64,000 bases of DNA. Source: a virus. How positions within the stretch are numbered: position 1 is the first letter of the stretch; each line of letters starts with the position of its first letter. The position numbers and the translations under genes are program-made. This document shows, piece by piece, positions 1 through 64,000 of this stretch. The stretch lies in the IMG/VR virus record IMGVR_UViG_3300022926_000006, positions 18,084 to 82,083 of that record. One strand, given 5' to 3'. The notes beneath the pieces are model-generated. The model did no database searches. It was not told where the DNA came from and was given only the letters and a program-made list of their open reading frames with translations.

Positions 1-134
1 TGTCGAGTAAACCCTTGTGTATTTGAAGTTAAGGAAGAATCCGATAAATCTATATATTTATATTGAAGTAGTAGACTACCTTTAATAGACTTTTTAGTAA
101 TTTTTGTTAATGGCACAGTACACCTCAATCATAA

Positions 135-671
135 TTAGTTCTGCGATCCTGAGTTAACTCCCATAGACAGTTCTTTTACAATTAAGAACCCCTCACGAAC
201 ATACAACTGCCAACCGTTATTATCCATACTTCTTCCTCTAACATCAACTACTTGTGCATTAGTATTTCCTGGCGTGTGGTTATGTACCCACCCCACACTT
301 TGCTTTGTGTCTCTAAATGAAGAGTGAAAAATATTAGAATAAACCCTATCATGCTCACCACCATGTTGAGTAAACGAATTACCTCCAGTTGGACCACCAC
401 CTAGTTGTGTGTGTTCATATTCTTCAATACCGTTGACAAACAAAGAAATAGCATATTGACTATCCGAACCTGTCTGGTCGTGTTCATATGATGCTGAGAA
501 CGTACACTCAAGAATTGAGTCCCCATACTGAGGTGTCATAGTGATTGCGCTTCCAACCACTTGATATGTTTGTGTATTAGATGTGATACTAGTGTCACTC
601 AAATCAGCATATTTAAACTGAACTAAGAGAGACCCATGTACGATATGTTTTGTTACTTTAGTTAGTGCCAT
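135..671 (-). CDS. Small virion/tail-tip accessory protein, paralog 4 of 4
   Basis: 178 aa; N-terminus MALTKVTKHIVHG and TPQY.DS.LE..FS shared with three neighbours; lies in late structural operon. Confidence 0.6.
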   Translation of the reverse strand: MALTKVTKHIVHGSLLVQFKYADLSDTSITSNTQTYQVVGSAITMTPQYGDSILECTFSASYEHDQTGSDSQYAISLFVNGIEEYEHTQLGGGPTGGNSFTQHGGEHDRVYSNIFHSSFRDTKQSVGWVHNHTPGNTNAQVVDVRGRSMDNNGWQLYVREGFLIVKELSMGVNSGSQN

Positions 672-684
672 TGTTTTACCTCTC

Positions 685-1212
685 TTATGTCAAATCGTGA
701 TGATTGCCGGCAATCTCAGAAATAGTTACATAACCATCTTGACATTGAATACTATATTGTCCAGCATCAGAACTCATCATAATCTCAACTGTTTGTGGAT
801 TCGTAGTTCCTGGAGCGTGAATATGGTTCGCATATACACCAGTTCCAAAATTTGAATGATGAAACTCTTGTCTGACATTATGTTGCGAAAATCTAGGATT
901 ATAGAAATGAAATGTACCAACATTAGTTGCGCCTCTACCCATCGTACCTTCTTGAACATACTCATCAGTTCCATTAACTCGAATTGCTAAGTTTCCATAT
1001 CTGTTGGTTCCGGAGAAGTTTGATCCGGTAAACATACTTCCAGTAAACACAATTTCCAAATGGGAATCGGCATATTGTGGAGTAAAGATTACCGCTTCAC
1101 CCCATCTAGTATAAGAACTACTACTACTAGTTAAATCTGATAAGTCTTTACCATAGTGTGCAATCAGTTGCGAACCGAACACAATATGTTTTGTTACTTT
1201 AGTTAATGCCAT
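685..1212 (-). CDS. Small virion/tail-tip accessory protein, paralog 3 of 4
   Basis: 175 aa; same family motifs; late promoter at 1244-1251 upstream. Confidence 0.6.
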   Translation of the reverse strand: MALTKVTKHIVFGSQLIAHYGKDLSDLTSSSSSYTRWGEAVIFTPQYADSHLEIVFTGSMFTGSNFSGTNRYGNLAIRVNGTDEYVQEGTMGRGATNVGTFHFYNPRFSQHNVRQEFHHSNFGTGVYANHIHAPGTTNPQTVEIMMSSDAGQYSIQCQDGYVTISEIAGNHHDLT

Positions 1213-1243
1213 TTTTATTACCCTTTAATGTCTTTTCTATACA

Positions 1244-1251
1244 TATTTATA
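1244..1251 (-). promoter_or_regulatory. T4-type late promoter TATAAATA
   Basis: Exact consensus upstream of 685..1212. Confidence 0.7.
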
Positions 1252-1262
1252 TATATCTTTCT

Positions 1263-1790
1263 TTAAGTGTTCGGTGTGAAAGCACTTACGTCAAGTTCGG
1301 TGATAGTCATATAACCGTCCTTAAATTGTAAATTGTGCTGATTATTATCAGCACTCACTTGAATTGCAACAGTAATTAAGTTATTGTGACCTGGCGCCAT
1401 AATGTGATTTAAATATAATCCGGTAGCAAAGTTTGACAGATTAAATTGCTGTCTAACATTATGTTGAGAAAATCTTGGATTGTAAAAGTATCTTTCTCCA
1501 CTTAATGTTCCTCTTCCACCAATTATACCATTCATCAAGTATTCTGAATTACCATCAATAACTAATTGCATATTACCACTTCTAAGAGTTTCAGTCGTGC
1601 TATTTTCTGCGTATACACTTCCAGTAAACACACACTCTAAATGGGAATCACGCTCAACTGGTTGAAAGGTTGTGTTATCCCATTCGGTCCATACTGAAGT
1701 ACCACAACTAACATCAGAAAAATCGCAACCATAATGTTGGACTAATGTTGTTCCAAATATGCTTTTATTACTAATTTTCTTTAACGCCAT
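1263..1790 (-). CDS. Small virion/tail-tip accessory protein, paralog 2 of 4
   Basis: 175 aa; DSHLECVFTGS and FYNPRFSQHNVRQ shared with 685..1212. Confidence 0.6.
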   Translation of the reverse strand: MALKKISNKSIFGTTLVQHYGCDFSDVSCGTSVWTEWDNTTFQPVERDSHLECVFTGSVYAENSTTETLRSGNMQLVIDGNSEYLMNGIIGGRGTLSGERYFYNPRFSQHNVRQQFNLSNFATGLYLNHIMAPGHNNLITVAIQVSADNNQHNLQFKDGYMTITELDVSAFTPNT

Positions 1791-1816
1791 TATATAAATT
1801 CCAATTTTAAAATCAT

Positions 1817-2317
1817 TTAGTTTACGAAATTATTACCAGGAGTTCCGGAGGTAACTCCAGCGGCAACTTCTTTTGCACAGAAAAATCCATCATAACAATA
1901 TGTAGTACCATTGTTTGTATTATTTTTAGACATTTGAATTTTCATAGTTTGTAAGTTTGTTGATCCTGGTAAATGTCTATGGAACATAGATACGGAATCA
2001 CCTTCTCGTTGTCCAAACTGAGTGAATGAGAATGAGTATGAACCAGGACCACTAACATTAACGATAGTATATTCATTAGTGCCGTTGATATCCAAATACA
2101 TTGTTGCTTCAGCGGAATCAGGATGTGTTGGTGTTGCAACAACACCACTAAAATGACACTCTAAGATACTATCAGCGTATTGTGGAGTTAGCGTAATACT
2201 GTCCCAGTCATTTTCAGTGCCGGTATTATTAAAGTTCATATCCGCAAAGTCTTTATATCGAACTTGAACAATAGTTGCTCCATGTACAATATGTTTAGTT
2301 AGTTTTGTTAATGCCAT
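1817..2317 (-). CDS. Small virion/tail-tip accessory protein, paralog 1 of 4
   Basis: 166 aa; MALTKLTKHIVHG, TPQYADSILECHFSG. Confidence 0.6.
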   Translation of the reverse strand: MALTKLTKHIVHGATIVQVRYKDFADMNFNNTGTENDWDSITLTPQYADSILECHFSGVVATPTHPDSAEATMYLDINGTNEYTIVNVSGPGSYSFSFTQFGQREGDSVSMFHRHLPGSTNLQTMKIQMSKNNTNNGTTYCYDGFFCAKEVAAGVTSGTPGNNFVN

Positions 2318-2329
2318 TTTGGTTCCCTT

Positions 2330-4723
2330 TTATATAAATCTAACAACTTCAATGGTATTTCCATCATTAGGAATTGCAGTCAAATATAATTTGTTACCTA
2401 TAATAACATATTCATGTTGACCTTTCAATTCACCATCTAAAAATACTAGAAGTTTTTGTTCGTTATATGTGTCTTGTACAGTTCCATAAGAATGCTTCTC
2501 GAAAACAAGTTCCCCCAAATCGAAAATTTGTCTAATACCATCACATACGATTGTTAATTTTTTGGTTTCTAAGTTAGTATCTGATGATACACCAGCATAA
2601 GTTGTAATATCGAATATACCAATAACTTCAACAAATGCATCACTTGTAGGTGCGGTGTTAAATGTTAGATTTGTTCCAGTCAATGCATATTCATTATCTC
2701 TATACATTCTACCATTCACATATACTAAAATACCAAAATCATCTGGAGTTGTCGTAGACGTAAATGGTAATGTATAATTGACACTACTACCATCACCTCT
2801 AAACATTGCTTTTCTTCTATTCGCCGCGGCAACTTCAGTACACTTCAAAACTTTCACATTAATTATAGAACCAAACTGAGGTGCTTCATCAAAGAAACAA
2901 ATCTTGTTATTATTTACAAAATATGCTTTGTCTTGCTGTAATACACCATCAATATAGATGATTACAGAGGATTCGCTGTCTGGATGTAATTCAATAGTTC
3001 CGGTTGCTCTATCGTATAGACGAATAAACTTATGGTCACCAACACCAGTTGCAGGATTTCCTGTCATATCAATTTGTAAAGCATCTTGACATGTGGAATC
3101 AAGTCCAGTGAAGAAAATTAGTTCAACAACAACTGGCGCGCCTGTAACAGCATCATCTGAATGACCGGCAGTCCCACCTATAGTTAAAGTATCTGTGGTT
3201 AATGCCCAACTATCTCTGTCCTGAATAATACCGTTGACAATCACCATAAACTTTTGTTCGTTTGCTAAGTTTGAGTTAAATGTCGCTTGGAAGTCTGAAG
3301 TTCTTGCAGTATAACCTGATGTTATGTCAAATGCCGCTGAGGCACCTGTTGTCGACCACACTATACGCTCTACACCAACAGAACCATTAATTGAAACGTC
3401 TAGGTCACTAATTAATCTTTCAATGTCCCTAATTTCAACAAAAGAAGCGTTTTCATCTTCGCCAACAAGTGAACCTATATTAACAGTAGTAATTGCTGAT
3501 CCAGATGGGTCTCCTGGTCCTCCTGCAGTATTGGTATATGTATTATATGGTTGAATAATACCATCTACTGATACTAGATATTCATGTTCATTATTCGTCA
3601 GTGTGTATGCTGTATCTGACAACCATGCATTATCTAATGAATCCCATCTGGTGTTATTAATATCAAAATACTGTTGTCCGTCATTATTGGTAACACTATC
3701 GATAATAACTGTAGCATCATTTGTACTACCTGCTTGATAAATATTCAATGCTTCTGATGTTTGAAATTCTCGCGAGAATTGATTTGCTGTGATGCTGGAA
3801 ATTGAAACGCCAGTTACAACGCCTCCCGCGGCAGTGATATTAACCCATAGTTCATTTCCAGAACCACCATATGCTCTAACATTATTGGCAGTTGTATATC
3901 CACTAGTGCCTGAAGCACCAACAGAAACAGTAGCAGGAACACCCTCAAAGTCTTTAGTCATAATAACTCGTCTACACAGATTTGTATACTGTGCAGGAGA
4001 ACCTTCTTGGAGATTTCTAAACTCAATTTCTGTGTTTTCGGTTAGAACATCATTGTGAACATATTTGTAACCACTTGTAATTAAATATTCGCGCTGGTTA
4101 GATACAATAGCATCGCCGTTATCCGAACTACCTCTACATACAATTACGTTATTTTCATTTTGCACATACTGATGCATAGGAATAATATTCTGATATCCAT
4201 CAGTCTTTTCTCTAGTGCGTCTAATTGCAAGATTGTTTGATGCTAAAGTTTGACCAGTAGGATCAATGATATCATAGATTCCTCTGATTTCTACTTCAGC
4301 ATTAAGAGATGGAACAGTATTAAGAATTACCTTACTACCAGAAAGCACATAATCTCTATCTTGTTGCACTTCACCATTAACGGTAACTAAAACTGAATAT
4401 TCGTTAGGAGGAATAAATCCACAATCAAAAATTCTCTGAATATTATCTGCAATGTGAAGTTTATGTCTGGTAGATTGAATATCTGTTGCCTTAGGCGCAA
4501 CAATGACTAGTTCAGTTCCATCACCTGGTGCGTCAGCAAGAACAACCTTATTAGGATGCTTGAATACCCAATCTTGGTCATTTAGAAACGTACCATCTAA
4601 ATAACACGCCAACTGATTATCAGAATTTGGCACAAAATCTAATGTGAAGATTTTCTGAGTACCATCTCCTAATATTCTTTGTTGTCTTACTTTTACGTCT
4701 GTTGTTCTTCCAATATAAGGCAT
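2330..4723 (-). CDS. Virion structural protein with repeated GDG...F.L / V.V(N/D)G..Q...Y...G..(I/L).F..AP domains
   Basis: 797 aa; about 8 repeats of a module typical of marine T4-like tail/baseplate appendage proteins. Confidence 0.65.
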   Translation of the reverse strand: MPYIGRTTDVKVRQQRILGDGTQKIFTLDFVPNSDNQLACYLDGTFLNDQDWVFKHPNKVVLADAPGDGTELVIVAPKATDIQSTRHKLHIADNIQRIFDCGFIPPNEYSVLVTVNGEVQQDRDYVLSGSKVILNTVPSLNAEVEIRGIYDIIDPTGQTLASNNLAIRRTREKTDGYQNIIPMHQYVQNENNVIVCRGSSDNGDAIVSNQREYLITSGYKYVHNDVLTENTEIEFRNLQEGSPAQYTNLCRRVIMTKDFEGVPATVSVGASGTSGYTTANNVRAYGGSGNELWVNITAAGGVVTGVSISSITANQFSREFQTSEALNIYQAGSTNDATVIIDSVTNNDGQQYFDINNTRWDSLDNAWLSDTAYTLTNNEHEYLVSVDGIIQPYNTYTNTAGGPGDPSGSAITTVNIGSLVGEDENASFVEIRDIERLISDLDVSINGSVGVERIVWSTTGASAAFDITSGYTARTSDFQATFNSNLANEQKFMVIVNGIIQDRDSWALTTDTLTIGGTAGHSDDAVTGAPVVVELIFFTGLDSTCQDALQIDMTGNPATGVGDHKFIRLYDRATGTIELHPDSESSVIIYIDGVLQQDKAYFVNNNKICFFDEAPQFGSIINVKVLKCTEVAAANRRKAMFRGDGSSVNYTLPFTSTTTPDDFGILVYVNGRMYRDNEYALTGTNLTFNTAPTSDAFVEVIGIFDITTYAGVSSDTNLETKKLTIVCDGIRQIFDLGELVFEKHSYGTVQDTYNEQKLLVFLDGELKGQHEYVIIGNKLYLTAIPNDGNTIEVVRFI

Positions 4724-4737
4724 CTATTACTCTCTCT

Positions 4738-5067
4738 TTACGGTGTAAATTCTAGAACACTAGCGACCACATCCAGTGAATCCGCTCTTGAGGCAGTCAC
4801 TTTTAGTATTTCACCATCTTCTAAATTTATAGGTCTTTCCCAGACGGCGCCTAAGTTTGCCGCTACAGGATATAAGTATGCAATGTAAAACAAGTTACCT
4901 GCACCATCATCGATTGCGATGTTGCAATACAAATCTTCAAGATTATATCTGTTAGTCACATAAATTGCGTGAATTGTAGTATACTTACCTGAGGGAACTG
5001 TATATAATGAAGTTCCTGATGTGGAAGCACCACTTACTTTTGCATTTTTAAAATTACCAACTGCCAT
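4738..5067 (-). CDS. Small tail-fibre-associated protein
   Basis: 109 aa; LYTVPS...INLE.G..LKV....ASVLE motif; paralog of 7067..7402. Confidence 0.55.
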   Translation of the reverse strand: MAVGNFKNAKVSGASTSGTSLYTVPSGKYTTIHAIYVTNRYNLEDLYCNIAIDDGAGNLFYIAYLYPVAANLGAVWERPINLEDGEILKVTASRADSLDVVASVLEFTP

Positions 5068-5092
5068 TTTTAGTTATCCTATCTCTTTACTC

Positions 5093-5100
5093 TATTTATA
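5093..5100 (-). promoter_or_regulatory. T4-type late promoter TATAAATA
   Basis: Exact consensus in intergenic gap. Confidence 0.7.
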
Positions 5101-5115
5101 ATATTTTCTCTGCTA

Positions 5116-7065
5116 TTAACCCATAGCGATAGCAAAGAAACCTAAGTCTTCACTCAATGCCGCAGGTGCTACAATGCTTCTTGCAATTTTCTTCAAAGCA
5201 AATCCATCATCAGCATCAGCAACAATCAAATCATCACTACCTTGAATTGATGTAATTCTGGTAAGACCTGTAACAATGTTTGCTAAGTTTGGTGCAGTAA
5301 CAAGAGCGGTTGCATTAACGCTTGCCGCAGATAAGGTCGCACCAGTAATTGATATTGTAACATCTTGTAAATCTGTCATTGTTCCAGAACCATTAGCAGT
5401 AATATCTCCAGTGATATCTACTTCAATTGTTGGTGCATTAACATCAATTTGAAAATCAATAACATCACCAGCATCATTGTTTGTTACTACAATAGTGTTT
5501 CCTGCTCCAGTAAATGTACCAGTACCAGATGAAACGTATGTACCAACATAGTCTCTAATTTGCTCAATACCGGTAGCAGTTAAGTTGTCCATATCGGTAT
5601 TTGCTTTTAATGCTAGTGAATTGGATATAGTTGTAGCAAAGTTTGCATCATCGTTAATCGCCGCGGCAAGTTCATTAAGCGTATCTAGTGCGGCAGGTGA
5701 ACTATCAATCAAACCAGAAATAGCATTTCTTACATAGCGCATTGTCGCAACGCGAGAAGTATTCTGGTCTTGTCCATATGTTGCATATGTAAAGTTAACA
5801 TATGGTGGAATATGCATACACGGACCACCACCTTCAGACAATGTGATTGAACCACCACTCTCTGAAACAAATGAAGTTCTGAATCCATGAACTGTCATCA
5901 CATCACCTGTGATGTCCATAATACGAGTTAACTGATTGTTTGCGGCGTTTGTACACCCTTCAATCTTACACACATCACCTTCTGTGAATGCACTAAACTC
6001 TCCAGTTGAAGATGTTGTAATAGTACACGCTGTTTGCTCTGAGAAGTACTCAGGGTTCGCCAAAGGAGCAATTGTTAGCGTTGATACTCCATTAAGACGA
6101 ACCGCCTCAGGTAGTCTCTTATGAGCATACATGACTGTAGACTTCAACTCACCGTATGAGTTGTTTCTGTCAGTTGCTAATATAAGTTGGTCATCAGCAC
6201 CAACTACCATGTCACCGTCTAGTAGTTCTACAGTTCCTAAAATGTCACCATCACTATCTTCTAGATTTACTCTTGCTTGTGCCGCGCTATCAGCATTGTT
6301 TTCATCACGAATAGTAAATGTCGCGGCACCTGCTCCAGCGGCGGTATCTGAGAATGTGATTGTTCCGTCAATCTTAACATCACCAACAACGTGAAGTTTC
6401 TGTTCTGGTAACAGTGTTCCAATACCAACTCTTGAAGTTACTGTGTTTGCAAATAGAAGATTAGGATCAGTATCACCTTTTACATGAAAGTCAAGTGAAG
6501 TTTGACCATCATTAACAATAATTTGATCCGCTCCTAACATCAATACAGATTTGAGAGTTCCACCTGCCATAACATTAAAGTCAAACTCACCTTTTTCTGC
6601 TCCATCTGTAGGATCACCAATGTGCCCATACATTTCTGCGTAAATTGTACTCTCAGCGGCATCGTTTCTACCTTTAACACAGAATGTAGCAAGTTGGTCA
6701 CTTGCTACAGGAGATGCACTATCTCTGTCAAGTATAATTGTAGGTGCGCCTGCGGCGCCCGCATCATTATGGTAAATATTAACAACTTGACCTGATATAT
6801 CTACAGCATGTGCAGGCGCGGCAACATTGATACCAATTCTATCATTGTCAGTATCAATTGCTAAAGTATCGGTATTAAATGTGTGAATACCAGTTGTGGC
6901 AGTATTTACAATAATGCCAGTTTGTGTTTGCTGTGTATCTGTAATTGTTAAATTCGTTACGGTTGATGCACTATCATCAATTCCAGTTGAACTGAAAGTG
7001 GTAATTGTACCGCCATCTAATCTATTACCTGATACTCTCGGTTGTGCGCCTACATATTTCGCCAT
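5116..7065 (-). CDS. Tail fibre protein
   Basis: 649 aa; RVGIGT..P...LHV.G fibre repeats and LIDSSPAALDTLNELAAAINDDANF motif typical of tail fibres. Confidence 0.8.
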   Translation of the reverse strand: MAKYVGAQPRVSGNRLDGGTITTFSSTGIDDSASTVTNLTITDTQQTQTGIIVNTATTGIHTFNTDTLAIDTDNDRIGINVAAPAHAVDISGQVVNIYHNDAGAAGAPTIILDRDSASPVASDQLATFCVKGRNDAAESTIYAEMYGHIGDPTDGAEKGEFDFNVMAGGTLKSVLMLGADQIIVNDGQTSLDFHVKGDTDPNLLFANTVTSRVGIGTLLPEQKLHVVGDVKIDGTITFSDTAAGAGAATFTIRDENNADSAAQARVNLEDSDGDILGTVELLDGDMVVGADDQLILATDRNNSYGELKSTVMYAHKRLPEAVRLNGVSTLTIAPLANPEYFSEQTACTITTSSTGEFSAFTEGDVCKIEGCTNAANNQLTRIMDITGDVMTVHGFRTSFVSESGGSITLSEGGGPCMHIPPYVNFTYATYGQDQNTSRVATMRYVRNAISGLIDSSPAALDTLNELAAAINDDANFATTISNSLALKANTDMDNLTATGIEQIRDYVGTYVSSGTGTFTGAGNTIVVTNNDAGDVIDFQIDVNAPTIEVDITGDITANGSGTMTDLQDVTISITGATLSAASVNATALVTAPNLANIVTGLTRITSIQGSDDLIVADADDGFALKKIARSIVAPAALSEDLGFFAIAMG

Positions 7066-7066
7066 A

Positions 7067-7402
7067 TTAGATGTCCTCTAAGATACTTGCAATTGCATTG
7101 AGTGATGATGCGGTATCACTTGTCACTGCTACTTTATCACTTTCATTCAGAACAATCTTCTGTCCACTAATAAATGAAAGCGTTGAGTTCGCAGGTATAG
7201 TTATACCATTTCCAAGCACTACATATGCAGAAGCGGAATCATCCCAGATTTCAACTGTAACGGCAATTGCACTAACAGTGGTATTAGCAAGTTCTAATCC
7301 AATAAGCATACTACGCTTACCTACTGCGGATGGTGTAGTATACATATCAACTCTTGATGTTCCTACCCCACTAGCAATTCTATTCTCAAAATCGTTTGCC
7401 AT
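7067..7402 (-). CDS. Small tail-fibre-associated protein
   Basis: 111 aa MANDF...IPANSTL....QKIVL...D...V....ASILE; paralog of 4738..5067. Confidence 0.55.
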   Translation of the reverse strand: MANDFENRIASGVGTSRVDMYTTPSAVGKRSMLIGLELANTTVSAIAVTVEIWDDSASAYVVLGNGITIPANSTLSFISGQKIVLNESDKVAVTSDTASSLNAIASILEDI

Positions 7403-7427
7403 TTGTTTCCTCTATCCTTTATAGTAT

Positions 7428-7763
7428 TTATTCATAAAATCCATGTGCATCTAAATCAGTGTCAGTTCCAACAACATGAATAGGATGCATATCATATGCT
7501 AGAGGTTCTCCCTCTGAAATTCTCGCTCTTGTAATTCTATCACTCAATTCGTTCATAGTACCAACAACATCGCCAGTACTGATATCACCCGCAAGTAATG
7601 AAGTATCTCCAACTTTCGTTTCAATAACTCCAATGCCGTTGATAATATTATTTCCAAGAGATACATCTAATAAAGTTGTATCTCCAACATCATTAAACAT
7701 TGTATTAGTTCTAGTAAACCATTCCTTTAGAGATATTAATCTGTCGAATATAGTTACTGCCAT
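7428..7763 (-). CDS. Short fibre/whisker-like structural protein
   Basis: 111 aa; EW..RTN N-terminus and VGD..LL repeats; paralog of 7773..8054. Confidence 0.45.
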   Translation of the reverse strand: MAVTIFDRLISLKEWFTRTNTMFNDVGDTTLLDVSLGNNIINGIGVIETKVGDTSLLAGDISTGDVVGTMNELSDRITRARISEGEPLAYDMHPIHVVGTDTDLDAHGFYE

Positions 7764-7772
7764 TTTTACTTC

Positions 7773-8054
7773 CTATGCAAATGCAATCAACTGTGGTCGC
7801 GTCAATGCAGTTGCGGTTGATAAATTATCAAAATTAGTTTTTACTTCATTAACGGCACTAACTATATTTGATTTATTTGCTGTTGATAAGTTATTCAAAT
7901 CCCCAACATTATTATTCAAAGAATTAACACCACCAACAACAGTTGTTACACCAGCAGGAAGAGAAGCAGGATCACCTAAAGTTGTAGATACTGTATTTGT
8001 TTTTTGACGCCACTGGTCTAAACTGTCCGTTGATAATACTTGCGTAACTGCCAT
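7773..8054 (-). CDS. Short fibre/whisker-like structural protein
   Basis: 93 aa; DQWRQKTN and GDL..L.T..KSNIVSAVNEV coiled motif. Confidence 0.5.
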   Translation of the reverse strand: MAVTQVLSTDSLDQWRQKTNTVSTTLGDPASLPAGVTTVVGGVNSLNNNVGDLNNLSTANKSNIVSAVNEVKTNFDNLSTATALTRPQLIAFA

Positions 8055-8055
8055 A

Positions 8056-8280
8056 TTATTTCTCCAAAATTTCTTTTAACAAATTCTTTATGTCTGTCAT
8101 CTCATCTTTTAAACTATTTAGTTCATCACATAGATGCTCTACTTTTTGTTTTTCTGCGGTTTTATTATTATACGCCTGCATAAATTGAATATATTCGTGT
8201 TTAGAAGTGTTAATTACTGCACCACTTGACACATCTCTAACTAAATTATCATGCCCTTCAATTCTAAGTCTAGAAGACAT
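8056..8280 (-). CDS. Conserved hypothetical T4-like protein (coiled-coil C-terminus)
   Basis: Likely start MSSRLRIEGHDNLVRD at 8280, directly after the stop of the large gene. Confidence 0.6.
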   Translation of the reverse strand: MSSRLRIEGHDNLVRDVSSGAVINTSKHEYIQFMQAYNNKTAEKQKVEHLCDELNSLKDEMTDIKNLLKEILEK

Positions 8281-8281
8281 A

Positions 8282-11200
8282 TTACACCGCCAGTGCAAGT
8301 ACACGCAAGTTTTTAATTTGCGGAACGCTTGCTGGATTAGTAGATTTAAACACCAACTTCACGGCAATTGATGAGAATCCATTTAGATTTTCGACTAGAT
8401 GTGTTCTTTCTCTAAAGATGAATTGATTTTCATCTGGTGAATCCGGAATTTCTGTCGTAGTTTGTACATATGGAATGGTGTCAAATGTTGCTTCATCACC
8501 ATCAGGCAATACCTTATAATAAACATCAACTGTTGTTCCGGCAGGTCTGTTCATTTCATATAAAATCTTAATCGCGGTAGAAGAATTTTCTAATGTAAAT
8601 CTTCTAGTGACATAGTTTGCAAGATTGGTTGCGCCAACGGGTGCAATATCGTGAATGAACTTCTCTGCTTGGATAAGAGTGATAGCACTACTAGCACTTT
8701 CATCTACTCCAGGAGCAGGTGAAACTGTAATAGTCGATGTGGTACCATCATTTTTGTAATTTGTGATGATATAAGTTTTATCATTTGATGCGTTACCTGA
8801 ACCACTAGTTGTAATTTCTTTACCAATATCTAATGTATCAAACTCTTCTCTAAGAGTTGCGTCAGTGGTTGTAATAGTACTATTAGTTGCAGAGTATGCA
8901 ATATTTGTATTTGCAGTAGCAACAGTTCTATTATCAAAGTCGGCAACATTGACATCAGATGCAGTCAAGTTATCAATTCTATTAGCAACAGTACATAACG
9001 ATACTCTCTGACTATCAATTACAGGACTTACAAAAGAATTAGAACTAAACAATGTTGCTCTTAGTTGAGCAGAATATCCTGCCGTTGATTGATTATCATA
9101 TGACATTATAGATTTTCTATCTGTAAAATATGTAATATCATTTTCAGGAATATTTTGCAATCCAGTAAATACTCCGCTTGTATTGCCGATATTCAAGTCA
9201 TATGTTAATGATGTGTTTGCAAACTTTAGTTGTGTAACAGTAGGAGTAATAACGTCAACTGGTAGATTTCTAGTTGCGCGAACTCCAGCACCCCCAACAA
9301 AATCTGCAGAAAGAATATCTGCTTCAGTTCCAGGATACGCTCCACCATCCGCGATGTTTGCTTCAGTAACTTCAATGACATATGTGTCTGTAGTAACTGG
9401 AGCAACAACTGTATGTTGTCCATTCAACTCTGTGTGTGGAATACCAACGCTTGTTGAGTTTGCACCATAGAATCCACTAGGTACTCCAGCAATTGATACT
9501 TTGTTGCCAGCAACAAATCCATGATTTCTTTGATACACACGAACTTTATTCGAACCAGTTGTTGTTTCAAATGGGTCAGTTCTTAAAGTTGTGTAACCAT
9601 TTCTGGAGTTTTGAAAGTTAATTTGTCCAACTGCATCACTAAACTCGGCGCGATGTAAGGTAAACTTCAAATCTCTAGTTTGGAAAGGAGTCCATGTTCC
9701 ACCATTCTGCGATAAGAACATTGTTCCAGTTAACGGATTTTGAGATACAATTCGACCATCACCAATATTTGTTTTACCAACTTCAGAGAAGAATACTCTC
9801 ATTCCAGGTTCATCTGCTTTAAGAACAAGCGCATAAGTTGCGTCTTGTTGCATAAACACAGGACTATCAAAGGAAATAGTGGTTGATACAGTAGCATCAT
9901 CAGAAGTATTAATTGCTGATGCAGGAATTGTTTTCTGTGCTAGAATTTTACCTGATGGATTTCCATCTTTAGTATTAAGTAACTGTACAATTAATGGGCG
10001 AGTACCTCTAGCAGAGAAGAACAAATCAACTTTAGTAATCATTGCTCCATCAATAACATCTTGAACTACAAAAGTTTGTGCAAGTGGATCATGTCCAATT
10101 CTACGAGTTGGGGTAAATCTTGAAGATGTACCAATACTTCTTGTCACAACTCTATCTTGCTGTACGCGGTCACGAACAAACTCTGCTTGACGAACAGATA
10201 GAATTGTTTCTTCTCTCTCTTCATTTAGACCAGAAGCATGGAAAATTCTCTCTGCTTTGGTTGAGTGTGTTCCGTAATCTAGATTGTTCGATATATTGTC
10301 TATTAATCTAAATACTCTCTCACCAGTTCTAAACTGCGTTGATGCATTGTTTGGTACAACGAATACGCCATTAAATGAACCATCATCATCAGTAATCTTA
10401 TCACCACCAAACTTCTGAAGTTTCTTATAAACATCAGTTGATGTAGCATCTGTTACATCATTCACCGCTGTAATTGTACACTGGTTAATATTACCAGCAT
10501 TATTAAGAAGTGTTCCTGTTAAAACGTCACCAATTGCAAATCCATTTTGTCTGTTTGTAATATTAATATCAACAGGAGCGTTAGCGGCACCATTAGGATC
10601 ATCTGGTCTCTGATAAGAGACAACACCAGATGCTTGCAATCTTGTAGCAGTTCCACCGCTGGTATATGCGGTTAGTGCAGATACAGGTGAATTATTATAA
10701 TCAATTTGAATAATAGTAATTTGATTTGTTCCAGTGTTTACACTTTCTACAAAATATCTGTTATCATTAACACCATCATAGTTAAGTTCTATCGCACCAC
10801 CAATGTTGGCAAAGGTGACCATATGACCAACTGCAATACCATTCACGCTTGCAAGTGTGATAGTTGTTACATTACCAACTTGAGTTACGTTAGTTACAGT
10901 TGTTGGTGTGTGTACTTGGTTGCGAACCACATCACCAAATCCAAATGCGGCAAATGGTTGCTTTAACCATGACCCAGAATTTTGGTCAAATGAATCCCAA
11001 AATCTTGCACTATCTGTATCTGCCTGTGATCCAGGGTCTGCCATTGGGGTAAACTGAAAATCAGTACGATTTGTTGATGTTACTGTTAGTTTTTCATCTG
11101 GACGAACATATGCATTAACATTAACATTATCAAAGAATGCTTGTACTTTGGTGCGCGGTTTCATGTTTCCAACAGAAACGTGAATTGGAATTTCACGCAT

Positions 11201-14200
11201 GTAAGGAATTAAAGAAAGGTCTACAATCTTATCGCCAAGAGATTTGTTTACATAACTACTTTGAAGAGAAGTCGCAGTTCCAATGTTGATTTGTCCAACC
11301 TCTTGGGTAGTCGTTGTTACAGTATTAAATCCAATAAATCTGCCAGAACGGACAAGACCGCCAGTTGTGGTTGTTTGATTGGTAGCACCAAACCAATTAT
11401 CTTGCCAACCTTCCCAAACTGTACCTTCAACTCCAATTTCATCTGCTAAGAATTGAATTGCATCAAAGTTGTTATCATCTTGTACAATTAGGTCAGGTCT
11501 GCGAGTTGTATCTTTCCAGTCATCTGATGCTGGAGTAAGTATCATTTCACCAGTAAAGGCGGAAACTTTATATGCGTTGACATCCATTGTGTCTGATGCA
11601 TATGGATTATTAATATAAGAAACTTCTGAATATGGAAGAGTGATAATACCATCAACGTGTTTTTTGTATCCAGATGTTGCTCTCTCGGCGTCTGTAGATA
11701 CAGTTTCTACTAAAGAAACAATATCTGAGTGCGCCATTGGTCGCGCAACTTTTCTCTTCATATCTACAGCAATACGATAATCTTCATTTGATACGTTACC
11801 AATGCCATGTCCACTAAATGGATCAACAATAAATCCATTCTTTAATCTATCATTACCATTAACATCTTTAACTAGTAGGTCGGTTGTTGCTTTTTCAAGT
11901 AAGTTAAGACTACTAATCAATTCTAGATTATTAATTCTAGTTTCCAATTTACCAATGTCGCGCATTGTATATCGTTTGTTATTGATTTTTTTCGCAATTG
12001 CTTCTGTTGTATTAAGTACATATGGTTGATAACTTACAACAAATAACGTCATTGCCTTATCTAAGTCGGCAGGTGGTTTAGGATCATCTGCAGGAACACC
12101 CTTGACAACAAAGAATTCTCCGTCAAAGTTAGCAACAACTTTATCAATTCTAGGTAAGTAATATGAGAAGTCTGCTTCTACATTGGTTCCGATTACAGGT
12201 AGTTCACCTTTTGCTGAACCAGAACCTGTGAATGATACTCCAGCATCATCAATTCTAGGTCTAAAGTCTAAACTATCTCGCAAGTCATATGATGCACCAT
12301 CAGTTCCAGATGAGATATATGTAGGAATATCTTCATAATCAATAACGCCATCATAACTATCTACTGAGAAATAGTCTCCAGCACCATGAGTGAAGTAATC
12401 AAAAGTAATGAGCAATCTTCCAGATGGGGCAGGATTGCCAGATTTTAACTTAATGCTTGCTAAGTCGTAATATGCATCTTTTTGTCCCGTGTCGAAATCA
12501 TATCTACTAGTAATATCTAAATCGGATGCTGTTGCATTAGTACTAAAGTCAGCAGACATTTTAATAGATACCAATCGATATCCATCTGCTTTACCGAGTT
12601 TAATAACTGTGTTTTGTGCTTCTGCTTGCGTAGTAACTTGTTTTGTTTGATTAAGATTTAATGTTTTACTTTTTTCAACAGCATCATTGCCACGAACATC
12701 AACTGAAGCAATCAAATCTACTGTATCACCATCAGTTACAGGAGTATCAGTTAGATTGTGAAGTTCACTAATGTTTAGTGTGCGGTCAGAACCAGTAAGG
12801 GTTAAGTTTGACGTTGTAATTTTTAGAACATCACCAGCACTTCTTGCCGAACCGCCTGCAGGTGTATTAATAATAAGTGTAAAGTTAGAAATATTGCCAG
12901 TAGAAGCGAATGTCTCTTCGGTTCCAGCGGCAGTAAATGACACAGAACCATTGTTTGCGTTTGCTACTGTTCCTGTTGCAAATTTTCTACGAACAGTGTA
13001 GTTAGTAGATGCAACATTATCTGGTGTGGCAGAACTATCACCACGAACTTTTCTCATACGGAAGTAGTTTGTATCGAATACAAGAATTTTTCTATCTGGT
13101 CTGATAATCTCTGCGCTAAAACGCTTCACAGAACCAGAAGTAATCGCCGCTAGACCGTTAGCAGTAAGGTTTAGAGATAAGTTGTTAGTAATTGTAGCAA
13201 CTTCACCAACATCGGTGTCGTTGATGTATAGACGGTCTCCTACACTCACCTGTGAATTAAACAGTGTTCCTTGTCCAGTTACGGTTACTGCGCCTGTGCC
13301 TACTGTAGCACTACCTGTGAGTGTTACTAGTTTAGGCGAGATATCACATTTGAATGTTGCGCTTGCGGCAGTTGAATTATCTCCAAATGCTCTAGCATCT
13401 CTAGTAAAATCTTTACCTTGGTTCATAACAATATCAAAAATACCAAACTTAAATTCAGTCTCACCTGTGTGTGCATCATCATAGTCACCACTATGAAGCA
13501 TGAAACTTCTTACATTACAACTACCAATTGCTGTTGGTGTACCACTAACAAAGTCATCGTAAATATAAATTTCTTCATAATCATCAATCTCAGGCATACC
13601 AGTTACGTTTTGTACAATTACATAGTTGCCAATTGGTGTCTGAATTGGTGTATCTACTACACGATTAAATGTTCTTGGTTTCTCAACATTCAAAAAACGA
13701 GTTGCTTGTAACTCAACTTCATAACCTTGAATATATGCTTTACCAGGTTCGATGCCTAAAGCAAGATTTTCAGCAAGTCCACCCTCTAAGGTAGTAAAGA
13801 TACCTCTGTTATTACCAGAGATTAAACTTTCGCGAACATCGACTTTGAATGGTTTAACCTCATAGTCACCACTTTCGTCATATGTTCTTCTTGCAAACTC
13901 TTCAGCAAGAACATTATAGTCTGCTTTCTTGACAAATCTTTGAATAGTACCGTTTTTAACACGACCCAATTCGATAAAGTTTGTATCAGTAGTTGCATCT
14001 AATGCTCTTTTTTCAAGAGTGAGAGTAATTTTATATCTGTGGGCACCAGGAGCGGCAAAGTTTGATGCTCCTTGTGCATTATCTTTTAGTGTTTCATCTT
14101 CTTCTGGTGTTAGTGTGCTTTGTACAACTTTCCAACCAACACGATATGATGGAGCATTATGATATGGTTCCAACAATATGGTTTGGTTTTCGTTAGCAAC

Positions 14201-14878
14201 AAAGAACCCATTTACAAAATAGACACCAGCATTTACTCTTACCGCAGAACCAGTACCTACTGTGTCGTTTAGTCCTGCTTCTAATAACCCACCGGCATCT
14301 GTCTGTGCAACATTAATTACACTTCTAACAGTTCCAGTAGGTCTTATAGATGCAGAAATCTCAGTAGTTTGGTCTGCGGTAAGAAATTGATTTTTTAATT
14401 GAGTATTATCCGCATTGAGAGATGTTACAGTTTCACCAATAGAAAAGGTATTCGTTGTATTATTAGTACCACTATCTTCATACTTAATGTATAGCGTCAT
14501 TGGAGTGCTAGAGGTTGCCGCTACAGTTCCAATAACTCTCGCTTTAACGCCAGTTTCACTACCGGTAATAATTTTATTAACAAAGTCTGTTCTATAACTT
14601 TCAACATTCTGTGCATTAAATGTAGATTGAACCTTAATGAAATCATATTCCATATCAAATGCAACATCACCAGGAATCACCATCGATCCTTCTTCAAATA
14701 CATGACTACCAAATCTTTCAATTTGATTTTGAAGAATTGATTGTAACTGTGTTAACTCTCTCGCCTGAACAGGAAATCCAGGACGAAAGAGTACACGATG
14801 ATACTTCTTTGATTTGGCACCCGCGGCGCCTTCAAAGTCATCATAATAAGGGTCTACATTAAAGTCGATAACTGCCAT
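8282..14878 (-). CDS. Large virion structural protein (VrlC/DUF4815-like)
   Basis: 2198 aa; N-terminal FNVDPYYDDF...YHRVLFRPGFPVQARELTQLQSILQNQIERFG and DPLAQTF motifs. Confidence 0.85.
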   Translation of the reverse strand: MAVIDFNVDPYYDDFEGAAGAKSKKYHRVLFRPGFPVQARELTQLQSILQNQIERFGSHVFEEGSMVIPGDVAFDMEYDFIKVQSTFNAQNVESYRTDFVNKIITGSETGVKARVIGTVAATSSTPMTLYIKYEDSGTNNTTNTFSIGETVTSLNADNTQLKNQFLTADQTTEISASIRPTGTVRSVINVAQTDAGGLLEAGLNDTVGTGSAVRVNAGVYFVNGFFVANENQTILLEPYHNAPSYRVGWKVVQSTLTPEEDETLKDNAQGASNFAAPGAHRYKITLTLEKRALDATTDTNFIELGRVKNGTIQRFVKKADYNVLAEEFARRTYDESGDYEVKPFKVDVRESLISGNNRGIFTTLEGGLAENLALGIEPGKAYIQGYEVELQATRFLNVEKPRTFNRVVDTPIQTPIGNYVIVQNVTGMPEIDDYEEIYIYDDFVSGTPTAIGSCNVRSFMLHSGDYDDAHTGETEFKFGIFDIVMNQGKDFTRDARAFGDNSTAASATFKCDISPKLVTLTGSATVGTGAVTVTGQGTLFNSQVSVGDRLYINDTDVGEVATITNNLSLNLTANGLAAITSGSVKRFSAEIIRPDRKILVFDTNYFRMRKVRGDSSATPDNVASTNYTVRRKFATGTVANANNGSVSFTAAGTEETFASTGNISNFTLIINTPAGGSARSAGDVLKITTSNLTLTGSDRTLNISELHNLTDTPVTDGDTVDLIASVDVRGNDAVEKSKTLNLNQTKQVTTQAEAQNTVIKLGKADGYRLVSIKMSADFSTNATASDLDITSRYDFDTGQKDAYYDLASIKLKSGNPAPSGRLLITFDYFTHGAGDYFSVDSYDGVIDYEDIPTYISSGTDGASYDLRDSLDFRPRIDDAGVSFTGSGSAKGELPVIGTNVEADFSYYLPRIDKVVANFDGEFFVVKGVPADDPKPPADLDKAMTLFVVSYQPYVLNTTEAIAKKINNKRYTMRDIGKLETRINNLELISSLNLLEKATTDLLVKDVNGNDRLKNGFIVDPFSGHGIGNVSNEDYRIAVDMKRKVARPMAHSDIVSLVETVSTDAERATSGYKKHVDGIITLPYSEVSYINNPYASDTMDVNAYKVSAFTGEMILTPASDDWKDTTRRPDLIVQDDNNFDAIQFLADEIGVEGTVWEGWQDNWFGATNQTTTTGGLVRSGRFIGFNTVTTTTQEVGQINIGTATSLQSSYVNKSLGDKIVDLSLIPYMREIPIHVSVGNMKPRTKVQAFFDNVNVNAYVRPDEKLTVTSTNRTDFQFTPMADPGSQADTDSARFWDSFDQNSGSWLKQPFAAFGFGDVVRNQVHTPTTVTNVTQVGNVTTITLASVNGIAVGHMVTFANIGGAIELNYDGVNDNRYFVESVNTGTNQITIIQIDYNNSPVSALTAYTSGGTATRLQASGVVSYQRPDDPNGAANAPVDINITNRQNGFAIGDVLTGTLLNNAGNINQCTITAVNDVTDATSTDVYKKLQKFGGDKITDDDGSFNGVFVVPNNASTQFRTGERVFRLIDNISNNLDYGTHSTKAERIFHASGLNEEREETILSVRQAEFVRDRVQQDRVVTRSIGTSSRFTPTRRIGHDPLAQTFVVQDVIDGAMITKVDLFFSARGTRPLIVQLLNTKDGNPSGKILAQKTIPASAINTSDDATVSTTISFDSPVFMQQDATYALVLKADEPGMRVFFSEVGKTNIGDGRIVSQNPLTGTMFLSQNGGTWTPFQTRDLKFTLHRAEFSDAVGQINFQNSRNGYTTLRTDPFETTTGSNKVRVYQRNHGFVAGNKVSIAGVPSGFYGANSTSVGIPHTELNGQHTVVAPVTTDTYVIEVTEANIADGGAYPGTEADILSADFVGGAGVRATRNLPVDVITPTVTQLKFANTSLTYDLNIGNTSGVFTGLQNIPENDITYFTDRKSIMSYDNQSTAGYSAQLRATLFSSNSFVSPVIDSQRVSLCTVANRIDNLTASDVNVADFDNRTVATANTNIAYSATNSTITTTDATLREEFDTLDIGKEITTSGSGNASNDKTYIITNYKNDGTTSTITVSPAPGVDESASSAITLIQAEKFIHDIAPVGATNLANYVTRRFTLENSSTAIKILYEMNRPAGTTVDVYYKVLPDGDEATFDTIPYVQTTTEIPDSPDENQFIFRERTHLVENLNGFSSIAVKLVFKSTNPASVPQIKNLRVLALAV

Positions 14879-14933
14879 TTATTTCTCCAGTGCGGTTTTA
14901 TTCTAATCTAATCTTTTTGTACAAGTATTTAGA

Positions 14934-16292
14934 TTAGAATTCAACAACGAGTTTGATATCTTCAATCTGGTCAGATGCACGATTAATTGGGCGTCTGTGT
15001 TCGACATACATGATATCACCGCTGTCCGGTTCTACTTCAGGATTGTTCAGAGTATCTACTGTACCAGTTGCAGAAGAAGAACCACCCGTCACTGTTTCTG
15101 CCGCTTGAATTGCGATAAATCCAGTGTTAATGTCTTGGTAATAGCGTAAAATTCTAGTTGCGGAATCGTAATCAATTACCTTTGCAGATGCACCAGAGGT
15201 ACCACCTGTGATTGTTTCATCAGTTACAAATGTTCCACTTAAACCAGCGGCGGCAAGAGTAATTGATTTTGTTGCAGACATAGTTACTGCAGTTGAAACT
15301 ACACTAGTACCAAAGTTATAAGGATCACGAACAAGACCAATTCTACGATAGTCGTTAGAAACTGGGAAGTCTCCAGAACCGTCATTGTACTCAAGTCTTA
15401 CGTTGTTCATTACATAAAATCCACCAAGTTCATGTACTGGATTAGATGAGTGTCCACCTTTTGGTGAAATTACTGCAGTCATCGCACCACCAGAACCAGA
15501 ACCACCGGTAATAGAGATAGATGCTTGAGTATATCCTGTTCCTTCTGCGGTAATTGTTACTGCAGTGATAGAACCAGCGGAAACAGTTGCAGTTGCAGTT
15601 GCGCCTGTTCCATCACCTGTGATAGTGACGGTTGGAGCAGAACTATAACCAGAACCAGCGTTTGTAATGATGATATGACGAATTTCACCATCTACTGCCG
15701 CTTGCTGTGTATCCCATTGTTCTTTGTATGGTTGTCCAGCACCCGGATCGGAAGTGACATATTTAACTGGCATAAAGTCAGTTGATAAAAACTTCAGTGC
15801 ATCAGAAGCAGAGATTGTGTACATGTATTTCCACACATAACTATCTGCAGTTGTGATGTAACCAGTTGAAGTTCCAGTTGGTTTGGTTGTTGATGCAGTA
15901 TTTCCATTATTAGAAATACATTTGTAAACATTATAGTCATCAGTCAATACATAGAATGAAGCACTAAATAATGAAGATGCTCCACTGTTTGATTGATTTG
16001 ATGATGAGATATTATGTTCGTACTCATCATAAACTGTACCTGAAGTCCAGTTTCTGCGAACTACTGCGTGAGTGATGTCAGATGAGGTTACACGTTTCAT
16101 TGCAACCATATCGTCATATGCATTAAATGCTGTATCATCGTTGTCAGCAGGAGTAGGCGGTGCGGTATCATCGGTCCACGCCTGTGGTCTTCCGATGAAC
16201 AAATAAGTGTTAGTTGCGGCAGTCTCACTAAATGCTTCCATGTATTGTTCAGCATTGTGAATCCGAAACTTGTTCGTAATGATAGCGGCCAT
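14934..16292 (-). CDS. gp8: Baseplate wedge subunit gp8
   Basis: 452 aa; MAAIIT.KFRIHNA, VYKCISN, YVWKYMYTI, C-terminal QIEDIKLVVEF. Confidence 0.9.
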   Translation of the reverse strand: MAAIITNKFRIHNAEQYMEAFSETAATNTYLFIGRPQAWTDDTAPPTPADNDDTAFNAYDDMVAMKRVTSSDITHAVVRRNWTSGTVYDEYEHNISSSNQSNSGASSLFSASFYVLTDDYNVYKCISNNGNTASTTKPTGTSTGYITTADSYVWKYMYTISASDALKFLSTDFMPVKYVTSDPGAGQPYKEQWDTQQAAVDGEIRHIIITNAGSGYSSAPTVTITGDGTGATATATVSAGSITAVTITAEGTGYTQASISITGGSGSGGAMTAVISPKGGHSSNPVHELGGFYVMNNVRLEYNDGSGDFPVSNDYRRIGLVRDPYNFGTSVVSTAVTMSATKSITLAAAGLSGTFVTDETITGGTSGASAKVIDYDSATRILRYYQDINTGFIAIQAAETVTGGSSSATGTVDTLNNPEVEPDSGDIMYVEHRRPINRASDQIEDIKLVVEF

Positions 16293-16322
16293 TTTATTCC
16301 TCTCTAAGTTAATCTATTACTA

Positions 16323-16330
16323 TATTTATA
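16323..16330 (-). promoter_or_regulatory. T4-type late promoter TATAAATA
   Basis: Exact consensus upstream of gp8. Confidence 0.7.
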
Positions 16331-16337
16331 ACAGTTT

Positions 16338-19328
16338 TTAACTGTCTCTCAAGAAGATTTCACTATCAAACGTGAAATCCGTCTTACGCCCTGGATAATT
16401 TACCAAGTCATCTATAACTAAGTTACCTATGTTCTGAATTTGAGTATTCGCATAAGTATCCCAGTAGTTATTATTTGCTGTGTTCGTGCCAGTATAATTA
16501 CTGGTCATGATAGAACTATTATAGTTATCTCTATAAATTCTACCTCCACGGTCAACGCTTCTAAATCCTATTAATTCTGGAATAATCTTGTCTCCAGTTT
16601 CTAATAAAATATCTTCTCCATCTTCTTTTGTTACTCTTCTATCATCTGCATATGGTGGCATAAGGAACTTGAACCTATCAATTGAGTATCCTGTTGTTCC
16701 TAGTTTTGCGCTTCCAAAACTTTCGTGTAACATAGTATCTTCTAGTCCAAGTGATGCAATTAAATGCAACTTGGATGAAGTAACAACTTTTAAATCATCT
16801 ACACTTGTAATAGTTGGTAGATATAAAGTTACTACTTGTTGTGCCACACTTGCGATACGCGAAAGTTGCTTGTATATTTCAATCTGATGTTTAACACTCG
16901 TATTCATCGTTAAATCATTTACGAGTGCTTCAAATGTATGTATAAGCACAGTAATATCCGGAGTTTCGGAAGTCTTGTTATGCTGATTACCGCCCAAAGT
17001 AGGAATGTTAGGTGCAGTAGGTATCTCAGCAATCACTTCAAGTACTCCACCCCCTCTGATATACAATACGACCTGTTTCAGTAGATTTATTGTAGCATCT
17101 ATATTCGCCATTGGTGTTCTAAATCTTGGGAATATTAAAGTTGGACTTAATCCGAATCCAGGTTCTGTTCCGTGAATATACTCTTCACCTCGTAGATAAT
17201 TTTTACCTTTATTGGACAATGTTTCAAAACTATCTTCCGCCAAAAGATAAGTTCCATCTTCTTTCATTAATCTTGTAGGGAACAATGTTGCTTGCGCCAC
17301 CTCAAAGAATATTTCCAGTTCAAGTTTTTGAAGATGCGGCGTTGTTAATGTTTGTAACAAAATTTCATTCAACAACTTAATTTGTTTAAATCTAGGTGTT
17401 GCTGAGTTTAATCTAAAGTCACTTCCTCCAAATACTCTTGCTCGGACTGAAGTTGAAATTGAAACTTCACCAAATAAAGCAAGACCAACTGGATGAAGAA
17501 TTCTCTTAACCGCATCTCTCCATACGTTAATTGAGTTACCAACTTTGACAACATAAGAAAAGTCTTGATAATATAAACTATCTTGAATTTTTTTAGAACT
17601 TTCAGAGATACGCCCATCTGCTCCAAATAGAACACCTTCACTTCGCGAAACGGTTCCTGTTATTGGATGAATAATTGCTGGATCACAATCATGTATTATT
17701 GCTTCTGCTCCTGACACCGCACCAACAACTCGTATGCGTCCTCTATTCGATGCAAAATTATCAGTAGATGTGGTTGTTCTAATATTATATAAATTACGAG
17801 TATTATCAAAAGATACAATAGTACCAGAAGACAAAACATCATTTTCATCTAATAAACAACTTCCATCTTCCAATAAAATCTCATCACCATCTTCGGCGAG
17901 AATTCTACCGTGTCTTTCGTTTATTATTTCTCCTGGTTGGAATGTTCCAACAATATTCTTTAATATTGCAAGTTGTCTAGGTGTCACTAAAGGCGCAGAA
18001 AAATATCCACTACCTAAGTTTGTTCTCTGCACACCTGAAATTCTACCAATTTCCGTTGACGTTGCATAAATCTCAGCACCAGTACCATTTGTATCATCAA
18101 CTTCAACAGTTGGTAGTGCTTGATAGTTGGAACCAGTATTAACAATTCTAATATCTTGTACAACACCATCATGATCCGCATCTTCAGGTACAATGTGATT
18201 ACCATCTTCTAACAATACTTTATCAACACCACCCTCAGTGACAATTCTTCTAAAGTCCCCAACGAGAATTTTATCTCCGGTTTCAAGTAGAATAGCATCA
18301 CTTTCACCAGATTCCAATACCAATTGTCTTTCAATTCTATTGACATAGGCAACAGAAGAAGTTCCTAAACCTGTATTAGAATATACAATAGCATCTTGTA
18401 GTTGATAATCTTTACCGCCGTTTTCAATAATAAATCCATCAACGCCACCTTTACCTATAGTGGTAATATCAAATTGAGCACCGTTACCAATATCTTCACT
18501 TATAATATTATCACCAGTCTCGGTTAAAATATTATCTCCATCTACCTCTTTAACTATAAATGGAGTTAAGTTTTTTGTGACTAGTGGGTCACTAGGTACA
18601 TAATATGTACCATCATTCGTAATAGTAATGTCAGTAATAATCTCATCAACAATAGCAGTGACAACTTGTCCAGATACAGAATCCGTTACTGTAACAATCT
18701 CACCGGCAACAAACTGTCCACTCACAGAATTTTCAGTTAATACTAGTTGATAAATTTCATCATCACCTACAGCGAAAGCAATAAAGTTCTCAACAAGACC
18801 TGTTGCTAAGTTAACATTAGGTTGTAGTGGTTTGTTTGCTTGTACAATAGTTTGACCAATAAGTAATCCGCTATCACCAACAACATTTTTAATGTTTAGA
18901 ATTGTATCTGATGTAAAGTTACCAGCGGAAACTCGTAACATATCCTTTTTTGGATAATAGACTTCAACTTCTTCATTGAATAACATTCTGAATAATAGTA
19001 TAAGCGACTTATCCGTGCCTTTACTTTGATAAAAGTCTTTTACTCTTTTAAGAAATAATCTCTTATCATTAATAATATTATCTGGAATATCTACAAGATA
19101 ATTTTTCTTAAAGTAAGAAACAAAAGAATCCACAGTTTTATCAATGTCACTATACAAATGTGCGTTTCTAGTACGCTCAATTGCATTACCTTCCAGTTCT
19201 AACCACTCATAGTATGCTTCTATAAAAGCAACAAACGTAGTGTGGTCAGATTGTACAAATTCAGGTAGTTGCTCAGACAATACTGCCGAGACGGTACCCT
19301 TTACTTCATCTGAATTAATATTTAACAT
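16338..19328 (-). CDS. gp7: Baseplate wedge initiator gp7-like
   Basis: 996 aa; QLPEFV...F..F..AYYEWLE, FYQSKGT..S...LFR.LF, IQDSLYYQDFSYV, LHPVG; position between gp6 and gp8. Confidence 0.8.
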   Translation of the reverse strand: MLNINSDEVKGTVSAVLSEQLPEFVQSDHTTFVAFIEAYYEWLELEGNAIERTRNAHLYSDIDKTVDSFVSYFKKNYLVDIPDNIINDKRLFLKRVKDFYQSKGTDKSLILLFRMLFNEEVEVYYPKKDMLRVSAGNFTSDTILNIKNVVGDSGLLIGQTIVQANKPLQPNVNLATGLVENFIAFAVGDDEIYQLVLTENSVSGQFVAGEIVTVTDSVSGQVVTAIVDEIITDITITNDGTYYVPSDPLVTKNLTPFIVKEVDGDNILTETGDNIISEDIGNGAQFDITTIGKGGVDGFIIENGGKDYQLQDAIVYSNTGLGTSSVAYVNRIERQLVLESGESDAILLETGDKILVGDFRRIVTEGGVDKVLLEDGNHIVPEDADHDGVVQDIRIVNTGSNYQALPTVEVDDTNGTGAEIYATSTEIGRISGVQRTNLGSGYFSAPLVTPRQLAILKNIVGTFQPGEIINERHGRILAEDGDEILLEDGSCLLDENDVLSSGTIVSFDNTRNLYNIRTTTSTDNFASNRGRIRVVGAVSGAEAIIHDCDPAIIHPITGTVSRSEGVLFGADGRISESSKKIQDSLYYQDFSYVVKVGNSINVWRDAVKRILHPVGLALFGEVSISTSVRARVFGGSDFRLNSATPRFKQIKLLNEILLQTLTTPHLQKLELEIFFEVAQATLFPTRLMKEDGTYLLAEDSFETLSNKGKNYLRGEEYIHGTEPGFGLSPTLIFPRFRTPMANIDATINLLKQVVLYIRGGGVLEVIAEIPTAPNIPTLGGNQHNKTSETPDITVLIHTFEALVNDLTMNTSVKHQIEIYKQLSRIASVAQQVVTLYLPTITSVDDLKVVTSSKLHLIASLGLEDTMLHESFGSAKLGTTGYSIDRFKFLMPPYADDRRVTKEDGEDILLETGDKIIPELIGFRSVDRGGRIYRDNYNSSIMTSNYTGTNTANNNYWDTYANTQIQNIGNLVIDDLVNYPGRKTDFTFDSEIFLRDS

Positions 19329-21289
19329 TAGTAACTACTTCCACTACTTCCGCTACTTCCACTACTACTACTTACAACAGAGGATGCCGAACCAGAACCA
19401 GCAGAACCAACAACTCCAGTTCCACCAGTTTTACTTAATTCACTATTCGGTGTTGTGATATATTCAACACCAGCAGAGGATTCGCCAGTTGAGACTTTAT
19501 CTACAATTGTGTTAACTGTAATATCATCTTCACTAATAGACAAAAGAACATTTCTAACACTCACAATATCACTTGAGTTTAGAGTTATGTATATCTCAAC
19601 TGTATTTGCATCCAAAGTTGTATCAGAAATATTTAATTGGTCAATAATTAATTTACCAGTTGAATATTCTATTGTTCCTTGTTGACTGTTTACATAAACT
19701 CTTGTAGATGAACCTTCTTCAAGATAGTATGAACGAATATTTCCATTACCATCATCATCTAGATAAATTGTTTGTGTTCTACCAGATATATTAAATCCAG
19801 TTGACGATAAGTTAGTAGGTGAACCAGGTCCTTGAGTAAACAAAGGATTGTAGAAATTAATTGTGTATTTACTTTCTTGACCTATAATAGCATCAAAACT
19901 TCTCTGACACCTTACGGTTGTAATATTTGAAACAATACCAGGATCGGACCTATCAACAATATTACTAAATTTTGAAAATCTAAACACGCTATCAAACTTT
20001 TTAAGTTCGTTGTTTTGATAATCCATTACAGAAGTTCGAACTGCAGATGAAATATCAGTATAAGATGATGTTGTAGTATTAGGATTCCAGTAAACATTAA
20101 TAGTAGGAATAATATTAATATAAACAGGATCAATAATTTCAGGTGTAATTGAAACCATAGTCTTCGATGATAAAATAGTGTTCTTAATCGCATCTTTGGT
20201 TGATGTGGTTAAAGTTCTACCTGTCCTAGGTTTAATTGACATGAATACTTTTCCATAAACAGGAGGATCATTATCTTCTCCACCCCATACTTGCATAGTA
20301 TCTACGTTGTTATATAATTTAGGTAGAATGACTTTATAATCTTCTGCAGTAACCGCACGATTTTGTGCTGAGTAAAACTTAGGAGCATTGAATTTAATAC
20401 TATCAATTGTCTCTCTAGGTCCACCATTCTCTGCAGAGATAACAGTAGTAATTGTAGCATTTGTAGAACCACCAACTGAAGATGACAGAGTAAAGTTTGA
20501 TGCACCATTTGCTTCTGCTTCATTAGTCACAATATATTCTAGAATGATAATATTACCATCTTCTAATGCAGTACCCAAAACTCCATCACCGAATGTTATT
20601 TCGTATGTTCCATTTTCAACAGCATTTAAAAAATATACATTTGAAGTATTTTGTATATCTAAAATATTTTCTGCTTTAGTAAATGTTGTTACAGTTAAAT
20701 CATTTAAACTATTTTGTACACGAACGGAAAGTGTGGTGGAATCAAAACTCTCTTCAGGAATCAAAAATCTCTGTGTTTTGCTAGATGAACTCTTAGTATA
20801 TAATAGTTGAAGTAGAGTTCCCTCTTTAATATCAATATTTGTAAAAGTATAAACACCTTCGGTAGGTACAATAGTTACATCTGCGGTTGTTACAAACTGA
20901 TAGTTGATGTCCGATACACGACTTCTAAAAACTGTACCTTTTGACATTGTTAATTGTGGAGGCGAACCAACAGGATTATTAATTGTGACGTTAATTCTAG
21001 CAGTTGCCGCTTGTGATGATGATGGTGTATAACCAAGATGTTTAGCAAGAGAAACCACACTGTCTCGCTTAACTGCGCTATCTAAGAACATCTCATTCGA
21101 AACCATGTTGGCGTACACTGCGTTATAGTGAGTATTATATGATAATACATCTAGTAAAGTATTCATTGCTGAACCTTCAAAATTATAATCTTTGAAAGAT
21201 TCCTGAGATGATAGATATGTTTTAAGATTTGCTTTAATATCAGCAAAATCTAATTCGGTTACCCTAAGTCTTTTTGTTGTATTTGCCAT
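19328..21289 (-). CDS. gp6: Baseplate wedge subunit gp6
   Basis: 653 aa; LDF..IK.NLK.YL, DYNFEGS, QNRAVTAEDY, WGGEDNDPP.YGKVF. Confidence 0.92.
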   Translation of the reverse strand: MANTTKRLRVTELDFADIKANLKTYLSSQESFKDYNFEGSAMNTLLDVLSYNTHYNAVYANMVSNEMFLDSAVKRDSVVSLAKHLGYTPSSSQAATARINVTINNPVGSPPQLTMSKGTVFRSRVSDINYQFVTTADVTIVPTEGVYTFTNIDIKEGTLLQLLYTKSSSSKTQRFLIPEESFDSTTLSVRVQNSLNDLTVTTFTKAENILDIQNTSNVYFLNAVENGTYEITFGDGVLGTALEDGNIIILEYIVTNEAEANGASNFTLSSSVGGSTNATITTVISAENGGPRETIDSIKFNAPKFYSAQNRAVTAEDYKVILPKLYNNVDTMQVWGGEDNDPPVYGKVFMSIKPRTGRTLTTSTKDAIKNTILSSKTMVSITPEIIDPVYINIIPTINVYWNPNTTTSSYTDISSAVRTSVMDYQNNELKKFDSVFRFSKFSNIVDRSDPGIVSNITTVRCQRSFDAIIGQESKYTINFYNPLFTQGPGSPTNLSSTGFNISGRTQTIYLDDDGNGNIRSYYLEEGSSTRVYVNSQQGTIEYSTGKLIIDQLNISDTTLDANTVEIYITLNSSDIVSVRNVLLSISEDDITVNTIVDKVSTGESSAGVEYITTPNSELSKTGGTGVVGSAGSGSASSVVSSSSGSSGSSGSSY

Positions 21290-21292
21290 GGA

Positions 21293-21694
21293 TTATCGTG
21301 TCCTTGTGAGATATGTCTCAAATATTTGTTCTTGTGTATGGTTAACTACATAAAAATATATTCTCACTTGATATTCATTGTTATCAGAATTGTCAAATAC
21401 GTCAACCGCTGTCAATTTTACTCTAGGTTCGTGATTTTGAATAACCTCATATATTGTCTTTTCAATCATTCGGCGGGTCATTGGAGTATTGTTTTCAAAC
21501 AGTAGTTCCGCTATACCACATCCTAAATAAGGTTGAAATGGTCTTTCAAAATGCCGAGTGTTAATTAACGCTCTCATAGACTGCTTTACTGCTTCAACAT
21601 CAGATTTTTTCGCCACATCATTAGTACTACTCAACTTTGTAAAATTAAAGTCTAAGTCTGTAAAATCTGCAGTCTGCCTTGTTATCGTTGCCAT
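21293..21694 (-). CDS. gp25: Baseplate wedge subunit gp25
   Basis: 133 aa; ERPFQP.LG..I..LLFE, HEPRV. Confidence 0.9.
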   Translation of the reverse strand: MATITRQTADFTDLDFNFTKLSSTNDVAKKSDVEAVKQSMRALINTRHFERPFQPYLGCGIAELLFENNTPMTRRMIEKTIYEVIQNHEPRVKLTAVDVFDNSDNNEYQVRIYFYVVNHTQEQIFETYLTRTR

Positions 21695-21699
21695 AGAAC

Positions 21700-21707
21700 T
21701 ATTTATA
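21700..21707 (-). promoter_or_regulatory. T4-type late promoter TATAAATA
   Basis: Consensus 5 nt upstream of the gp25 ATG, so possibly a leaderless or very short-leader transcript. Confidence 0.65.
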
Positions 21708-21712
21708 CCTCT

Positions 21713-22003
21713 TTATCCACCAGCAAATACATTAGATGATCCGGCGGCGACTGATGTACAACCACTCACACCATCACCTACTCTACCTGCACCTTTTCCA
21801 TTTACTTTAACAGTAGATGAACCAGATGCTATTGGTGCCGCGTGTGAGGGACATGGCGCACCAGGAAGTAAATGTCCTGTGTTTACATCTCCTTGGCGAG
21901 ACCACGGAATGTTATTCACAAACACATTAGGACTACCTACCGCTCTTGTCATACCTGAACAATGTGGTACGTCTGCATCACCTATTCTAGTTGCCGCTGG
22001 CAT
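21713..22003 (-). CDS. PAAR spike-tip protein (gp5.4-like)
   Basis: 96 aa; PAATRIGD, GS..V.VNG..AGRVGD, His/Cys ligands. Confidence 0.9.
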   Translation of the reverse strand: MPAATRIGDADVPHCSGMTRAVGSPNVFVNNIPWSRQGDVNTGHLLPGAPCPSHAAPIASGSSTVKVNGKGAGRVGDGVSGCTSVAAGSSNVFAGG

Positions 22004-22196
22004 TTCGTTCTCTCCCCATCAACTCTCTGAGTTTACTATTGTACTGTGCAATAATATGATGTTGTTCGTCTGTGTGAGGTTCTGGTGGATACTCAGGTTC
22101 AAATCTAATTAGATTATCAAAACCGAGCGGAATATCTTCATACTTATTATATGTGTGTACTACTCCATTAATAAGAACGCAAAATATTCCTGTCAT
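21987..22196 (-). CDS. Conserved small protein adjacent to PAAR
   Basis: 69 aa; DIP..FD.LI.F.PE.P..PH motif; overlaps PAAR start. Confidence 0.6.
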   Translation of the reverse strand: MTGIFCVLINGVVHTYNKYEDIPLGFDNLIRFEPEYPPEPHTDEQHHIIAQYNSKLRELMGRERNASGN

Positions 22197-22349
22197 CTAT
22201 CTACCTTGTCCTCTGTATTTCTTAAAACTGCGCTTTTTATCTTTCTTCATAGAAGCAAATTTAACCATAGACATTCTACCACTTGTTGATGTTTTCTTTG
22301 GATTACTTTCGTGAACATATGTTCCAATGCTTGTTTTTACTTTTGCCAT
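22197..22349 (-). CDS. Small basic protein (50 aa, ends KKYRGQGR), missing from ORF track
   Basis: Translated by hand: MAKVKTSIGTYVHESNPKKTSTSGRMSMVKFASMKKDKKRSFKKYRGQGR; GGAGA RBS upstream; fills the gap exactly. Confidence 0.75.
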   Translation of the reverse strand: MAKVKTSIGTYVHESNPKKTSTSGRMSMVKFASMKKDKKRSFKKYRGQGR

Positions 22350-22364
22350 TTTATCTCTCCAGTA

Positions 22365-23327
22365 TTAGTTCAAGTCAATTCTAGGTGCATCTGCATCAAT
22401 GTTTGCACCAGCGTTTAAGTCCATTGTTTGACCACAGGTTTGTGTAATATTAGTTTTCGCTTCTACTTTAAAGTTTACGCATTTAATCTGTACATCTTTT
22501 TCAGACTGCATATCAATATTATCTTTTGCATATACAGTTGTCTTACCTTGTGTGAATATATTAACTGCACCTTTTGCTTCAATGTTAAAGTCTTCATCTA
22601 CTAATACTTCAGCATTCTTATATGAATGTATCTGAATAGTTCCATCGGGATGCAATTCAATGAATGTATCTTTACGATGAAATAATAAAATTCTCTCATT
22701 ATCAGGAGTATCATCAAATTCTAAAGCATGTCCACTCTCAGTTTGATAAACTTTATTATATGGATATCGTGCATTGAAAGGAACCGCAGAAGGAGTCCAT
22801 GTGTCAGTACTCCAAGCAATGTTCTTCTTTCCTATAGAAGGTTTACCGTTAGGTCCTTCTCCATCTACGCGATGCCCTTTATTAACACCATCATTTCTTG
22901 CTGTATAAAGTTTTGACTTTTTATCACCTCTCGACAATCGAGAAGTATCCGCCTCATTAATTTCGGTAGGATTTGTTCCGCTTGGATCACAGAATCCCAA
23001 ATCTGTATTGGGACGTTCTGTTGGGTGTCCATGAAAAGACCCCATAACAACTGGTTCTTGACATCCTTCACCATCTCTAAAGAACCCCACCACCCACGAA
23101 CCTTTAAGTAGTCCTGATGGGGAGTGACCAACCTGTGATATTGATGCGGATGTTGTTGGCATCATAACCATCGCCCATGGTAAATCTTCAATAGGAAGTG
23201 TTTCTTTATCTTCTGTGTGAATACCCAAGCAACGAACACGAACTCGCCCAATCTGCTCAGGATCATTATGGTCTTCAACTACACCCATGAACCAGATAAA
23301 ACCGTCCATGCCCATGAAATTTTTCAT
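22365..23327 (-). CDS. gp5: Baseplate hub/spike gp5, without lysozyme domain
   Basis: 320 aa; WFMGVVED..DP...GRVRVRC.G.H OB-fold, YPYNKV..TESGH..EFDDTP, short beta-helix. Confidence 0.9.
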   Translation of the reverse strand: MKNFMGMDGFIWFMGVVEDHNDPEQIGRVRVRCLGIHTEDKETLPIEDLPWAMVMMPTTSASISQVGHSPSGLLKGSWVVGFFRDGEGCQEPVVMGSFHGHPTERPNTDLGFCDPSGTNPTEINEADTSRLSRGDKKSKLYTARNDGVNKGHRVDGEGPNGKPSIGKKNIAWSTDTWTPSAVPFNARYPYNKVYQTESGHALEFDDTPDNERILLFHRKDTFIELHPDGTIQIHSYKNAEVLVDEDFNIEAKGAVNIFTQGKTTVYAKDNIDMQSEKDVQIKCVNFKVEAKTNITQTCGQTMDLNAGANIDADAPRIDLN

Positions 23328-23337
23328 AATCTACCTC

Positions 23338-24060
23338 TTAATTCTGTTTGAGAATAATGTCGAATGCCGCTGTTACTCTTGCGTTGTTAGAACGAACTGA
23401 TGCACGAACATCAATGTCTGATTTCTCTGGTATTACAACTGGAACCGCAAACTCATATGAGTAAGGACCACCAACACCACCAACTTCAAATGTGTGTCCA
23501 ATACGAAATGCATCTTGTCCAAAATAACGAACAAACATATTACCTGTCGCATCAGCATTTGCTTGACAAGTCATTGTTCCTTTAGTAAGATATGCAGTAT
23601 ATCCTGCGGGAACTGTGTAGACTGCCATCAGAGTTTGACCTTTAGTAGCAGTAATTCTTGCTACTACTGTTGTCGATACTTTAATATCGATGTTTCCTAC
23701 ATTGTCAGCACCAGTTGAAACGAATGCTCTAAAAACTCTTAAAAAAGTTGTTCCGCCAGTTGTAGTATTACCAGTTGCGTTTGTGAGTGTGCAAGTATCT
23801 GTAACTTCTTCGTAGTTCTCATCAAGTCCAAGAATAGTGATGACTTTATTCGCATCACTTGCACTTGCTCTATCTACTGTAACTGTTGATGCTGAAGACC
23901 ATGCTGTCCAAGGATATGCTGTGTCGCTCACATCCCATACAGAACCAGATGTGTTTACTGCCATTGAAGGAACAGCACCAAACTTGTGAATAGAACTTAC
24001 ACCTTTGTAGAGTCCTCTGGCGATGTTAATTTTTTCATCGTTAAATAAATAGTTTCCCAT
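23338..24060 (-). CDS. Hypothetical (probable virion) protein
   Basis: 240 aa; KFG...GQTLMAVYTVPAG...PEKSDI motif; late promoter 24086-24093 upstream. Confidence 0.55.
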   Translation of the reverse strand: MGNYLFNDEKINIARGLYKGVSSIHKFGAVPSMAVNTSGSVWDVSDTAYPWTAWSSASTVTVDRASASDANKVITILGLDENYEEVTDTCTLTNATGNTTTGGTTFLRVFRAFVSTGADNVGNIDIKVSTTVVARITATKGQTLMAVYTVPAGYTAYLTKGTMTCQANADATGNMFVRYFGQDAFRIGHTFEVGGVGGPYSYEFAVPVVIPEKSDIDVRASVRSNNARVTAAFDIILKQN

Positions 24061-24088
24061 AGGTGTAATTTTCTCCCTTTAGTCTTAT

Positions 24089-24475
24089 TTATACAGAAAG
24101 CGTTTGGTTACTTGTCGCAAAACCTTTTTTCCGCATAACAGTTTTTGCAACTAATTCGAACTCTTGTGAGTTTTTATCCCACTTGAGAACAAATGGCATA
24201 TTAATATCTGTCTGCATATCTTTGATTACCGCTTCAGCATCAGGACCCAACTGTGGAATTTTTTTACCATGCTTGTTATAAGTCTGCTTAAAAAGTCTCG
24301 TAAGTTCTGCAGTAGTAATCTGTTTCTTGTTACGTTCATCATTAACCCTATCTAAAAAATGTCGAGTGAACTCAACGTCAATTTTAACTTTTGCAAATAA
24401 TCTATCTGCAAACTTTTCGATACCATCTAAATCTCTTTGTGATATCTCTTCTCGTAATTCTGAAAATTTACGCAT
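24089..24475 (-). CDS. Conserved hypothetical protein, possible head-internal protein
   Basis: Likely start MRKFSELREE; IDVEFTRHFLDRVNDERN...KTVMRK motif. Confidence 0.55.
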   Translation of the reverse strand: MRKFSELREEISQRDLDGIEKFADRLFAKVKIDVEFTRHFLDRVNDERNKKQITTAELTRLFKQTYNKHGKKIPQLGPDAEAVIKDMQTDINMPFVLKWDKNSQEFELVAKTVMRKKGFATSNQTLSV

Positions 24476-25883
24476 TAAATCCATCCTTTATAATTACAGT
24501 ATCGCACTTATATGATGCTGTTGAGTTACCAACAGGTTTAAAAATATGAATAGCATCTCTAACTAAATACATACCACTATACTTCGGTTGATAAACTTTA
24601 CTTGGTGTATCAACTTTTTTTACTGATGGAAAATTAAAGTATGCTAATCTACCCACTGTTATAACTGGATGTCCAGGAACTTGAAAAGAACTAAGGACCT
24701 CATCTTGCAATTGTTTTGCAATAACAGTTCTTCCTAAAAGATAATCATTTGCAAATAAATCTCTGTATCCAACTTCATCTTTCTTTTCAGCATGTATTCT
24801 ACTCGATTTAGGACTCATATAAACTTTAACATCAGGATTAATCTCTGATCCCCAATCTACATATTTTGAATTAGGGGATAATCTTTTCATTTTTGATGCA
24901 AACTTCTTTGATGATTTATCATATGAATTAAAATAGTTATATGTCTGAACTTGATAAGATTTATGAAAAGTATCATGTATGATGTGTTTGGATGATAAAT
25001 TTCCGTTTTGAATATCGGAAAGATAATTAGACTTCTCATCAATTCTAAAGTCATCAACATTCTGTGCGCTTTCAGATGCAACCATTCCACTTAGAGGTTT
25101 ACCATCTGCACCATATGTAGGAACACCAGGAACTTTATATAAATATCCATTCTTTATTGCGCCATTCTTTCTATCTACCGGAATTTCTTCCATCAAATCT
25201 GTTATAACCACATTTTTTGTATCGCTGAATAATGTTGATGTTGATAAAAATTTAAATCCATGCATAGATTGAAAGAAAAAGAATCCGGGCATGTCTGTAT
25301 CAGGATCAATTGCTTTTCCAGTTACCCATTGAATTGCTTTTGCTGGTCTCCATCTTGGAGAAACAAATTTTAAAGACCCTATAGACATATCAAAAAATAT
25401 ACCCTCTTTTGTATCACTAGAAAAGATGTAATTTTTAAATATATCGCGAACAATATCATGCGGCGCGCCAGTAAATGCTTGACTTATACTTGTATGAATG
25501 TTGTTATAACCTTCTTCGGTAATAAGACTTAAAGTAAAATATTGTTTTCTTTCTTGAATTATGGGTCCTTGAATATTAGCAACTCTAAACCACTTTGATA
25601 TCTTTGTATCTTCAACTCCACCTGATACATTGTAAACGATATTGACAATTTCACCACCTAGAATTGGATAGTCAGCAATCATATCATTGCTGTCTGTGAT
25701 ACTTAGTTCTGCAGTCTGAAATGGAGACTTGATACTTTCATAGATATTGAGAGCAGTATATACTGAGAGTAAATCCATAAACTGGTCAGAACTCTTCGCA
25801 GTTTTGATGTTCTTAACTCTATTGTGATATAGTTTCATGGAGGAAAATAGTACTTCTCCACCACCTTTTACAGGCGCCGCCAT
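24468..25883 (-). CDS. Baseplate hub/tail protein (gp27-like position)
   Basis: 471 aa; NIYESI.SP, PILGGE, FFFFQS..GF.F, C-terminal YSG.YLV....H. Confidence 0.6.
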   Translation of the reverse strand: MAAPVKGGGEVLFSSMKLYHNRVKNIKTAKSSDQFMDLLSVYTALNIYESIKSPFQTAELSITDSNDMIADYPILGGEIVNIVYNVSGGVEDTKISKWFRVANIQGPIIQERKQYFTLSLITEEGYNNIHTSISQAFTGAPHDIVRDIFKNYIFSSDTKEGIFFDMSIGSLKFVSPRWRPAKAIQWVTGKAIDPDTDMPGFFFFQSMHGFKFLSTSTLFSDTKNVVITDLMEEIPVDRKNGAIKNGYLYKVPGVPTYGADGKPLSGMVASESAQNVDDFRIDEKSNYLSDIQNGNLSSKHIIHDTFHKSYQVQTYNYFNSYDKSSKKFASKMKRLSPNSKYVDWGSEINPDVKVYMSPKSSRIHAEKKDEVGYRDLFANDYLLGRTVIAKQLQDEVLSSFQVPGHPVITVGRLAYFNFPSVKKVDTPSKVYQPKYSGMYLVRDAIHIFKPVGNSTASYKCDTVIIKDGFNA

Positions 25884-25884
25884 G

Positions 25885-26703
25885 CTAGTCTCCTATCAAA
25901 TTAGTAAATTCTTCAATGAATTCTTGTACAAGAGTAGGTCGCAGAATTCGTATTCTTCTTTTCTTTTCGTTCTCTTGTTGTTCATAAACTGTGTTAGTAA
26001 TGGCAACTGAACTGAATTGTTGTACAACTCCAATTCCTGTGGTTTGTGTGTAGAATTGACTAGTGGTTCTTACCATCTTTGTTGGGTCACCTGAAGACTG
26101 TGGTCTTTCATAATGATGAATTCCATTAGGACCTGAATTAATAGTCCAGAGTTTATATGTATTACCATCATATGAAGATTGTGCATGACCTTGTCCATAG
26201 TTACCTGGCATATAAAATGTCTGATTAGGAAACTCAGCAAACGTATGAGTGTGTGCAATGCCTTCTCCATTTTGTTTATATCTGTTATAACTTTTCGCAT
26301 CCGCTTCGTTTAAAAATATAGGATACCAATAACCTTCACCAAGATGCATACCAGAAGTGCCTGTTCCATATAACGCATAAGGACCACTACCACCATACTT
26401 CTTAGCAATCATTTTTCGCAATTCATTTTCTGTGCGCGGCCAATCTTCTAACACATCATGTATCTCATTAGTCAATAAAATTATCCATGCAAGTTCGGAA
26501 TCATTAAAGAATTGATGTGCTAATATATCTGGTCGCTCACCCTCTTGAATGTCATACTCATCATATGAGAAAACATTTGTCGATAAGTTTTCTTTAAGTT
26601 TTACTCTTCGAATAATATCTTTTGCTATGAATAAATTATCAACCGTTGAATTTGGTTTTGTTAAATCATAAATTATTTCTGGATATTTTGAAAAATATGA
26701 CAT
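25885..26703 (-). CDS. gp53: Baseplate wedge gp53 (LysM-like) with an internal insertion
   Basis: 272 aa; YFSKYP, GERPDILA..F......WIILL.N, WP, ENEKKRRIRIL. Confidence 0.85.
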   Translation of the reverse strand: MSYFSKYPEIIYDLTKPNSTVDNLFIAKDIIRRVKLKENLSTNVFSYDEYDIQEGERPDILAHQFFNDSELAWIILLTNEIHDVLEDWPRTENELRKMIAKKYGGSGPYALYGTGTSGMHLGEGYWYPIFLNEADAKSYNRYKQNGEGIAHTHTFAEFPNQTFYMPGNYGQGHAQSSYDGNTYKLWTINSGPNGIHHYERPQSSGDPTKMVRTTSQFYTQTTGIGVVQQFSSVAITNTVYEQQENEKKRRIRILRPTLVQEFIEEFTNLIGD

Positions 26704-27812
26704 TAATAACCCTCTGCAATTCTTTGTTTATGTAAAGGTTCAATTTCTTTGAACGCCATTGTAATTTGTATCTCAGTAGGTTGTCCATCGCGGTTTGTCG
26801 AAAAGACACCAGAAGATGTATAGTTAGTTGTAAAGTCTGTCAGAACACAAGTAGATATCTTATGCATGTATGGGTTGTCATTTTCTTTGAACATAACACT
26901 AATATCGAATAAAGACGGATATTGAAAATATAATCCACTCTCAATTAATTCTGGATGCATGTGAAATCTAAATGTTTTAATAATATTATCAATTGCCTGC
27001 GCTTCTGCTTGAGACCTTGCCGCAAATTCATACACAAACTGAAATGTTCTAAAGTTCATGCTATCAAATCTTTGTTCAACGTGAGGATTTGAAACTCTTC
27101 TTGTAGATACTTCTAATATGTTTTGTAAGTTCATACCAAATGCATCAGGTAACTTAGCGGCAGTTTCTAATGCAAGTCTTGCGACTTCACCACCAACTTG
27201 TGTTAAATCTCCAGCAGATGATGCTTGTGCTTTCTCTTTAATTCCACTGATACCACCTTCCATCAATCTTGCTATACCACCACCCATTGCGCCAATCTTA
27301 GCATCTGCCCATTGTGCGCTAGATGTAGAAACAAAAGTGTTAGGAACAGCAAGAGCAATAGAACTATTTAACTTCTTCATGTTTCTTGCGCCAGCAAACA
27401 CTGCGCCTGTAAAATTACTTGTGGATTCAACAACAGCACCAGCAACTTTTCCAGCGGTACCACCACCTAATAGTCCAACACCCTTATTCAAAGCACCCTT
27501 AATATCATTCCCTGTATTTGTCAAACCATTTCTAATTTTCTGAGAAGCAATTGCAGTATGACCTTGAAATGCTCTAGGTTCACCTTCGGTTGTTTGTTTT
27601 TTCATTGCGAATGATGTGGTATCATCAATGTATATATCAAAGATAACGTGATTGTCCAACTCCGCAGGTGCGTCAATACCCATATCAATAGGATAAGTCA
27701 GTCCACGGGTTCCGTAAGTTCTACCTGTTTTGCGTGGTTCTTGTCTGCTAGACACTAAACCGTGTCCACCTACTATATCCCCCACTAGTTTTGAAAGTGT
27801 ATTTAGTGCCAT
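26703..27812 (-). CDS. gp48: Baseplate tail-tube cap gp48
   Basis: 369 aa; NP..E..F....FRTFQF...F, IIKTFR.HMHP, C.LT....NY. Confidence 0.85.
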   Translation of the reverse strand: MALNTLSKLVGDIVGGHGLVSSRQEPRKTGRTYGTRGLTYPIDMGIDAPAELDNHVIFDIYIDDTTSFAMKKQTTEGEPRAFQGHTAIASQKIRNGLTNTGNDIKGALNKGVGLLGGGTAGKVAGAVVESTSNFTGAVFAGARNMKKLNSSIALAVPNTFVSTSSAQWADAKIGAMGGGIARLMEGGISGIKEKAQASSAGDLTQVGGEVARLALETAAKLPDAFGMNLQNILEVSTRRVSNPHVEQRFDSMNFRTFQFVYEFAARSQAEAQAIDNIIKTFRFHMHPELIESGLYFQYPSLFDISVMFKENDNPYMHKISTCVLTDFTTNYTSSGVFSTNRDGQPTEIQITMAFKEIEPLHKQRIAEGY

Positions 27813-27822
27813 TGCGTCCCTC

Positions 27823-27851
27823 TATAAATAGTTATTGCAGTATTATTTATA
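27823..27851. promoter_or_regulatory. Pair of opposing late promoters (TATAAATA on + at 27823-27830; on - at 27844-27851)
   Basis: Both consensus boxes lie in the 51-nt gap between divergent gp48 and gp4. Confidence 0.75.
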
Positions 27852-27863
27852 TGAGTTATACAG

Positions 27864-28298
27864 ATGGCATACAAAGGAAGATATTCTCCACTAAATCCTA
27901 AGAAATATCAAGGTAATCCAACCAATATTATTTATCGTTCTCTTTGGGAAAGAAAATTTATGGTATGGTGTGATATGAACAGTGATGTTATAAAATGGGG
28001 AAGTGAAGAAACTGTTATACCTTACATATCTCCTTTAGATAATAAAAGACACAGATACTTTGTTGACTTCTATATACAGGTTCGAACTAAAGAGGGCATA
28101 CTCAAATCATATCTTGTAGAAGTTAAACCTAAAAAGTATACAAAACCACCAGAAAAATCCCCAACTAGAAAATCTAAATCGTGGTTCGGTGAAGTTAAGG
28201 CATGGGGTATAAACTCTGCAAAATGGAAAGCGGCATCTGAGTATGCTAAAGATAGACACTGGGAATTTATAATTCTTACAGAGGACCATTTAAAGTAG
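27864..28298 (+). CDS. gp4: Head completion nuclease gp4
   Basis: 144 aa; P.NP.KY.G....I.YRSLWE, HRYFVDF, LVEVKP, KWKAA. Confidence 0.92.
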   Translation: MAYKGRYSPLNPKKYQGNPTNIIYRSLWERKFMVWCDMNSDVIKWGSEETVIPYISPLDNKRHRYFVDFYIQVRTKEGILKSYLVEVKPKKYTKPPEKSPTRKSKSWFGEVKAWGINSAKWKAASEYAKDRHWEFIILTEDHLK

Positions 28299-28311
28299 CA
28301 TAAATACTATT

Positions 28312-28902
28312 ATGGCAGAAGAAACTAGAATATTAGAACAAATTCGAAACGCACGTGGAGATGCATCGAAATCCTTTACATGGTATCAACAACAAGTTAG
28401 AGACTTGGTTGGTACTCAGTATCCTGGACCTAGATTTCAACGTGAATATGCAGAAAACATGACTAATCGCATGTTACCTGGAAGAATGTATTTAATCAAC
28501 TATTCAAATCCAGCAGGTAGAGATACTTTACCATACTACGATATGTTTCCACTAATATTACCATTCAACATTGAGAGTAATTTAGTGACAGCATTGAATT
28601 TTCATTATTTACATCCAGTACAAAGATTAATTCTTTTAGAAAAACTAATGCCATTTAAAATTGGCGATACAGATATAGCAACGAGAATCCGAGCAAACTG
28701 GAATGTTCTAAGTAATTTTGCTAGATTTAGAGAAGTTAGACCGGCAGTTAAAAGATATAGAAGAGGATTAATTAAAGGGAGACTTCTTTTCATTCAACCA
28801 GATGATTGGGTAACTGCCGCAGTATTACCAACCGAACAATTTAAAAAGGCATCTAAGCAAAAGGTTTACTTAGACAGCAATAGAAAAATGAGGCAACGAT
28901 AA
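28312..28902 (+). CDS. gp2: DNA end protector gp2
   Basis: 196 aa; LPYYD.FPL, LNFHYL.P..R, VKRY. Confidence 0.9.
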   Translation: MAEETRILEQIRNARGDASKSFTWYQQQVRDLVGTQYPGPRFQREYAENMTNRMLPGRMYLINYSNPAGRDTLPYYDMFPLILPFNIESNLVTALNFHYLHPVQRLILLEKLMPFKIGDTDIATRIRANWNVLSNFARFREVRPAVKRYRRGLIKGRLLFIQPDDWVTAAVLPTEQFKKASKQKVYLDSNRKMRQR

Positions 28903-29693
28903 TGTCATTAACAGAATTCATAGCGAATGCTAAAATTAGAAATTTCGCAAGAGCAAATAAATATCTTGTCATTATTGACATGCCCAGAGGACCATCAGCA
29001 AACAATTATGGTAGACCTGATCCATTTGGGTCTCTGTTTAGAACTGGAGGTAGAGGTGCAAACGATGCGTTTGGTGGTTTAATAAACAACTTTGTTAAGG
29101 CAGACGGTCAGTATCTAGCATCTTTGTTTTGTGAATCCACGGCACTACCAGGATTGAATATCGATAGTAAGATAAACAAGCAGTATGGTCCAGGGAGAGA
29201 AATTCCTTACGGTCGCAGTTATGCTCCTGTTAATATGTCTTTCTATATGGATGCTGGTTATCAGATTAAAGATTTCTTTGAAATTTGGCAAGGAATGATT
29301 TTTAATGAGGACTCATCTCATTTAAATTATTATAATGAATATGTGACGAATGTACACATTCTAGGATTAGATATGCGCGAAGGACGTTTTGGCACTTTTG
29401 GAGTTCTTCCTGATATAGGAACATTACAAAATAGTATCATCGTATCTAGATATCAGTGTACACTACAAGAATGTTACCCAAAAAGTGTAGCGGAAATTCA
29501 AATGTCCGCTGGTAGCGGTGAAGTACCTAGACTTCAAGTTCAGTTTCAATATAGAAAATGGACAAACACAAGCACACTGATGGGAGTTGGCAATGTAACA
29601 TCAACAACACCGGAATCGGATATTGTTAAGTACAATCCTGCAACAGGAACACTAGCACCAGCACCAGCACCATCATATCCACCAGGACCATAA
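28902..29693 (+). CDS. Baseplate tail-tube initiator (gp54/gp19-like)
   Basis: 263 aa; ARAN.Y.V, CES..LPG, F..WQ..I, YY..YV, YPK.V, V.F.YR.W. Confidence 0.75.
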   Translation: MSLTEFIANAKIRNFARANKYLVIIDMPRGPSANNYGRPDPFGSLFRTGGRGANDAFGGLINNFVKADGQYLASLFCESTALPGLNIDSKINKQYGPGREIPYGRSYAPVNMSFYMDAGYQIKDFFEIWQGMIFNEDSSHLNYYNEYVTNVHILGLDMREGRFGTFGVLPDIGTLQNSIIVSRYQCTLQECYPKSVAEIQMSAGSGEVPRLQVQFQYRKWTNTSTLMGVGNVTSTTPESDIVKYNPATGTLAPAPAPSYPPGP

Positions 29694-29719
29694 TAACCAT
29701 ATAATGAGGAGAAAATAAT

Positions 29720-30427
29720 ATGGCACTACCAATAATTGATACTCCAACCTATGATTTGAAATTAGTATCATCAGGCGAGACTATTAAATACAGACCATTT
29801 TTGGTCAAAGAGCAAAAGATTTTGTTAATGTCTGCAGAAGATGGAACACCAGATGCAGTTATGAATGGAATCACTCAAATCTTACAGAACTGTACGTTTG
29901 GTTCTGTTGATATATCTAAACTTCCTGTATTTGAAGTTGAAAACATTTTCTTACGTCTAAGAGAAAAGTCAGTAGGAGAGATTGCTGAATTTTCTGTGGC
30001 ATGTACTAGTGATGAATGTAAAGGAACTACCCAAACAAAAATTGACTTGAGACATTTAAAAATTGATGAAACAAAAATCAAGTCTAAGACTATTGAGTTA
30101 ACATCTAGTTTATATGTTAATATGAGATATCCAACTCTAGTTGACTTAGGGGTTTTAAAAGACCTGAACAGTCTTGATGATAACTTCAAGTTTCTTGCAA
30201 GTTGTATTGAAAGTATTGAATATAACGGAGAACTCATTGACATGAGTACAACATCAAGAAGTGAGTTACAAGAGTTTATTGAAAATTTAACACAACAACA
30301 ATTTGAACTCATTAAAGAATTCTTTGCAGATATGCCAAGAATGTCTGGAAAATTAGAGTATGAATGTTCTGCTTGTGGAACGCACTGTGAAAGAGAATTA
30401 AGTGGACTTCAAAATTTTTTAGCATAG
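29720..30427 (+). CDS. gp26: Baseplate hub assembly protein gp26
   Basis: 235 aa; MALP.I..P.Y, YRPFLVKEQK.LL, FL.LR.KSVGE, FF..MP, CxxC, GLQNF. Confidence 0.9.
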   Translation: MALPIIDTPTYDLKLVSSGETIKYRPFLVKEQKILLMSAEDGTPDAVMNGITQILQNCTFGSVDISKLPVFEVENIFLRLREKSVGEIAEFSVACTSDECKGTTQTKIDLRHLKIDETKIKSKTIELTSSLYVNMRYPTLVDLGVLKDLNSLDDNFKFLASCIESIEYNGELIDMSTTSRSELQEFIENLTQQQFELIKEFFADMPRMSGKLEYECSACGTHCERELSGLQNFLA

Positions 30428-30597
30428 TCCTCTCGCATGAAGATTTGTTTGGTTTATTAAAAACTAACTTTGCTCTTATGCAACATCATAAATACTCTTT
30501 AACAGAGTTAGAAAATATGATGCCATGGGAGAGGGAAATTTACGTCACTCTTCTAATGCAATACATTGAAGAGGAAAAAGAACGACAAAAGGGATAA
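30421..30597 (+). CDS. gp51: Baseplate hub assembly catalyst gp51 (no convincing own start; probably reached by -1 frameshift from gp26)
   Basis: -1 frame reads SIVLSHEDLFGLLKTNFALMQHHKYSLTELENMMPWEREIYVTLLMQYIEEEKERQKG*; gp51 motif NFALMQHHKYSL.E.ENM.PWER; first ATG falls inside the conserved motif. Confidence 0.85.
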   Translation, partial: SIVLSHEDLFGLLKTNFALMQHHKYSLTELENMMPWEREIYVTLLMQYIEEEKERQKG

Positions 30598-30600
30598 AAA

Positions 30601-30930
30601 ATGGGAGAAGATATTAAAGAAGCAGGTTTCCATCCAGCAGACACCAATGGTGATGGGGTAGTAACCACAGATGAGCAAAAAATGTATCTTGAGTTCAAAC
30701 GTAAAGAACTTGAAGATGCGGATGCGAGAAGAGATGCAATGAGATATATGACATGGTTCGCTTTGTTGGGTATATTCAACTATCCAGGGGCGATTTTGAT
30801 TACAGCAATGTTAGGTTATGATACAGCGGCGAATATTATCGGAGATATTGCTCCGACTTACTTCGTTGCCACTTCAGCAATTGTTGCCGCTTACTTTGGC
30901 GCGAATGCTTACGCAGACAAGAAGAAATAG
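30601..30930 (+). CDS. Membrane protein with EF-hand-like loop and 2 TM helices
   Basis: 109 aa; DTNGDGVVTTDE, then two hydrophobic segments and a basic KKK tail. Confidence 0.6.
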   Translation: MGEDIKEAGFHPADTNGDGVVTTDEQKMYLEFKRKELEDADARRDAMRYMTWFALLGIFNYPGAILITAMLGYDTAANIIGDIAPTYFVATSAIVAAYFGANAYADKKK

Positions 30931-30942
30931 GGAAACACTTAA

Positions 30943-32808
30943 ATGGCAGATATAGCATCACTAGCGGAAGCAATTGAACATCTAAAAATAGAAGTTCAGT
31001 CTACGGGCGGGCAACAGATTGTTTTCCTAGATAGTTTATCTGTTAATATGGAAGATTTGGTGTCAACATCTTCTCTAATGCTTGCGGAGTTAATTGCAAT
31101 TAAAGATGCACTTGCTCCTGCCAATGCATTTGAGAGAGTGCAACAAAAAGAACGTGAGCGAGAAGCAGACATTAGTGGACAGAATGTAACACCAGACCAA
31201 CAAGCAATTAAACCTGTGAAGAGTGGTATGTCAGGCAAAGGAATGCTCTTGGGTGCCGCTCTTGTTGGTGGTATTGGCGCATTACTTGCAACATTCTCAG
31301 GATTGCTTGACTTTGATGCAGAAGCACTAAAACAAAAAGTAAAGACACTTCTCTCACTTAAAGATGAAGTGGCAGATGGTAGTATGCTAAAACTTCTTGC
31401 TGAAGGTGGAACACTTGCACTAGTTCTTGGTGGTATAGGTCTTGCTCTTGGAGCATTTGGTATTGGTGCCGCTGTTGCTGGAGGTGGTATGGCACTTGCA
31501 GATTGGTCAGGAGGAGGAAACTGGTCTCAAGCAATCGTAGACCACGTTATAACTCTACTCTCTATTAAAGACCAACTTGGTGGCAATCTTGAAATGCTAA
31601 AAGATGGGTTTGCATTTACACTCGCAATGACAGGTGTTGGATTAGGTCTTGCCGCGTTTGGTGCTGGTGCCTTTGTTGGTGGTGCAGGATTAGGTTTTTC
31701 CGATTGGGCAGGTGGAGACAACTGGTCACAAAAAATTAAAGACCATGTAGTTACATTACTATCAATCAAAGATGAACTTGGTGGTAACTGGGATATGTTA
31801 AAAGCATCAGGTGCCTTTGCTCTTGCAATGGGAGGTGTTGGTGCTGGTCTTGCCGCTATCGGTATTGGTATGGCAGTTGCGGGTGCTACTTTAACATTAG
31901 CAGACTGGATGGCAGGTGATTGGTCACAAAAAATTAAAGACCATGTTATAGTTCTTCTTTCTATATCTGATGCTCTAGGTGGTGCTAAAGCATTTATTGG
32001 TGAAGCGGCAGTATTCGCTCTTGCGATGGGGGGCATTGGATTCGGTCTTGCCGCGTTTGGTGCTGGGCAAGCGGCGACGGCAGTTGCACAGTTTATATCG
32101 TCTGACGATTGGACACAACGCATCAAAGATAATGTTAAGAACTTATTATCTATTACTGCTGAAGGATACGACCAGAAAAAAGCAGATGAATTCTCTTCTG
32201 TTATGGGTACTATCTCTGCAGGACTACTAAAGTTCTCCGGTAGTACCTTTGTTTCTTCTCTCGCAGGTGCGGCAAGTGGTATTCTGAACTTCTTGTCTGG
32301 TAAAGAGAGTCCTATTGAAGAGATGATGAATATTGCGAATAAAGCAGATAAGTTAGAAAAAGGTGCTAATGCACTTGATAGAATTGCTGGCGCACTAAGT
32401 AAAATCTCAGGTCTAAACTTTCAAGGTACTAAATTAGGTATCTCAGAAATGGCAGAAGATTTATTGAAATCTATTCCTGCAATTGAGACTGCTATCAACG
32501 GCGGTACTGTTGGGGAAGGATGGATATCATCTGGAACACAAATTAAAGGTCTTGCATCTAGCGATATTAAGTTTGATGAAGCGGCAAAGAACATCACATT
32601 ACTGAGAGAATCCTTAGGACTAGCACCAGTAGTTCAAGCGGCACCAACTGCAGACGTATCTAGTGCAGTAGTGCCGCCAGCGCAACAACCAGTAATTAAT
32701 ACTGTTACAACCGTGGCGGCACCAACAACAATGAACTCAAGCAGTAATACAAATATTTCACCTAGAAATCAACAACAGAAAGCATGGCAGGAAGACTTAG
32801 TATATTAA
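30943..32808 (+). CDS. Tape measure/baseplate hub gp29-like protein
   Basis: 621 aa, Ala/Gly-rich helical with four W(S/T)Q.I.D(H/N)V..LLSI repeats; follows gp26/gp51; size near T4 gp29. Confidence 0.65.
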   Translation: MADIASLAEAIEHLKIEVQSTGGQQIVFLDSLSVNMEDLVSTSSLMLAELIAIKDALAPANAFERVQQKEREREADISGQNVTPDQQAIKPVKSGMSGKGMLLGAALVGGIGALLATFSGLLDFDAEALKQKVKTLLSLKDEVADGSMLKLLAEGGTLALVLGGIGLALGAFGIGAAVAGGGMALADWSGGGNWSQAIVDHVITLLSIKDQLGGNLEMLKDGFAFTLAMTGVGLGLAAFGAGAFVGGAGLGFSDWAGGDNWSQKIKDHVVTLLSIKDELGGNWDMLKASGAFALAMGGVGAGLAAIGIGMAVAGATLTLADWMAGDWSQKIKDHVIVLLSISDALGGAKAFIGEAAVFALAMGGIGFGLAAFGAGQAATAVAQFISSDDWTQRIKDNVKNLLSITAEGYDQKKADEFSSVMGTISAGLLKFSGSTFVSSLAGAASGILNFLSGKESPIEEMMNIANKADKLEKGANALDRIAGALSKISGLNFQGTKLGISEMAEDLLKSIPAIETAINGGTVGEGWISSGTQIKGLASSDIKFDEAAKNITLLRESLGLAPVVQAAPTADVSSAVVPPAQQPVINTVTTVAAPTTMNSSSNTNISPRNQQQKAWQEDLVY

Positions 32809-33326
32809 TTCGCCAAAGGATTATCTAAAGCACGTTGTACCATCTTTTTCAATCTTTCTTCTAGTTCATTCAATTGCCTATCTACATCACTAGAGACTTT
32901 ATCACGTTTGTTATCAAACCTCTGGTCGGCAAGGTCTACGAGTTCTCGCACTTCTTTAGTCTGGTCTGTCAACTGTATGCGAACTTCGTATTCGCTGTCT
33001 TTCACTCTTTGTTCAGTCTTGTCAACTATCTGTTCGATACGTTCAATATCACTCTTTAAATCTATCTTTATATCTCTAGTGTAATCTCTTGCTTCGGTGA
33101 CACTCTCTTGTAGTTTAATCATATTAGCATCAAGCACAGATAATTGTTCTTGTAGACCTGATAAGTCAGGTGCAACATATTCTTGTATTTGCTCTTTCAT
33201 ATTCATGTAGTCTTTGTAGAATTCAAATCCTGCCCATAGACCACCACCCAATGCACTAAGCAATGGTAGTATGAGTAACATCTTACCACCAGATATTTTT
33301 GCTCCTGCAACTTCTATTTCTGCCAT
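32805..33326 (-). CDS. Membrane-anchored coiled-coil protein
   Basis: 173 aa; N-terminal TM (LSALGGGLWAGFEFY), long coiled coil, ends ALDNPLAN. Confidence 0.65.
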   Translation of the reverse strand: MAEIEVAGAKISGGKMLLILPLLSALGGGLWAGFEFYKDYMNMKEQIQEYVAPDLSGLQEQLSVLDANMIKLQESVTEARDYTRDIKIDLKSDIERIEQIVDKTEQRVKDSEYEVRIQLTDQTKEVRELVDLADQRFDNKRDKVSSDVDRQLNELEERLKKMVQRALDNPLAN

Positions 33327-33337
33327 TTCTCTCTCCT

Positions 33338-34990
33338 TTATTGATACTGCATATCGACCATCTTGTCGTGCAGAATTTGTTGTGCGAGTCCATTGCGTAA
33401 TCCTCGCTGATTTTCTTTCGGTGATTTAGTATACTCATTAGGCAACGCACTTTCAAGTCTAACACCGTCAGGCATCGATGCTTGATATGCACCAAATCCT
33501 TGATTGAAGTTCATTAGTGCTATAGCAAGTCCTTGCGCCGCTTGCTGTTCTTCAAGTGATACTGCATTCGCAATCTTCAACGCATTATCTGCCGCTTTCT
33601 TTGCAATGATTTTGCGTAGTTTCTTTTTCTTACTTTCTTTTTTATCTTCTTTCTTTTCTTCTTGTGCAACTTCTTCTTCAGGTTCATCTTCAGTTGCTTC
33701 TGGTTCTGTATCTGCTACTTGCTCTTCTTCAGCAGGTTCTGTATCTTCTGCAACCTCATCTGTAGTCTCTTCTTCTGGTTGCTCATCAGTTGACGCAACT
33801 TCCTCTTCTCGCTCTTCTTGCTCAGGCATCTCTTCAATAGTTTCAGCAACTTCTTCAACAACCTCTTCAGATACTTCAAGACTTTCTTCAAATGACTGTA
33901 CCTCTGCAATCTCTATCTCCTGACTAGTTGGTTCTTCTATAACAAATTCTACTTCTGGTATCGCAGGTTCAAAAATATCGATAACAGAGAATCCACCAAA
34001 TTCAGTAGTGTTCAACTCATTGCTTATTAAGTTATCAATGATAGCATCACCAGTAGTAGAAACTTCATCAAACTCAATTACATTTTCAACAACAGGTTGC
34101 TCCTCAAATTGTGCCAATTCTTCTTGCTGAGGTTCTACAAAAGTTTCGTAGTAAAGTTGTTCGTAACCAGGACATGATGGGTCATATAAAGCGTCTACGG
34201 CGCAGTTCTGTGCAAATACTATCTCTGCTAGTGCTTCAGCATAACCAGTACACAGACTGCTATAAAGAGGATTAGCGGCGCACATAGCATCTAGATTGAA
34301 AGTGTATATTACTTCACCCTTGCTATTGTATCCGTTAGGTTCAAATTTAAACTGCTCTATCTCATTGTTAGTAGTGTCACCAAATATACCTACAGTAACA
34401 GCATGATTGACAATGTTAATATCAAAGTGATGTATCTCAATAGCACCGCTGTCAAAGTTCATCTCTACACCAAATGTATTGAGATTGTTTGCATCATGAA
34501 ACTCTGCGATATAACGCCAATAATAACGTAGTGTATCGATATCACCATCATTGTCTGTATCAAGTTCTTTAGTGAAGAATCCACTATCAGGTATACCATC
34601 ACCAGTCACATCTACATTCAAGTCAATCAAGTCTGTCCATAATGCCGCGATAGTATAGTTAAAGAATGGTTGTCCAGGAAGAGTTCCATTCGCCGCCATT
34701 GATGCAACGTCTTGTCCATTACAACAAAAATGCTGAAAAGGTGCATTCGTGTTAATGTTAGGACCGTACATGACAATAGCACCATTAGACATGAATGCGC
34801 TATTAGTGAATACTTGACCATTCATAGTGAACGGAACAGGTAAATCTACAAGAGCATTGCTATCATCAAATATCTGATACTGAGTTGTACCCTCAGAACC
34901 AGGTTCGATGAACTCCTCTGCTATACTAGAGTAAGAGTAGAAGCAATAGAACAGAACCAGCGCCCATAGCGGCACCTTTAATTGTATCAT
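33338..34990 (-). CDS. Secreted protein with globular N-domain, C..(N/D).LY...C.GY repeats and acidic linker
   Basis: 550 aa; signal peptide, IAALWTDL (NIDO-like), Glu-rich tract, basic/helical C-terminus. Confidence 0.6.
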   Translation of the reverse strand: MIQLKVPLWALVLFYCFYSYSSIAEEFIEPGSEGTTQYQIFDDSNALVDLPVPFTMNGQVFTNSAFMSNGAIVMYGPNINTNAPFQHFCCNGQDVASMAANGTLPGQPFFNYTIAALWTDLIDLNVDVTGDGIPDSGFFTKELDTDNDGDIDTLRYYWRYIAEFHDANNLNTFGVEMNFDSGAIEIHHFDINIVNHAVTVGIFGDTTNNEIEQFKFEPNGYNSKGEVIYTFNLDAMCAANPLYSSLCTGYAEALAEIVFAQNCAVDALYDPSCPGYEQLYYETFVEPQQEELAQFEEQPVVENVIEFDEVSTTGDAIIDNLISNELNTTEFGGFSVIDIFEPAIPEVEFVIEEPTSQEIEIAEVQSFEESLEVSEEVVEEVAETIEEMPEQEEREEEVASTDEQPEEETTDEVAEDTEPAEEEQVADTEPEATEDEPEEEVAQEEKKEDKKESKKKKLRKIIAKKAADNALKIANAVSLEEQQAAQGLAIALMNFNQGFGAYQASMPDGVRLESALPNEYTKSPKENQRGLRNGLAQQILHDKMVDMQYQ

Positions 34991-35480
34991 TGCGTTGTTC
35001 CTCTTTTTTTACGCTTTCAGGTCTCAACTCAGGATATGTTTCCCATAGTTGTTTTGCTTCATCGCCGATTTTACCCATAAACGGACAAGGTGTACCTGCC
35101 ATCTCCATAGCATCAAAGACACGCTCATCTTGACACATGTTAGAGACTGCCGCTACTTTCATACCCATATCATAGAGGACTTTTGATAGTTTAAGACGTT
35201 CACAGTTCATATCTCTGACTGCTGAACCGCCTGAGAAACCTAATACTTGTGTTTGTACTGCTCCGCTAAAAGCAATTGTACATACATCACTATTAGAGTT
35301 ATTAATTGAAGGCGAAATAGCACTAGGTGGTGGAGATTTCACAGTGGTCTTTGAATTGCTATTGCTATTCACATCACTTCTAGACGTACTATCAGTGACA
35401 ATAGGATCAGCACTGAAAGACATAGAACTAAACGAAATCATAACAAATGCAATAACAACAGATGTTATTATTCTTTGCAT
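34926..35480 (-). CDS. Secreted Cys-containing protein with C-terminal hydrophobic anchor
   Basis: 184 aa; signal peptide, SPPPSAISP, NCERLKLSK.LYDMGMKVAAV, AGTPCP; late promoter 35517-35524 upstream. Confidence 0.65.
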   Translation of the reverse strand: MQRIITSVVIAFVMISFSSMSFSADPIVTDSTSRSDVNSNSNSKTTVKSPPPSAISPSINNSNSDVCTIAFSGAVQTQVLGFSGGSAVRDMNCERLKLSKVLYDMGMKVAAVSNMCQDERVFDAMEMAGTPCPFMGKIGDEAKQLWETYPELRPESVKKEEQRNDTIKGAAMGAGSVLLLLLLL

Positions 35481-35622
35481 TGTTTGTTTCCTTTATTGGT
35501 TGAGGTCTTACTCAGTTATTTATAATTTGGGTGTCAACATCTTGACATTAAAATCAAATTAGTTTTAACATAAATACTTAAAGCAAATATTATGCACATG
35601 TGACAGAGAGAAAGCAAAAGAA

Positions 35623-35805
35623 ATGTTACATGTATTCATGCTAGTCGTAATGCTTCAAGGAAGCGAACAAAGAACGCAACCTATGTACTTCTACGATATA
35701 GACAGATGTTTATATTTTGCAAATCGCATGAATAGACAGCGTGATTATAGTGCAATATGTAAGATAGTGACTGTTGATCCTAGCAAAGTGACGGTATACA
35801 AATGA
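35623..35805 (+). CDS. Small hypothetical protein (YF.....C...A motif)
   Basis: 60 aa; hydrophobic N-terminus, two Cys; CATAAATA late-like box upstream. Confidence 0.55.
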   Translation: MLHVFMLVVMLQGSEQRTQPMYFYDIDRCLYFANRMNRQRDYSAICKIVTVDPSKVTVYK

Positions 35806-35987
35806 GCATAGATAATAGAGATAAAGTCGTTCATGACATTAAGATGAGAATTCATAATTTTAAAATGAAGAATAAATGGTTATATGACAGAGAAAGAAAA
35901 GAAAATGACAGCAATGAACAATCAACAAGTGAAGACAGAGAGCAAGAAAGAGATAACAGAATTGCATCAAAATTGCGGAACTTCTGA
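35802..35987 (+). CDS. Hypothetical protein
   Basis: 61 aa; ATGA overlap with previous ORF. Confidence 0.4.
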   Translation: MSIDNRDKVVHDIKMRIHNFKMKNKWLYDRERKENDSNEQSTSEDREQERDNRIASKLRNF

Positions 35988-36045
35988 CTGTTGCGGACAA
36001 TGTGAGACTGCAGTTAAACCAATAGTGAAAGAAGAAAAGCAATGA
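35905..36045 (+). CDS. Small Cys-rich peptide (HQNCGTSDCCGQC), missing from ORF track
   Basis: Translated by hand, 46 aa; stop overlaps next ATG (ATGA); alternative in-frame ATG at 35884. Confidence 0.55.
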   Translation: MTAMNNQQVKTESKKEITELHQNCGTSDCCGQCETAVKPIVKEEKQ

Positions 36046-36239
36046 ATACAATATGGCACATAATGCTCACTGCATGTCTAGACACACAAATGATGCAATG
36101 CGTATCACAAGACGTACAATGGTTTGATACACAGAAACAATGCGAAATTGCATTAAATGAGTATACTGAGATTCCACCTGATGGACCTTTCCAGACAGTA
36201 GAATGGCAATGTAAACCAATAGGATCATCATCAACATGA
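36042..36239 (+). CDS. Small hypothetical protein
   Basis: 65 aa, 4 Cys; translationally coupled to neighbours. Confidence 0.55.
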   Translation: MNTIWHIMLTACLDTQMMQCVSQDVQWFDTQKQCEIALNEYTEIPPDGPFQTVEWQCKPIGSSST

Positions 36240-36475
36240 GACAAACAGCAAGTTACGCAGAAGAGCAAGACGTATGGTACACAGAACTCAAAAATCTAGC
36301 AGAGATGTGGGCAACATCAGAGACTAAACTATCTACAGAGTTAGAAGAATTAGAGAAGAGAAGAATAGTCGATGCGATGGCGATTTCGAACAATAACAAA
36401 TCACACGCGGCAAAACGTCTAGGTATCGGTCGTACTCTATTGATACACAAGTTAAAGAAGTACTCAATTGAATAG
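36236..36475 (+). CDS. Fis/NtrC-type helix-turn-helix (HTH_8) protein
   Basis: LEELEKRRIVDAM...NNNKSHAAKRLGIGRTLLIHKLKKY matches the Fis-type HTH signature. Confidence 0.85.
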   Translation: MRQTASYAEEQDVWYTELKNLAEMWATSETKLSTELEELEKRRIVDAMAISNNNKSHAAKRLGIGRTLLIHKLKKYSIE

Positions 36476-36572
36476 AACAATGCTTATCATAGTTGCTACG
36501 CAATTCCTACTCGCAGTAGCAATCTTACCATTCGCATTACGCATGAATGTCGTATCGGTAATGTGTGGTTGA

Positions 36573-37028
36573 TTAACCGTACTTAGGTAGATACGCAAAG
36601 GTATAGAACAACCACACTAGAAGCGAACATACTGCCGTACCTGCGGTTAATGCCGCGGTAAGTTGAATCCACTCCATTATATTTTCATGTCTTTCTATTG
36701 CCGCTTTTCTTGCGGCGATTTCCGCTTCGCGTCTTTTCTCTGCCGCTTGCTTTTGAAATTGTAACCAGTCTTGCCACATGCCAGCACGACCTGTATAAAT
36801 CATCATCTCTCGGAGTTCATCTTCTTGTGCCTTGAGTTTTTCAAGTGCCATAAACTCTTCTAAGTCAGATTTGTTTCCGCCTGCGTTATTTACTTTTTTC
36901 TGTAAAGAATTTTTTGCATCAAAATAACCGACCAGTTGCTCACCACAATCGTACAGTTCTTTTCCGTTGCTTATGAATTCTTTTACAGTATTGAACGCCG
37001 CAGATGCTAATGCTAATTCTGCTAACAT
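36573..37028 (-). CDS. Hypothetical protein with C-terminal TM helix
   Basis: Likely start MLAELALA; EEFMALE, ELREMMIY.GR.G.W; late promoter 37105-37112. Confidence 0.6.
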   Translation of the reverse strand: MLAELALASAAFNTVKEFISNGKELYDCGEQLVGYFDAKNSLQKKVNNAGGNKSDLEEFMALEKLKAQEDELREMMIYTGRAGMWQDWLQFQKQAAEKRREAEIAARKAAIERHENIMEWIQLTAALTAGTAVCSLLVWLFYTFAYLPKYG

Positions 37029-37112
37029 AATGATGATACCCCTCTTTCGGTGTTGTATCATATATCATGTTGTAAGGGAAAGTTTCAACTCAAGTTGTTA
37101 TGACTATTTATA

Positions 37113-37141
37113 AAAAAAAGAGGACACAAGGTCCTCTTTTT
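37113..37141 (-). terminator. Intrinsic terminator after gp32 (potentially bidirectional)
   Basis: A-run AGAGGAC-acaag-GTCCTCT T-run. Confidence 0.75.
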
Positions 37142-37265
37142 AAGTTTACATTATTTATATACTGTTATTTTTCTGTGTGATACCTACAGCAAGCGCATGT
37201 AGACCAAACTAGTATAAGGCGCATATCACACAAAGGAATAACTTCCACCTTCTCCTATAGTTTTC

Positions 37266-38195
37266 TTAGTCATCAGCGGCAAGTTTGGAGAAGTATGACA
37301 TTGCTTCATCATCTTCATCTTCTTGTACTGGTGCTGACATTGCTGGCGTTGGTGTAGTAGATTTCTCTTCTGCTACCCAAGGCACTGTCTCCTCTGCGGT
37401 CTGTTGTCTAACAGGTGCAGAAGGAGTATAACTTGGTACATCTGCATTAGCATTCAATACCAAATCAAGTTTTGCCTTCAGTTCTTCATATGACTTGAAG
37501 TTAGAAGGTGCAAGAAAGTCTTGCAGTTTATATTGTGTTTTCCACAATGCTTCGATTTTAGCATCGTCACCCTCAAAGAGTGGTGATACACTATCGAATT
37601 CAGATTTATCGTAGTTGGTAAAACCTTCTACTTTACGAATTTTCAGTTTGAAGTTAGTTCCTGCCCAAGGATCAAATGGGTTAATAGGACTCTCATCTTC
37701 GAACTGAGGTTTCATCACATCCATAATCTTATCAAAGATTTTCTTACCAAACTTAAACAGTTTGACTTGACCTTCATTCTCAGGATGCTTCGGATCAGAA
37801 ACAATGAGAACATTGGCAATGTAAGAAAGTCTACGCTTTTGCTTTCGTGCGATATCTTTGTTTGCTTCTGTACCAGAGTTCCATAGAACAGAGTTGTACT
37901 CTGCAACAGGGTCTTTTTCATTAAGCGTTGTCAAAGAGTTCTCAATATACCACTTACCAGTAGGACCTTGAAACCCATGATTAAAGATACGAACCCAAGG
38001 AAGTTCTTCACCTTCGCTCTCTGGAAGAAAACGAATAACAGCAAAACCATTACCAGACTTATCTAACTCTGGACGCCAGAAGCGGTCATCGTTGTTGCTG
38101 TTGTTGGATTGTTGTGGGGTGTTTACTTTTTCTACTTCGTTAAGTAGGCGTGAAAGATTGTCGTTAGACTTTTTAAGTTGTGCAAAATTTGTCAT
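37266..38195 (-). CDS. gp32: Single-stranded DNA-binding protein gp32
   Basis: 309 aa; DDRFW.P..DKSGNG.AVIRFLP, WYIENSLTT, FGKKIFDKI, NYDKSEF, acidic tail. Confidence 0.96.
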   Translation of the reverse strand: MTNFAQLKKSNDNLSRLLNEVEKVNTPQQSNNSNNDDRFWRPELDKSGNGFAVIRFLPESEGEELPWVRIFNHGFQGPTGKWYIENSLTTLNEKDPVAEYNSVLWNSGTEANKDIARKQKRRLSYIANVLIVSDPKHPENEGQVKLFKFGKKIFDKIMDVMKPQFEDESPINPFDPWAGTNFKLKIRKVEGFTNYDKSEFDSVSPLFEGDDAKIEALWKTQYKLQDFLAPSNFKSYEELKAKLDLVLNANADVPSYTPSAPVRQQTAEETVPWVAEEKSTTPTPAMSAPVQEDEDDEAMSYFSKLAADD

Positions 38196-38285
38196 TTGTA
38201 TTTACCTCGTATGTACGTTATATTGCGTTGTATAAGTTTATCTTATCCACATATGTTTCATAATGTATAAGACTATTTATATGAC

Positions 38286-38927
38286 TTACACGTTAGTTTC
38301 GTCATATTTCTGTGTTCTACTATACATTATTACCTTGTATTTGTCAACATCAAAATCAAGAAAAGGTCGGTATTTAATTAACTTTCGCCGTTCTTCTTTC
38401 CAAAAGAAATCATCTTTCAGTGTCTTGTCCCAATATGACAGATAGTTGTTAATAGCGTCTAGTATTAACATCGTTTCGATTTTTACATCTCCACGACTGT
38501 ACATTTGTAGCAACAATGGATGTTGTTCATCCTTTACTACAAAGCATTTGTCAAACTTGTTTACTTCTTCATAAGCAAGTTCTGAGCAAATCTGTTCCAG
38601 GTCATCTCTAAAATTTTGTGTTAAACTCTGTAGACGACCTTTCCATTTATTATAAACCTGAAGTGCCTCTTCATATATGAATGCTCCACCCCATCTATTA
38701 CCATCAACATGATTAGCAATTAAAAACTTAGGTAACTCATCTTCACTAAACTCCTTTGCCAATTTAGTAAAGTTGAATTGGTCGCTTCTTTTATAGAAGG
38801 TCTCATTCTTTGTTTTGACTGCACCTCTAGTCTTAGTGATATCATATCTATCTGTTGTGAAATGTAACTTGAAAGCAAGATACACATTAAAAGCATCGAA
38901 TTCATTCATACGAAAAGTTTGCCTCAC
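38286..38927 (-). CDS. gp59: Helicase loader gp59
   Basis: 213 aa; YLA.KLHFT...YD, F.KR.D...F.KL, HP.LL, IET..IL, KY.PFL. Confidence 0.9.
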   Translation of the reverse strand: MRQTFRMNEFDAFNVYLAFKLHFTTDRYDITKTRGAVKTKNETFYKRSDQFNFTKLAKEFSEDELPKFLIANHVDGNRWGGAFIYEEALQVYNKWKGRLQSLTQNFRDDLEQICSELAYEEVNKFDKCFVVKDEQHPLLLQMYSRGDVKIETMLILDAINNYLSYWDKTLKDDFFWKEERRKLIKYRPFLDFDVDKYKVIMYSRTQKYDETNV

Positions 38928-39454
38928 AATTCTACTCTATTCATGTTAAATGGTAGTGTAACACGTTCAACTTCTTCATTGTGAGGATACATCTCATGCA
39001 TCAACCAACCAGGAAATAATATACACTTTCCCTTCTCAGATTTAATCTCTTGTGCAACATCATTATATATTTGAACTCTAGGGTCATAAAAATCTGTCCC
39101 ACCTATATTGTCATAATATAAAATGCCGCACATCATATTATCATCACCATGTCTATGCATACTATGAACATTATTCTTAGGAACATAGTTCACCCAAGAT
39201 GAATTGATTGTCCATTTTTGTTTTGTGTGCTTTGTTATCTGCCACTCTACAAGAGATAATAATTCACTAGTTGCATCGCCGGCATCTAAGATTGTCGGAT
39301 TATTAAAAGTGGTATAATATAATGCTGGACTTTGTTTATTCTTAGAATTTTTATTTCTATATGCATCAAGTTCAAGTCTGGATGCGTCAATCTGGTCCTC
39401 CGAAAAGTAAAACTCATACAGTCGAGTTGACCATAAATCAATTTCTGTCATCAT
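38924..39454 (-). CDS. 2OG-Fe(II) oxygenase-like protein
   Basis: WVN...H.H..., F.DPR, LFPGWLMH, R....FN. Confidence 0.8.
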   Translation of the reverse strand: MMTEIDLWSTRLYEFYFSEDQIDASRLELDAYRNKNSKNKQSPALYYTTFNNPTILDAGDATSELLSLVEWQITKHTKQKWTINSSWVNYVPKNNVHSMHRHGDDNMMCGILYYDNIGGTDFYDPRVQIYNDVAQEIKSEKGKCILFPGWLMHEMYPHNEEVERVTLPFNMNRVEL

Positions 39455-39684
39455 ACCGGCAATTCTGCAGTTGTCTTAGGAAGATAATGCAAGTCTTGTG
39501 CATTTAATGCTACTTTTTCTTTAAGTGTTTTACTTACAAACTTACGAATGTCTTCAGGTTCAAGTTCATGTTTCTCACAATAAATAAGAATTGCATCCAT
39601 ATAATTAACTTGCTTTTCTCTTACTATACCTTCTACTATATTAGAAAATCTTCTTGGAGTCATCGGTTCTGGATTTGTAGTCAT
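39451..39684 (-). CDS. gp33: Late transcription coactivator gp33
   Basis: 77 aa; FS..VE..V......YMDAI..YCE, LKEKV...A..L.YLP. Confidence 0.88.
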   Translation of the reverse strand: MTTNPEPMTPRRFSNIVEGIVREKQVNYMDAILIYCEKHELEPEDIRKFVSKTLKEKVALNAQDLHYLPKTTAELPV

Positions 39685-39690
39685 ATTATT

Positions 39691-40227
39691 TTAATCCCAT
39701 CTATAAAAAATGTGGTCACCTATTTGAGCAATATATGTTTTCGTCTTTGCCCAATAAGGATTTACATAAGTTGCATGATAATGTGTAGACCCCTCAATCA
39801 TACCATCATAACGACCATCTAATACTTTTGTCGCTAAAAGATATAGTCCTGAGTATGCGTACACATCGTTAATTTCGTCAGACTTGCCATCACAGAACCA
39901 ACTAAACTGACACTTATTTCTAATTGGAACATCTTTGTCGTGTTCTTCTTTCCACCACTTAGATGTTGGTCCTTGATGCACCACTTCACATATAGTGTTA
40001 GGAAATCTTGAATCCTTAACGCGGTTCATAACAACTAGTGATACTGCAATCTGACCTGCTTTGGGTTGTCCCTTTGCTTCAAAGTACATATTTTTTGCGA
40101 GACAAGTTGTTTCTGCATCAATAGTAAATGTTTCGGTTGCAACCTCTGCACTTGATCCGCTTGACTTATAAGCGATTGCAGAAGCAACTAATGCTGTTAA
40201 CACAATTGTTTTTTTCATCATGTACAC
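39691..40227 (-). CDS. Cell wall hydrolase (SleB/Hydrolase_2)
   Basis: CLAKNMYFEA, V.NRV....FPNTICEVV.Q, CQFSW.CDG, HYHA.YV.P.W, IG.HIFY. Confidence 0.92.
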   Translation of the reverse strand: MYMMKKTIVLTALVASAIAYKSSGSSAEVATETFTIDAETTCLAKNMYFEAKGQPKAGQIAVSLVVMNRVKDSRFPNTICEVVHQGPTSKWWKEEHDKDVPIRNKCQFSWFCDGKSDEINDVYAYSGLYLLATKVLDGRYDGMIEGSTHYHATYVNPYWAKTKTYIAQIGDHIFYRWD

Positions 40228-40290
40228 AGTATACTATAAAAGAAGAAAGAAGTCAAGCAGAAAACCACTTGACTTCTCATTATTACCACC

Positions 40291-40509
40291 TTAGCGTTGT
40301 GAAACGAAAGAATTCATCTCATTTGCTAGTTTGCTGATATCTTCGAATGTTGGAAATGCAGGAAGTTCAGGAAAAGAAACATCTAATCCCGCTTCTCTAT
40401 CTGCAAAGTATTTCTCTTTAATATTGCTGATATCAGTGTGATATTGCTCTGTGAGCAGTTGTTTAGCACTCTCAATCATAGAGAAGCGCAAATCGAATGG
40501 ATTACTCAT
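40291..40509 (-). CDS. Conserved small hypothetical protein
   Basis: 72 aa; NPF.LR...I..AK.LL...P.FP....I...A.....FV; AGGAG RBS. Confidence 0.7.
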   Translation of the reverse strand: MSNPFDLRFSMIESAKQLLTEQYHTDISNIKEKYFADREAGLDVSFPELPAFPTFEDISKLANEMNSFVSQR

Positions 40510-40539
40510 ACTATTTCTCCTTGTGTGTATGTGTGTAAA

Positions 40540-40909
40540 ATGTAGGGTGAAGCAATTGCTTCTTCTGTTTCCAGGCGTCCCTACGACACCCAGAAGATTA
40601 TGCCGCTAGGCGAATATCTTCATATGCAATGTTATCGTTTGCATTTACTTTGTTTTGACTTATTAGGCGGTCATCCCACAGTTCTACTCTTTCCTGTTTA
40701 CGTCAGTCGATCCTATTTCGCCCCCATCATAATTACTCGATTTACCAACACCAGATAGATATCTTATTGGTGTCTTTTCTTGTATCTTAAACAGTTTTAT
40801 AAAAAACTCTGTTAGTCTATCAAACATATTGTCCTCAAGTAATTATGGTGGAGGCGGTGGGTATCGCACCCACGTCCTGCCCGTCATTCAGATTGTATCA
40901 ACAAACTGT
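40540..40909 (-). ncRNA. ssrA: Circularly permuted (two-piece) tmRNA; tag ANDNIAYEDIRLAA
   Basis: Acceptor piece ends ...GGGTGCGATACCCACCGCCTCCACCA at 40846; coding piece begins GGGGGCGAAATAGGATCGAC at 40725; tag ORF 40642-40598; outer ends approximate. Confidence 0.93.
40684..40827 (-). CDS. Putative 47-aa ORF starting in the tmRNA intervening segment
   Basis: GAGGA RBS + ATG; MFDRLTEFFIKLFKIQEKTPIRYLSGVGKSSNYDGGEIGSTDVNRKE*. Confidence 0.45.
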   Translation of the reverse strand: MFDRLTEFFIKLFKIQEKTPIRYLSGVGKSSNYDGGEIGSTDVNRKE

Positions 40910-40915
40910 ACATTA

Positions 40916-40944
40916 TATATAACATGCTTTGATGTAAATGTCAA
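40916..40944 (-). promoter_or_regulatory. Sigma70-type promoter of the tmRNA
   Basis: TTGACA-17-TATATA(TAAT). Confidence 0.65.
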
Positions 40945-41306
40945 GTAGTAATTCCATTATTACCAAAAATACTGTTATACTCTAATTCACCTCCATCTGA
41001 TATAACGCAAGTTACATTTGCTGATGGAAGAAATTCTAATATTGTGACTGTACCTTTGTCTTTGTTAACTAGAACTTCGACAATACTAGGTAGTGTAGTT
41101 TTGTATCTAATCATTCCAACTTCGCCGTACTCATTCGCGAATTCTGCTTTTACTTCGTTGTATGGTTTCTTAGTACAGACAACAGGTTTTTGTCCTTGTC
41201 TATATTCATGTTCTGAATTATCTTGAGCAAATGTGATGCTGGATAAAAATGTTAGACACCATACCAATACAATAACATCAAATACCCATGACTTTCTGAT
41301 ATTCAT
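40941..41306 (-). CDS. Hypothetical exported protein
   Basis: 121 aa; signal peptide, KPVVC, TCVI. Confidence 0.6.
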   Translation of the reverse strand: MNIRKSWVFDVIVLVWCLTFLSSITFAQDNSEHEYRQGQKPVVCTKKPYNEVKAEFANEYGEVGMIRYKTTLPSIVEVLVNKDKGTVTILEFLPSANVTCVISDGGELEYNSIFGNNGITT

Positions 41307-41934
41307 TTCGAACCTCTCTATAGGACTCTATATAATTGTCCCTCTTCTCTATGAAGAGTTGTGGTTCGTTACCTTCTACTGCCATTATAATAACAACAGT
41401 ATCAATTGGTATACCTGTTCTCTCTTCATACATTACTGCATATGCACTACCTTGTTGAAAGTAGTTGGTAATGTACTCTGCTTGTTTAGGTCTGCTAGAG
41501 GTCTTAAAATCAATAATTGAAAGTCGACCATCAAACTCTGCAATACAGTCTACACGACCGGCAGTCTTCAAGAAGTCTGAATATAGTGATGCTTCTTGAA
41601 CATGTATATTATTTATCCTGTTTAGATAATCTTGAACTGAAGTAAACATAGACTTCTCTGCAGGATTAGCAAAAGTAACATCTTTGTTGTTGATGTAGTC
41701 TTCTACTTGATAGTGAAACTTAGTTCCTCGTGTAGATGCTTGCCGACTAATCTTGTTCGCCGCTTCTTCACCTACTCGTTTGCGCCACTCTAGAATGCCT
41801 GCTTTAGACTTCCATCCTAGTACTGTTGTTACTGATGGATATTTTAATCCATCAGGTGTCACATACAAACGCATGTTGTCTTCATTGATTGTTTGTAGTT
41901 CATCGATTTCTTTTGGTTCAAGATGTGTAAACAT
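41278..41934 (-). CDS. PD-(D/E)xK exonuclease (T4-like phage exonuclease family)
   Basis: Y.TP.G..YPSVTTVL, WRKRVG, RGT.FH, AGRVDCIAE.DG.LSIIDFKTS, YF.Q..AYA. Confidence 0.9.
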   Translation of the reverse strand: MFTHLEPKEIDELQTINEDNMRLYVTPDGLKYPSVTTVLGWKSKAGILEWRKRVGEEAANKISRQASTRGTKFHYQVEDYINNKDVTFANPAEKSMFTSVQDYLNRINNIHVQEASLYSDFLKTAGRVDCIAEFDGRLSIIDFKTSSRPKQAEYITNYFQQGSAYAVMYEERTGIPIDTVVIIMAVEGNEPQLFIEKRDNYIESYREVRNEYQKVMGI

Positions 41935-42616
41935 GTTCTATCCAGTTGTGGTTGTTTTTGCGAAAGTCTTCATAAAATCTTTTGGGATATATGTTTATAC
42001 CTATGGTTACTCTAGGGGTATCTCCATCATAAGTATTTGTTTGATGTGGAAGATACATAGGAAAGTAGGTCATATCTCCAACATTATTTTTCATATCCAA
42101 TTCTTCATCTCTATTAATAATTATATATTTTGTCACAGAAGTATCGCAAGCACCACCAACAAAAAGATTACCACTGATATATGAATATGTTCCATAGTCA
42201 TGTACATGTTCACTTATGCTTTGTCCTGCTTCTAAAACATTATACCAACAATGAACCATTATAGGTTCAATCTCAGTATTAGATATTATACAATAATTTT
42301 TATAAGAAGTCAAGATGTTTTTTTCAAGTTCTTGAATTAATTTGTTGTCTTTGTACTTTGTTAGAAGATTATATCTATCCCATCTTGTAGAAAGACTTTG
42401 GGCATCAAGTCCTGTAGTTTCTTTGTGACCCTCTAGTTTCATAAGAGTTGATACTTCACTCAAAAGAAACTTATACAATTCATCACAATACGACACGTTC
42501 AACTTAGTTATGTCTATAAGACAACGTGGATACTTCAGAGATAGATTATTTTTAACATCTATACTCTTAAATCTAAATGAATGTCTTGTTTCAATGTTTT
42601 TACTATCAAAAATCAT
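41918..42616 (-). CDS. 2OG-Fe(II) oxygenase-like protein
   Basis: CWYNV......I..H.H, SG..F, YFP.YL.H, R.T.G.N. Confidence 0.78.
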   Translation of the reverse strand: MIFDSKNIETRHSFRFKSIDVKNNLSLKYPRCLIDITKLNVSYCDELYKFLLSEVSTLMKLEGHKETTGLDAQSLSTRWDRYNLLTKYKDNKLIQELEKNILTSYKNYCIISNTEIEPIMVHCWYNVLEAGQSISEHVHDYGTYSYISGNLFVGGACDTSVTKYIIINRDEELDMKNNVGDMTYFPMYLPHQTNTYDGDTPRVTIGINIYPKRFYEDFRKNNHNWIEHVYTS

Positions 42617-43251
42617 CTTGGAACAATAGGACCAATCAAACCATCTAATCGTTCATCATTACCACAAGTGTTCTGAAAAATAAAGTCTTGTACTTTTGAT
42701 AAGTGATAACACTGAAATACTAGCGCAACTCGCAAATCATCTTTAGATGTTGTTGATAATCCTCTGTGATAAATGTCGGCATTGAAATCAACGAACCAAT
42801 CTTGTTGATAAGGTGCTTCTTCTTCCGCACCATCATCAAATCTAAACTGAGTTCCTCTATGTCTACGATGAACTTCTTTTACAGGATAATATACAATTGT
42901 TCTACAGTCATCATCTTCGGTATTGTCTTGATGCCAAGGACCATCCATTTGCGCTGTTTGTCCAAGAAGGTAACATCTACCAACTTGGGTCTTAACATTT
43001 ATGTCTAACTTCTGTGCTATCTTTATCCAAATATTTTTAACATATGGATTGCATTTGATATAGTTTAAATTATTATCATAGTCAGAAACAAAATAATTTC
43101 TATGTGCAAATGCTCCATCCGCACCAGCACCAAACATCCAATAGAAGGACCTTTGGAAGTAATCTGAGTATAATCGTTTGTCTTCCTCGCTACTTCCAAG
43201 TTCCATATATCTTACTGGTTCTAAATCTTCGCGTTTAGCATTATCAGTCAT
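42613..43251 (-). CDS. 2OG-Fe(II) oxygenase-like protein
   Basis: GQT...DG.WH.D, T..YY, F...I.HRG, R..L.F. Confidence 0.78.
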   Translation of the reverse strand: MTDNAKREDLEPVRYMELGSSEEDKRLYSDYFQRSFYWMFGAGADGAFAHRNYFVSDYDNNLNYIKCNPYVKNIWIKIAQKLDINVKTQVGRCYLLGQTAQMDGPWHQDNTEDDDCRTIVYYPVKEVHRRHRGTQFRFDDGAEEEAPYQQDWFVDFNADIYHRGLSTTSKDDLRVALVFQCYHLSKVQDFIFQNTCGNDERLDGLIGPIVPR

Positions 43252-43263
43252 AATAAATTTTCA

Positions 43264-43773
43264 CTAAATTAAACTTAGTGCCTTCTCTGTTGTTTCTTCT
43301 ACACGGCGAGTCCAACCTTTTCCAAATGTATCAAAGGTACTCAAGGATTCATAGTAACTCTGCCTCGCAGATTGATACTCTCTGATAGCACCTTCAATGC
43401 CATTCTCATCAACGTAGTTTGCAACTGCTTTAAGTGTGTTAGGACCAATTCCACCATCCGCTACAGTACCAATCATTCGCTGTAGATATTTGGCGGCACG
43501 TCCTGTACCAGCATTCACACCAAAGTCAAATACGCAGAGGTCTAAACCACTAGGTAGTTCATCTCCTTTAACGCGACCCCAATAATTTTTTTCATAAATT
43601 GGAGCAACATCATCAACCGTAAGGTCTTTCATATCTTTTGTTCCACCCCATTCTTCATAAACACGTTTGGTGACACCAAGATTAGTTTCACCTCCTGGGT
43701 CTTTAGGATGATTTACATAACCACCCTCATGGTGAAGGATGGTTTTTAAACACTCTGCGTAATTGTCTTTCAT
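43264..43773 (-). CDS. Endolysin, glycoside hydrolase family 108 with peptidoglycan-binding domain
   Basis: HEGGYVNHPKDPGGETNLGVT, FDFGVNAG, DG.IGP.T, FGKGW.RR. Confidence 0.93.
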   Translation of the reverse strand: MKDNYAECLKTILHHEGGYVNHPKDPGGETNLGVTKRVYEEWGGTKDMKDLTVDDVAPIYEKNYWGRVKGDELPSGLDLCVFDFGVNAGTGRAAKYLQRMIGTVADGGIGPNTLKAVANYVDENGIEGAIREYQSARQSYYESLSTFDTFGKGWTRRVEETTEKALSLI

Positions 43774-43782
43774 ATTTTTTCC

Positions 43783-44520
43783 TTATGCAATTTTTAGTTT
43801 TTTGTCTATACTCTCGTAAAGACCAGCGTACTGTTTTCTGTTCTTCGCTATGATATACTCTTTAACAAGTCCACTTCTTACAATGTCTTCTTCTTTGAAG
43901 TCAATCATATCAAAAGATTTCATATTCTTTACAATGTCCATAAAGTCAATGATACCTCTCTGTTCATTCTGTCTAGTCAAATCAGTTTGCATGAAGTCAC
44001 CAGAAAAAATAATTTTAGAGTTTTCACCAACTCTTGTTATGATTGTGTCCAGTTCATGAAAGTTTAAGTTCTGACACTCATCTACAATCACAATACTATC
44101 AATCAAGGTTATACCTCGTATGTATGATGTAGGAAGAAACTCTAATATATCTTGATATTTAGCAAGTTCATATGGGTTCTCCACACCAGGAAATAGTTCG
44201 TTCATTAATGCGACATACGGTTCATTATATACTGCAGATTTTTCCTCTTGTGATCCAGGAAGAAAACCTATATCTCTGATAGGTAACATAGACCTAACTA
44301 ATACAACTTTTCTTTGGTCAACTTTACGCGATAGGATTGCGTTCATTGCAAGATATAATGCAATAAAAGTTTTCCCTGTTCCAGCACATCCATGAAGGAT
44401 TAAATTCTTGTCGTTATTAAATGCGTCAAAAGTTTTTTCCTGATTGGTTGTAATCGGATTAACTTTTTTAATTAACGTATCTGATAATGCTTTAACGGTA
44501 ATTACTTTAGATTTGGTCAT
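43783..44520 (-). CDS. phoH: PhoH-like ATPase
   Basis: G.AGTGKT, IGFLPG...EK, RG.T.....VIVDE.QN, TRVG..SK....GD..Q.DL, DIVRSGLV. Confidence 0.95.
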   Translation of the reverse strand: MTKSKVITVKALSDTLIKKVNPITTNQEKTFDAFNNDKNLILHGCAGTGKTFIALYLAMNAILSRKVDQRKVVLVRSMLPIRDIGFLPGSQEEKSAVYNEPYVALMNELFPGVENPYELAKYQDILEFLPTSYIRGITLIDSIVIVDECQNLNFHELDTIITRVGENSKIIFSGDFMQTDLTRQNEQRGIIDFMDIVKNMKSFDMIDFKEEDIVRSGLVKEYIIAKNRKQYAGLYESIDKKLKIA

Positions 44521-44571
44521 GTGTTCTCCTCTGTTATGACTGATATCATATTCTGAACATCAATAACATAA

Positions 44572-45624
44572 TCAATGATTAAATGGACACCCACCTCCTT
44601 TTCCTTTATTAAATATCTTACCCATCAAACGATAAGGTTTTGAAGAACCCCAATTTGTGTTTAATAGGTTCATTTTTTCTCGCTCTGCCTGTTCGTCTTC
44701 TTTTGTCATAGTCCGAACTTCAAAAGGTAAATCTGTGCGCTTAATCATGATGTACCTGCAGAGTGGTTGCTGAAAAGGAATAAGAAACTTACATCCTCTT
44801 GTTTTAAAGTGCATAAACATATTAAATGTTCTGTAGTAATCTGTATTAATGATTCCAGGAAGAACAGAGAATAATTGTTGTGTATCAAAATGATAATCTA
44901 AATTTGTAATCATAGTAGAATAACCAGGAGGTGTCATAATTCTCCAAGGTGAGTTCAGTTTTAGAACTACTTTTGCCCACTCGTCAGGCCACTCGTTTAT
45001 CATTGTTGAGTATTGATATTGCGGGTGTGCGCCAAAGTCCCATGAAGATGAATGTGTTTTTTGATTTTTAGTCCAATCCCCAATCTCTTCTTCGGTGAAT
45101 CCATGTCCACGCATATATGCTATCATCTCTTGCCAAGCAGTGATATCACTATCTCTTGTCATAACGTCAAGATTAACAAAGTCAGCATTGTTTCCTGTTG
45201 ACTTTCCATCTGCGCCATCAGGATAGTATTGTGCAAGTGCCGATGAAGTTACTGCCACAGCACTATTACCGTTAGCAGAAATTTCAAGCATTGCAGAACC
45301 CCAAAATGGAACAATAAATCCATTTGTTAAGTAATCTTGTATGCCAGGACATGTTTTTATTGTTTGACCGGCAGTTCTCCATTCTGGAGGATTGCCAGTA
45401 GGAAGAAAAGTTTTAGTAGCATCGGACATACCTCTAATTTCTTCGTAAGTGTGAACTTTTTGTGCAGGTAATTGTTTATACCAGTTAGGAATATATTTTG
45501 ATGCTGGTACAATAGGTGCCCACTTTTCTATTCCCTCAACTGAAGAATAAAACTCAATCTTAGGTTGCTCTACTTTTCCTCGTTTGGATAACCATTTCGC
45601 AAAATCATTAATAACATCTATCAT
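44572..45624 (-). CDS. Conserved hypothetical marine phage protein
   Basis: 350 aa; P.WYK, T.K.CPGI.D....G...PFW, KL.SPW...TPPGYS, LPGII.TD. Confidence 0.65.
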   Translation of the reverse strand: MIDVINDFAKWLSKRGKVEQPKIEFYSSVEGIEKWAPIVPASKYIPNWYKQLPAQKVHTYEEIRGMSDATKTFLPTGNPPEWRTAGQTIKTCPGIQDYLTNGFIVPFWGSAMLEISANGNSAVAVTSSALAQYYPDGADGKSTGNNADFVNLDVMTRDSDITAWQEMIAYMRGHGFTEEEIGDWTKNQKTHSSSWDFGAHPQYQYSTMINEWPDEWAKVVLKLNSPWRIMTPPGYSTMITNLDYHFDTQQLFSVLPGIINTDYYRTFNMFMHFKTRGCKFLIPFQQPLCRYIMIKRTDLPFEVRTMTKEDEQAEREKMNLLNTNWGSSKPYRLMGKIFNKGKGGGCPFNH

Positions 45625-45920
45625 TTATTTTTCGCCCTATGCTTTGCTAAAATTTGTTCAGTCTGACTTCTCTTAATAGACTTACGATTGTATTGTTGAT
45701 CCACTGCCGATCCAGGAGCATTCTCTCCAATTCGTGACATTACTTCTTTGAATCCGTCTGTGGTTTTATCAGATAGTGATACGCCGCCAACAATTGAAGG
45801 GGCGGTAATGACTGGTTCAATATTGGGATGTGTTTTAAGGAAGTCTTCTCGGTCTTTCCATGACATGAATTCGTCAAATACTTCTCCAGTTTGATTATTA
45901 ATAAACGTGTATGTAGGCAT
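45621..45920 (-). CDS. FmdB-like regulatory protein (Cys-less variant)
   Basis: MPTY.F.N..TGE.F, GFKEV.SRI....PGS; usual neighbour of phoH in T4-like phages. Confidence 0.65.
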   Translation of the reverse strand: MPTYTFINNQTGEVFDEFMSWKDREDFLKTHPNIEPVITAPSIVGGVSLSDKTTDGFKEVMSRIGENAPGSAVDQQYNRKSIKRSQTEQILAKHRAKNK

Positions 45921-46497
45921 TATCTATATCTCTATTTAGTGATTGGTTATTGTACCATTGAGGTACATCTCTCTTTTTCCAGTTAGCAAAAGTCTTTTTT
46001 GCCTCACGATAAAAGTTGCGATAAGCACTGATGCTATCACCTTCTACCATGCATTGTGGAAACTGCTTCATTGCTTGAGGCGGTTCTACAAAATCTTTAT
46101 TAGGAATATTTGTTGGTGCAGTTTTTAAAAGTTCTGACAGAAGCGTATAACTAGCATGAGGTTTTTCGTATCTATAGATGAACTCTTTATGCAACTCACA
46201 CCAGAGGTCGTACAACCACTTATAATGAGAGACAGACTGACGAACCCAAATAGCAGACGGGTGATTGACATGACACGCTTTATATACGATTTGCTCTGCA
46301 TTGTCGTTCTGTAAACGCCATCGTTTTACTTTTCTGTTGTTCTTGCTATAATCAGTGTACTCATCGCCGTCAAGCACCCTGTGGGCGGTTGACATGAGTT
46401 GTGCATACTCGACAAGCATCTTACTCACATGTTTGTCTACATGCCACTCAGCGCACGTTTTAGGGTCATTATGTAGATAGAATATATTCATCATCAC
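45898..46497 (-). CDS. Pyrimidine-dimer DNA glycosylase (DenV-like)
   Basis: MNIFYL..DP..CA..H.DKHV.KM..EYAQL.STAHR, H.NHPS..W.R, PPQAM, AYR.FY. Confidence 0.85.
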   Translation of the reverse strand: MMMNIFYLHNDPKTCAEWHVDKHVSKMLVEYAQLMSTAHRVLDGDEYTDYSKNNRKVKRWRLQNDNAEQIVYKACHVNHPSAIWVRQSVSHYKWLYDLWCELHKEFIYRYEKPHASYTLLSELLKTAPTNIPNKDFVEPPQAMKQFPQCMVEGDSISAYRNFYREAKKTFANWKKRDVPQWYNNQSLNRDIDNAYIHVY

Positions 46498-46545
46498 CTC
46501 GTTGTATCATTAACTATATTAATGTATCATAAGTCAGTCATTATG

Positions 46546-46815
46546 TCAAGAATTTTCTTCAAGTTTCTTCTGTAGTTTTCTCCAACGCTTAACTGCTTCT
46601 TTTTTCTTACGTTGTTTTGCTTCTGCTGGTTTCTCATAGTACTGTTTTGCTTTTAGTTCTTTGAGTATTCCAGATTTTTGTACTTTCTTCTTAAACAGAC
46701 GCAATGCTTTTTCAACATCGCCGTTGCGTACTGTTACTTCTAGACCCCCATCGCGTGGTCTATCATCGTTTTTAACGTATCGTCTATTACTGTTGTAGTT
46801 ATTTTTATAAGTCAT
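46546..46815 (-). CDS. rpsU: Ribosomal protein bS21 homologue
   Basis: V.VRNGDVEKALR.FKKKV...GIL.E......YEKP....RK..EA..R; true start likely ATG at 46815, just downstream of a promoter. Confidence 0.9.
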   Translation of the reverse strand: MTYKNNYNSNRRYVKNDDRPRDGGLEVTVRNGDVEKALRLFKKKVQKSGILKELKAKQYYEKPAEAKQRKKKEAVKRWRKLQKKLEENS

Positions 46816-46821
46816 AAATTT

Positions 46822-46850
46822 AATATAACACTCTTCGTATAGTTTGTCAA
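46822..46850 (-). promoter_or_regulatory. Sigma70 promoter of bS21
   Basis: TTGACA-17-TATATT with extended -10 TG; ATG 6 nt downstream. Confidence 0.75.
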
Positions 46851-47473
46851 GTCTTTTTTTGGCAAATGTTGGCAATTCTATCAGTTTCTTTATCAAAATT
46901 GAAAGCAACTGTCAATCTTCGCTGTTTATATGTAATAGGTTGTCTAGTCTTATAAGGAACCTGATGCATTATATATCCAGGAAATAATATTAGTTTTCCT
47001 GGTTTAGGAAATGAACTGTAATATTTTTGAGTAACAGGACTGTTTCCAGTTCTAGGATACTTCGCATGAAATGTATAGTCGTTTGGATTTAAAAATTCTG
47101 TTGCAACTATATCAGGTGTGGCGTAATATATTGCACATATGTCATGTATACCGTGATGATGTGATTCCTGCCAATGAACATTCTCATAAAAATTAAACCA
47201 AAAGTCACCTGCATACAAAGGCGCATCAGTATGCCATCCAACTTCTTTTATGAATTCTCTACCGTGATATTGAACCTGCTCTAATAGTTCAATATTGACA
47301 CTCATAATATCGTCATTTAATTCTCTATGAGTGTAAGTTGAAAATACTTCACAATCCCAAGGATTGTTTGAGTAATCTCTAATAGTGGTTTCTACTGTTT
47401 GTAATAGTTTGTCATTATCGATATCTAGTTGCACCTCCGCAATTGGATGCGGAAAAATATAATCAATGTTCAC
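46847..47473 (-). CDS. 2OG-Fe(II) oxygenase-like protein
   Basis: WFN.Y.....QE.H.H, F.NP, G.LILFP....H.V, R....FN. Confidence 0.8.
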   Translation of the reverse strand: MNIDYIFPHPIAEVQLDIDNDKLLQTVETTIRDYSNNPWDCEVFSTYTHRELNDDIMSVNIELLEQVQYHGREFIKEVGWHTDAPLYAGDFWFNFYENVHWQESHHHGIHDICAIYYATPDIVATEFLNPNDYTFHAKYPRTGNSPVTQKYYSSFPKPGKLILFPGYIMHQVPYKTRQPITYKQRRLTVAFNFDKETDRIANICQKKT

Positions 47474-48076
47474 TTACTCATCATCCTCTCTAACAATTCT
47501 TTTACTTCTTTCCAAACCATGAAATATATAGTCGGTCGCTTCTAATGCACCACATCGCTTAACTAGAGCATATTGGTCACCATTAAACACCCACTTAGTT
47601 GAGTTGTGTTTACCATCAATAAAGTGACATGAAATAGTCCAGGATGAAGTCGAACGAATTCTATATACAAGCGCCCGTTGTCCAAAATGTTGATCCGCCG
47701 GATCAATAATTTCTATAACATCACCAGGTTGTACAGGCGCATCTGCGCTTAACGTATATTTGCGGGCATAACTTCCTTGTAACACACTACCATCATCATT
47801 TTTGTTACCCACATACTTAGTTCCCTCAGGAAGTTTAAATGTACCGTCTCTAAGACGCTCTCTGATAAGTATATCATCAAGAGATACCATCACTTTTTTA
47901 TTTTCAGTAGCATAGACTTCAACTGGATTTAGTTTACCAATTTTGGATACTTCACCAATTTGTCGGTTAGTTGTTACTCTTGATGAACCACTAGCATATT
48001 GAATGCCTTCTTTTGTCACTCGGCGCTGAGTTGTATCATATGTCTCATGTTCATAAGCATCATTTTCTTCAGACAT
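47474..48076 (-). CDS. Hypothetical protein (KOW/SH3-like segment)
   Basis: 200 aa; PGDVIEII.......G; GAGAGG RBS; late promoter 48118-48125. Confidence 0.55.
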   Translation of the reverse strand: MSEENDAYEHETYDTTQRRVTKEGIQYASGSSRVTTNRQIGEVSKIGKLNPVEVYATENKKVMVSLDDILIRERLRDGTFKLPEGTKYVGNKNDDGSVLQGSYARKYTLSADAPVQPGDVIEIIDPADQHFGQRALVYRIRSTSSWTISCHFIDGKHNSTKWVFNGDQYALVKRCGALEATDYIFHGLERSKRIVREDDE

Positions 48077-48099
48077 TATAATCCTCTCTATAGTAAAAA

Positions 48100-48125
48100 T
48101 ATAAATACTCTTAGATATATTTATA
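48100..48125. promoter_or_regulatory. Opposing late promoters (+ 48100-48107; - 48118-48125)
   Basis: Two TATAAATA boxes between divergent ORFs. Confidence 0.7.
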
Positions 48126-48137
48126 CGGAGTAATAAG

Positions 48138-48845
48138 ATGGGTAAAAGATTTCAAGATATTAAAGATGCAATTGTAGTAGAACAAATTGCAGATTTAAAT
48201 GAGGGCGTTTATGATCCTAGCATCTTCAAAGCATTCTTCTTAGCAGGAGGTCCTGGTTCAGGTAAGTCTTATGTTCAAAAACAAACGACTGGTGGTATGG
48301 GTCTTAAAGTAGTTAACTCAGATGACATTTATGAGAAGATGTTAAAAGATGCTGGTATGGATACAACACCAGAAGATATCTACTCAGACAAAGGTCAAGA
48401 AATTCGCGGACAAGCAAAGCGAGTGACAAAGGCAAGACAATCAAATTTTTTAATGGGTCGTCTTGGTGTTGTTATTGATGGTACTGGTAAAGACTTTGAC
48501 AAAATTCAAAGACAAGCGGCATCGCTAAAGCAACTCGGTTATGATACTTATATGATTTTCGTTAATACTTCAGAAGAAGTTGCACAAGAAAGAAATCAAG
48601 CAAGAAAAAGAACACTACCAAGAGAAGAAGTCAAATCAATGTGGATGGATGTTCAAAAGAACATTGGTGCATTTCAGCGTTTCTTTGGTAGCAAGAACTT
48701 TATCATTCTCGACAACAATGGTCCTAATGATGATGTTCTACAAATGGTCTTTAAGAGAGTTCGTAACATGGTCAAAACTCCAGTTAAGAACTACATTGCA
48801 AAGCAGTGGATTGCTAACGAACTAGAAAAGAAAAGAAGGAGATAA
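48138..48845 (+). CDS. P-loop kinase (AAA_33/zeta-like)
   Basis: 235 aa; LAGGPGSGKS, VNSDD, VIDGTG, A.ERN.AR.R. Confidence 0.85.
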   Translation: MGKRFQDIKDAIVVEQIADLNEGVYDPSIFKAFFLAGGPGSGKSYVQKQTTGGMGLKVVNSDDIYEKMLKDAGMDTTPEDIYSDKGQEIRGQAKRVTKARQSNFLMGRLGVVIDGTGKDFDKIQRQAASLKQLGYDTYMIFVNTSEEVAQERNQARKRTLPREEVKSMWMDVQKNIGAFQRFFGSKNFIILDNNGPNDDVLQMVFKRVRNMVKTPVKNYIAKQWIANELEKKRRR

Positions 48846-48857
48846 TTCTCCTTCTAC

Positions 48858-49055
48858 TTAGTTGTCACCCAACATTATTCTTTTTGCCTCTTCATAGTAA
48901 CCCATTTGTGATAATGCATGTGCCGCTCTTGCACGTCCTGCAGTCTCACTAATTGAAATTACAAATACTAAACCCGCAATAAATGCAGTTCTAATCACCT
49001 CACATGCTTTGCATGTGTATTCATAACTGTTGTGTAATGCTATGCCAATCGACAT
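48858..49055 (-). CDS. Small hypothetical protein
   Basis: 65 aa; GRARAA..L..MGY.EEAK; GGAG RBS. Confidence 0.6.
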   Translation of the reverse strand: MSIGIALHNSYEYTCKACEVIRTAFIAGLVFVISISETAGRARAAHALSQMGYYEEAKRIMLGDN

Positions 49056-49061
49056 TTATTT

Positions 49062-49223
49062 CTATCTCCTGTATTTTATATAATTGTTATAGTACGCAAG
49101 CGCATCATCGTCTTGTAGATGTTTCGTATCATTAGAAAATTCAGTTCTAATAAAACGAATAATGTCCGAGTTTGGATTTGATCCTACTAATGTATTGAAT
49201 AAATTTTTGAACAAGTTCTTCAT
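49062..49223 (-). CDS. Small hypothetical protein
   Basis: Likely start MKNLFKNLF; IRFIRTEF motif. Confidence 0.5.
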   Translation of the reverse strand: MKNLFKNLFNTLVGSNPNSDIIRFIRTEFSNDTKHLQDDDALAYYNNYIKYRR

Positions 49224-49417
49224 GCTATTAACCTTAAACGCCCGCACCACTTTTGACTTGACCCCTTGGCACAAGTCATATATACTAGTGTATAGTGTGA
49301 TGATGTTGTACAGTATTGCACTGCACAAATCTATTTATACAAGAGACTATAAAAAAGGTCAATAGTATTGATGTTTTTTTAGAATAACACATGTGACAAA
49401 AACGCACAAGTAACATA

Positions 49418-50089
49418 ATGGAGCATATAATGAAAGTAAAGTTGATTTCATATTCACAACCACCACTCGGTGACATTGAAGGTTTAGATGATGTACAAGA
49501 CTTAATCGCTTATTGCGCGAGAGTATCAAACCCTAGCGGACAGATGAACTCCGCAACATCTAAAAAACTTCTATCATATCTAGCAAAGCATAGTCATTGG
49601 TCACCTTTTGAGATGGTGTCTGCTTGTTTAGAAATTGAGACTACAAGAGATATCGCAAGACAAATTCTAAGACATCGTTCATTCAGTTTTCAAGAGTTTA
49701 GTCAACGGTATGCTAATCCAACAGAAGATTTAGAGTTTGTAATTAGAGAAGCGAGATTGCAAGATGAAAAAAATAGACAAAACAGCATCGCCACAGAGGA
49801 TGAAATTCTACAAGAAGCATGGGCGGCAAGACAAAGAGGTGTTATTGATGAAGCAAATAGTGCTTATCAATGGGCAATCGAAAACGGTATTGCTAAAGAG
49901 CAAGCAAGAGCAGTCTTACCAGAAGGTAATACTATGTCACGTTTGTACATGAATGGTACACTTCGTTCTTGGATGCATTACATTGAACTTCGTGCCGCTA
50001 ACGGAACACAGTTAGAGCATATTGAAATTGCGAAAGCATGTGCGGAAGTGATTGCAGGCATATTTCCACTTGCAGAGGACCTTGTATGA
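49418..50089 (+). CDS. thyX: Flavin-dependent thymidylate synthase ThyX
   Basis: ARVS, HWSPFE, QILRHRSFSFQEFSQRY, KEQAR.VLP, GTLRSW.HY..LR, Q.EH. Confidence 0.96.
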   Translation: MEHIMKVKLISYSQPPLGDIEGLDDVQDLIAYCARVSNPSGQMNSATSKKLLSYLAKHSHWSPFEMVSACLEIETTRDIARQILRHRSFSFQEFSQRYANPTEDLEFVIREARLQDEKNRQNSIATEDEILQEAWAARQRGVIDEANSAYQWAIENGIAKEQARAVLPEGNTMSRLYMNGTLRSWMHYIELRAANGTQLEHIEIAKACAEVIAGIFPLAEDLV

Positions 50090-50694
50090 TATATGATTTG
50101 TTTCCAACACCTATTGGTGTATATGATGTGTCCGCAGAATTGGACTTTAAAGACTTATATCACCGAATAAAAAATCTTAAAGTATATCAACATGACTTGA
50201 TTGAGGGTCCCGGTGGTAGTAGTTATGGATCAGGTTTCCGACTAGGTGAAGTGGATTCGCCAGAGTTATTTGATTTACCAAACTTCAATGATGTTAATGA
50301 AGTCTGCATGAAAACTATTAGAAAATATTGTAGACACACTGGACTTAGGTCGAACTTAGAATACACATTCAGTTGGTTTAACATTAATGAAAAAGGAACA
50401 CCAACAAATCCACACAGACACAATATGTCTGCACTTAGCGGTGCGTTATATGTAAAAGCAGATGATACTGCACAACCGATTATGTTTAACAATCCAACTA
50501 ATATCTATCGTCAATATGAAATGACTGAAAACAATAGCACACTTCAAGGTTACTGGCATCAGGATGCGGCAGTACAATCTAGAACTGGACTGCTTGTTAT
50601 CTTCCCTTCATGGTTGGAACATCTCGTACCTAAAGGTTCAGAGACAGATAATGAGCGGATAGTTATAAGTTTCAATACAAAATATCCACATTAA
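50086..50694 (+). CDS. 2OG-Fe(II) oxygenase-like protein
   Basis: LFPTPI, SWFN....H.H...LSG.LY, IFPSWL.H.V, R.VISFN; start by ATGA overlap with thyX. Confidence 0.82.
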   Translation: MIYDLFPTPIGVYDVSAELDFKDLYHRIKNLKVYQHDLIEGPGGSSYGSGFRLGEVDSPELFDLPNFNDVNEVCMKTIRKYCRHTGLRSNLEYTFSWFNINEKGTPTNPHRHNMSALSGALYVKADDTAQPIMFNNPTNIYRQYEMTENNSTLQGYWHQDAAVQSRTGLLVIFPSWLEHLVPKGSETDNERIVISFNTKYPH

Positions 50695-50751
50695 ATTAAA
50701 AAAAAATTACAAGTCGTTGTTTTAACACAACATTTATTTTCACTTTTATGA

Positions 50752-50805
50752 GGATTTCTCTTGACATTGTGGCAAACATCTGTTATATTGTATATGTAAG
50801 ATGAG
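50752..50805 (+). promoter_or_regulatory. Early promoter cassette copy 1
   Basis: GGATTTCTC-TTGACA-17-TATATT...AAGATGAG. Confidence 0.8.
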
Positions 50806-50831
50806 ATTGAAACTTAAACGGAGAAAACATT

Positions 50832-51263
50832 ATGGCGTATATTTCACAAGAGACTAAGAAAGAACTTGCTCCTGCTATTAAAGCGGTTGCTAAGAAGTAC
50901 GGTGTCAAAGTTACTATCGGTGTTAACCATCACTCTTCTTTAGTTGTTCGCATCAAAGAAGGTGTGCTTGATTTTATCGGTGCCGCTAATGCTCATAACA
51001 AAGTTGTTGCACAGCGCCGTGGTTATGGTGACCAAGAATTTAGTGTGAGTGACAACTTCAGCATTAATCCTTACCATGATGAGCGTCATTGGACAGATGT
51101 TGGTTTTGAAACTGAAGCAAAGTTTGTTGCTGAAATGGTTGCGGCAATGAAAGGTAACAAGTGGTACGACAACAGTGATGCAATGACTGACTACTTCGAC
51201 ACTGCTTATTACCTTGACCTGAATGTTGGTCGTTGGGATACACCTTACGTTTATACTGCTTAA
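50832..51263 (+). CDS. Conserved early hypothetical protein
   Basis: 143 aa; MAYISQE.K...AP.IK, WYDNSDAMTDYFDTAYY..L.VG.W. Confidence 0.75.
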   Translation: MAYISQETKKELAPAIKAVAKKYGVKVTIGVNHHSSLVVRIKEGVLDFIGAANAHNKVVAQRRGYGDQEFSVSDNFSINPYHDERHWTDVGFETEAKFVAEMVAAMKGNKWYDNSDAMTDYFDTAYYLDLNVGRWDTPYVYTA

Positions 51264-51281
51264 TTGAGGAGACTATATATT

Positions 51282-51569
51282 ATGAATGCAAAATTAACCG
51301 AGGTGCTTAAAGCACTTTCATCAATCGATAACCAGGAAGACTTGAACGTGATTGCTCAAGCATGGAAAAATCAAATGAACATCATTGCGAAATCTCGCAA
51401 GCGTACCGTTGCTAAAGGTATGACCATTGAATGGACCAATCGTGGGTTCACTCAAAAAGGAACAGTTCAAAAAGTTAACCGTACTACTGTTGATGTTATT
51501 GCTACGGGCGCAACTCCGTTCGGTAAGACTGTCACTCGCGTTCCAATGTCGATGATAACTGCAGTTTAG
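51282..51569 (+). CDS. Early hypothetical protein (SH3-like C-terminus)
   Basis: GAGGAG RBS; G.V.KVNRTTV.V......RVP.SM. Confidence 0.65.
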   Translation: MNAKLTEVLKALSSIDNQEDLNVIAQAWKNQMNIIAKSRKRTVAKGMTIEWTNRGFTQKGTVQKVNRTTVDVIATGATPFGKTVTRVPMSMITAV

Positions 51570-51717
51570 GAGGAGGTTTTAATGTTACCTGATTAAAAGG
51601 TTTTATTTGTTTCTGAAAAGGGGACACCCTATATAGCATTCAGATAATGCATAACCGTTGCCACTTCGGTAATAATAGTGGCGAAAGTAAAAAAAAGTTA
51701 TTTACCATAAAAAGTAC

Positions 51718-51746
51718 TTGACTTACACAACAACATATAGTATAGT
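51718..51746 (+). promoter_or_regulatory. Sigma70-type early promoter
   Basis: TTGACT-17-TATAGT. Confidence 0.6.
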
Positions 51747-51772
51747 AACAATTCAATTCGCAGATTTTATAG

Positions 51773-52292
51773 ATGAAGGAGAAAATGATGCGGTACCTGA
51801 AGAAGAACGAAATGAAAATGGATTATCTTCCATCGTACAACTTCAAGGGGTTCATTTATGCACCCACAACTTATGCTGGTCGCGTTTATCACACGGTATA
51901 TAAGAACTACCGATATGTGACAGACCTATCAGGTCCCAATAACGGAGTATTTTCAAAGAAGGAATTTATCGATGCAATCACAAAAGCATTCTTTAGTCGA
52001 TACAACTCACGATAGTTGGACGTTAACTTGCTCGGAAGAAGAAGCGGAAGATGGTTCTCTCGTTTTTCATTTTGATGGATCGGATTCGGAGATGAGTGAG
52101 ATTGTTAGAGTTGGTATGCTATCTGCAATTAAACAGGACAAACTAGAAGTCGCTGACTATCTTGCTCCTAACTTCGATGACCTATCAGAAGAAGAACGAA
52201 TTCAGAATTATTTCTTTGCATTCACTGTAAAGGAAGGTCTGACAAATCTTCTTAAAGACACTGCCGATGAGCAACAGATGAAATTATTTTAA
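51773..52292 (+). other. Two small early hypothetical ORFs (about 51785..52015 and 51972..52292)
   Basis: ORF track; AGGAG RBS before first; starts uncertain. Confidence 0.5.
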
Positions 52293-52311
52293 CTTTTGCC
52301 AAAAAATATGT

Positions 52312-52365
52312 GGATTTCCCTTGACATTTATCTAATAGTTCGTTATAATGTATATACAAGATGAG
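52312..52365 (+). promoter_or_regulatory. Early promoter cassette copy 2
   Basis: GGATTTCCC-TTGACA-17-TATAAT...AAGATGAG. Confidence 0.8.
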
Positions 52366-52384
52366 AAATGAGAGAGATTATATT

Positions 52385-52723
52385 ATGAAACAAGTTACTG
52401 AAACACACATTACCGATTACATTGACTTCATCATGGATGACTATGTTGACTGGTGCGGTCAAGCAAAAATCGGTTCTACCCAAATGAAAGAAACCGAATT
52501 CTTTGCAGAAGAAGGTCGCAACTACATTAAGATTGTTCACTCTAAAATGGGTGGTCAACGTAGCGTTCATTCTTTCATTGTAAAGAAAGCGACTAAGAAG
52601 TTCGTTGAAGGTGATGTACTCATGGCAAAGTCATGGAATGCACCAGCGACAAACTTTGCAAGAGCGACAGTCTTTGATAAAGAAAGTTTCGTTGGTCGTA
52701 TTCGTTGGTCTGGCATCTGTTAA
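52385..52723 (+). CDS. Conserved early hypothetical protein
   Basis: G..YIKI.......SVHSFIV......F..GD.L.A.SW.APA.NFAR. Confidence 0.7.
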   Translation: MKQVTETHITDYIDFIMDDYVDWCGQAKIGSTQMKETEFFAEEGRNYIKIVHSKMGGQRSVHSFIVKKATKKFVEGDVLMAKSWNAPATNFARATVFDKESFVGRIRWSGIC

Positions 52724-52745
52724 GTTAACTATTGGAGATTATATT

Positions 52746-53045
52746 ATGAAAAAAGTTGCAGTTATTCACACCGCATTTGAAAAGACACCTCGCACAGTTG
52801 CATTTGTTGAGGTTGAAGATAACGTAACAGTTGATGATGCACTTGAGTATGCATATCGTTGGACACAGAACATCATGGATAGTTGGTCTAAGAAAGGTCC
52901 CTGTGACGGCAATGAATTTGTTACCGTTGTTGGCGATATGTCTGATGGTTATGGTCTACGTTCTACTTCAGTTGGTGACCAAATATTAGTTGGTACTAAG
53001 AAGTACACCGTAGCACCTTTTGGGTTTGAGGAAATGGTAACATGA
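52746..53045 (+). CDS. Conserved early hypothetical protein
   Basis: GGAG RBS; LEYAYRWTQN...SW, GLRSTSVGD. Confidence 0.7.
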   Translation: MKKVAVIHTAFEKTPRTVAFVEVEDNVTVDDALEYAYRWTQNIMDSWSKKGPCDGNEFVTVVGDMSDGYGLRSTSVGDQILVGTKKYTVAPFGFEEMVT

Positions 53046-54174
53046 TGACCCTTGATGAACTAGATGAATTTTTGCTTGAACTTGAAACTGATGTTGAAAA
53101 GAAAATTGAATGGACACTAACTAATCATGTATCACTTGCAGAAGCAAAGAAATACACCGGTGGTATTCAACTATCAATCAATGGTCTGAAAGAAAAAGTA
53201 CGAGAACTAAAACTGATTGAGGCGTTTAATGATGAGACTGTTTAATGACAAAGCATTCACTTATTTACTGCTTCTCTGTGTGTCATATACTCTTGTAGCA
53301 TGTACTGGTGCAGAACTTGCAATCAATATGTATCAAGACTGTGCGTACAGAAACAATCGCGATGGTCTTTGTATTCCTGGTGTAACACATGTGGCGGAGT
53401 GGTTAGATGCCGGTCAGCAAAAAAACTAAAGCAATCGTTTTGATGCTTTCAACACCTACATCTGCATATGCTAATTGTGTGTATCAGAATGATGTAGAGA
53501 GCAACTGGACTAAAAGCATTCAAAGTGTTTCTAATGTTGACCGTAAGGTGTTTCCTTATGTTGATGATACTCGTAAGTGTGTTATGAAGATGCAAGTCGT
53601 TATAGATGGAGTACCTTATCCTGCAATTGCTGATTATGTATTTGGTCCTGATATGACAGAAAACGCGGCATGTGATAAAGCAACCATCAAAGCAAAGAAA
53701 GAATTGATTGGTAAAGTGTCGCCTGAGATTTTGACTGCAAAGACAAATCAAAAATGTAAAGTTGTTACAAGTGAAACACCTGTTACAACATCTCAACCAA
53801 CAGTACAGCATTTGCCAGTAGGCACTAAGACTGTTGTGAGTAGTAGAGTTATCGATGTACAACCAGTTCTTCGCTCAGGCGACTATGGTGATGGAAGAAA
53901 GTATGTCGTTATCAAAGAGGGTGCGCCAGTATACAAATATGAAGACACTGGTCCTCAGTGGGTAGAGAAGTCTGAACCTACAATCCCGTTTGGTGCTTCT
54001 TTCTTTCTAAACTTTTTATTGAGGTAGATAATGAAATATGTGATTGGATTTTTAATTGGTGCTGTTGTAATTTACAACTATCCAGACTTGATTACAAACA
54101 TAGACCCTATGGGTTGGTTTGTAGATAGTGGTCTTCGTGACCGCGCTGTTGATGTACTAGAAGGAGTGAAATAG
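53042..54174 (+). other. Run of small coupled ORFs: 53042..53245, 53217..53429 (lipoprotein-like), 53407..54027 (exported, Cys-containing), 54031..54174 (47-aa TM peptide)
   Basis: Overlapping starts and stops; LVAC lipobox-like motif in 53217..53429; last ORF translated by hand. Confidence 0.55.
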
Positions 54175-54836
54175 TGAAACAGTATAATATGATGATTATG
54201 GGTGCGGTATGTCTTTCGATGGCGGCGTGTAGTTCAACTAACGTAGCGACAAAGAACATTGCACCTCCAGGTACAGTTGACGTTGCGTCATACGAATATA
54301 AAGCAAGTGCAGTGAAAGACAATGTTGAAGTAATTCCTAAATGGTTTACTGAGTTACCATCAAACGATAAAGCAATCTATGCTGTCGGTACATCAGTAAC
54401 ACCTGACTTGCAATTGTCTGTAGACATGGCAGTACTGAATGCAAAGACAACTCTTGCTGACCGTATCAATGGGCGTGTTCGTAGTCAGACAAAGAACTTT
54501 ATCTCAAAGATTGGTTCTGATGAAACTGATACTGCAATCTTGTCTGAACTTGAAAAGACAACTTCTAATCTTGTAGCAGATGTAGACGTTGCTGGATACA
54601 AAGTATCAGAAAGTAAGATTGTATCAAGCGGCACACAGTATCGTGCATTCGTTCTACTAGAGTATTCTGATTTGCAAGCAAGTAAAATTCTGATGAACCG
54701 TCTGCGTAAAGACCGTATGTTGTTGTCAAAGATTTCTTCAACGAATGCGTTTAAAGAACTTGATGATAAAGTCAATGAAGCAAATGCACAAGTGACTGCA
54801 GAGAATGAAGCAGTAGTAAAGGTACTTACACAATGA
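54174..54836 (+). CDS. Lipoprotein (LPP20-like)
   Basis: Lipobox MAAC, P.WF, IYAVG.....DLQ...D.A...AK..LADRI. Confidence 0.7.
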   Translation: MKQYNMMIMGAVCLSMAACSSTNVATKNIAPPGTVDVASYEYKASAVKDNVEVIPKWFTELPSNDKAIYAVGTSVTPDLQLSVDMAVLNAKTTLADRINGRVRSQTKNFISKIGSDETDTAILSELEKTTSNLVADVDVAGYKVSESKIVSSGTQYRAFVLLEYSDLQASKILMNRLRKDRMLLSKISSTNAFKELDDKVNEANAQVTAENEAVVKVLTQ

Positions 54837-55054
54837 GCAATCAACGACTAGCAAAGTTGCAACGCAAAGCAACATTCAATGATAGTGGTTCTATGTTGCG
54901 TCAAGTTATCAACTTTGCCAAAGAAGCAGAAGAACTGCTAGAGAAGCAAGGTGAAGAAGATGCCGCATTCTACTTTGGTCAATTGAAAGATTGGTTGATT
55001 GACCATCCGACTAAAGCGTTCAGCGAGAAGACCCACAAAATTCTAGGGTTGTAA
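54833..55054 (+). CDS. Hypothetical protein
   Basis: 73 aa; ATGA coupling. Confidence 0.6.
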   Translation: MSNQRLAKLQRKATFNDSGSMLRQVINFAKEAEELLEKQGEEDAAFYFGQLKDWLIDHPTKAFSEKTHKILGL

Positions 55055-55058
55055 GTTT

Positions 55059-55145
55059 GCGCCCGTGGCGGAATAGGTAGACGCAACGGACTTAAAATCC
55101 GTTATCGATTACGGTGTGTGGGTTCGAGTCCCTCCGGGCGCACCA
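55059..55145 (+). tRNA. tRNA-Leu(TAA)
   Basis: GCGCCCG/CGGGCGC acceptor stem, ACGGA-ctTAAaa-TCCGT, long variable arm, GTTCGAG, encoded CCA. Confidence 0.95.
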
Positions 55146-55170
55146 AATATATATTACAAGGAGATGATAA

Positions 55171-55386
55171 ATGTTACACAAGATATCTGATTTATGTGAT
55201 AGGATTGATGCCATAAAGTTTCAAGCAGATAGGTTGCGAGAAGCAAAATATGGTCCAGACAAAAAAAGCGCCGCAGAAATACAAGCACTCATTGATGATA
55301 TTCAATCAATGTGTTATACTGTTGCAAATGACAAATCGAAATACCAGAAGGTGTCTTACTTAGAGGGTGGACAGTTTCAAGAGTAA
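55171..55386 (+). CDS. Hypothetical protein
   Basis: 71 aa; AGGAG RBS; between tRNAs. Confidence 0.6.
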   Translation: MLHKISDLCDRIDAIKFQADRLREAKYGPDKKSAAEIQALIDDIQSMCYTVANDKSKYQKVSYLEGGQFQE

Positions 55387-55392
55387 AAGTAT

Positions 55393-55469
55393 CTGCCCGT
55401 AGTTCAGTTGGATAGAACAACGGATTTCTAATCCGTAGGCCGTGGGTTCGAATCCTACCGGGCAGGCCA
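55393..55469 (+). tRNA. tRNA-Arg(TCT)
   Basis: CTGCCCG/CGGGCAG, ACGGA-ttTCTaa-TCCGT, GTTCGAATC, CCA. Confidence 0.95.
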
Positions 55470-55473
55470 ATTT

Positions 55474-55547
55474 AGGGGAATGGTGTACTGGTATCACGGT
55501 AGTCTCCAAAACTACAGAATGAGGTTCGATTCCTTGTTCCCCTGCCA
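55474..55547 (+). tRNA. tRNA-Trp(CCA)
   Basis: AGGGGAA/TTCCCCT, GTAGT-ctCCAaa-ACTAC, GTTCGATTC, CCA. Confidence 0.93.
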
Positions 55548-55565
55548 AATAGATGAGGACGTAAC

Positions 55566-55883
55566 ATGAGTAATGCATACGGAAAAACAAGGTTCGATTT
55601 AGAACATGCGTTGAATGATATTCGCACAACGGCAACAGACATTCAGACTGTTGCGGATATGATGTACGACAGTACTCTTATCTACAATGAAGACCGAACC
55701 CATACTGTTCTTAGTGGTCTAGCAGAAGTGTTAGAAGCAAAGTGTGAGAAAGCAGATATGATATTCAAAATGCTTTTTGAACTAGATGAATACAATCATC
55801 AGTATTACAAAGATGCTGACGGAACTTTGCGTTGGCGAGATACAGAGCAACCATTAGAGTCCCAACTGTGGGATAAAGTTTAA
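55566..55883 (+). CDS. Hypothetical protein
   Basis: 105 aa; GAGGA RBS. Confidence 0.6.
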   Translation: MSNAYGKTRFDLEHALNDIRTTATDIQTVADMMYDSTLIYNEDRTHTVLSGLAEVLEAKCEKADMIFKMLFELDEYNHQYYKDADGTLRWRDTEQPLESQLWDKV

Positions 55884-55960
55884 CGGAGATTAGCGCAGTC
55901 TGGTAGCGCATCTGCTTTGGGAGCAGAGGGTCGTTGGTTCGAATCCAGCATCTCCGACCA
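55884..55960 (+). tRNA. tRNA-Pro(TGG)
   Basis: CGGAGAT/ATCTCCG, TCTGC-ttTGGga-GCAGA, GTTCGAATC, CCA. Confidence 0.95.
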
Positions 55961-55979
55961 ATATTAAAAAGGAATTATT

Positions 55980-56117
55980 ATGTCACAATGGCATGGTGGT
56001 AAAGGTTCAGGTCGTAGAAAACAAACAGATGACAAATCATATTCTGAAAACTACGACCGTATATTCGGAAAGAAAAAGAAACCTGAACCCAATGATAAAA
56101 AGAAAGTGAAGGAGTGA
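55980..56117 (+). CDS. Small basic protein (GGKGS.RR...NYDRIF), missing from ORF track
   Basis: Translated by hand, 45 aa; AAGGA RBS. Confidence 0.65.
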   Translation: MSQWHGGKGSGRRKQTDDKSYSENYDRIFGKKKKPEPNDKKKVKE

Positions 56118-56118
56118 T

Positions 56119-56697
56119 ATGAAAGAAGTAAACATACAACATGCGTTTGCAGACTTCTTCGTGCATGAAGAAATTTTTATTAACAATGATGATATCTGTA
56201 AATTCATCTACAAGCAAAAAGAAAAGAGTGAAGGTCCTAGTATCTGGTTTGATGGAACAGAACCTGAACTGGCACAGTTCTATGGTGTTGTGCAAACATA
56301 TCTAGATGCAATGCATACTAAGTTATCTTTGTATCCTAAACTAAAGCAAAGAATATTTCAAGCATGGGCAAACATCAATATGAATGAATTTATTTCTGTT
56401 CCTCATAGTCACAGTGAAAGAGCATATGCAGTTATCTCTGGAGTATATTATCCAAAGGCAGATGAGAACTGTCATCCAATTGAGTTTGCATCTAACAATC
56501 GTTCAGTTGAGCATGTGATTTTTCCTGAGGTTATAGACAAAGAGAATGAATTCAATAGTACTCATAAGCGCATCGTACCTACGACAGGAACTCTTTTGTT
56601 ATTTCCTTCTTGGTTAATACACTATGTTGTGCCGGCGGGTACTGCAACAGAAGATAGAATTTCATTAGCATTCAATGCTGACATGGTACCTTTATGA
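56119..56697 (+). CDS. 2OG-Fe(II) oxygenase-like protein
   Basis: WANIN......PH.H, SGVYYP, LFPSWL.H.V, RISLAFN. Confidence 0.85.
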   Translation: MKEVNIQHAFADFFVHEEIFINNDDICKFIYKQKEKSEGPSIWFDGTEPELAQFYGVVQTYLDAMHTKLSLYPKLKQRIFQAWANINMNEFISVPHSHSERAYAVISGVYYPKADENCHPIEFASNNRSVEHVIFPEVIDKENEFNSTHKRIVPTTGTLLLFPSWLIHYVVPAGTATEDRISLAFNADMVPL

Positions 56698-56764
56698 ATT
56701 CAAAAATAATTAAAAAAAATTACAAGTCATTGAAATGCAACAATAAAAAGTTGCATTTTTTTGT

Positions 56765-56818
56765 GGATTTCTCTTGACATTAGTGTAAAAGTAGGGTATA
56801 TTATATAAGTAAGATGAG
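56765..56818 (+). promoter_or_regulatory. Early promoter cassette copy 3
   Basis: GGATTTCTC-TTGACA-17-TATATT...AAGATGAG. Confidence 0.8.
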
Positions 56819-56839
56819 TTGAAAGAGAGAGAAAAAAAA

Positions 56840-59558
56840 ATGATGTTTATTGATGCTGTTGAAAACAAAATGATTGCTGTTTACAAAGACGTTGGTGAGT
56901 GTGTCGGTCACGCTAAGACCGCTAAGATGCTGAAATACATTCTTCAAACTCACAAGATTGAGAACGAGACTTTCTACTACGGAAGCACTATGGACTTCGC
57001 TGATGAAGTAGGGTTCGCCCACTACGATGATGCTAAGAAGATTGTTGATGAGTGTTTCGATATGATTAAATGTGAAATGGTTGCTGAGGAGTTAGCATAA
57101 TGAATATTGTTGAGATGAAAGAAATTGTTGTTGAAGAAGTTGATACTATGTTTCGTGATATGATTGAGACTGGTCAAGGCATCGGTAGCAGTGACATTAG
57201 TGCTTGTATGAATGCTTGTGTTCCTGCTGTGAATGGTCGCTTCGATATTGACATTACTGTAATGCGTGATATGATCCATGAAGCGATTTGTGAATTAGAA
57301 GAAGAGGTAATGGCATAATGATTGATTGTTTTGTAAATGGCAGTGTGAAGTTGTCGAAAGGAACTACCTTGAAAGAATTCATGGAGTTCATGTGGGACTT
57401 GAAAAGTTTTGATGGTCTTAATGTTGTTGACAAGTGGGTAGGGTTTGGCGCACTGCCAGATATCAAACTTGTTCTAGAGAATGGTCATCAGATTAGTTGT
57501 AAGCGATTATGGCAAGAGAGAGTGTAATGAATCCTATGAGAGATTTTGTTGTTGGTGAGTGGGTAGTACTGAAAGGTATTTCTCGCCATGGTAAGCAACG
57601 CATTGACCAACACGGTAAAGAGTGGGAAGTTCGTGATGTAGGAACATTCAACGGCATTCGCTGTATCAGTGTTCTAAGTGAAAGTAAGACTTTCAAACTG
57701 GCGCCTGGACATAAAATACGCGACATGCGTTGGATACATATTAAAGATGATCCAAACTTTGAGGTGATTTAAAATGATTAGTTATACAAAAGAATTTAAT
57801 GATATAAAGTTCACACCATTCTTAGATGGTGTGCAAGCACTTATTGACTATGGTGCATATGAACTATCTGTTGTTAGGCATTCTAGTTCATATGGTAGTG
57901 ACAAAGGACTCTACGAGATTGGTGTCTTTGATAAACTAGCAGGTATGGTTTCTCTTCCTGGTATCACTCTTGCCGGGGATACCATCAAAGGATACTTGAC
58001 AGAAGAAGATGTTTCTGTTATAATGAAGAAAATGGAGACACTATCAACTAATGAAGGAGTCCAAATTGCAATCTAAATATGTTTTGATGATTGACCCAAC
58101 CAATTGCGGATGGGTATATGGGTTTCCTAAAGCACTACCGAAACATGCTGTATCCGGTTCAGGAACAGACTTGTTCATATTGTCAAGTTTTGATTTAACT
58201 AAGTGGGTAGTAGAGCAAGGTTATCCAGAAGAACAGTTTAAATATTATCGATTGTTTGTACAAGAAGTTGATGATATTGACGAGCAGTACCAAGCAACCG
58301 GAAACTTTTTATCAGACTAGCAATAGGAGTCCTCAAATGGATATCAGTCAATTTAGTCTAGTAGTAGAACAGATGCAAACTTGTGCATCACAGAACATCG
58401 ATGGGTTCGATTGCTTTCGTCTTCTACTAGATATGATAGAACAAATGTCACAGAAAGAGATGCCAACAACGGAGTTAATTGAAACATGAAGTCGCCTTGG
58501 ATAAAAAAATACTATAATGATAAGCGTGACTTCATCGTACAAGAACACGAGGTATATGTTCCTGAGAAAAAGTTTGAGTTTACTCCACCTGAGTATGACT
58601 TAAATAAAAAATATGAGGTATCTCTATGTCAAGACACAAACGAACTGACAGGACAAATATCATATCTCTGGATGGAAGAAAGTAAACAGAAGATTATTTC
58701 TCCTAGATTTAATACAATTGAACAAGCACAGTATTGGATGAAAGTACATGATAAGCAATAGACCGCGAGGAATTCCTTCTTCAGCAACACAACATATGAA
58801 TAACGCATTTGCAGAGATAGAGAAATATACCGTTAACTATGTAGATACGCAAGACTTAGTATCTCAATTAATTATTCGTATGGGTGACTGGTTTGAAGAT
58901 CCCGATCCATCTTATGATGAATTCTTTCAAAAGTCAAATCAAGAAAGTCTAGAGATGGTGTTTAATGCACTGCGTAGATGTAACATGGACCAAGCAAAGG
59001 AAAAGTAAATGATTAAACTTATATCTGAAACAGACGATGAGCATAAAGCATACACTGCAGTAGACCGAATTGAGATGACTGTATCTTCAGACGCATCAGT
59101 CGATGAAATGTTAGATGTGTATAAACAATTTCTCAATGCGTGTGGATATCATATAGATGGTTATCTTGAACATGTAAAAGATGATGAAGTAGAAGAGAAT
59201 GACTTTTGTCCTGTCGTGCTTGACTTCACAAAGAAAGAACAAGAAGTATCATGGGAAGTCCCTGCGGATCAGACCGCACATGAAAGTCATGAAGAATTCA
59301 TGAAACGTAAACTGAGAGAGAGTGAAACAAATGACAACTAAGAAATTAGAATTGAAGTTTGCCGATACATTCTTTAATAGTCTAGATGAAAGTAATATGA
59401 CTGAAGAAGAACAGCAAGAACTCATCAACGAGATTGGTCTCATGTTCGAAAGCGGTGAACTCATGTCTAGCGCACATGAACTTGAAGAAGATGAAGTTCC
59501 TGATGAAGTTCGTGACGCATATGAAGAGTATGTACAAAACAATAAAAGTTGGCACTAG
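56840..59558 (+). other. Operon of about 11 small early hypothetical ORFs (56840, 57100, 57318, about 57527, 57774, 58051, about 58337, 58486, 58748, 59009, about 59331)
   Basis: Tightly packed or overlapping + strand ORFs with GGAG/GAGG RBSs; no recognisable domains. Confidence 0.6.
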
Positions 59559-59566
59559 TATAAATA
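59559..59566 (+). promoter_or_regulatory. T4-type late promoter TATAAATA
   Basis: Consensus within the inverted repeat CTAGTA-TAAA-TACTAG. Confidence 0.7.
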
Positions 59567-59601
59567 CTAGGACACAAATATTTTAACAAGGAGAATATAA
59601 A

Positions 59602-60009
59602 ATGCCAGAAGTACCTGTAGGCGAAAGCGATATTCAAGAATGGGATGGTGTTGGAGAAGACCCAAGTGGATTCAGTGAAGAAGAGCAACCACTAGTATGT
59701 CCAGAATGGTTAATGCCACAAGCATCGTATGCGGCACTTGAAGTCGATTTTCAAAACGAATATACTGACTTTATCGTAAGAGCAATATCAGCAGAACATC
59801 CTGAGATTACTGAGGGTAATGTAACAGTAGCAAAAGTAGAAGAGTGTATGCAAGCAGGTCGTCTAGCACATGACGATGTTATTGCATTCTTCAAAGATGA
59901 AGTTGCTATTGACGATACTCTGACTGTGGATCATTCAAATGCCGCCGCTGACTTCGCGGCAGAGAATATCGATTGGCAAGTTAGAATTACTGCCGCTTTG
60001 GCAGAATAA
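59602..60009 (+). CDS. Acidic hypothetical late protein
   Basis: 135 aa; AAGGAG RBS; own late promoter and downstream hairpin. Confidence 0.7.
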   Translation: MPEVPVGESDIQEWDGVGEDPSGFSEEEQPLVCPEWLMPQASYAALEVDFQNEYTDFIVRAISAEHPEITEGNVTVAKVEECMQAGRLAHDDVIAFFKDEVAIDDTLTVDHSNAAADFAAENIDWQVRITAALAE

Positions 60010-60015
60010 AACTAT

Positions 60016-60042
60016 GAGAGAGGAATTAACTTTCCTCTCTTC
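60016..60042 (+). terminator. Hairpin/possible terminator
   Basis: AGAGAGGAA-ttaact-TTCCTCTCT followed by pyrimidines. Confidence 0.5.
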
Positions 60043-60078
60043 TCTATCAAATTTTAATTATGTTGAAGTGGATACATT

Positions 60079-60771
60079 ATGCTAGTTGCAGTAGATGCAG
60101 AACAAATTCATAACATTCTAGGCGATACCTTCTCACAGAACTTTGTTCGTGAACTCAAATCATATACTGAAGTGTTCACAAGAAAGAATAGAGAACCACA
60201 ACTTGCAAAAGAAACATGGGAATACATCATAGCAGATAGTATTCCGGATGCCACATGGTGCGGCGCCGGAAATAACTTTGCAGACATTGAGACAGAAACT
60301 AGTCTCATAGACGTAAAAGGACTTAGCACACATTCATTTGAGAGAATGTCTAATGAAGCAAGTCTTCTACAAATTACATCTTCAGTTGCAGATGATGTTA
60401 TCACATCAATCACAGAAGCAACAACAATCACAGACGAAATCACAAAGAAGATTAATCAAACATTCATTGAGAAGATGAATAATAAACTATGGGTGAATGA
60501 AGCAAATCAACCACACAATAAGAAGTACTATTCATTGTGTGTATGTAGAGAACAAACAGTAGAGAATTCTTATGCAGTCGCATTGTTTCATCACACTAAG
60601 CACACAAACATCATAACATCTTTTCAGACTAGTCGTAATCCTGAACTGACGCTTATCGAAAGCAGTCACGGTAAAGTAAGTCTCAACATTTCAAAGCGCA
60701 GACTAGAACTGCGTGTCAATATATCTAATCTACTTAAAGATAATAAAGCAGTACGAGTTTCATATGAGTAG
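60079..60771 (+). CDS. Putative restriction-endonuclease-like PD-(D/E)xK protein
   Basis: 230 aa; E.WE helix, AD.........IDVK motif. Confidence 0.45.
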   Translation: MLVAVDAEQIHNILGDTFSQNFVRELKSYTEVFTRKNREPQLAKETWEYIIADSIPDATWCGAGNNFADIETETSLIDVKGLSTHSFERMSNEASLLQITSSVADDVITSITEATTITDEITKKINQTFIEKMNNKLWVNEANQPHNKKYYSLCVCREQTVENSYAVALFHHTKHTNIITSFQTSRNPELTLIESSHGKVSLNISKRRLELRVNISNLLKDNKAVRVSYE

Positions 60772-61120
60772 TAGCACTGCACTTGTATTAAGAGACAAAT
60801 CGAATATCGTTTCATACAGTCGAAAGTTTGTTCTTGTAGATGAAGAAACTCGCTTTGACACAAGAGAAGAAGTAAAGAAACATTTGCCAGAAATCTGCGG
60901 GCGTGTTCTAGCAAGAGCATGGATAGACAAAGAATTCTTTTCTTGTCTTGAGAAAGATGCGCTTCAGACTTTTAATGACTTGAATGTATACTTGCCAGAG
61001 AACATGAGTATTGAATTCAAGCAAGGTCGCACAAGAGCATCAATCATAATCTACGAACAGACAGGCAAACTCAAACTACGCACATGTTCACTAGAACTTA
61101 CAATGATGGCAAGACGATGA
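60764..61120 (+). CDS. Protein with nitrile-hydratase-leader (NHLP)-like helical motif
   Basis: Likely start 60764; GRVLARAWIDKEF...L..D....F....V.LPE...I.F. Confidence 0.5.
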   Translation: MSSSTALVLRDKSNIVSYSRKFVLVDEETRFDTREEVKKHLPEICGRVLARAWIDKEFFSCLEKDALQTFNDLNVYLPENMSIEFKQGRTRASIIIYEQTGKLKLRTCSLELTMMARR

Positions 61121-61751
61121 GTAAAAGCACAGAAAACTATATCGCTCTGATGAGACATGTAGATGAGAACGGACAGATAGAATTCTTCTATGCTAATCAA
61201 GACTTCTTTCAGTTATCGCCAATGTTCAAAACGCAGACAGAAGCAAGAGCATGGTACTCTGACATGATGAAAGATAATCCGTATGTATAGACAATTCATC
61301 ACAGACAGTCTATCGCTCAAATACACTGGTCTTGCAAAAGTAAAGATGTGTGCTATAGCAAAGAGATTTACATACAACAGAACATATGCTTTCACAGTGT
61401 ATCATATTGTATGTAATGAATGTTCATCGTTTTATGATACTGCACATATAGAAGATGTAATGCAGTGTAAGCATTGCGAGAACACAGTAAACAAAAAAGA
61501 TATTCATATAGTGAATTAACAACGACAGTGAGAAGAGGTTTATATTGAAAAGAAAAGAACCTACTGCTGAACAGATAGCAGAAGCAAATCGTAAGCATGA
61601 TGCACAGTTCAATTCAAATGATAGAGTGTACAGTAAAGCAGTGAATAACAGTGTATACTCTACTGCAGATACACCAGCAGAAGCAGGTCGTCCTATGAGA
61701 GCGCATCTAGGAATGACAACAAAACCTACAGGTAAAGACAGACTGTTTTAG
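61117..61751 (+). other. Three small ORFs (about 61117..61290; 61283..61519 with CxxC...CxxC zinc ribbon; 61545..61751)
   Basis: ORF track; coupled starts; CNEC...CKHC in the second. Confidence 0.5.
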
Positions 61752-61955
61752 TGCCGACTTGAGAAACGTGAATTTTTTGTCCGGAAAAATTTTTGGATTC
61801 CTTAAACCCCCTATAGTGCTTTCAGTTTTTAGACAGTGGACTTCAGTGGACGTTTGCCGTACTCAGAAAACACGAAATTGAACTCCGCGCTTAATGCCGC
61901 ACTAAAGGGGTCGGACATCACAAAAATATTACATAGGGTGGGGGGTCTAGTCTAT

Positions 61956-62047
61956 AGTATAGCACAGTGAGTAACAGTTGTCAACAGTTATTTTTCAGTG
62001 GCGTGCAGTTAAAGTTTCAGTATAGCACATATGGCAACTGTTGTCAA
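61956..62047 (-). promoter_or_regulatory. Two tandem sigma70 promoters pointing into a non-coding region
   Basis: TTGACA-17-TATACT at 61984-61956 and 62047-62019, both with extended TG. Confidence 0.8.
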
Positions 62048-62056
62048 GTAAAAAAT

Positions 62057-62109
62057 AAAAAAAAGCGACACCCTACAACCCTTTGTCAGTAAGGGTTACA
62101 GGGCATCGC
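62057..62109 (-). terminator. Long intrinsic terminator
   Basis: 19-bp stem GCGAUGCCCUGUAACCCUU/AAGGGUUGUAGGGUGUCGC with G-U pairs that work only on the - strand, followed by U8. Confidence 0.8.
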
Positions 62110-62153
62110 CGAGACAACGTAGGGAGAAAGGGAGAGAAAAACCCTACTAGTCT

Positions 62154-62402
62154 CTAACTTGCAGTCGCGTCTACTCGTTCTACGCCACACAGTTTGTAAC
62201 CGGTGACCTTGCGACCGTCTTTGAGTGGGATCACACCATAGGGTGTCTTTGTTTTAATTTCCCACATATACGTTGAGATGCGGTACATGTTCACGCCTGC
62301 TATCTCACACTGTTGTTTGAACTCATCTATAGTAGCAGTATAGTTATCTGCTTCTTTCAGTACGTTCAGTACTTTTTCATATTGACCCATTGCTTTTGCC
62401 AT
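62154..62402 (-). CDS. Hypothetical protein (possible winged-helix DNA binder)
   Basis: 82 aa; YRISTY.W.I.......I...KDGRKV.GY.L. Confidence 0.65.
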   Translation of the reverse strand: MAKAMGQYEKVLNVLKEADNYTATIDEFKQQCEIAGVNMYRISTYMWEIKTKTPYGVIPLKDGRKVTGYKLCGVERVDATAS

Positions 62403-62405
62403 TAT

Positions 62406-62588
62406 CTACTCCTTATCATATGTAACGAATGCTACACCAATCATTGCGAAACCTGCTAATGCGAACAGTAGTACTTCAGTGATTGACAGTGCGTTCTCCA
62501 TACACTTGCCATCACAGTCGCTACCTACAGCGCCTAGTACTAATAGAAGTCCGGTGATGCCTAATGCACCCGCGATTATATTACGCAT
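62406..62588 (-). CDS. Small membrane protein
   Basis: 60 aa; 2 TM flanking GSDCDGKCME. Confidence 0.65.
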   Translation of the reverse strand: MRNIIAGALGITGLLLVLGAVGSDCDGKCMENALSITEVLLFALAGFAMIGVAFVTYDKE

Positions 62589-62721
62589 ACTGACGTACCT
62601 CTACTAAGTTGATTGCGTTAACACCAAATGTGCCGTCTGCGAGAATAGCATCACACTGCTCTTCTGTCAGCGCGGTAACTATCTGCGTTTCACCATTCAA
62701 TTTAAATTCAATCTCAAACAT
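62581..62721 (-). CDS. Small early ORF (46 aa), missing from ORF track
   Basis: MFEIEFKLNGETQIVTALTEEQCDAILADGTFGVNAINLVEVRQYA; directly downstream of promoter 62753-62781. Confidence 0.55.
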   Translation of the reverse strand: MFEIEFKLNGETQIVTALTEEQCDAILADGTFGVNAINLVEVRQYA

Positions 62722-62752
62722 ATTCACTCACTTTCATTATCATTATATACAC

Positions 62753-62781
62753 AGTATATCACAGTCTTATACAGATGTCAA
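62753..62781 (-). promoter_or_regulatory. Sigma70 early promoter
   Basis: TTGACA-17-TATACT. Confidence 0.78.
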
Positions 62782-62789
62782 GCACTATT

Positions 62790-62999
62790 TTACACTTTTG
62801 CCGCCCAATACTCATTAAAGCATTCAGTAGCAACATCATTGATAATCTTACCATCGATGTATTCAGGTAACATTTCATCAAGTTTTTCAACTAGTTCAGT
62901 GACATGCTCACACTCAGCAACAAGCGCATCAGTAATAACATCGAATACGTCTTGCTCCATAGCGAGAGTTCTGATTGGTTTAGTCATATCGTAATTCAT
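62790..62999 (-). CDS. Small acidic hypothetical protein
   Basis: 69 aa; AAGGA RBS; preceded by structured leader. Confidence 0.65.
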   Translation of the reverse strand: MNYDMTKPIRTLAMEQDVFDVITDALVAECEHVTELVEKLDEMLPEYIDGKIINDVATECFNEYWAAKV

Positions 63000-63020
63000 A
63001 ATATATTCCTTTTAAAGTTC

Positions 63021-63106
63021 ATAGAGACTTGCAGTTCAATCTAGTATCGCGCCAGTTCTCCCTTAGGGACATGCAGTTAATCTAGCGATACGCCAGTAGT
63101 CTCTAT
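63021..63106 (-). ncRNA. Pseudo-symmetric structured 5' leader RNA (possibly wcaG-motif-like)
   Basis: 9-bp closing stem, two ACUGGCG...CUAGAUU(G)AACUGCA repeats with complementary loops, central UCCC/GGGA hairpin. Confidence 0.65.
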
Positions 63107-63121
63107 CTCGACTATGTTTAT

Positions 63122-63150
63122 AGTATAGCAAAGACAATGGCAATTGTCAA
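63122..63150 (-). promoter_or_regulatory. Sigma70 early promoter
   Basis: TTGACA-17-TATACT; predicted start site about 63115. Confidence 0.8.
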
Positions 63151-63431
63151 GCATTATTTTCACTTTTTTTCACTTTTTTTTAAAATAGTTGGTAACTGTT
63201 GCATTTTTGCAACACACACAGAGAAAGTACTTGACGGCGGTCCGCTTGTATGCTAGAGCAACTTTTCACCCAACAATATTTTAATTATAATTTATTATCG
63301 TTTATTCGCCCTTTTCGATAGTCACTGTATACATAAACATACACAAAACTACACGAAACTTACCGATATTCACATGATATTTCACAAACATTCATACTAT
63401 TCTATTCTATGTGAACTGTTGTGTATTCGTA

Positions 63432-63935
63432 TTATACCTTCTCTTTTGTAAGGATATTCACTGTTACTCTTCTATCTGTGTATGGTGAACTTGCTGAATG
63501 AAGCATTGCGCTATTGAATACTATACAACTATTCTCTACTGGTTCGACTTTACCATTCGGCATGAAATTTGTAGCACCTGTTGTCGTATGAGGATAATAT
63601 AGAATGCTTATAAAATTTGTTTCATGTACATCATCTCTATGTAACGGATGTTCTTTGTGTGGTGGCAGAAGACAATTGACTTTCATATGACAGATTTCTT
63701 TCAACTGCTTATTTTCTGCTTCGTATATATCATTCACTAGTTTTTCGAATACAGAATAAAGATACTCGTTCAATATACCATGCTGAGGATGATATATGTG
63801 ATGTTCGAACTGTTGTGGATGTGTTCCGTCTGCGTTACCTGCTTGATAATGCCATGTGAATTTATCACTTAGAATATAGTCTCTCACTTGCTCATGATTG
63901 TCTATTACATTATCATATTGTGTTACATTTATCAT
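63432..63935 (-). CDS. 2OG-Fe(II) oxygenase-like protein
   Basis: H.D, SILYY....G.T.F, N...VF.....H.., R...NI. Confidence 0.8.
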   Translation of the reverse strand: MINVTQYDNVIDNHEQVRDYILSDKFTWHYQAGNADGTHPQQFEHHIYHPQHGILNEYLYSVFEKLVNDIYEAENKQLKEICHMKVNCLLPPHKEHPLHRDDVHETNFISILYYPHTTTGATNFMPNGKVEPVENSCIVFNSAMLHSASSPYTDRRVTVNILTKEKV

Positions 63936-64000
63936 GCTATTCTCTTCTATTTAACTAGTTAAACAGTATGTGAATAAGACCGATATAAGGCAATGTTACG

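What the first reader, a model, noticed from the sequence alone, without database searches (positions are those of the whole stretch)
40684..40848. ORF hidden in the intervening segment of a permuted tmRNA: a built-in non-stop mRNA?
Seen: the 120-nt intervening segment between the acceptor CCA (40846) and the coding-piece 5' end (40725) is closed by an approximately 13-bp stem (CAUAAUUACUUGA/UCGAGUAAUUAUG) that extends the acceptor stem. It contains GAGGA + ATG (40827), opening MFDRLTEFFIKLFKIQEKTPIRYLSGVGKSSNYD. This is exactly 34 codons up to the predicted RNase P cut. In the unprocessed RNA the frame continues into the tmRNA to a stop (47 aa). The N-terminus looks like an amphipathic helix. 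Known: intervening segments of alphaproteobacterial two-piece tmRNAs are excised and regarded as non-coding. Inference: after excision the piece would be a stop-less mRNA, and so a substrate for the tmRNA that released it. Alternatively, translation of the precursor could compete with tmRNA maturation. Either would be a self-contained feedback or sensor device for trans-translation.
Basis: partly seen in the sequence, partly recalled or inferred. Interest (0 to 1): 0.8.

Follow-up and report, generated by a model that had tools for sequence, protein, structure and literature searches.

The report
Stop-less peptide gene inside phage tmRNA
A marine phage's two-piece ribosome-rescue RNA (tmRNA) gene carries, in the spacer that is cut out during maturation, a real, conserved gene for a 34-residue peptide that has no stop codon of its own, so one transcript has to serve both as messenger and as tmRNA precursor.

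Summary
A permuted tmRNA lies on the minus strand. Its 120-nt spacer (40845-40726) is closed by a 13-bp stem. It holds GAGGA, then ATG, then 34 codons that end exactly at the predicted RNase P site. The frame runs on to a UAG 39 nt inside the tmRNA, giving 47 aa.

The ORF is a real gene:
- 18 distinct 34-codon homologues keep the ribosome-binding site, the start and the frame.
- Indels fall only in the spacer between ribosome-binding site and ATG.
- dN/dS is 0.37, against 0.67 and 1.45 in the other two frames.
- The family has 72 protein clusters and includes cultured phage Melnitz. It sits inside, or directly beside, phage tmRNA genes.

The stop-less layout is kept throughout this subfamily. 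Sister subfamilies end at a stop inside the stem.

The "built-in non-stop mRNA / sensor" reading is therefore possible but not shown. I favour a nested gene translated from the precursor, with run-off ribosomes as a tolerated side-effect.

I found no paper describing this. This scan has noted coding tmRNA spacers before on other DNA.

The parts
40912..40944 (-). Promoter-like site in front of the tmRNA gene: TTGACA (40944-40939), a 17-nt spacer, then TATATA (40921-40916). TATAAT lies at 40917-40912.
   Evidence: Read directly. The consensus scan did NOT list it, because its rule needs T at position 6 of the -10 hexamer. The RF01849 model aligns its own 5' leader here. This part is inference only.
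40846..40907 (-). Acceptor piece of the permuted tmRNA: T-arm and the 3' strand of the acceptor stem, CGCCUCC-ACCA, with CCA at 40848-40846.
   Evidence: Rfam RF04321 alignment; ARAGORN.
40726..40845 (-). Intervening segment (IVS), 120 nt, predicted to be removed during maturation.
   Evidence: The same 120-nt layout is found in related viral contigs.
40835..40847 (-). 5' arm of the closing stem (CAUAAUUACUUGA). It includes the last two letters of CCA.
   Evidence: Fold and RNAalifold on 13 relatives. Across 110 IVSs the closing helix has a median contiguous run of 11 bp, against 4 for mismatched arms.
40832..40836 (-). Shine-Dalgarno GAGGA. Its first two letters are paired in the stem; the rest is free.
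   Evidence: All 13 aligned relatives keep GAGGA, GGGGA, GGAGA or GGGAG.
40726..40827 (-). The 34 codons of the peptide gene that lie inside the IVS (MFDRLTEFFIKLFKIQEKTPIRYLSGVGKSSNYD). The last codon ends at the predicted RNase P site.
   Evidence: NG86 dN/dS is 0.37 in frame, against 0.67 and 1.45 out of frame. Family alignment A1.
40684..40725 (-). Read-through tail: 13 codons (GGEIGSTDVNRKE) plus TAG, encoded by the 5' end of the mature coding piece.
   Evidence: In relatives the tail's stop lies at +30, +33 or +39.
40728..40740 (-). 3' arm of the closing stem (UCGAGUAAUUAUG). It also encodes ...SSNY of the peptide.
40554..40725 (-). Coding piece of the tmRNA. It starts with GGGGGCG, the 5' strand of the acceptor stem with a G3-U pair. 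The tag frame GCA...GCA is at 40642-40601 and its TAA at 40600-40598.

Best explanation
The spacer of this marine T4-like phage's two-piece tmRNA gene holds a genuine small-protein gene.

The product: about 34 residues, with an N-terminal helix followed by a conserved (K/R)-Y-L-(S/G)-G motif. It belongs to a phage family found only inside, or directly next to, phage tmRNA genes.

Shown:
- the anatomy;
- conservation of the ribosome-binding site, start and frame;
- a purifying-selection signal;
- the family's tie to tmRNA genes.

Inferred:
- The gene is transcribed as part of the pre-tmRNA and translated from it.
- Because the ORF has no stop of its own, ribosomes read across the RNase P site and 13 codons into the tmRNA 5' end. 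That melts the closing stem and the acceptor stem.
- On any one molecule, translation and maturation therefore exclude each other: messenger first, tmRNA precursor afterwards.
- Ribosomes still on the spacer when RNase P cuts would run off a stop-less end and be rescued by trans-translation.

I read this run-off as a tolerated side-effect of packing a gene into the spacer in this reading frame. I do not read it as the purpose of the arrangement. The biochemical role of the peptide is unknown. Its constant linkage to tmRNA genes suggests a role connected with trans-translation or with early host take-over.
For: Anatomy.

Homologues:
- 18 distinct 34-codon ORFs keep Shine-Dalgarno, start (ATG, or GTG in 2) and frame. 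IVS lengths of 120-123 nt differ only in the spacer between Shine-Dalgarno and ATG. One relative (115 nt) has a 6-nt in-frame deletion.
- dN/dS is 0.37 in frame, against 0.67 and 1.45 out of frame. Variable columns by codon position are 16/12/22.
- RNAalifold finds no conserved structure inside the loop beyond the closing stem. The covariation term is -0.86, and 1 of 30 pairs is compensatory.

General pattern in viral contigs (ORF covering at least 70% of the IVS):
- 105-135 nt: 42 of 46 unique IVSs, against 5.9 (max 11) in 100 shuffles.
- 136-600 nt: 28 of 31, against 1.9 (max 5).
- 40-104 nt: 6 of 33, against 10.3, so no enrichment.

Family:
- 72 protein clusters at E<=0.01. Of these, 53 carry residues translated from the flanking tmRNA pieces.
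- A profile search of 1.94 Mb of fetched loci gives 61 hits inside IVSs, 1 directly upstream of a tmRNA gene and 0 elsewhere.
- Relatives carrying only the C-terminal motif lie directly downstream of two other tmRNA genes.
- Cultured phage Melnitz has a member in the same stop-less frame.

Cellular genomes: with the same 20-nt search word, 101 of 103 alphaproteobacterial IVSs are 71 nt or shorter. In viral contigs 41 of 115 are 105 nt or longer.

RNA libraries: contigs from two RNA-library runs of two studies bridge acceptor piece, IVS and coding piece.
Against: - There is no direct evidence of translation or of RNA ends. The RNA-library contigs cannot separate precursor RNA from contaminating DNA.
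- The selection signal is moderate, and it comes from closely related, non-independent sequences.
- Frame-breaking variants exist. One contig (run X3, depth about 4) has a 1-nt insertion in the ORF. One relative of a sister subfamily (L223) is frameshifted.
- The stop-less layout is kept in every member of this large subfamily. All 25 tmRNAs entered in this frame stop within 39 nt, against 79 of 115 others that stop within 45 nt. A designed arrangement would look the same.
- No Pfam, PHROG or Atlas relative gives any hint of function.
Confidence: 0.55

Rival explanations
1. Built-in non-stop messenger. RNase P cutting at G1 is meant to turn the spacer ORF into a stop-less message. The 34-residue peptide is then tagged by tmRNA and destroyed while trans-translation works, and accumulates only when rescue capacity is exhausted. 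Alternatively, it primes or feeds back on the newly made tmRNA.
For: - No in-frame stop lies before the predicted cut, and the last codon ends exactly at it.
- The layout is conserved in 18 of 18 distinct ORFs of the subfamily and in 45 of 72 protein clusters of the family.
- It recurs in phage Melnitz on a different stem and in an unrelated peptide family, where 7 of 7 stop at +10 inside the tmRNA.
- Precedent: arfA mRNA is cut by RNase III in a hairpin inside its ORF. The truncated product is SsrA-tagged unless rescue is saturated (PMC3989581, passages).
Against: - Sister subfamilies with the same stem end at a TAA inside the 3' arm: 13 of 34 family-B IVSs.
- Free-standing relatives have ordinary stops.
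- There are at least 11 switches between stop and non-stop on the tmRNA tree.
- Of the three frames through the conserved ...UAUGAU|GGGGGCGAAAUAGG junction, only one meets a stop before the cut, so stop-less layouts are expected by packing alone.
- There is no similarity to ArfA: Pfam finds nothing at E<=1, and hhalign gives probability 0.23%.
Confidence: 0.2
2. Regulatory leader. What matters is the act of translating the spacer, which melts the closing and acceptor stems and so times or throttles tmRNA maturation according to ribosome availability. The peptide itself would be dispensable.
For: - In most ORF-bearing IVSs the ribosome-binding site abuts or overlaps the 5' arm, and the ORF end overlaps the 3' arm.
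- In the window G15 and A16 of GAGGA are paired in the stem.
- The read-through covers the 5' strand of the acceptor stem.
Against: - Amino-acid-level conservation: Y-L is invariant across subfamilies that share no nucleotide-level constraint, and dN/dS is below 1.
- The same peptide family also occurs outside the spacer, beside tmRNA genes.
- About half of the related tmRNA genes do without any ORF: 72 of 149 rows.
Confidence: 0.12
3. Not a gene. The frame is open by chance, or the conservation reflects RNA structure of the spacer.
For: - For the window alone, an ORF of this length arises in 222 of 5000 shuffles.
- The peptide is tiny and has no known relatives.
Against: - With a Shine-Dalgarno requirement, only 3 of 5000 shuffles match.
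- Indels respect the frame, variation is richest at third positions, and there is no covarying internal structure.
- ORFs are strongly enriched in long viral IVSs.
- The protein family has 72 clusters.
Confidence: 0.05

Closest known systems
Circularly permuted (two-piece) tmRNA genes of Alphaproteobacteria (Rfam RF01849, RF04321) and the SsrA of OM43 phage Melnitz (PMC9004378)
   Same: Same gene order: acceptor piece, CCA, spacer, coding piece. It also shares the acceptor stem with a G3-U pair, the ANDN...LAA tag and above-threshold Rfam scores. Melnitz's annotated SsrA is 76% identical over the parts that align.
   Different: In cellular genomes the spacer is a short non-coding hairpin: 101 of 103 are 71 nt or shorter. 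Here it is 120 nt and holds a conserved ORF. In the passages I read, the Melnitz paper does not mention an ORF in the spacer, and the word 'intervening' occurs 0 times. Its GenBank record annotates none.
arfA mRNA of E. coli: RNase III cut in a hairpin inside the ORF gives a non-stop mRNA whose product is controlled by trans-translation (PMC3989581, passages)
   Same: The ORF runs through a stem that contains, or abuts, an endonuclease site, and cutting would leave a stop-less message. The truncated product resembles the natural short form in sister subfamilies.
   Different: The nuclease here would be RNase P acting on a tRNA-like domain. The message is part of the tmRNA precursor itself. There is no sequence relationship to ArfA. 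Cleavage, tagging and regulation are all untested, and the stop-less state is not conserved across the family.
tmRNA genes interrupted by group I introns that carry homing-endonuclease ORFs (PMC11915505, passages: 36 of 883 intron forms)
   Same: A protein gene sits in a part of a tmRNA gene that is absent from the mature RNA.
   Different: In those genes a self-splicing intron in the T-loop carries a mobility gene. Here the processing spacer of a permuted gene carries small, non-endonuclease peptides of many families (17 clusters). That paper reports only a tRNA gene and a repetitive element inside permuted-gene spacers.
Dual-function RNAs that are both regulator or stable RNA and messenger (e.g. 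SgrS/SgrT, RNAIII/hld; recalled, not checked in any call)
   Same: One transcript has both a coding and a non-coding job.
   Different: Here the two functions lie on separate segments that are cut apart, and the ORF overlaps the mature RNA by 13 codons.

Membership tests
Permuted two-piece tmRNA (RF04321 / RF01849) | Covariance-model score above the curated gathering score | tested here: met
   108.3 bits against 47, and 104 bits against 50.
Permuted two-piece tmRNA (RF04321 / RF01849) | T-arm and 3' acceptor strand with CCA lie upstream of the 5' acceptor strand; 7-bp acceptor stem with a G3-U pair | tested here: met
   CGCCUCC-ACCA at 40856-40846 pairs with GGGGGCG at 40725-40719.
Permuted two-piece tmRNA (RF04321 / RF01849) | Tag reading frame with its own stop and a C-terminal ...LAA | tested here: met
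   ANDNIAYEDIRLAA*.
Permuted two-piece tmRNA (RF04321 / RF01849) | Precursor is cut into two pieces in vivo and the spacer is removed | not testable with these tools
   Only assembled contigs of RNA libraries were available, and they cannot show RNA ends.
Protein-coding gene | Ribosome-binding site and start codon conserved at working distance | tested here: met
   GAGGA lies 5 nt before ATG. 13 of 13 aligned relatives keep a GGAG-like motif and ATG or GTG.
Protein-coding gene | Frame kept among homologues (indels outside the ORF or in multiples of 3) | tested here: met
   18 distinct ORFs all have 34 codons, although the IVS ranges from 120 to 123 nt. There is one 6-nt in-frame deletion. Exceptions: L223 is frameshifted, and one RNA-library contig carries +1 nt.
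Protein-coding gene | Excess of synonymous over non-synonymous change, specific to this frame | tested here: met
   pN/pS is 0.37 in frame, against 0.67 and 1.45 in the other frames. The sequences are related, so no significance is claimed.
Protein-coding gene | Product detected | not testable with these tools
   No proteomic or ribosome-profiling data were reachable.
ArfA-type built-in non-stop messenger | ORF lacks an in-frame stop upstream of an endonuclease site at a stem | tested here: met
   The frame is open from 40827 to the predicted RNase P site at 40726/40725. The first stop is at 40686-40684. The cut site is predicted from the tRNA-like fold, not mapped.
ArfA-type built-in non-stop messenger | Stop-less layout conserved among homologues | tested here: inconclusive
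   It holds in 18 of 18 ORFs of this subfamily and 21 of 34 family-B IVSs. It also holds in 45 of 72 protein clusters, a count biased because very short ORFs are rarely called as genes. Sister subfamilies have a stop.
ArfA-type built-in non-stop messenger | Truncated product is tmRNA-tagged and its level depends on rescue capacity | not testable with these tools
   This needs experiments.
ArfA protein family (Pfam ArfA) | Sequence or profile similarity to ArfA | tested here: not met
   No Pfam family at E<=1 for 8 family members. hhalign of alignment A2 against E. coli K-12 ArfA gives probability 0.23% and E 0.26.

The most novel reading that the evidence does not exclude
The stop-less frame is functional. 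RNase P cleavage at G1 leaves the peptide ORF as a stop-less 3' trailer still attached to the tmRNA acceptor piece. The ribosome stalled at its end would then be the first client of trans-translation on every new molecule.

Two outcomes are possible:
(a) The peptide level reports rescue capacity. It is tagged and degraded while rescue works and stable when rescue is saturated, as with arfA.
(b) Trans-translation brings in the 3' exonuclease that trims the trailer back to CCA, which would couple tmRNA maturation to working rescue.
Probability: 0.15. Interest if true: 0.85.

Novelty: new variant of a known kind. Interest (0 to 1): 0.62.

Why it matters
Spacers of permuted tmRNA genes are treated as disposable, non-coding RNA. 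In the database paper and the Melnitz paper I could read, no ORF in them is mentioned.

Here the spacer is a messenger for a selected peptide, and that peptide family travels with phage tmRNA genes. If confirmed:
- The pre-tmRNA would be a bifunctional transcript on which translation and RNase P processing must take turns.
- It would add hidden small proteins to marine phage genomes.
- In the stop-less subfamilies it would give a natural system in which tmRNA maturation itself makes a non-stop message.

Phage Melnitz on its OM43 host carries the same arrangement, so the question can be tested in culture.

Tried and rejected
Function by homology:
- PHROGs gave nothing for the 47-aa ORF.
- Pfam at E<=1 gave nothing for 8 family members.
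- The ESM Atlas gave no usable hit.
- The ArfA idea was tested and rejected.
- The AlphaFold2 model is only a helix of moderate confidence. I did not run fold searches, because a single short helix would match anything.

tRNA inside another spacer: the L091 spacer looked tRNA-like by eye. ARAGORN and Rfam call no tRNA there, so I dropped it.

RNA evidence:
- 16 RNA-library runs hold part of the stretch, but only assembled contigs could be laid.
- Stretches without cover mean nothing. Examples are run X2 over 40734-40795, and the X2 contig that stops at 40722, 3 nt short of G1.
- An early frame-0 stop in all 25 tmRNAs entered in that frame is only a weak hint, because most of them are one clade.

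SmpB: none is found in the 82-kb record, but the record is about 47% complete.

Promoter: the promoter-like site that I read by eye was not called by the scan.

Papers:
- Keiler 2000 and Sharkady & Williams 2004 are not held. What I say about processing in Caulobacter is recalled.
Table S1 of PMC9004378 (phage tmRNA list) and Supplementary File S1 of PMC11915505 might bear on whether coding spacers were noticed.
- The claim that the arrangement is not in print rests on searches, and on passages read only.

Family counts are therefore not a census.
Full report
1. THE OBSERVATION

The window is part of an 82-kb IMG/VR virus record estimated 47% complete. Genes around the site are T4-like:
- an exonuclease;
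- two 2OG-Fe(II) oxygenases;
- an endolysin-like protein;
- a gp33-like late-transcription coactivator.

ARAGORN finds one permuted tmRNA on the minus strand, at 40507-40940, with tag ANDNIAYEDIRLAA. Rfam scores it well above threshold for RF04321 (108.3 bits) and RF01849 (104 bits).

Reading one search gives these positions:
- The acceptor strand CGCCUCC-ACCA ends at 40846.
- The 5' strand GGGGGCG starts at 40725.
- The 120 nt between them (40845-40726) are the intervening segment (IVS).
- GAGGA is at 40836-40832, and ATG at 40827 opens 34 codons that end exactly at 40726.
- The frame continues for 13 codons into the tmRNA to TAG at 40686-40684. This is the 47-aa ORF.

The 13-bp closing stem appears in both the MFE and the centroid fold. 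The z-score is -2.77, and 1 of 200 shuffles folds as well.

2. IS THE ORF MORE THAN CHANCE?

For the window alone, 222 of 5000 shuffles of the loop give an ORF as long. Only 3 of 5000 do so with a Shine-Dalgarno motif. The stronger evidence is comparative.

Of 234 records, counting the window, 179 have a recognisable acceptor end, IVS and 5' strand. That makes 143 distinct IVSs.

The share of unique IVSs holding an ORF over at least 70% of their length depends strongly on IVS length:

| IVS length | With such an ORF | In dinucleotide shuffles |
|---|---|---|
| 40-104 nt | 6 of 33 | 10.3 |
| 105-135 nt | 42 of 46 | 5.9 (max 11) |
| 136-600 nt | 28 of 31 | 1.9 (max 5) |

The short IVSs are GC-richer hairpins and show no ORF enrichment.

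The 70 ORF-bearing IVSs of 105 nt or more fall into 17 peptide clusters. Another 7 IVSs of that size have no large ORF.

The closing stem is a general feature. Among 110 IVSs of 50 nt or more, the median contiguous helix is 11 bp, against 4 when arms of different loci are combined. There are 56 different 5'-arm 10-mers, so compensatory change is extensive.

3. THE WINDOW'S OWN FAMILY

There are 18 distinct 34-codon ORFs of the window's type. The IVS lengths are 120, 121, 122 and 123 nt, and they differ only between the Shine-Dalgarno motif and the ATG, so the ORF stays at 34 codons. One 115-nt relative has a 6-nt in-frame deletion. Two use GTG as start.

Nei-Gojobori pN/pS over codons 2-28 is 0.37 in frame, against 0.67 and 1.45 in the two other frames. 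Variable columns by codon position are 16/12/22. The sequences are related, so I claim no P-value.

RNAalifold on 13 of them predicts nothing conserved inside the loop apart from the closing stem.

The peptide aligns with shorter and longer relatives from other spacers. Y-L is invariant, and the consensus is MF....WF.K....KEK..VKYLSG.

A profile search of the 5.8-billion-protein collection returns 72 clusters at E<=0.01, none with a Pfam domain. Their ends sort as follows:

| Feature of the cluster sequence | Clusters |
|---|---|
| Ends in residues translated from the tmRNA 5' end (..DGGE[IL]GST..) | 45 |
| Only an N-terminal extension translated from the acceptor piece | 8 |
| Neither | 19 |

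Most of the 19 are identical in type to spacer ORFs that I located myself.

In 1.94 Mb of fetched loci the family profile hits 61 spacer ORFs, one ORF directly upstream of a tmRNA gene (L077) and nothing elsewhere. tblastn also finds ORFs carrying the family's C-terminal ..KYEDLC(K/M) motif directly downstream of two further tmRNA genes that have short spacers (L046, L080).

Cultured OM43 phage Melnitz has a member in its 142-nt spacer (MFKWL...KIPKYLSGTRSVYD|GGELGST...). It lies in the same stop-less frame although the stem sequence differs. Its GenBank record annotates only 'SsrA' there.

The ORF is therefore a real gene of a phage family tied to tmRNA genes.

4. PHAGE VERSUS CELL

With the same 20-nt word, 103 alphaproteobacterial genome loci give IVSs of 3-71 nt in 101 cases. 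The other two are GC-rich outliers of 116 and 174 nt. Among 115 viral IVSs found with that word, 41 are 105 nt or longer. Coding spacers look like a viral speciality.

5. THE STOP-LESS LAYOUT

The junction ...UAUGAU|GGGGGCGAAAUAGG offers three frames:
- One meets UGA at -4, or a stop further back in the 3' arm.
- One meets UAG at +10.
- One, the window's frame, is open to about +39.

All three are used:
- In the window's subfamily every member is stop-less, with the stop at +30, +33 or +39.
- Two sister subfamilies on the same stem end at a TAA inside the 3' arm (...KYLGK*, ...KYEDLCK*).
- Overall 21 of 34 family-B IVSs read past the cut and 13 do not.
- An unrelated Cys-containing family stops at +10 in 7 of 7 members, and a membrane-peptide family at -4 in 10 of 10.

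On a tree of the tmRNA backbone (149 rows, 205 nt, quick search), the stop/non-stop label changes at least 11 times among 77 ORF-bearing rows. Shuffled labels give a mean of 25.9 and a minimum of 17. The state is heritable but switches often.

All 25 tmRNA 5' parts entered in the window's frame have a stop within 39 nt. Among the other 115, 79 have one within 45 nt. That could mean the read-through is kept short, but most of the 25 are one clade.

One protein cluster (P0065) even reads in frame through to the tag's own stop.

6. MECHANISM

Shown: the anatomy, the coding status and the family's linkage to tmRNA genes.

Inferred:
- The ORF lies on the pre-tmRNA.
- A ribosome starting at 40827 must unwind the 3' arm of the closing stem and the 5' strand of the acceptor stem before it terminates at 40686.
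- RNase P can therefore act only on a ribosome-free junction.
- After the cut, any ribosome still upstream reaches a 3' end with no stop. That is the classical substrate of tmRNA-SmpB.

Whether this run-off is the point of the arrangement (as in arfA; PMC3989581) or a side-effect cannot be decided here. I favour the side-effect for three reasons:
- The peptide is under selection.
- Sister forms with the same core have normal stops.
- Relatives outside the spacer are ordinary genes.

The sensor reading keeps about 0.2 and a pure leader-peptide reading about 0.1.

RNA evidence is thin. 16 RNA-library runs hold part of the stretch. In two runs of two studies a contig bridges acceptor piece, spacer and coding piece (X1 518 nt, X3 360 nt). 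Contigs cannot tell RNA from DNA or show ends. The X3 contig also carries a 1-nt insertion that would break the frame.

7. WHAT THE PEPTIDE DOES

Unknown.
- AlphaFold2 with the family alignment gives a helix at residues 3-18 and a disordered rest, with pLDDT 66.5.
- Amphipathicity is modest.
- There is no PHROG, Pfam or Atlas relative.
- An ArfA relationship was tested and not supported.
- No SmpB gene lies in the 82-kb fragment.

8. KNOWN OR NEW

- The 2025 tmRNA database paper (PMC11915505, passages) reports a tRNA gene and a repetitive element inside permuted-gene spacers, and endonuclease ORFs in intron-form genes. It reports no spacer ORFs.
- The Melnitz paper (PMC9004378, passages) describes the two-piece ssrA and a glutamine riboswitch, but no spacer ORF.
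- Hudson et al. 2014 (PMC4131195, passages) lists only mycobacteriophage and Bacillus phage G tmRNAs.
- Six full-text searches found nothing on coding spacers.
- Supplements were closed, and two founding papers are not held.
- Earlier AI notes of this scan describe the same phenomenon on other DNA many times, including this peptide family. I treated them as leads and re-derived what I report.

VERDICT
- Observation confirmed.
- Interpretation partly supported.
- A new variant of a known kind: a permuted tmRNA gene whose spacer is a messenger. The stop-less design remains an open hypothesis that can be tested in culture.

Noticed in passing
L001:1902-1950 and about L001:1973-2071 (phage Melnitz): The glutamine riboswitch (RF01739, 52.8 bits) sits directly after the Melnitz tmRNA. 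It is followed on the same strand by an unannotated ORF of about 32 codons with a GGGGAG motif in front (MTLYQQWCYLKAQKEY...). The record annotates only a minus-strand hypothetical gene there. Locus tags _87 and _88 are missing between the tmRNA (_86) and _89.
   Followed up: partly
L077:5098-5259; L046:2720-2770; L080:2995-3045: Free-standing relatives of the spacer peptide family end in ...HR.H..KYEDLC(K/M)*. They lie directly upstream (L077) or downstream (L046, L080) of tmRNA genes whose own spacers are short and non-coding.
   Followed up: partly
L016 (IVS of 499 nt, minus strand, about 1982-2668): One viral tmRNA spacer holds two ORFs in a row. The first is a 34-aa member of the window's family with its own stop. 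The second is a 120-aa ORF with hydrophobic stretches.
   Followed up: no
protein cluster P0065: A spacer ORF of the same family reads in frame through the whole tmRNA 5' part into the tag reading frame. It ends at the tag's own stop (...NANDNFAPQDYALAA), so the precursor-encoded product would carry the degradation tag in cis.
   Followed up: no
window 40732-40843, run X1 (tables 5 and 5c): One RNA-library contig matches both tmRNA pieces but replaces the 110 nt of the spacer with 30 other letters. This is a co-occurring relative with a short hairpin spacer, which suggests that spacers are exchanged as cassettes on similar tmRNA backbones.
   Followed up: no
window 40291-40509 (-): A 72-aa ORF with a strong AAGGAG ribosome-binding site starts about 45 nt after the end of the Rfam tmRNA match. 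It has no PHROG family.
   Followed up: no
window 55059-55960 (+): A cluster of four tRNA genes: Leu-TAA, Arg-TCT, Trp-CCA and Pro-TGG.
   Followed up: no
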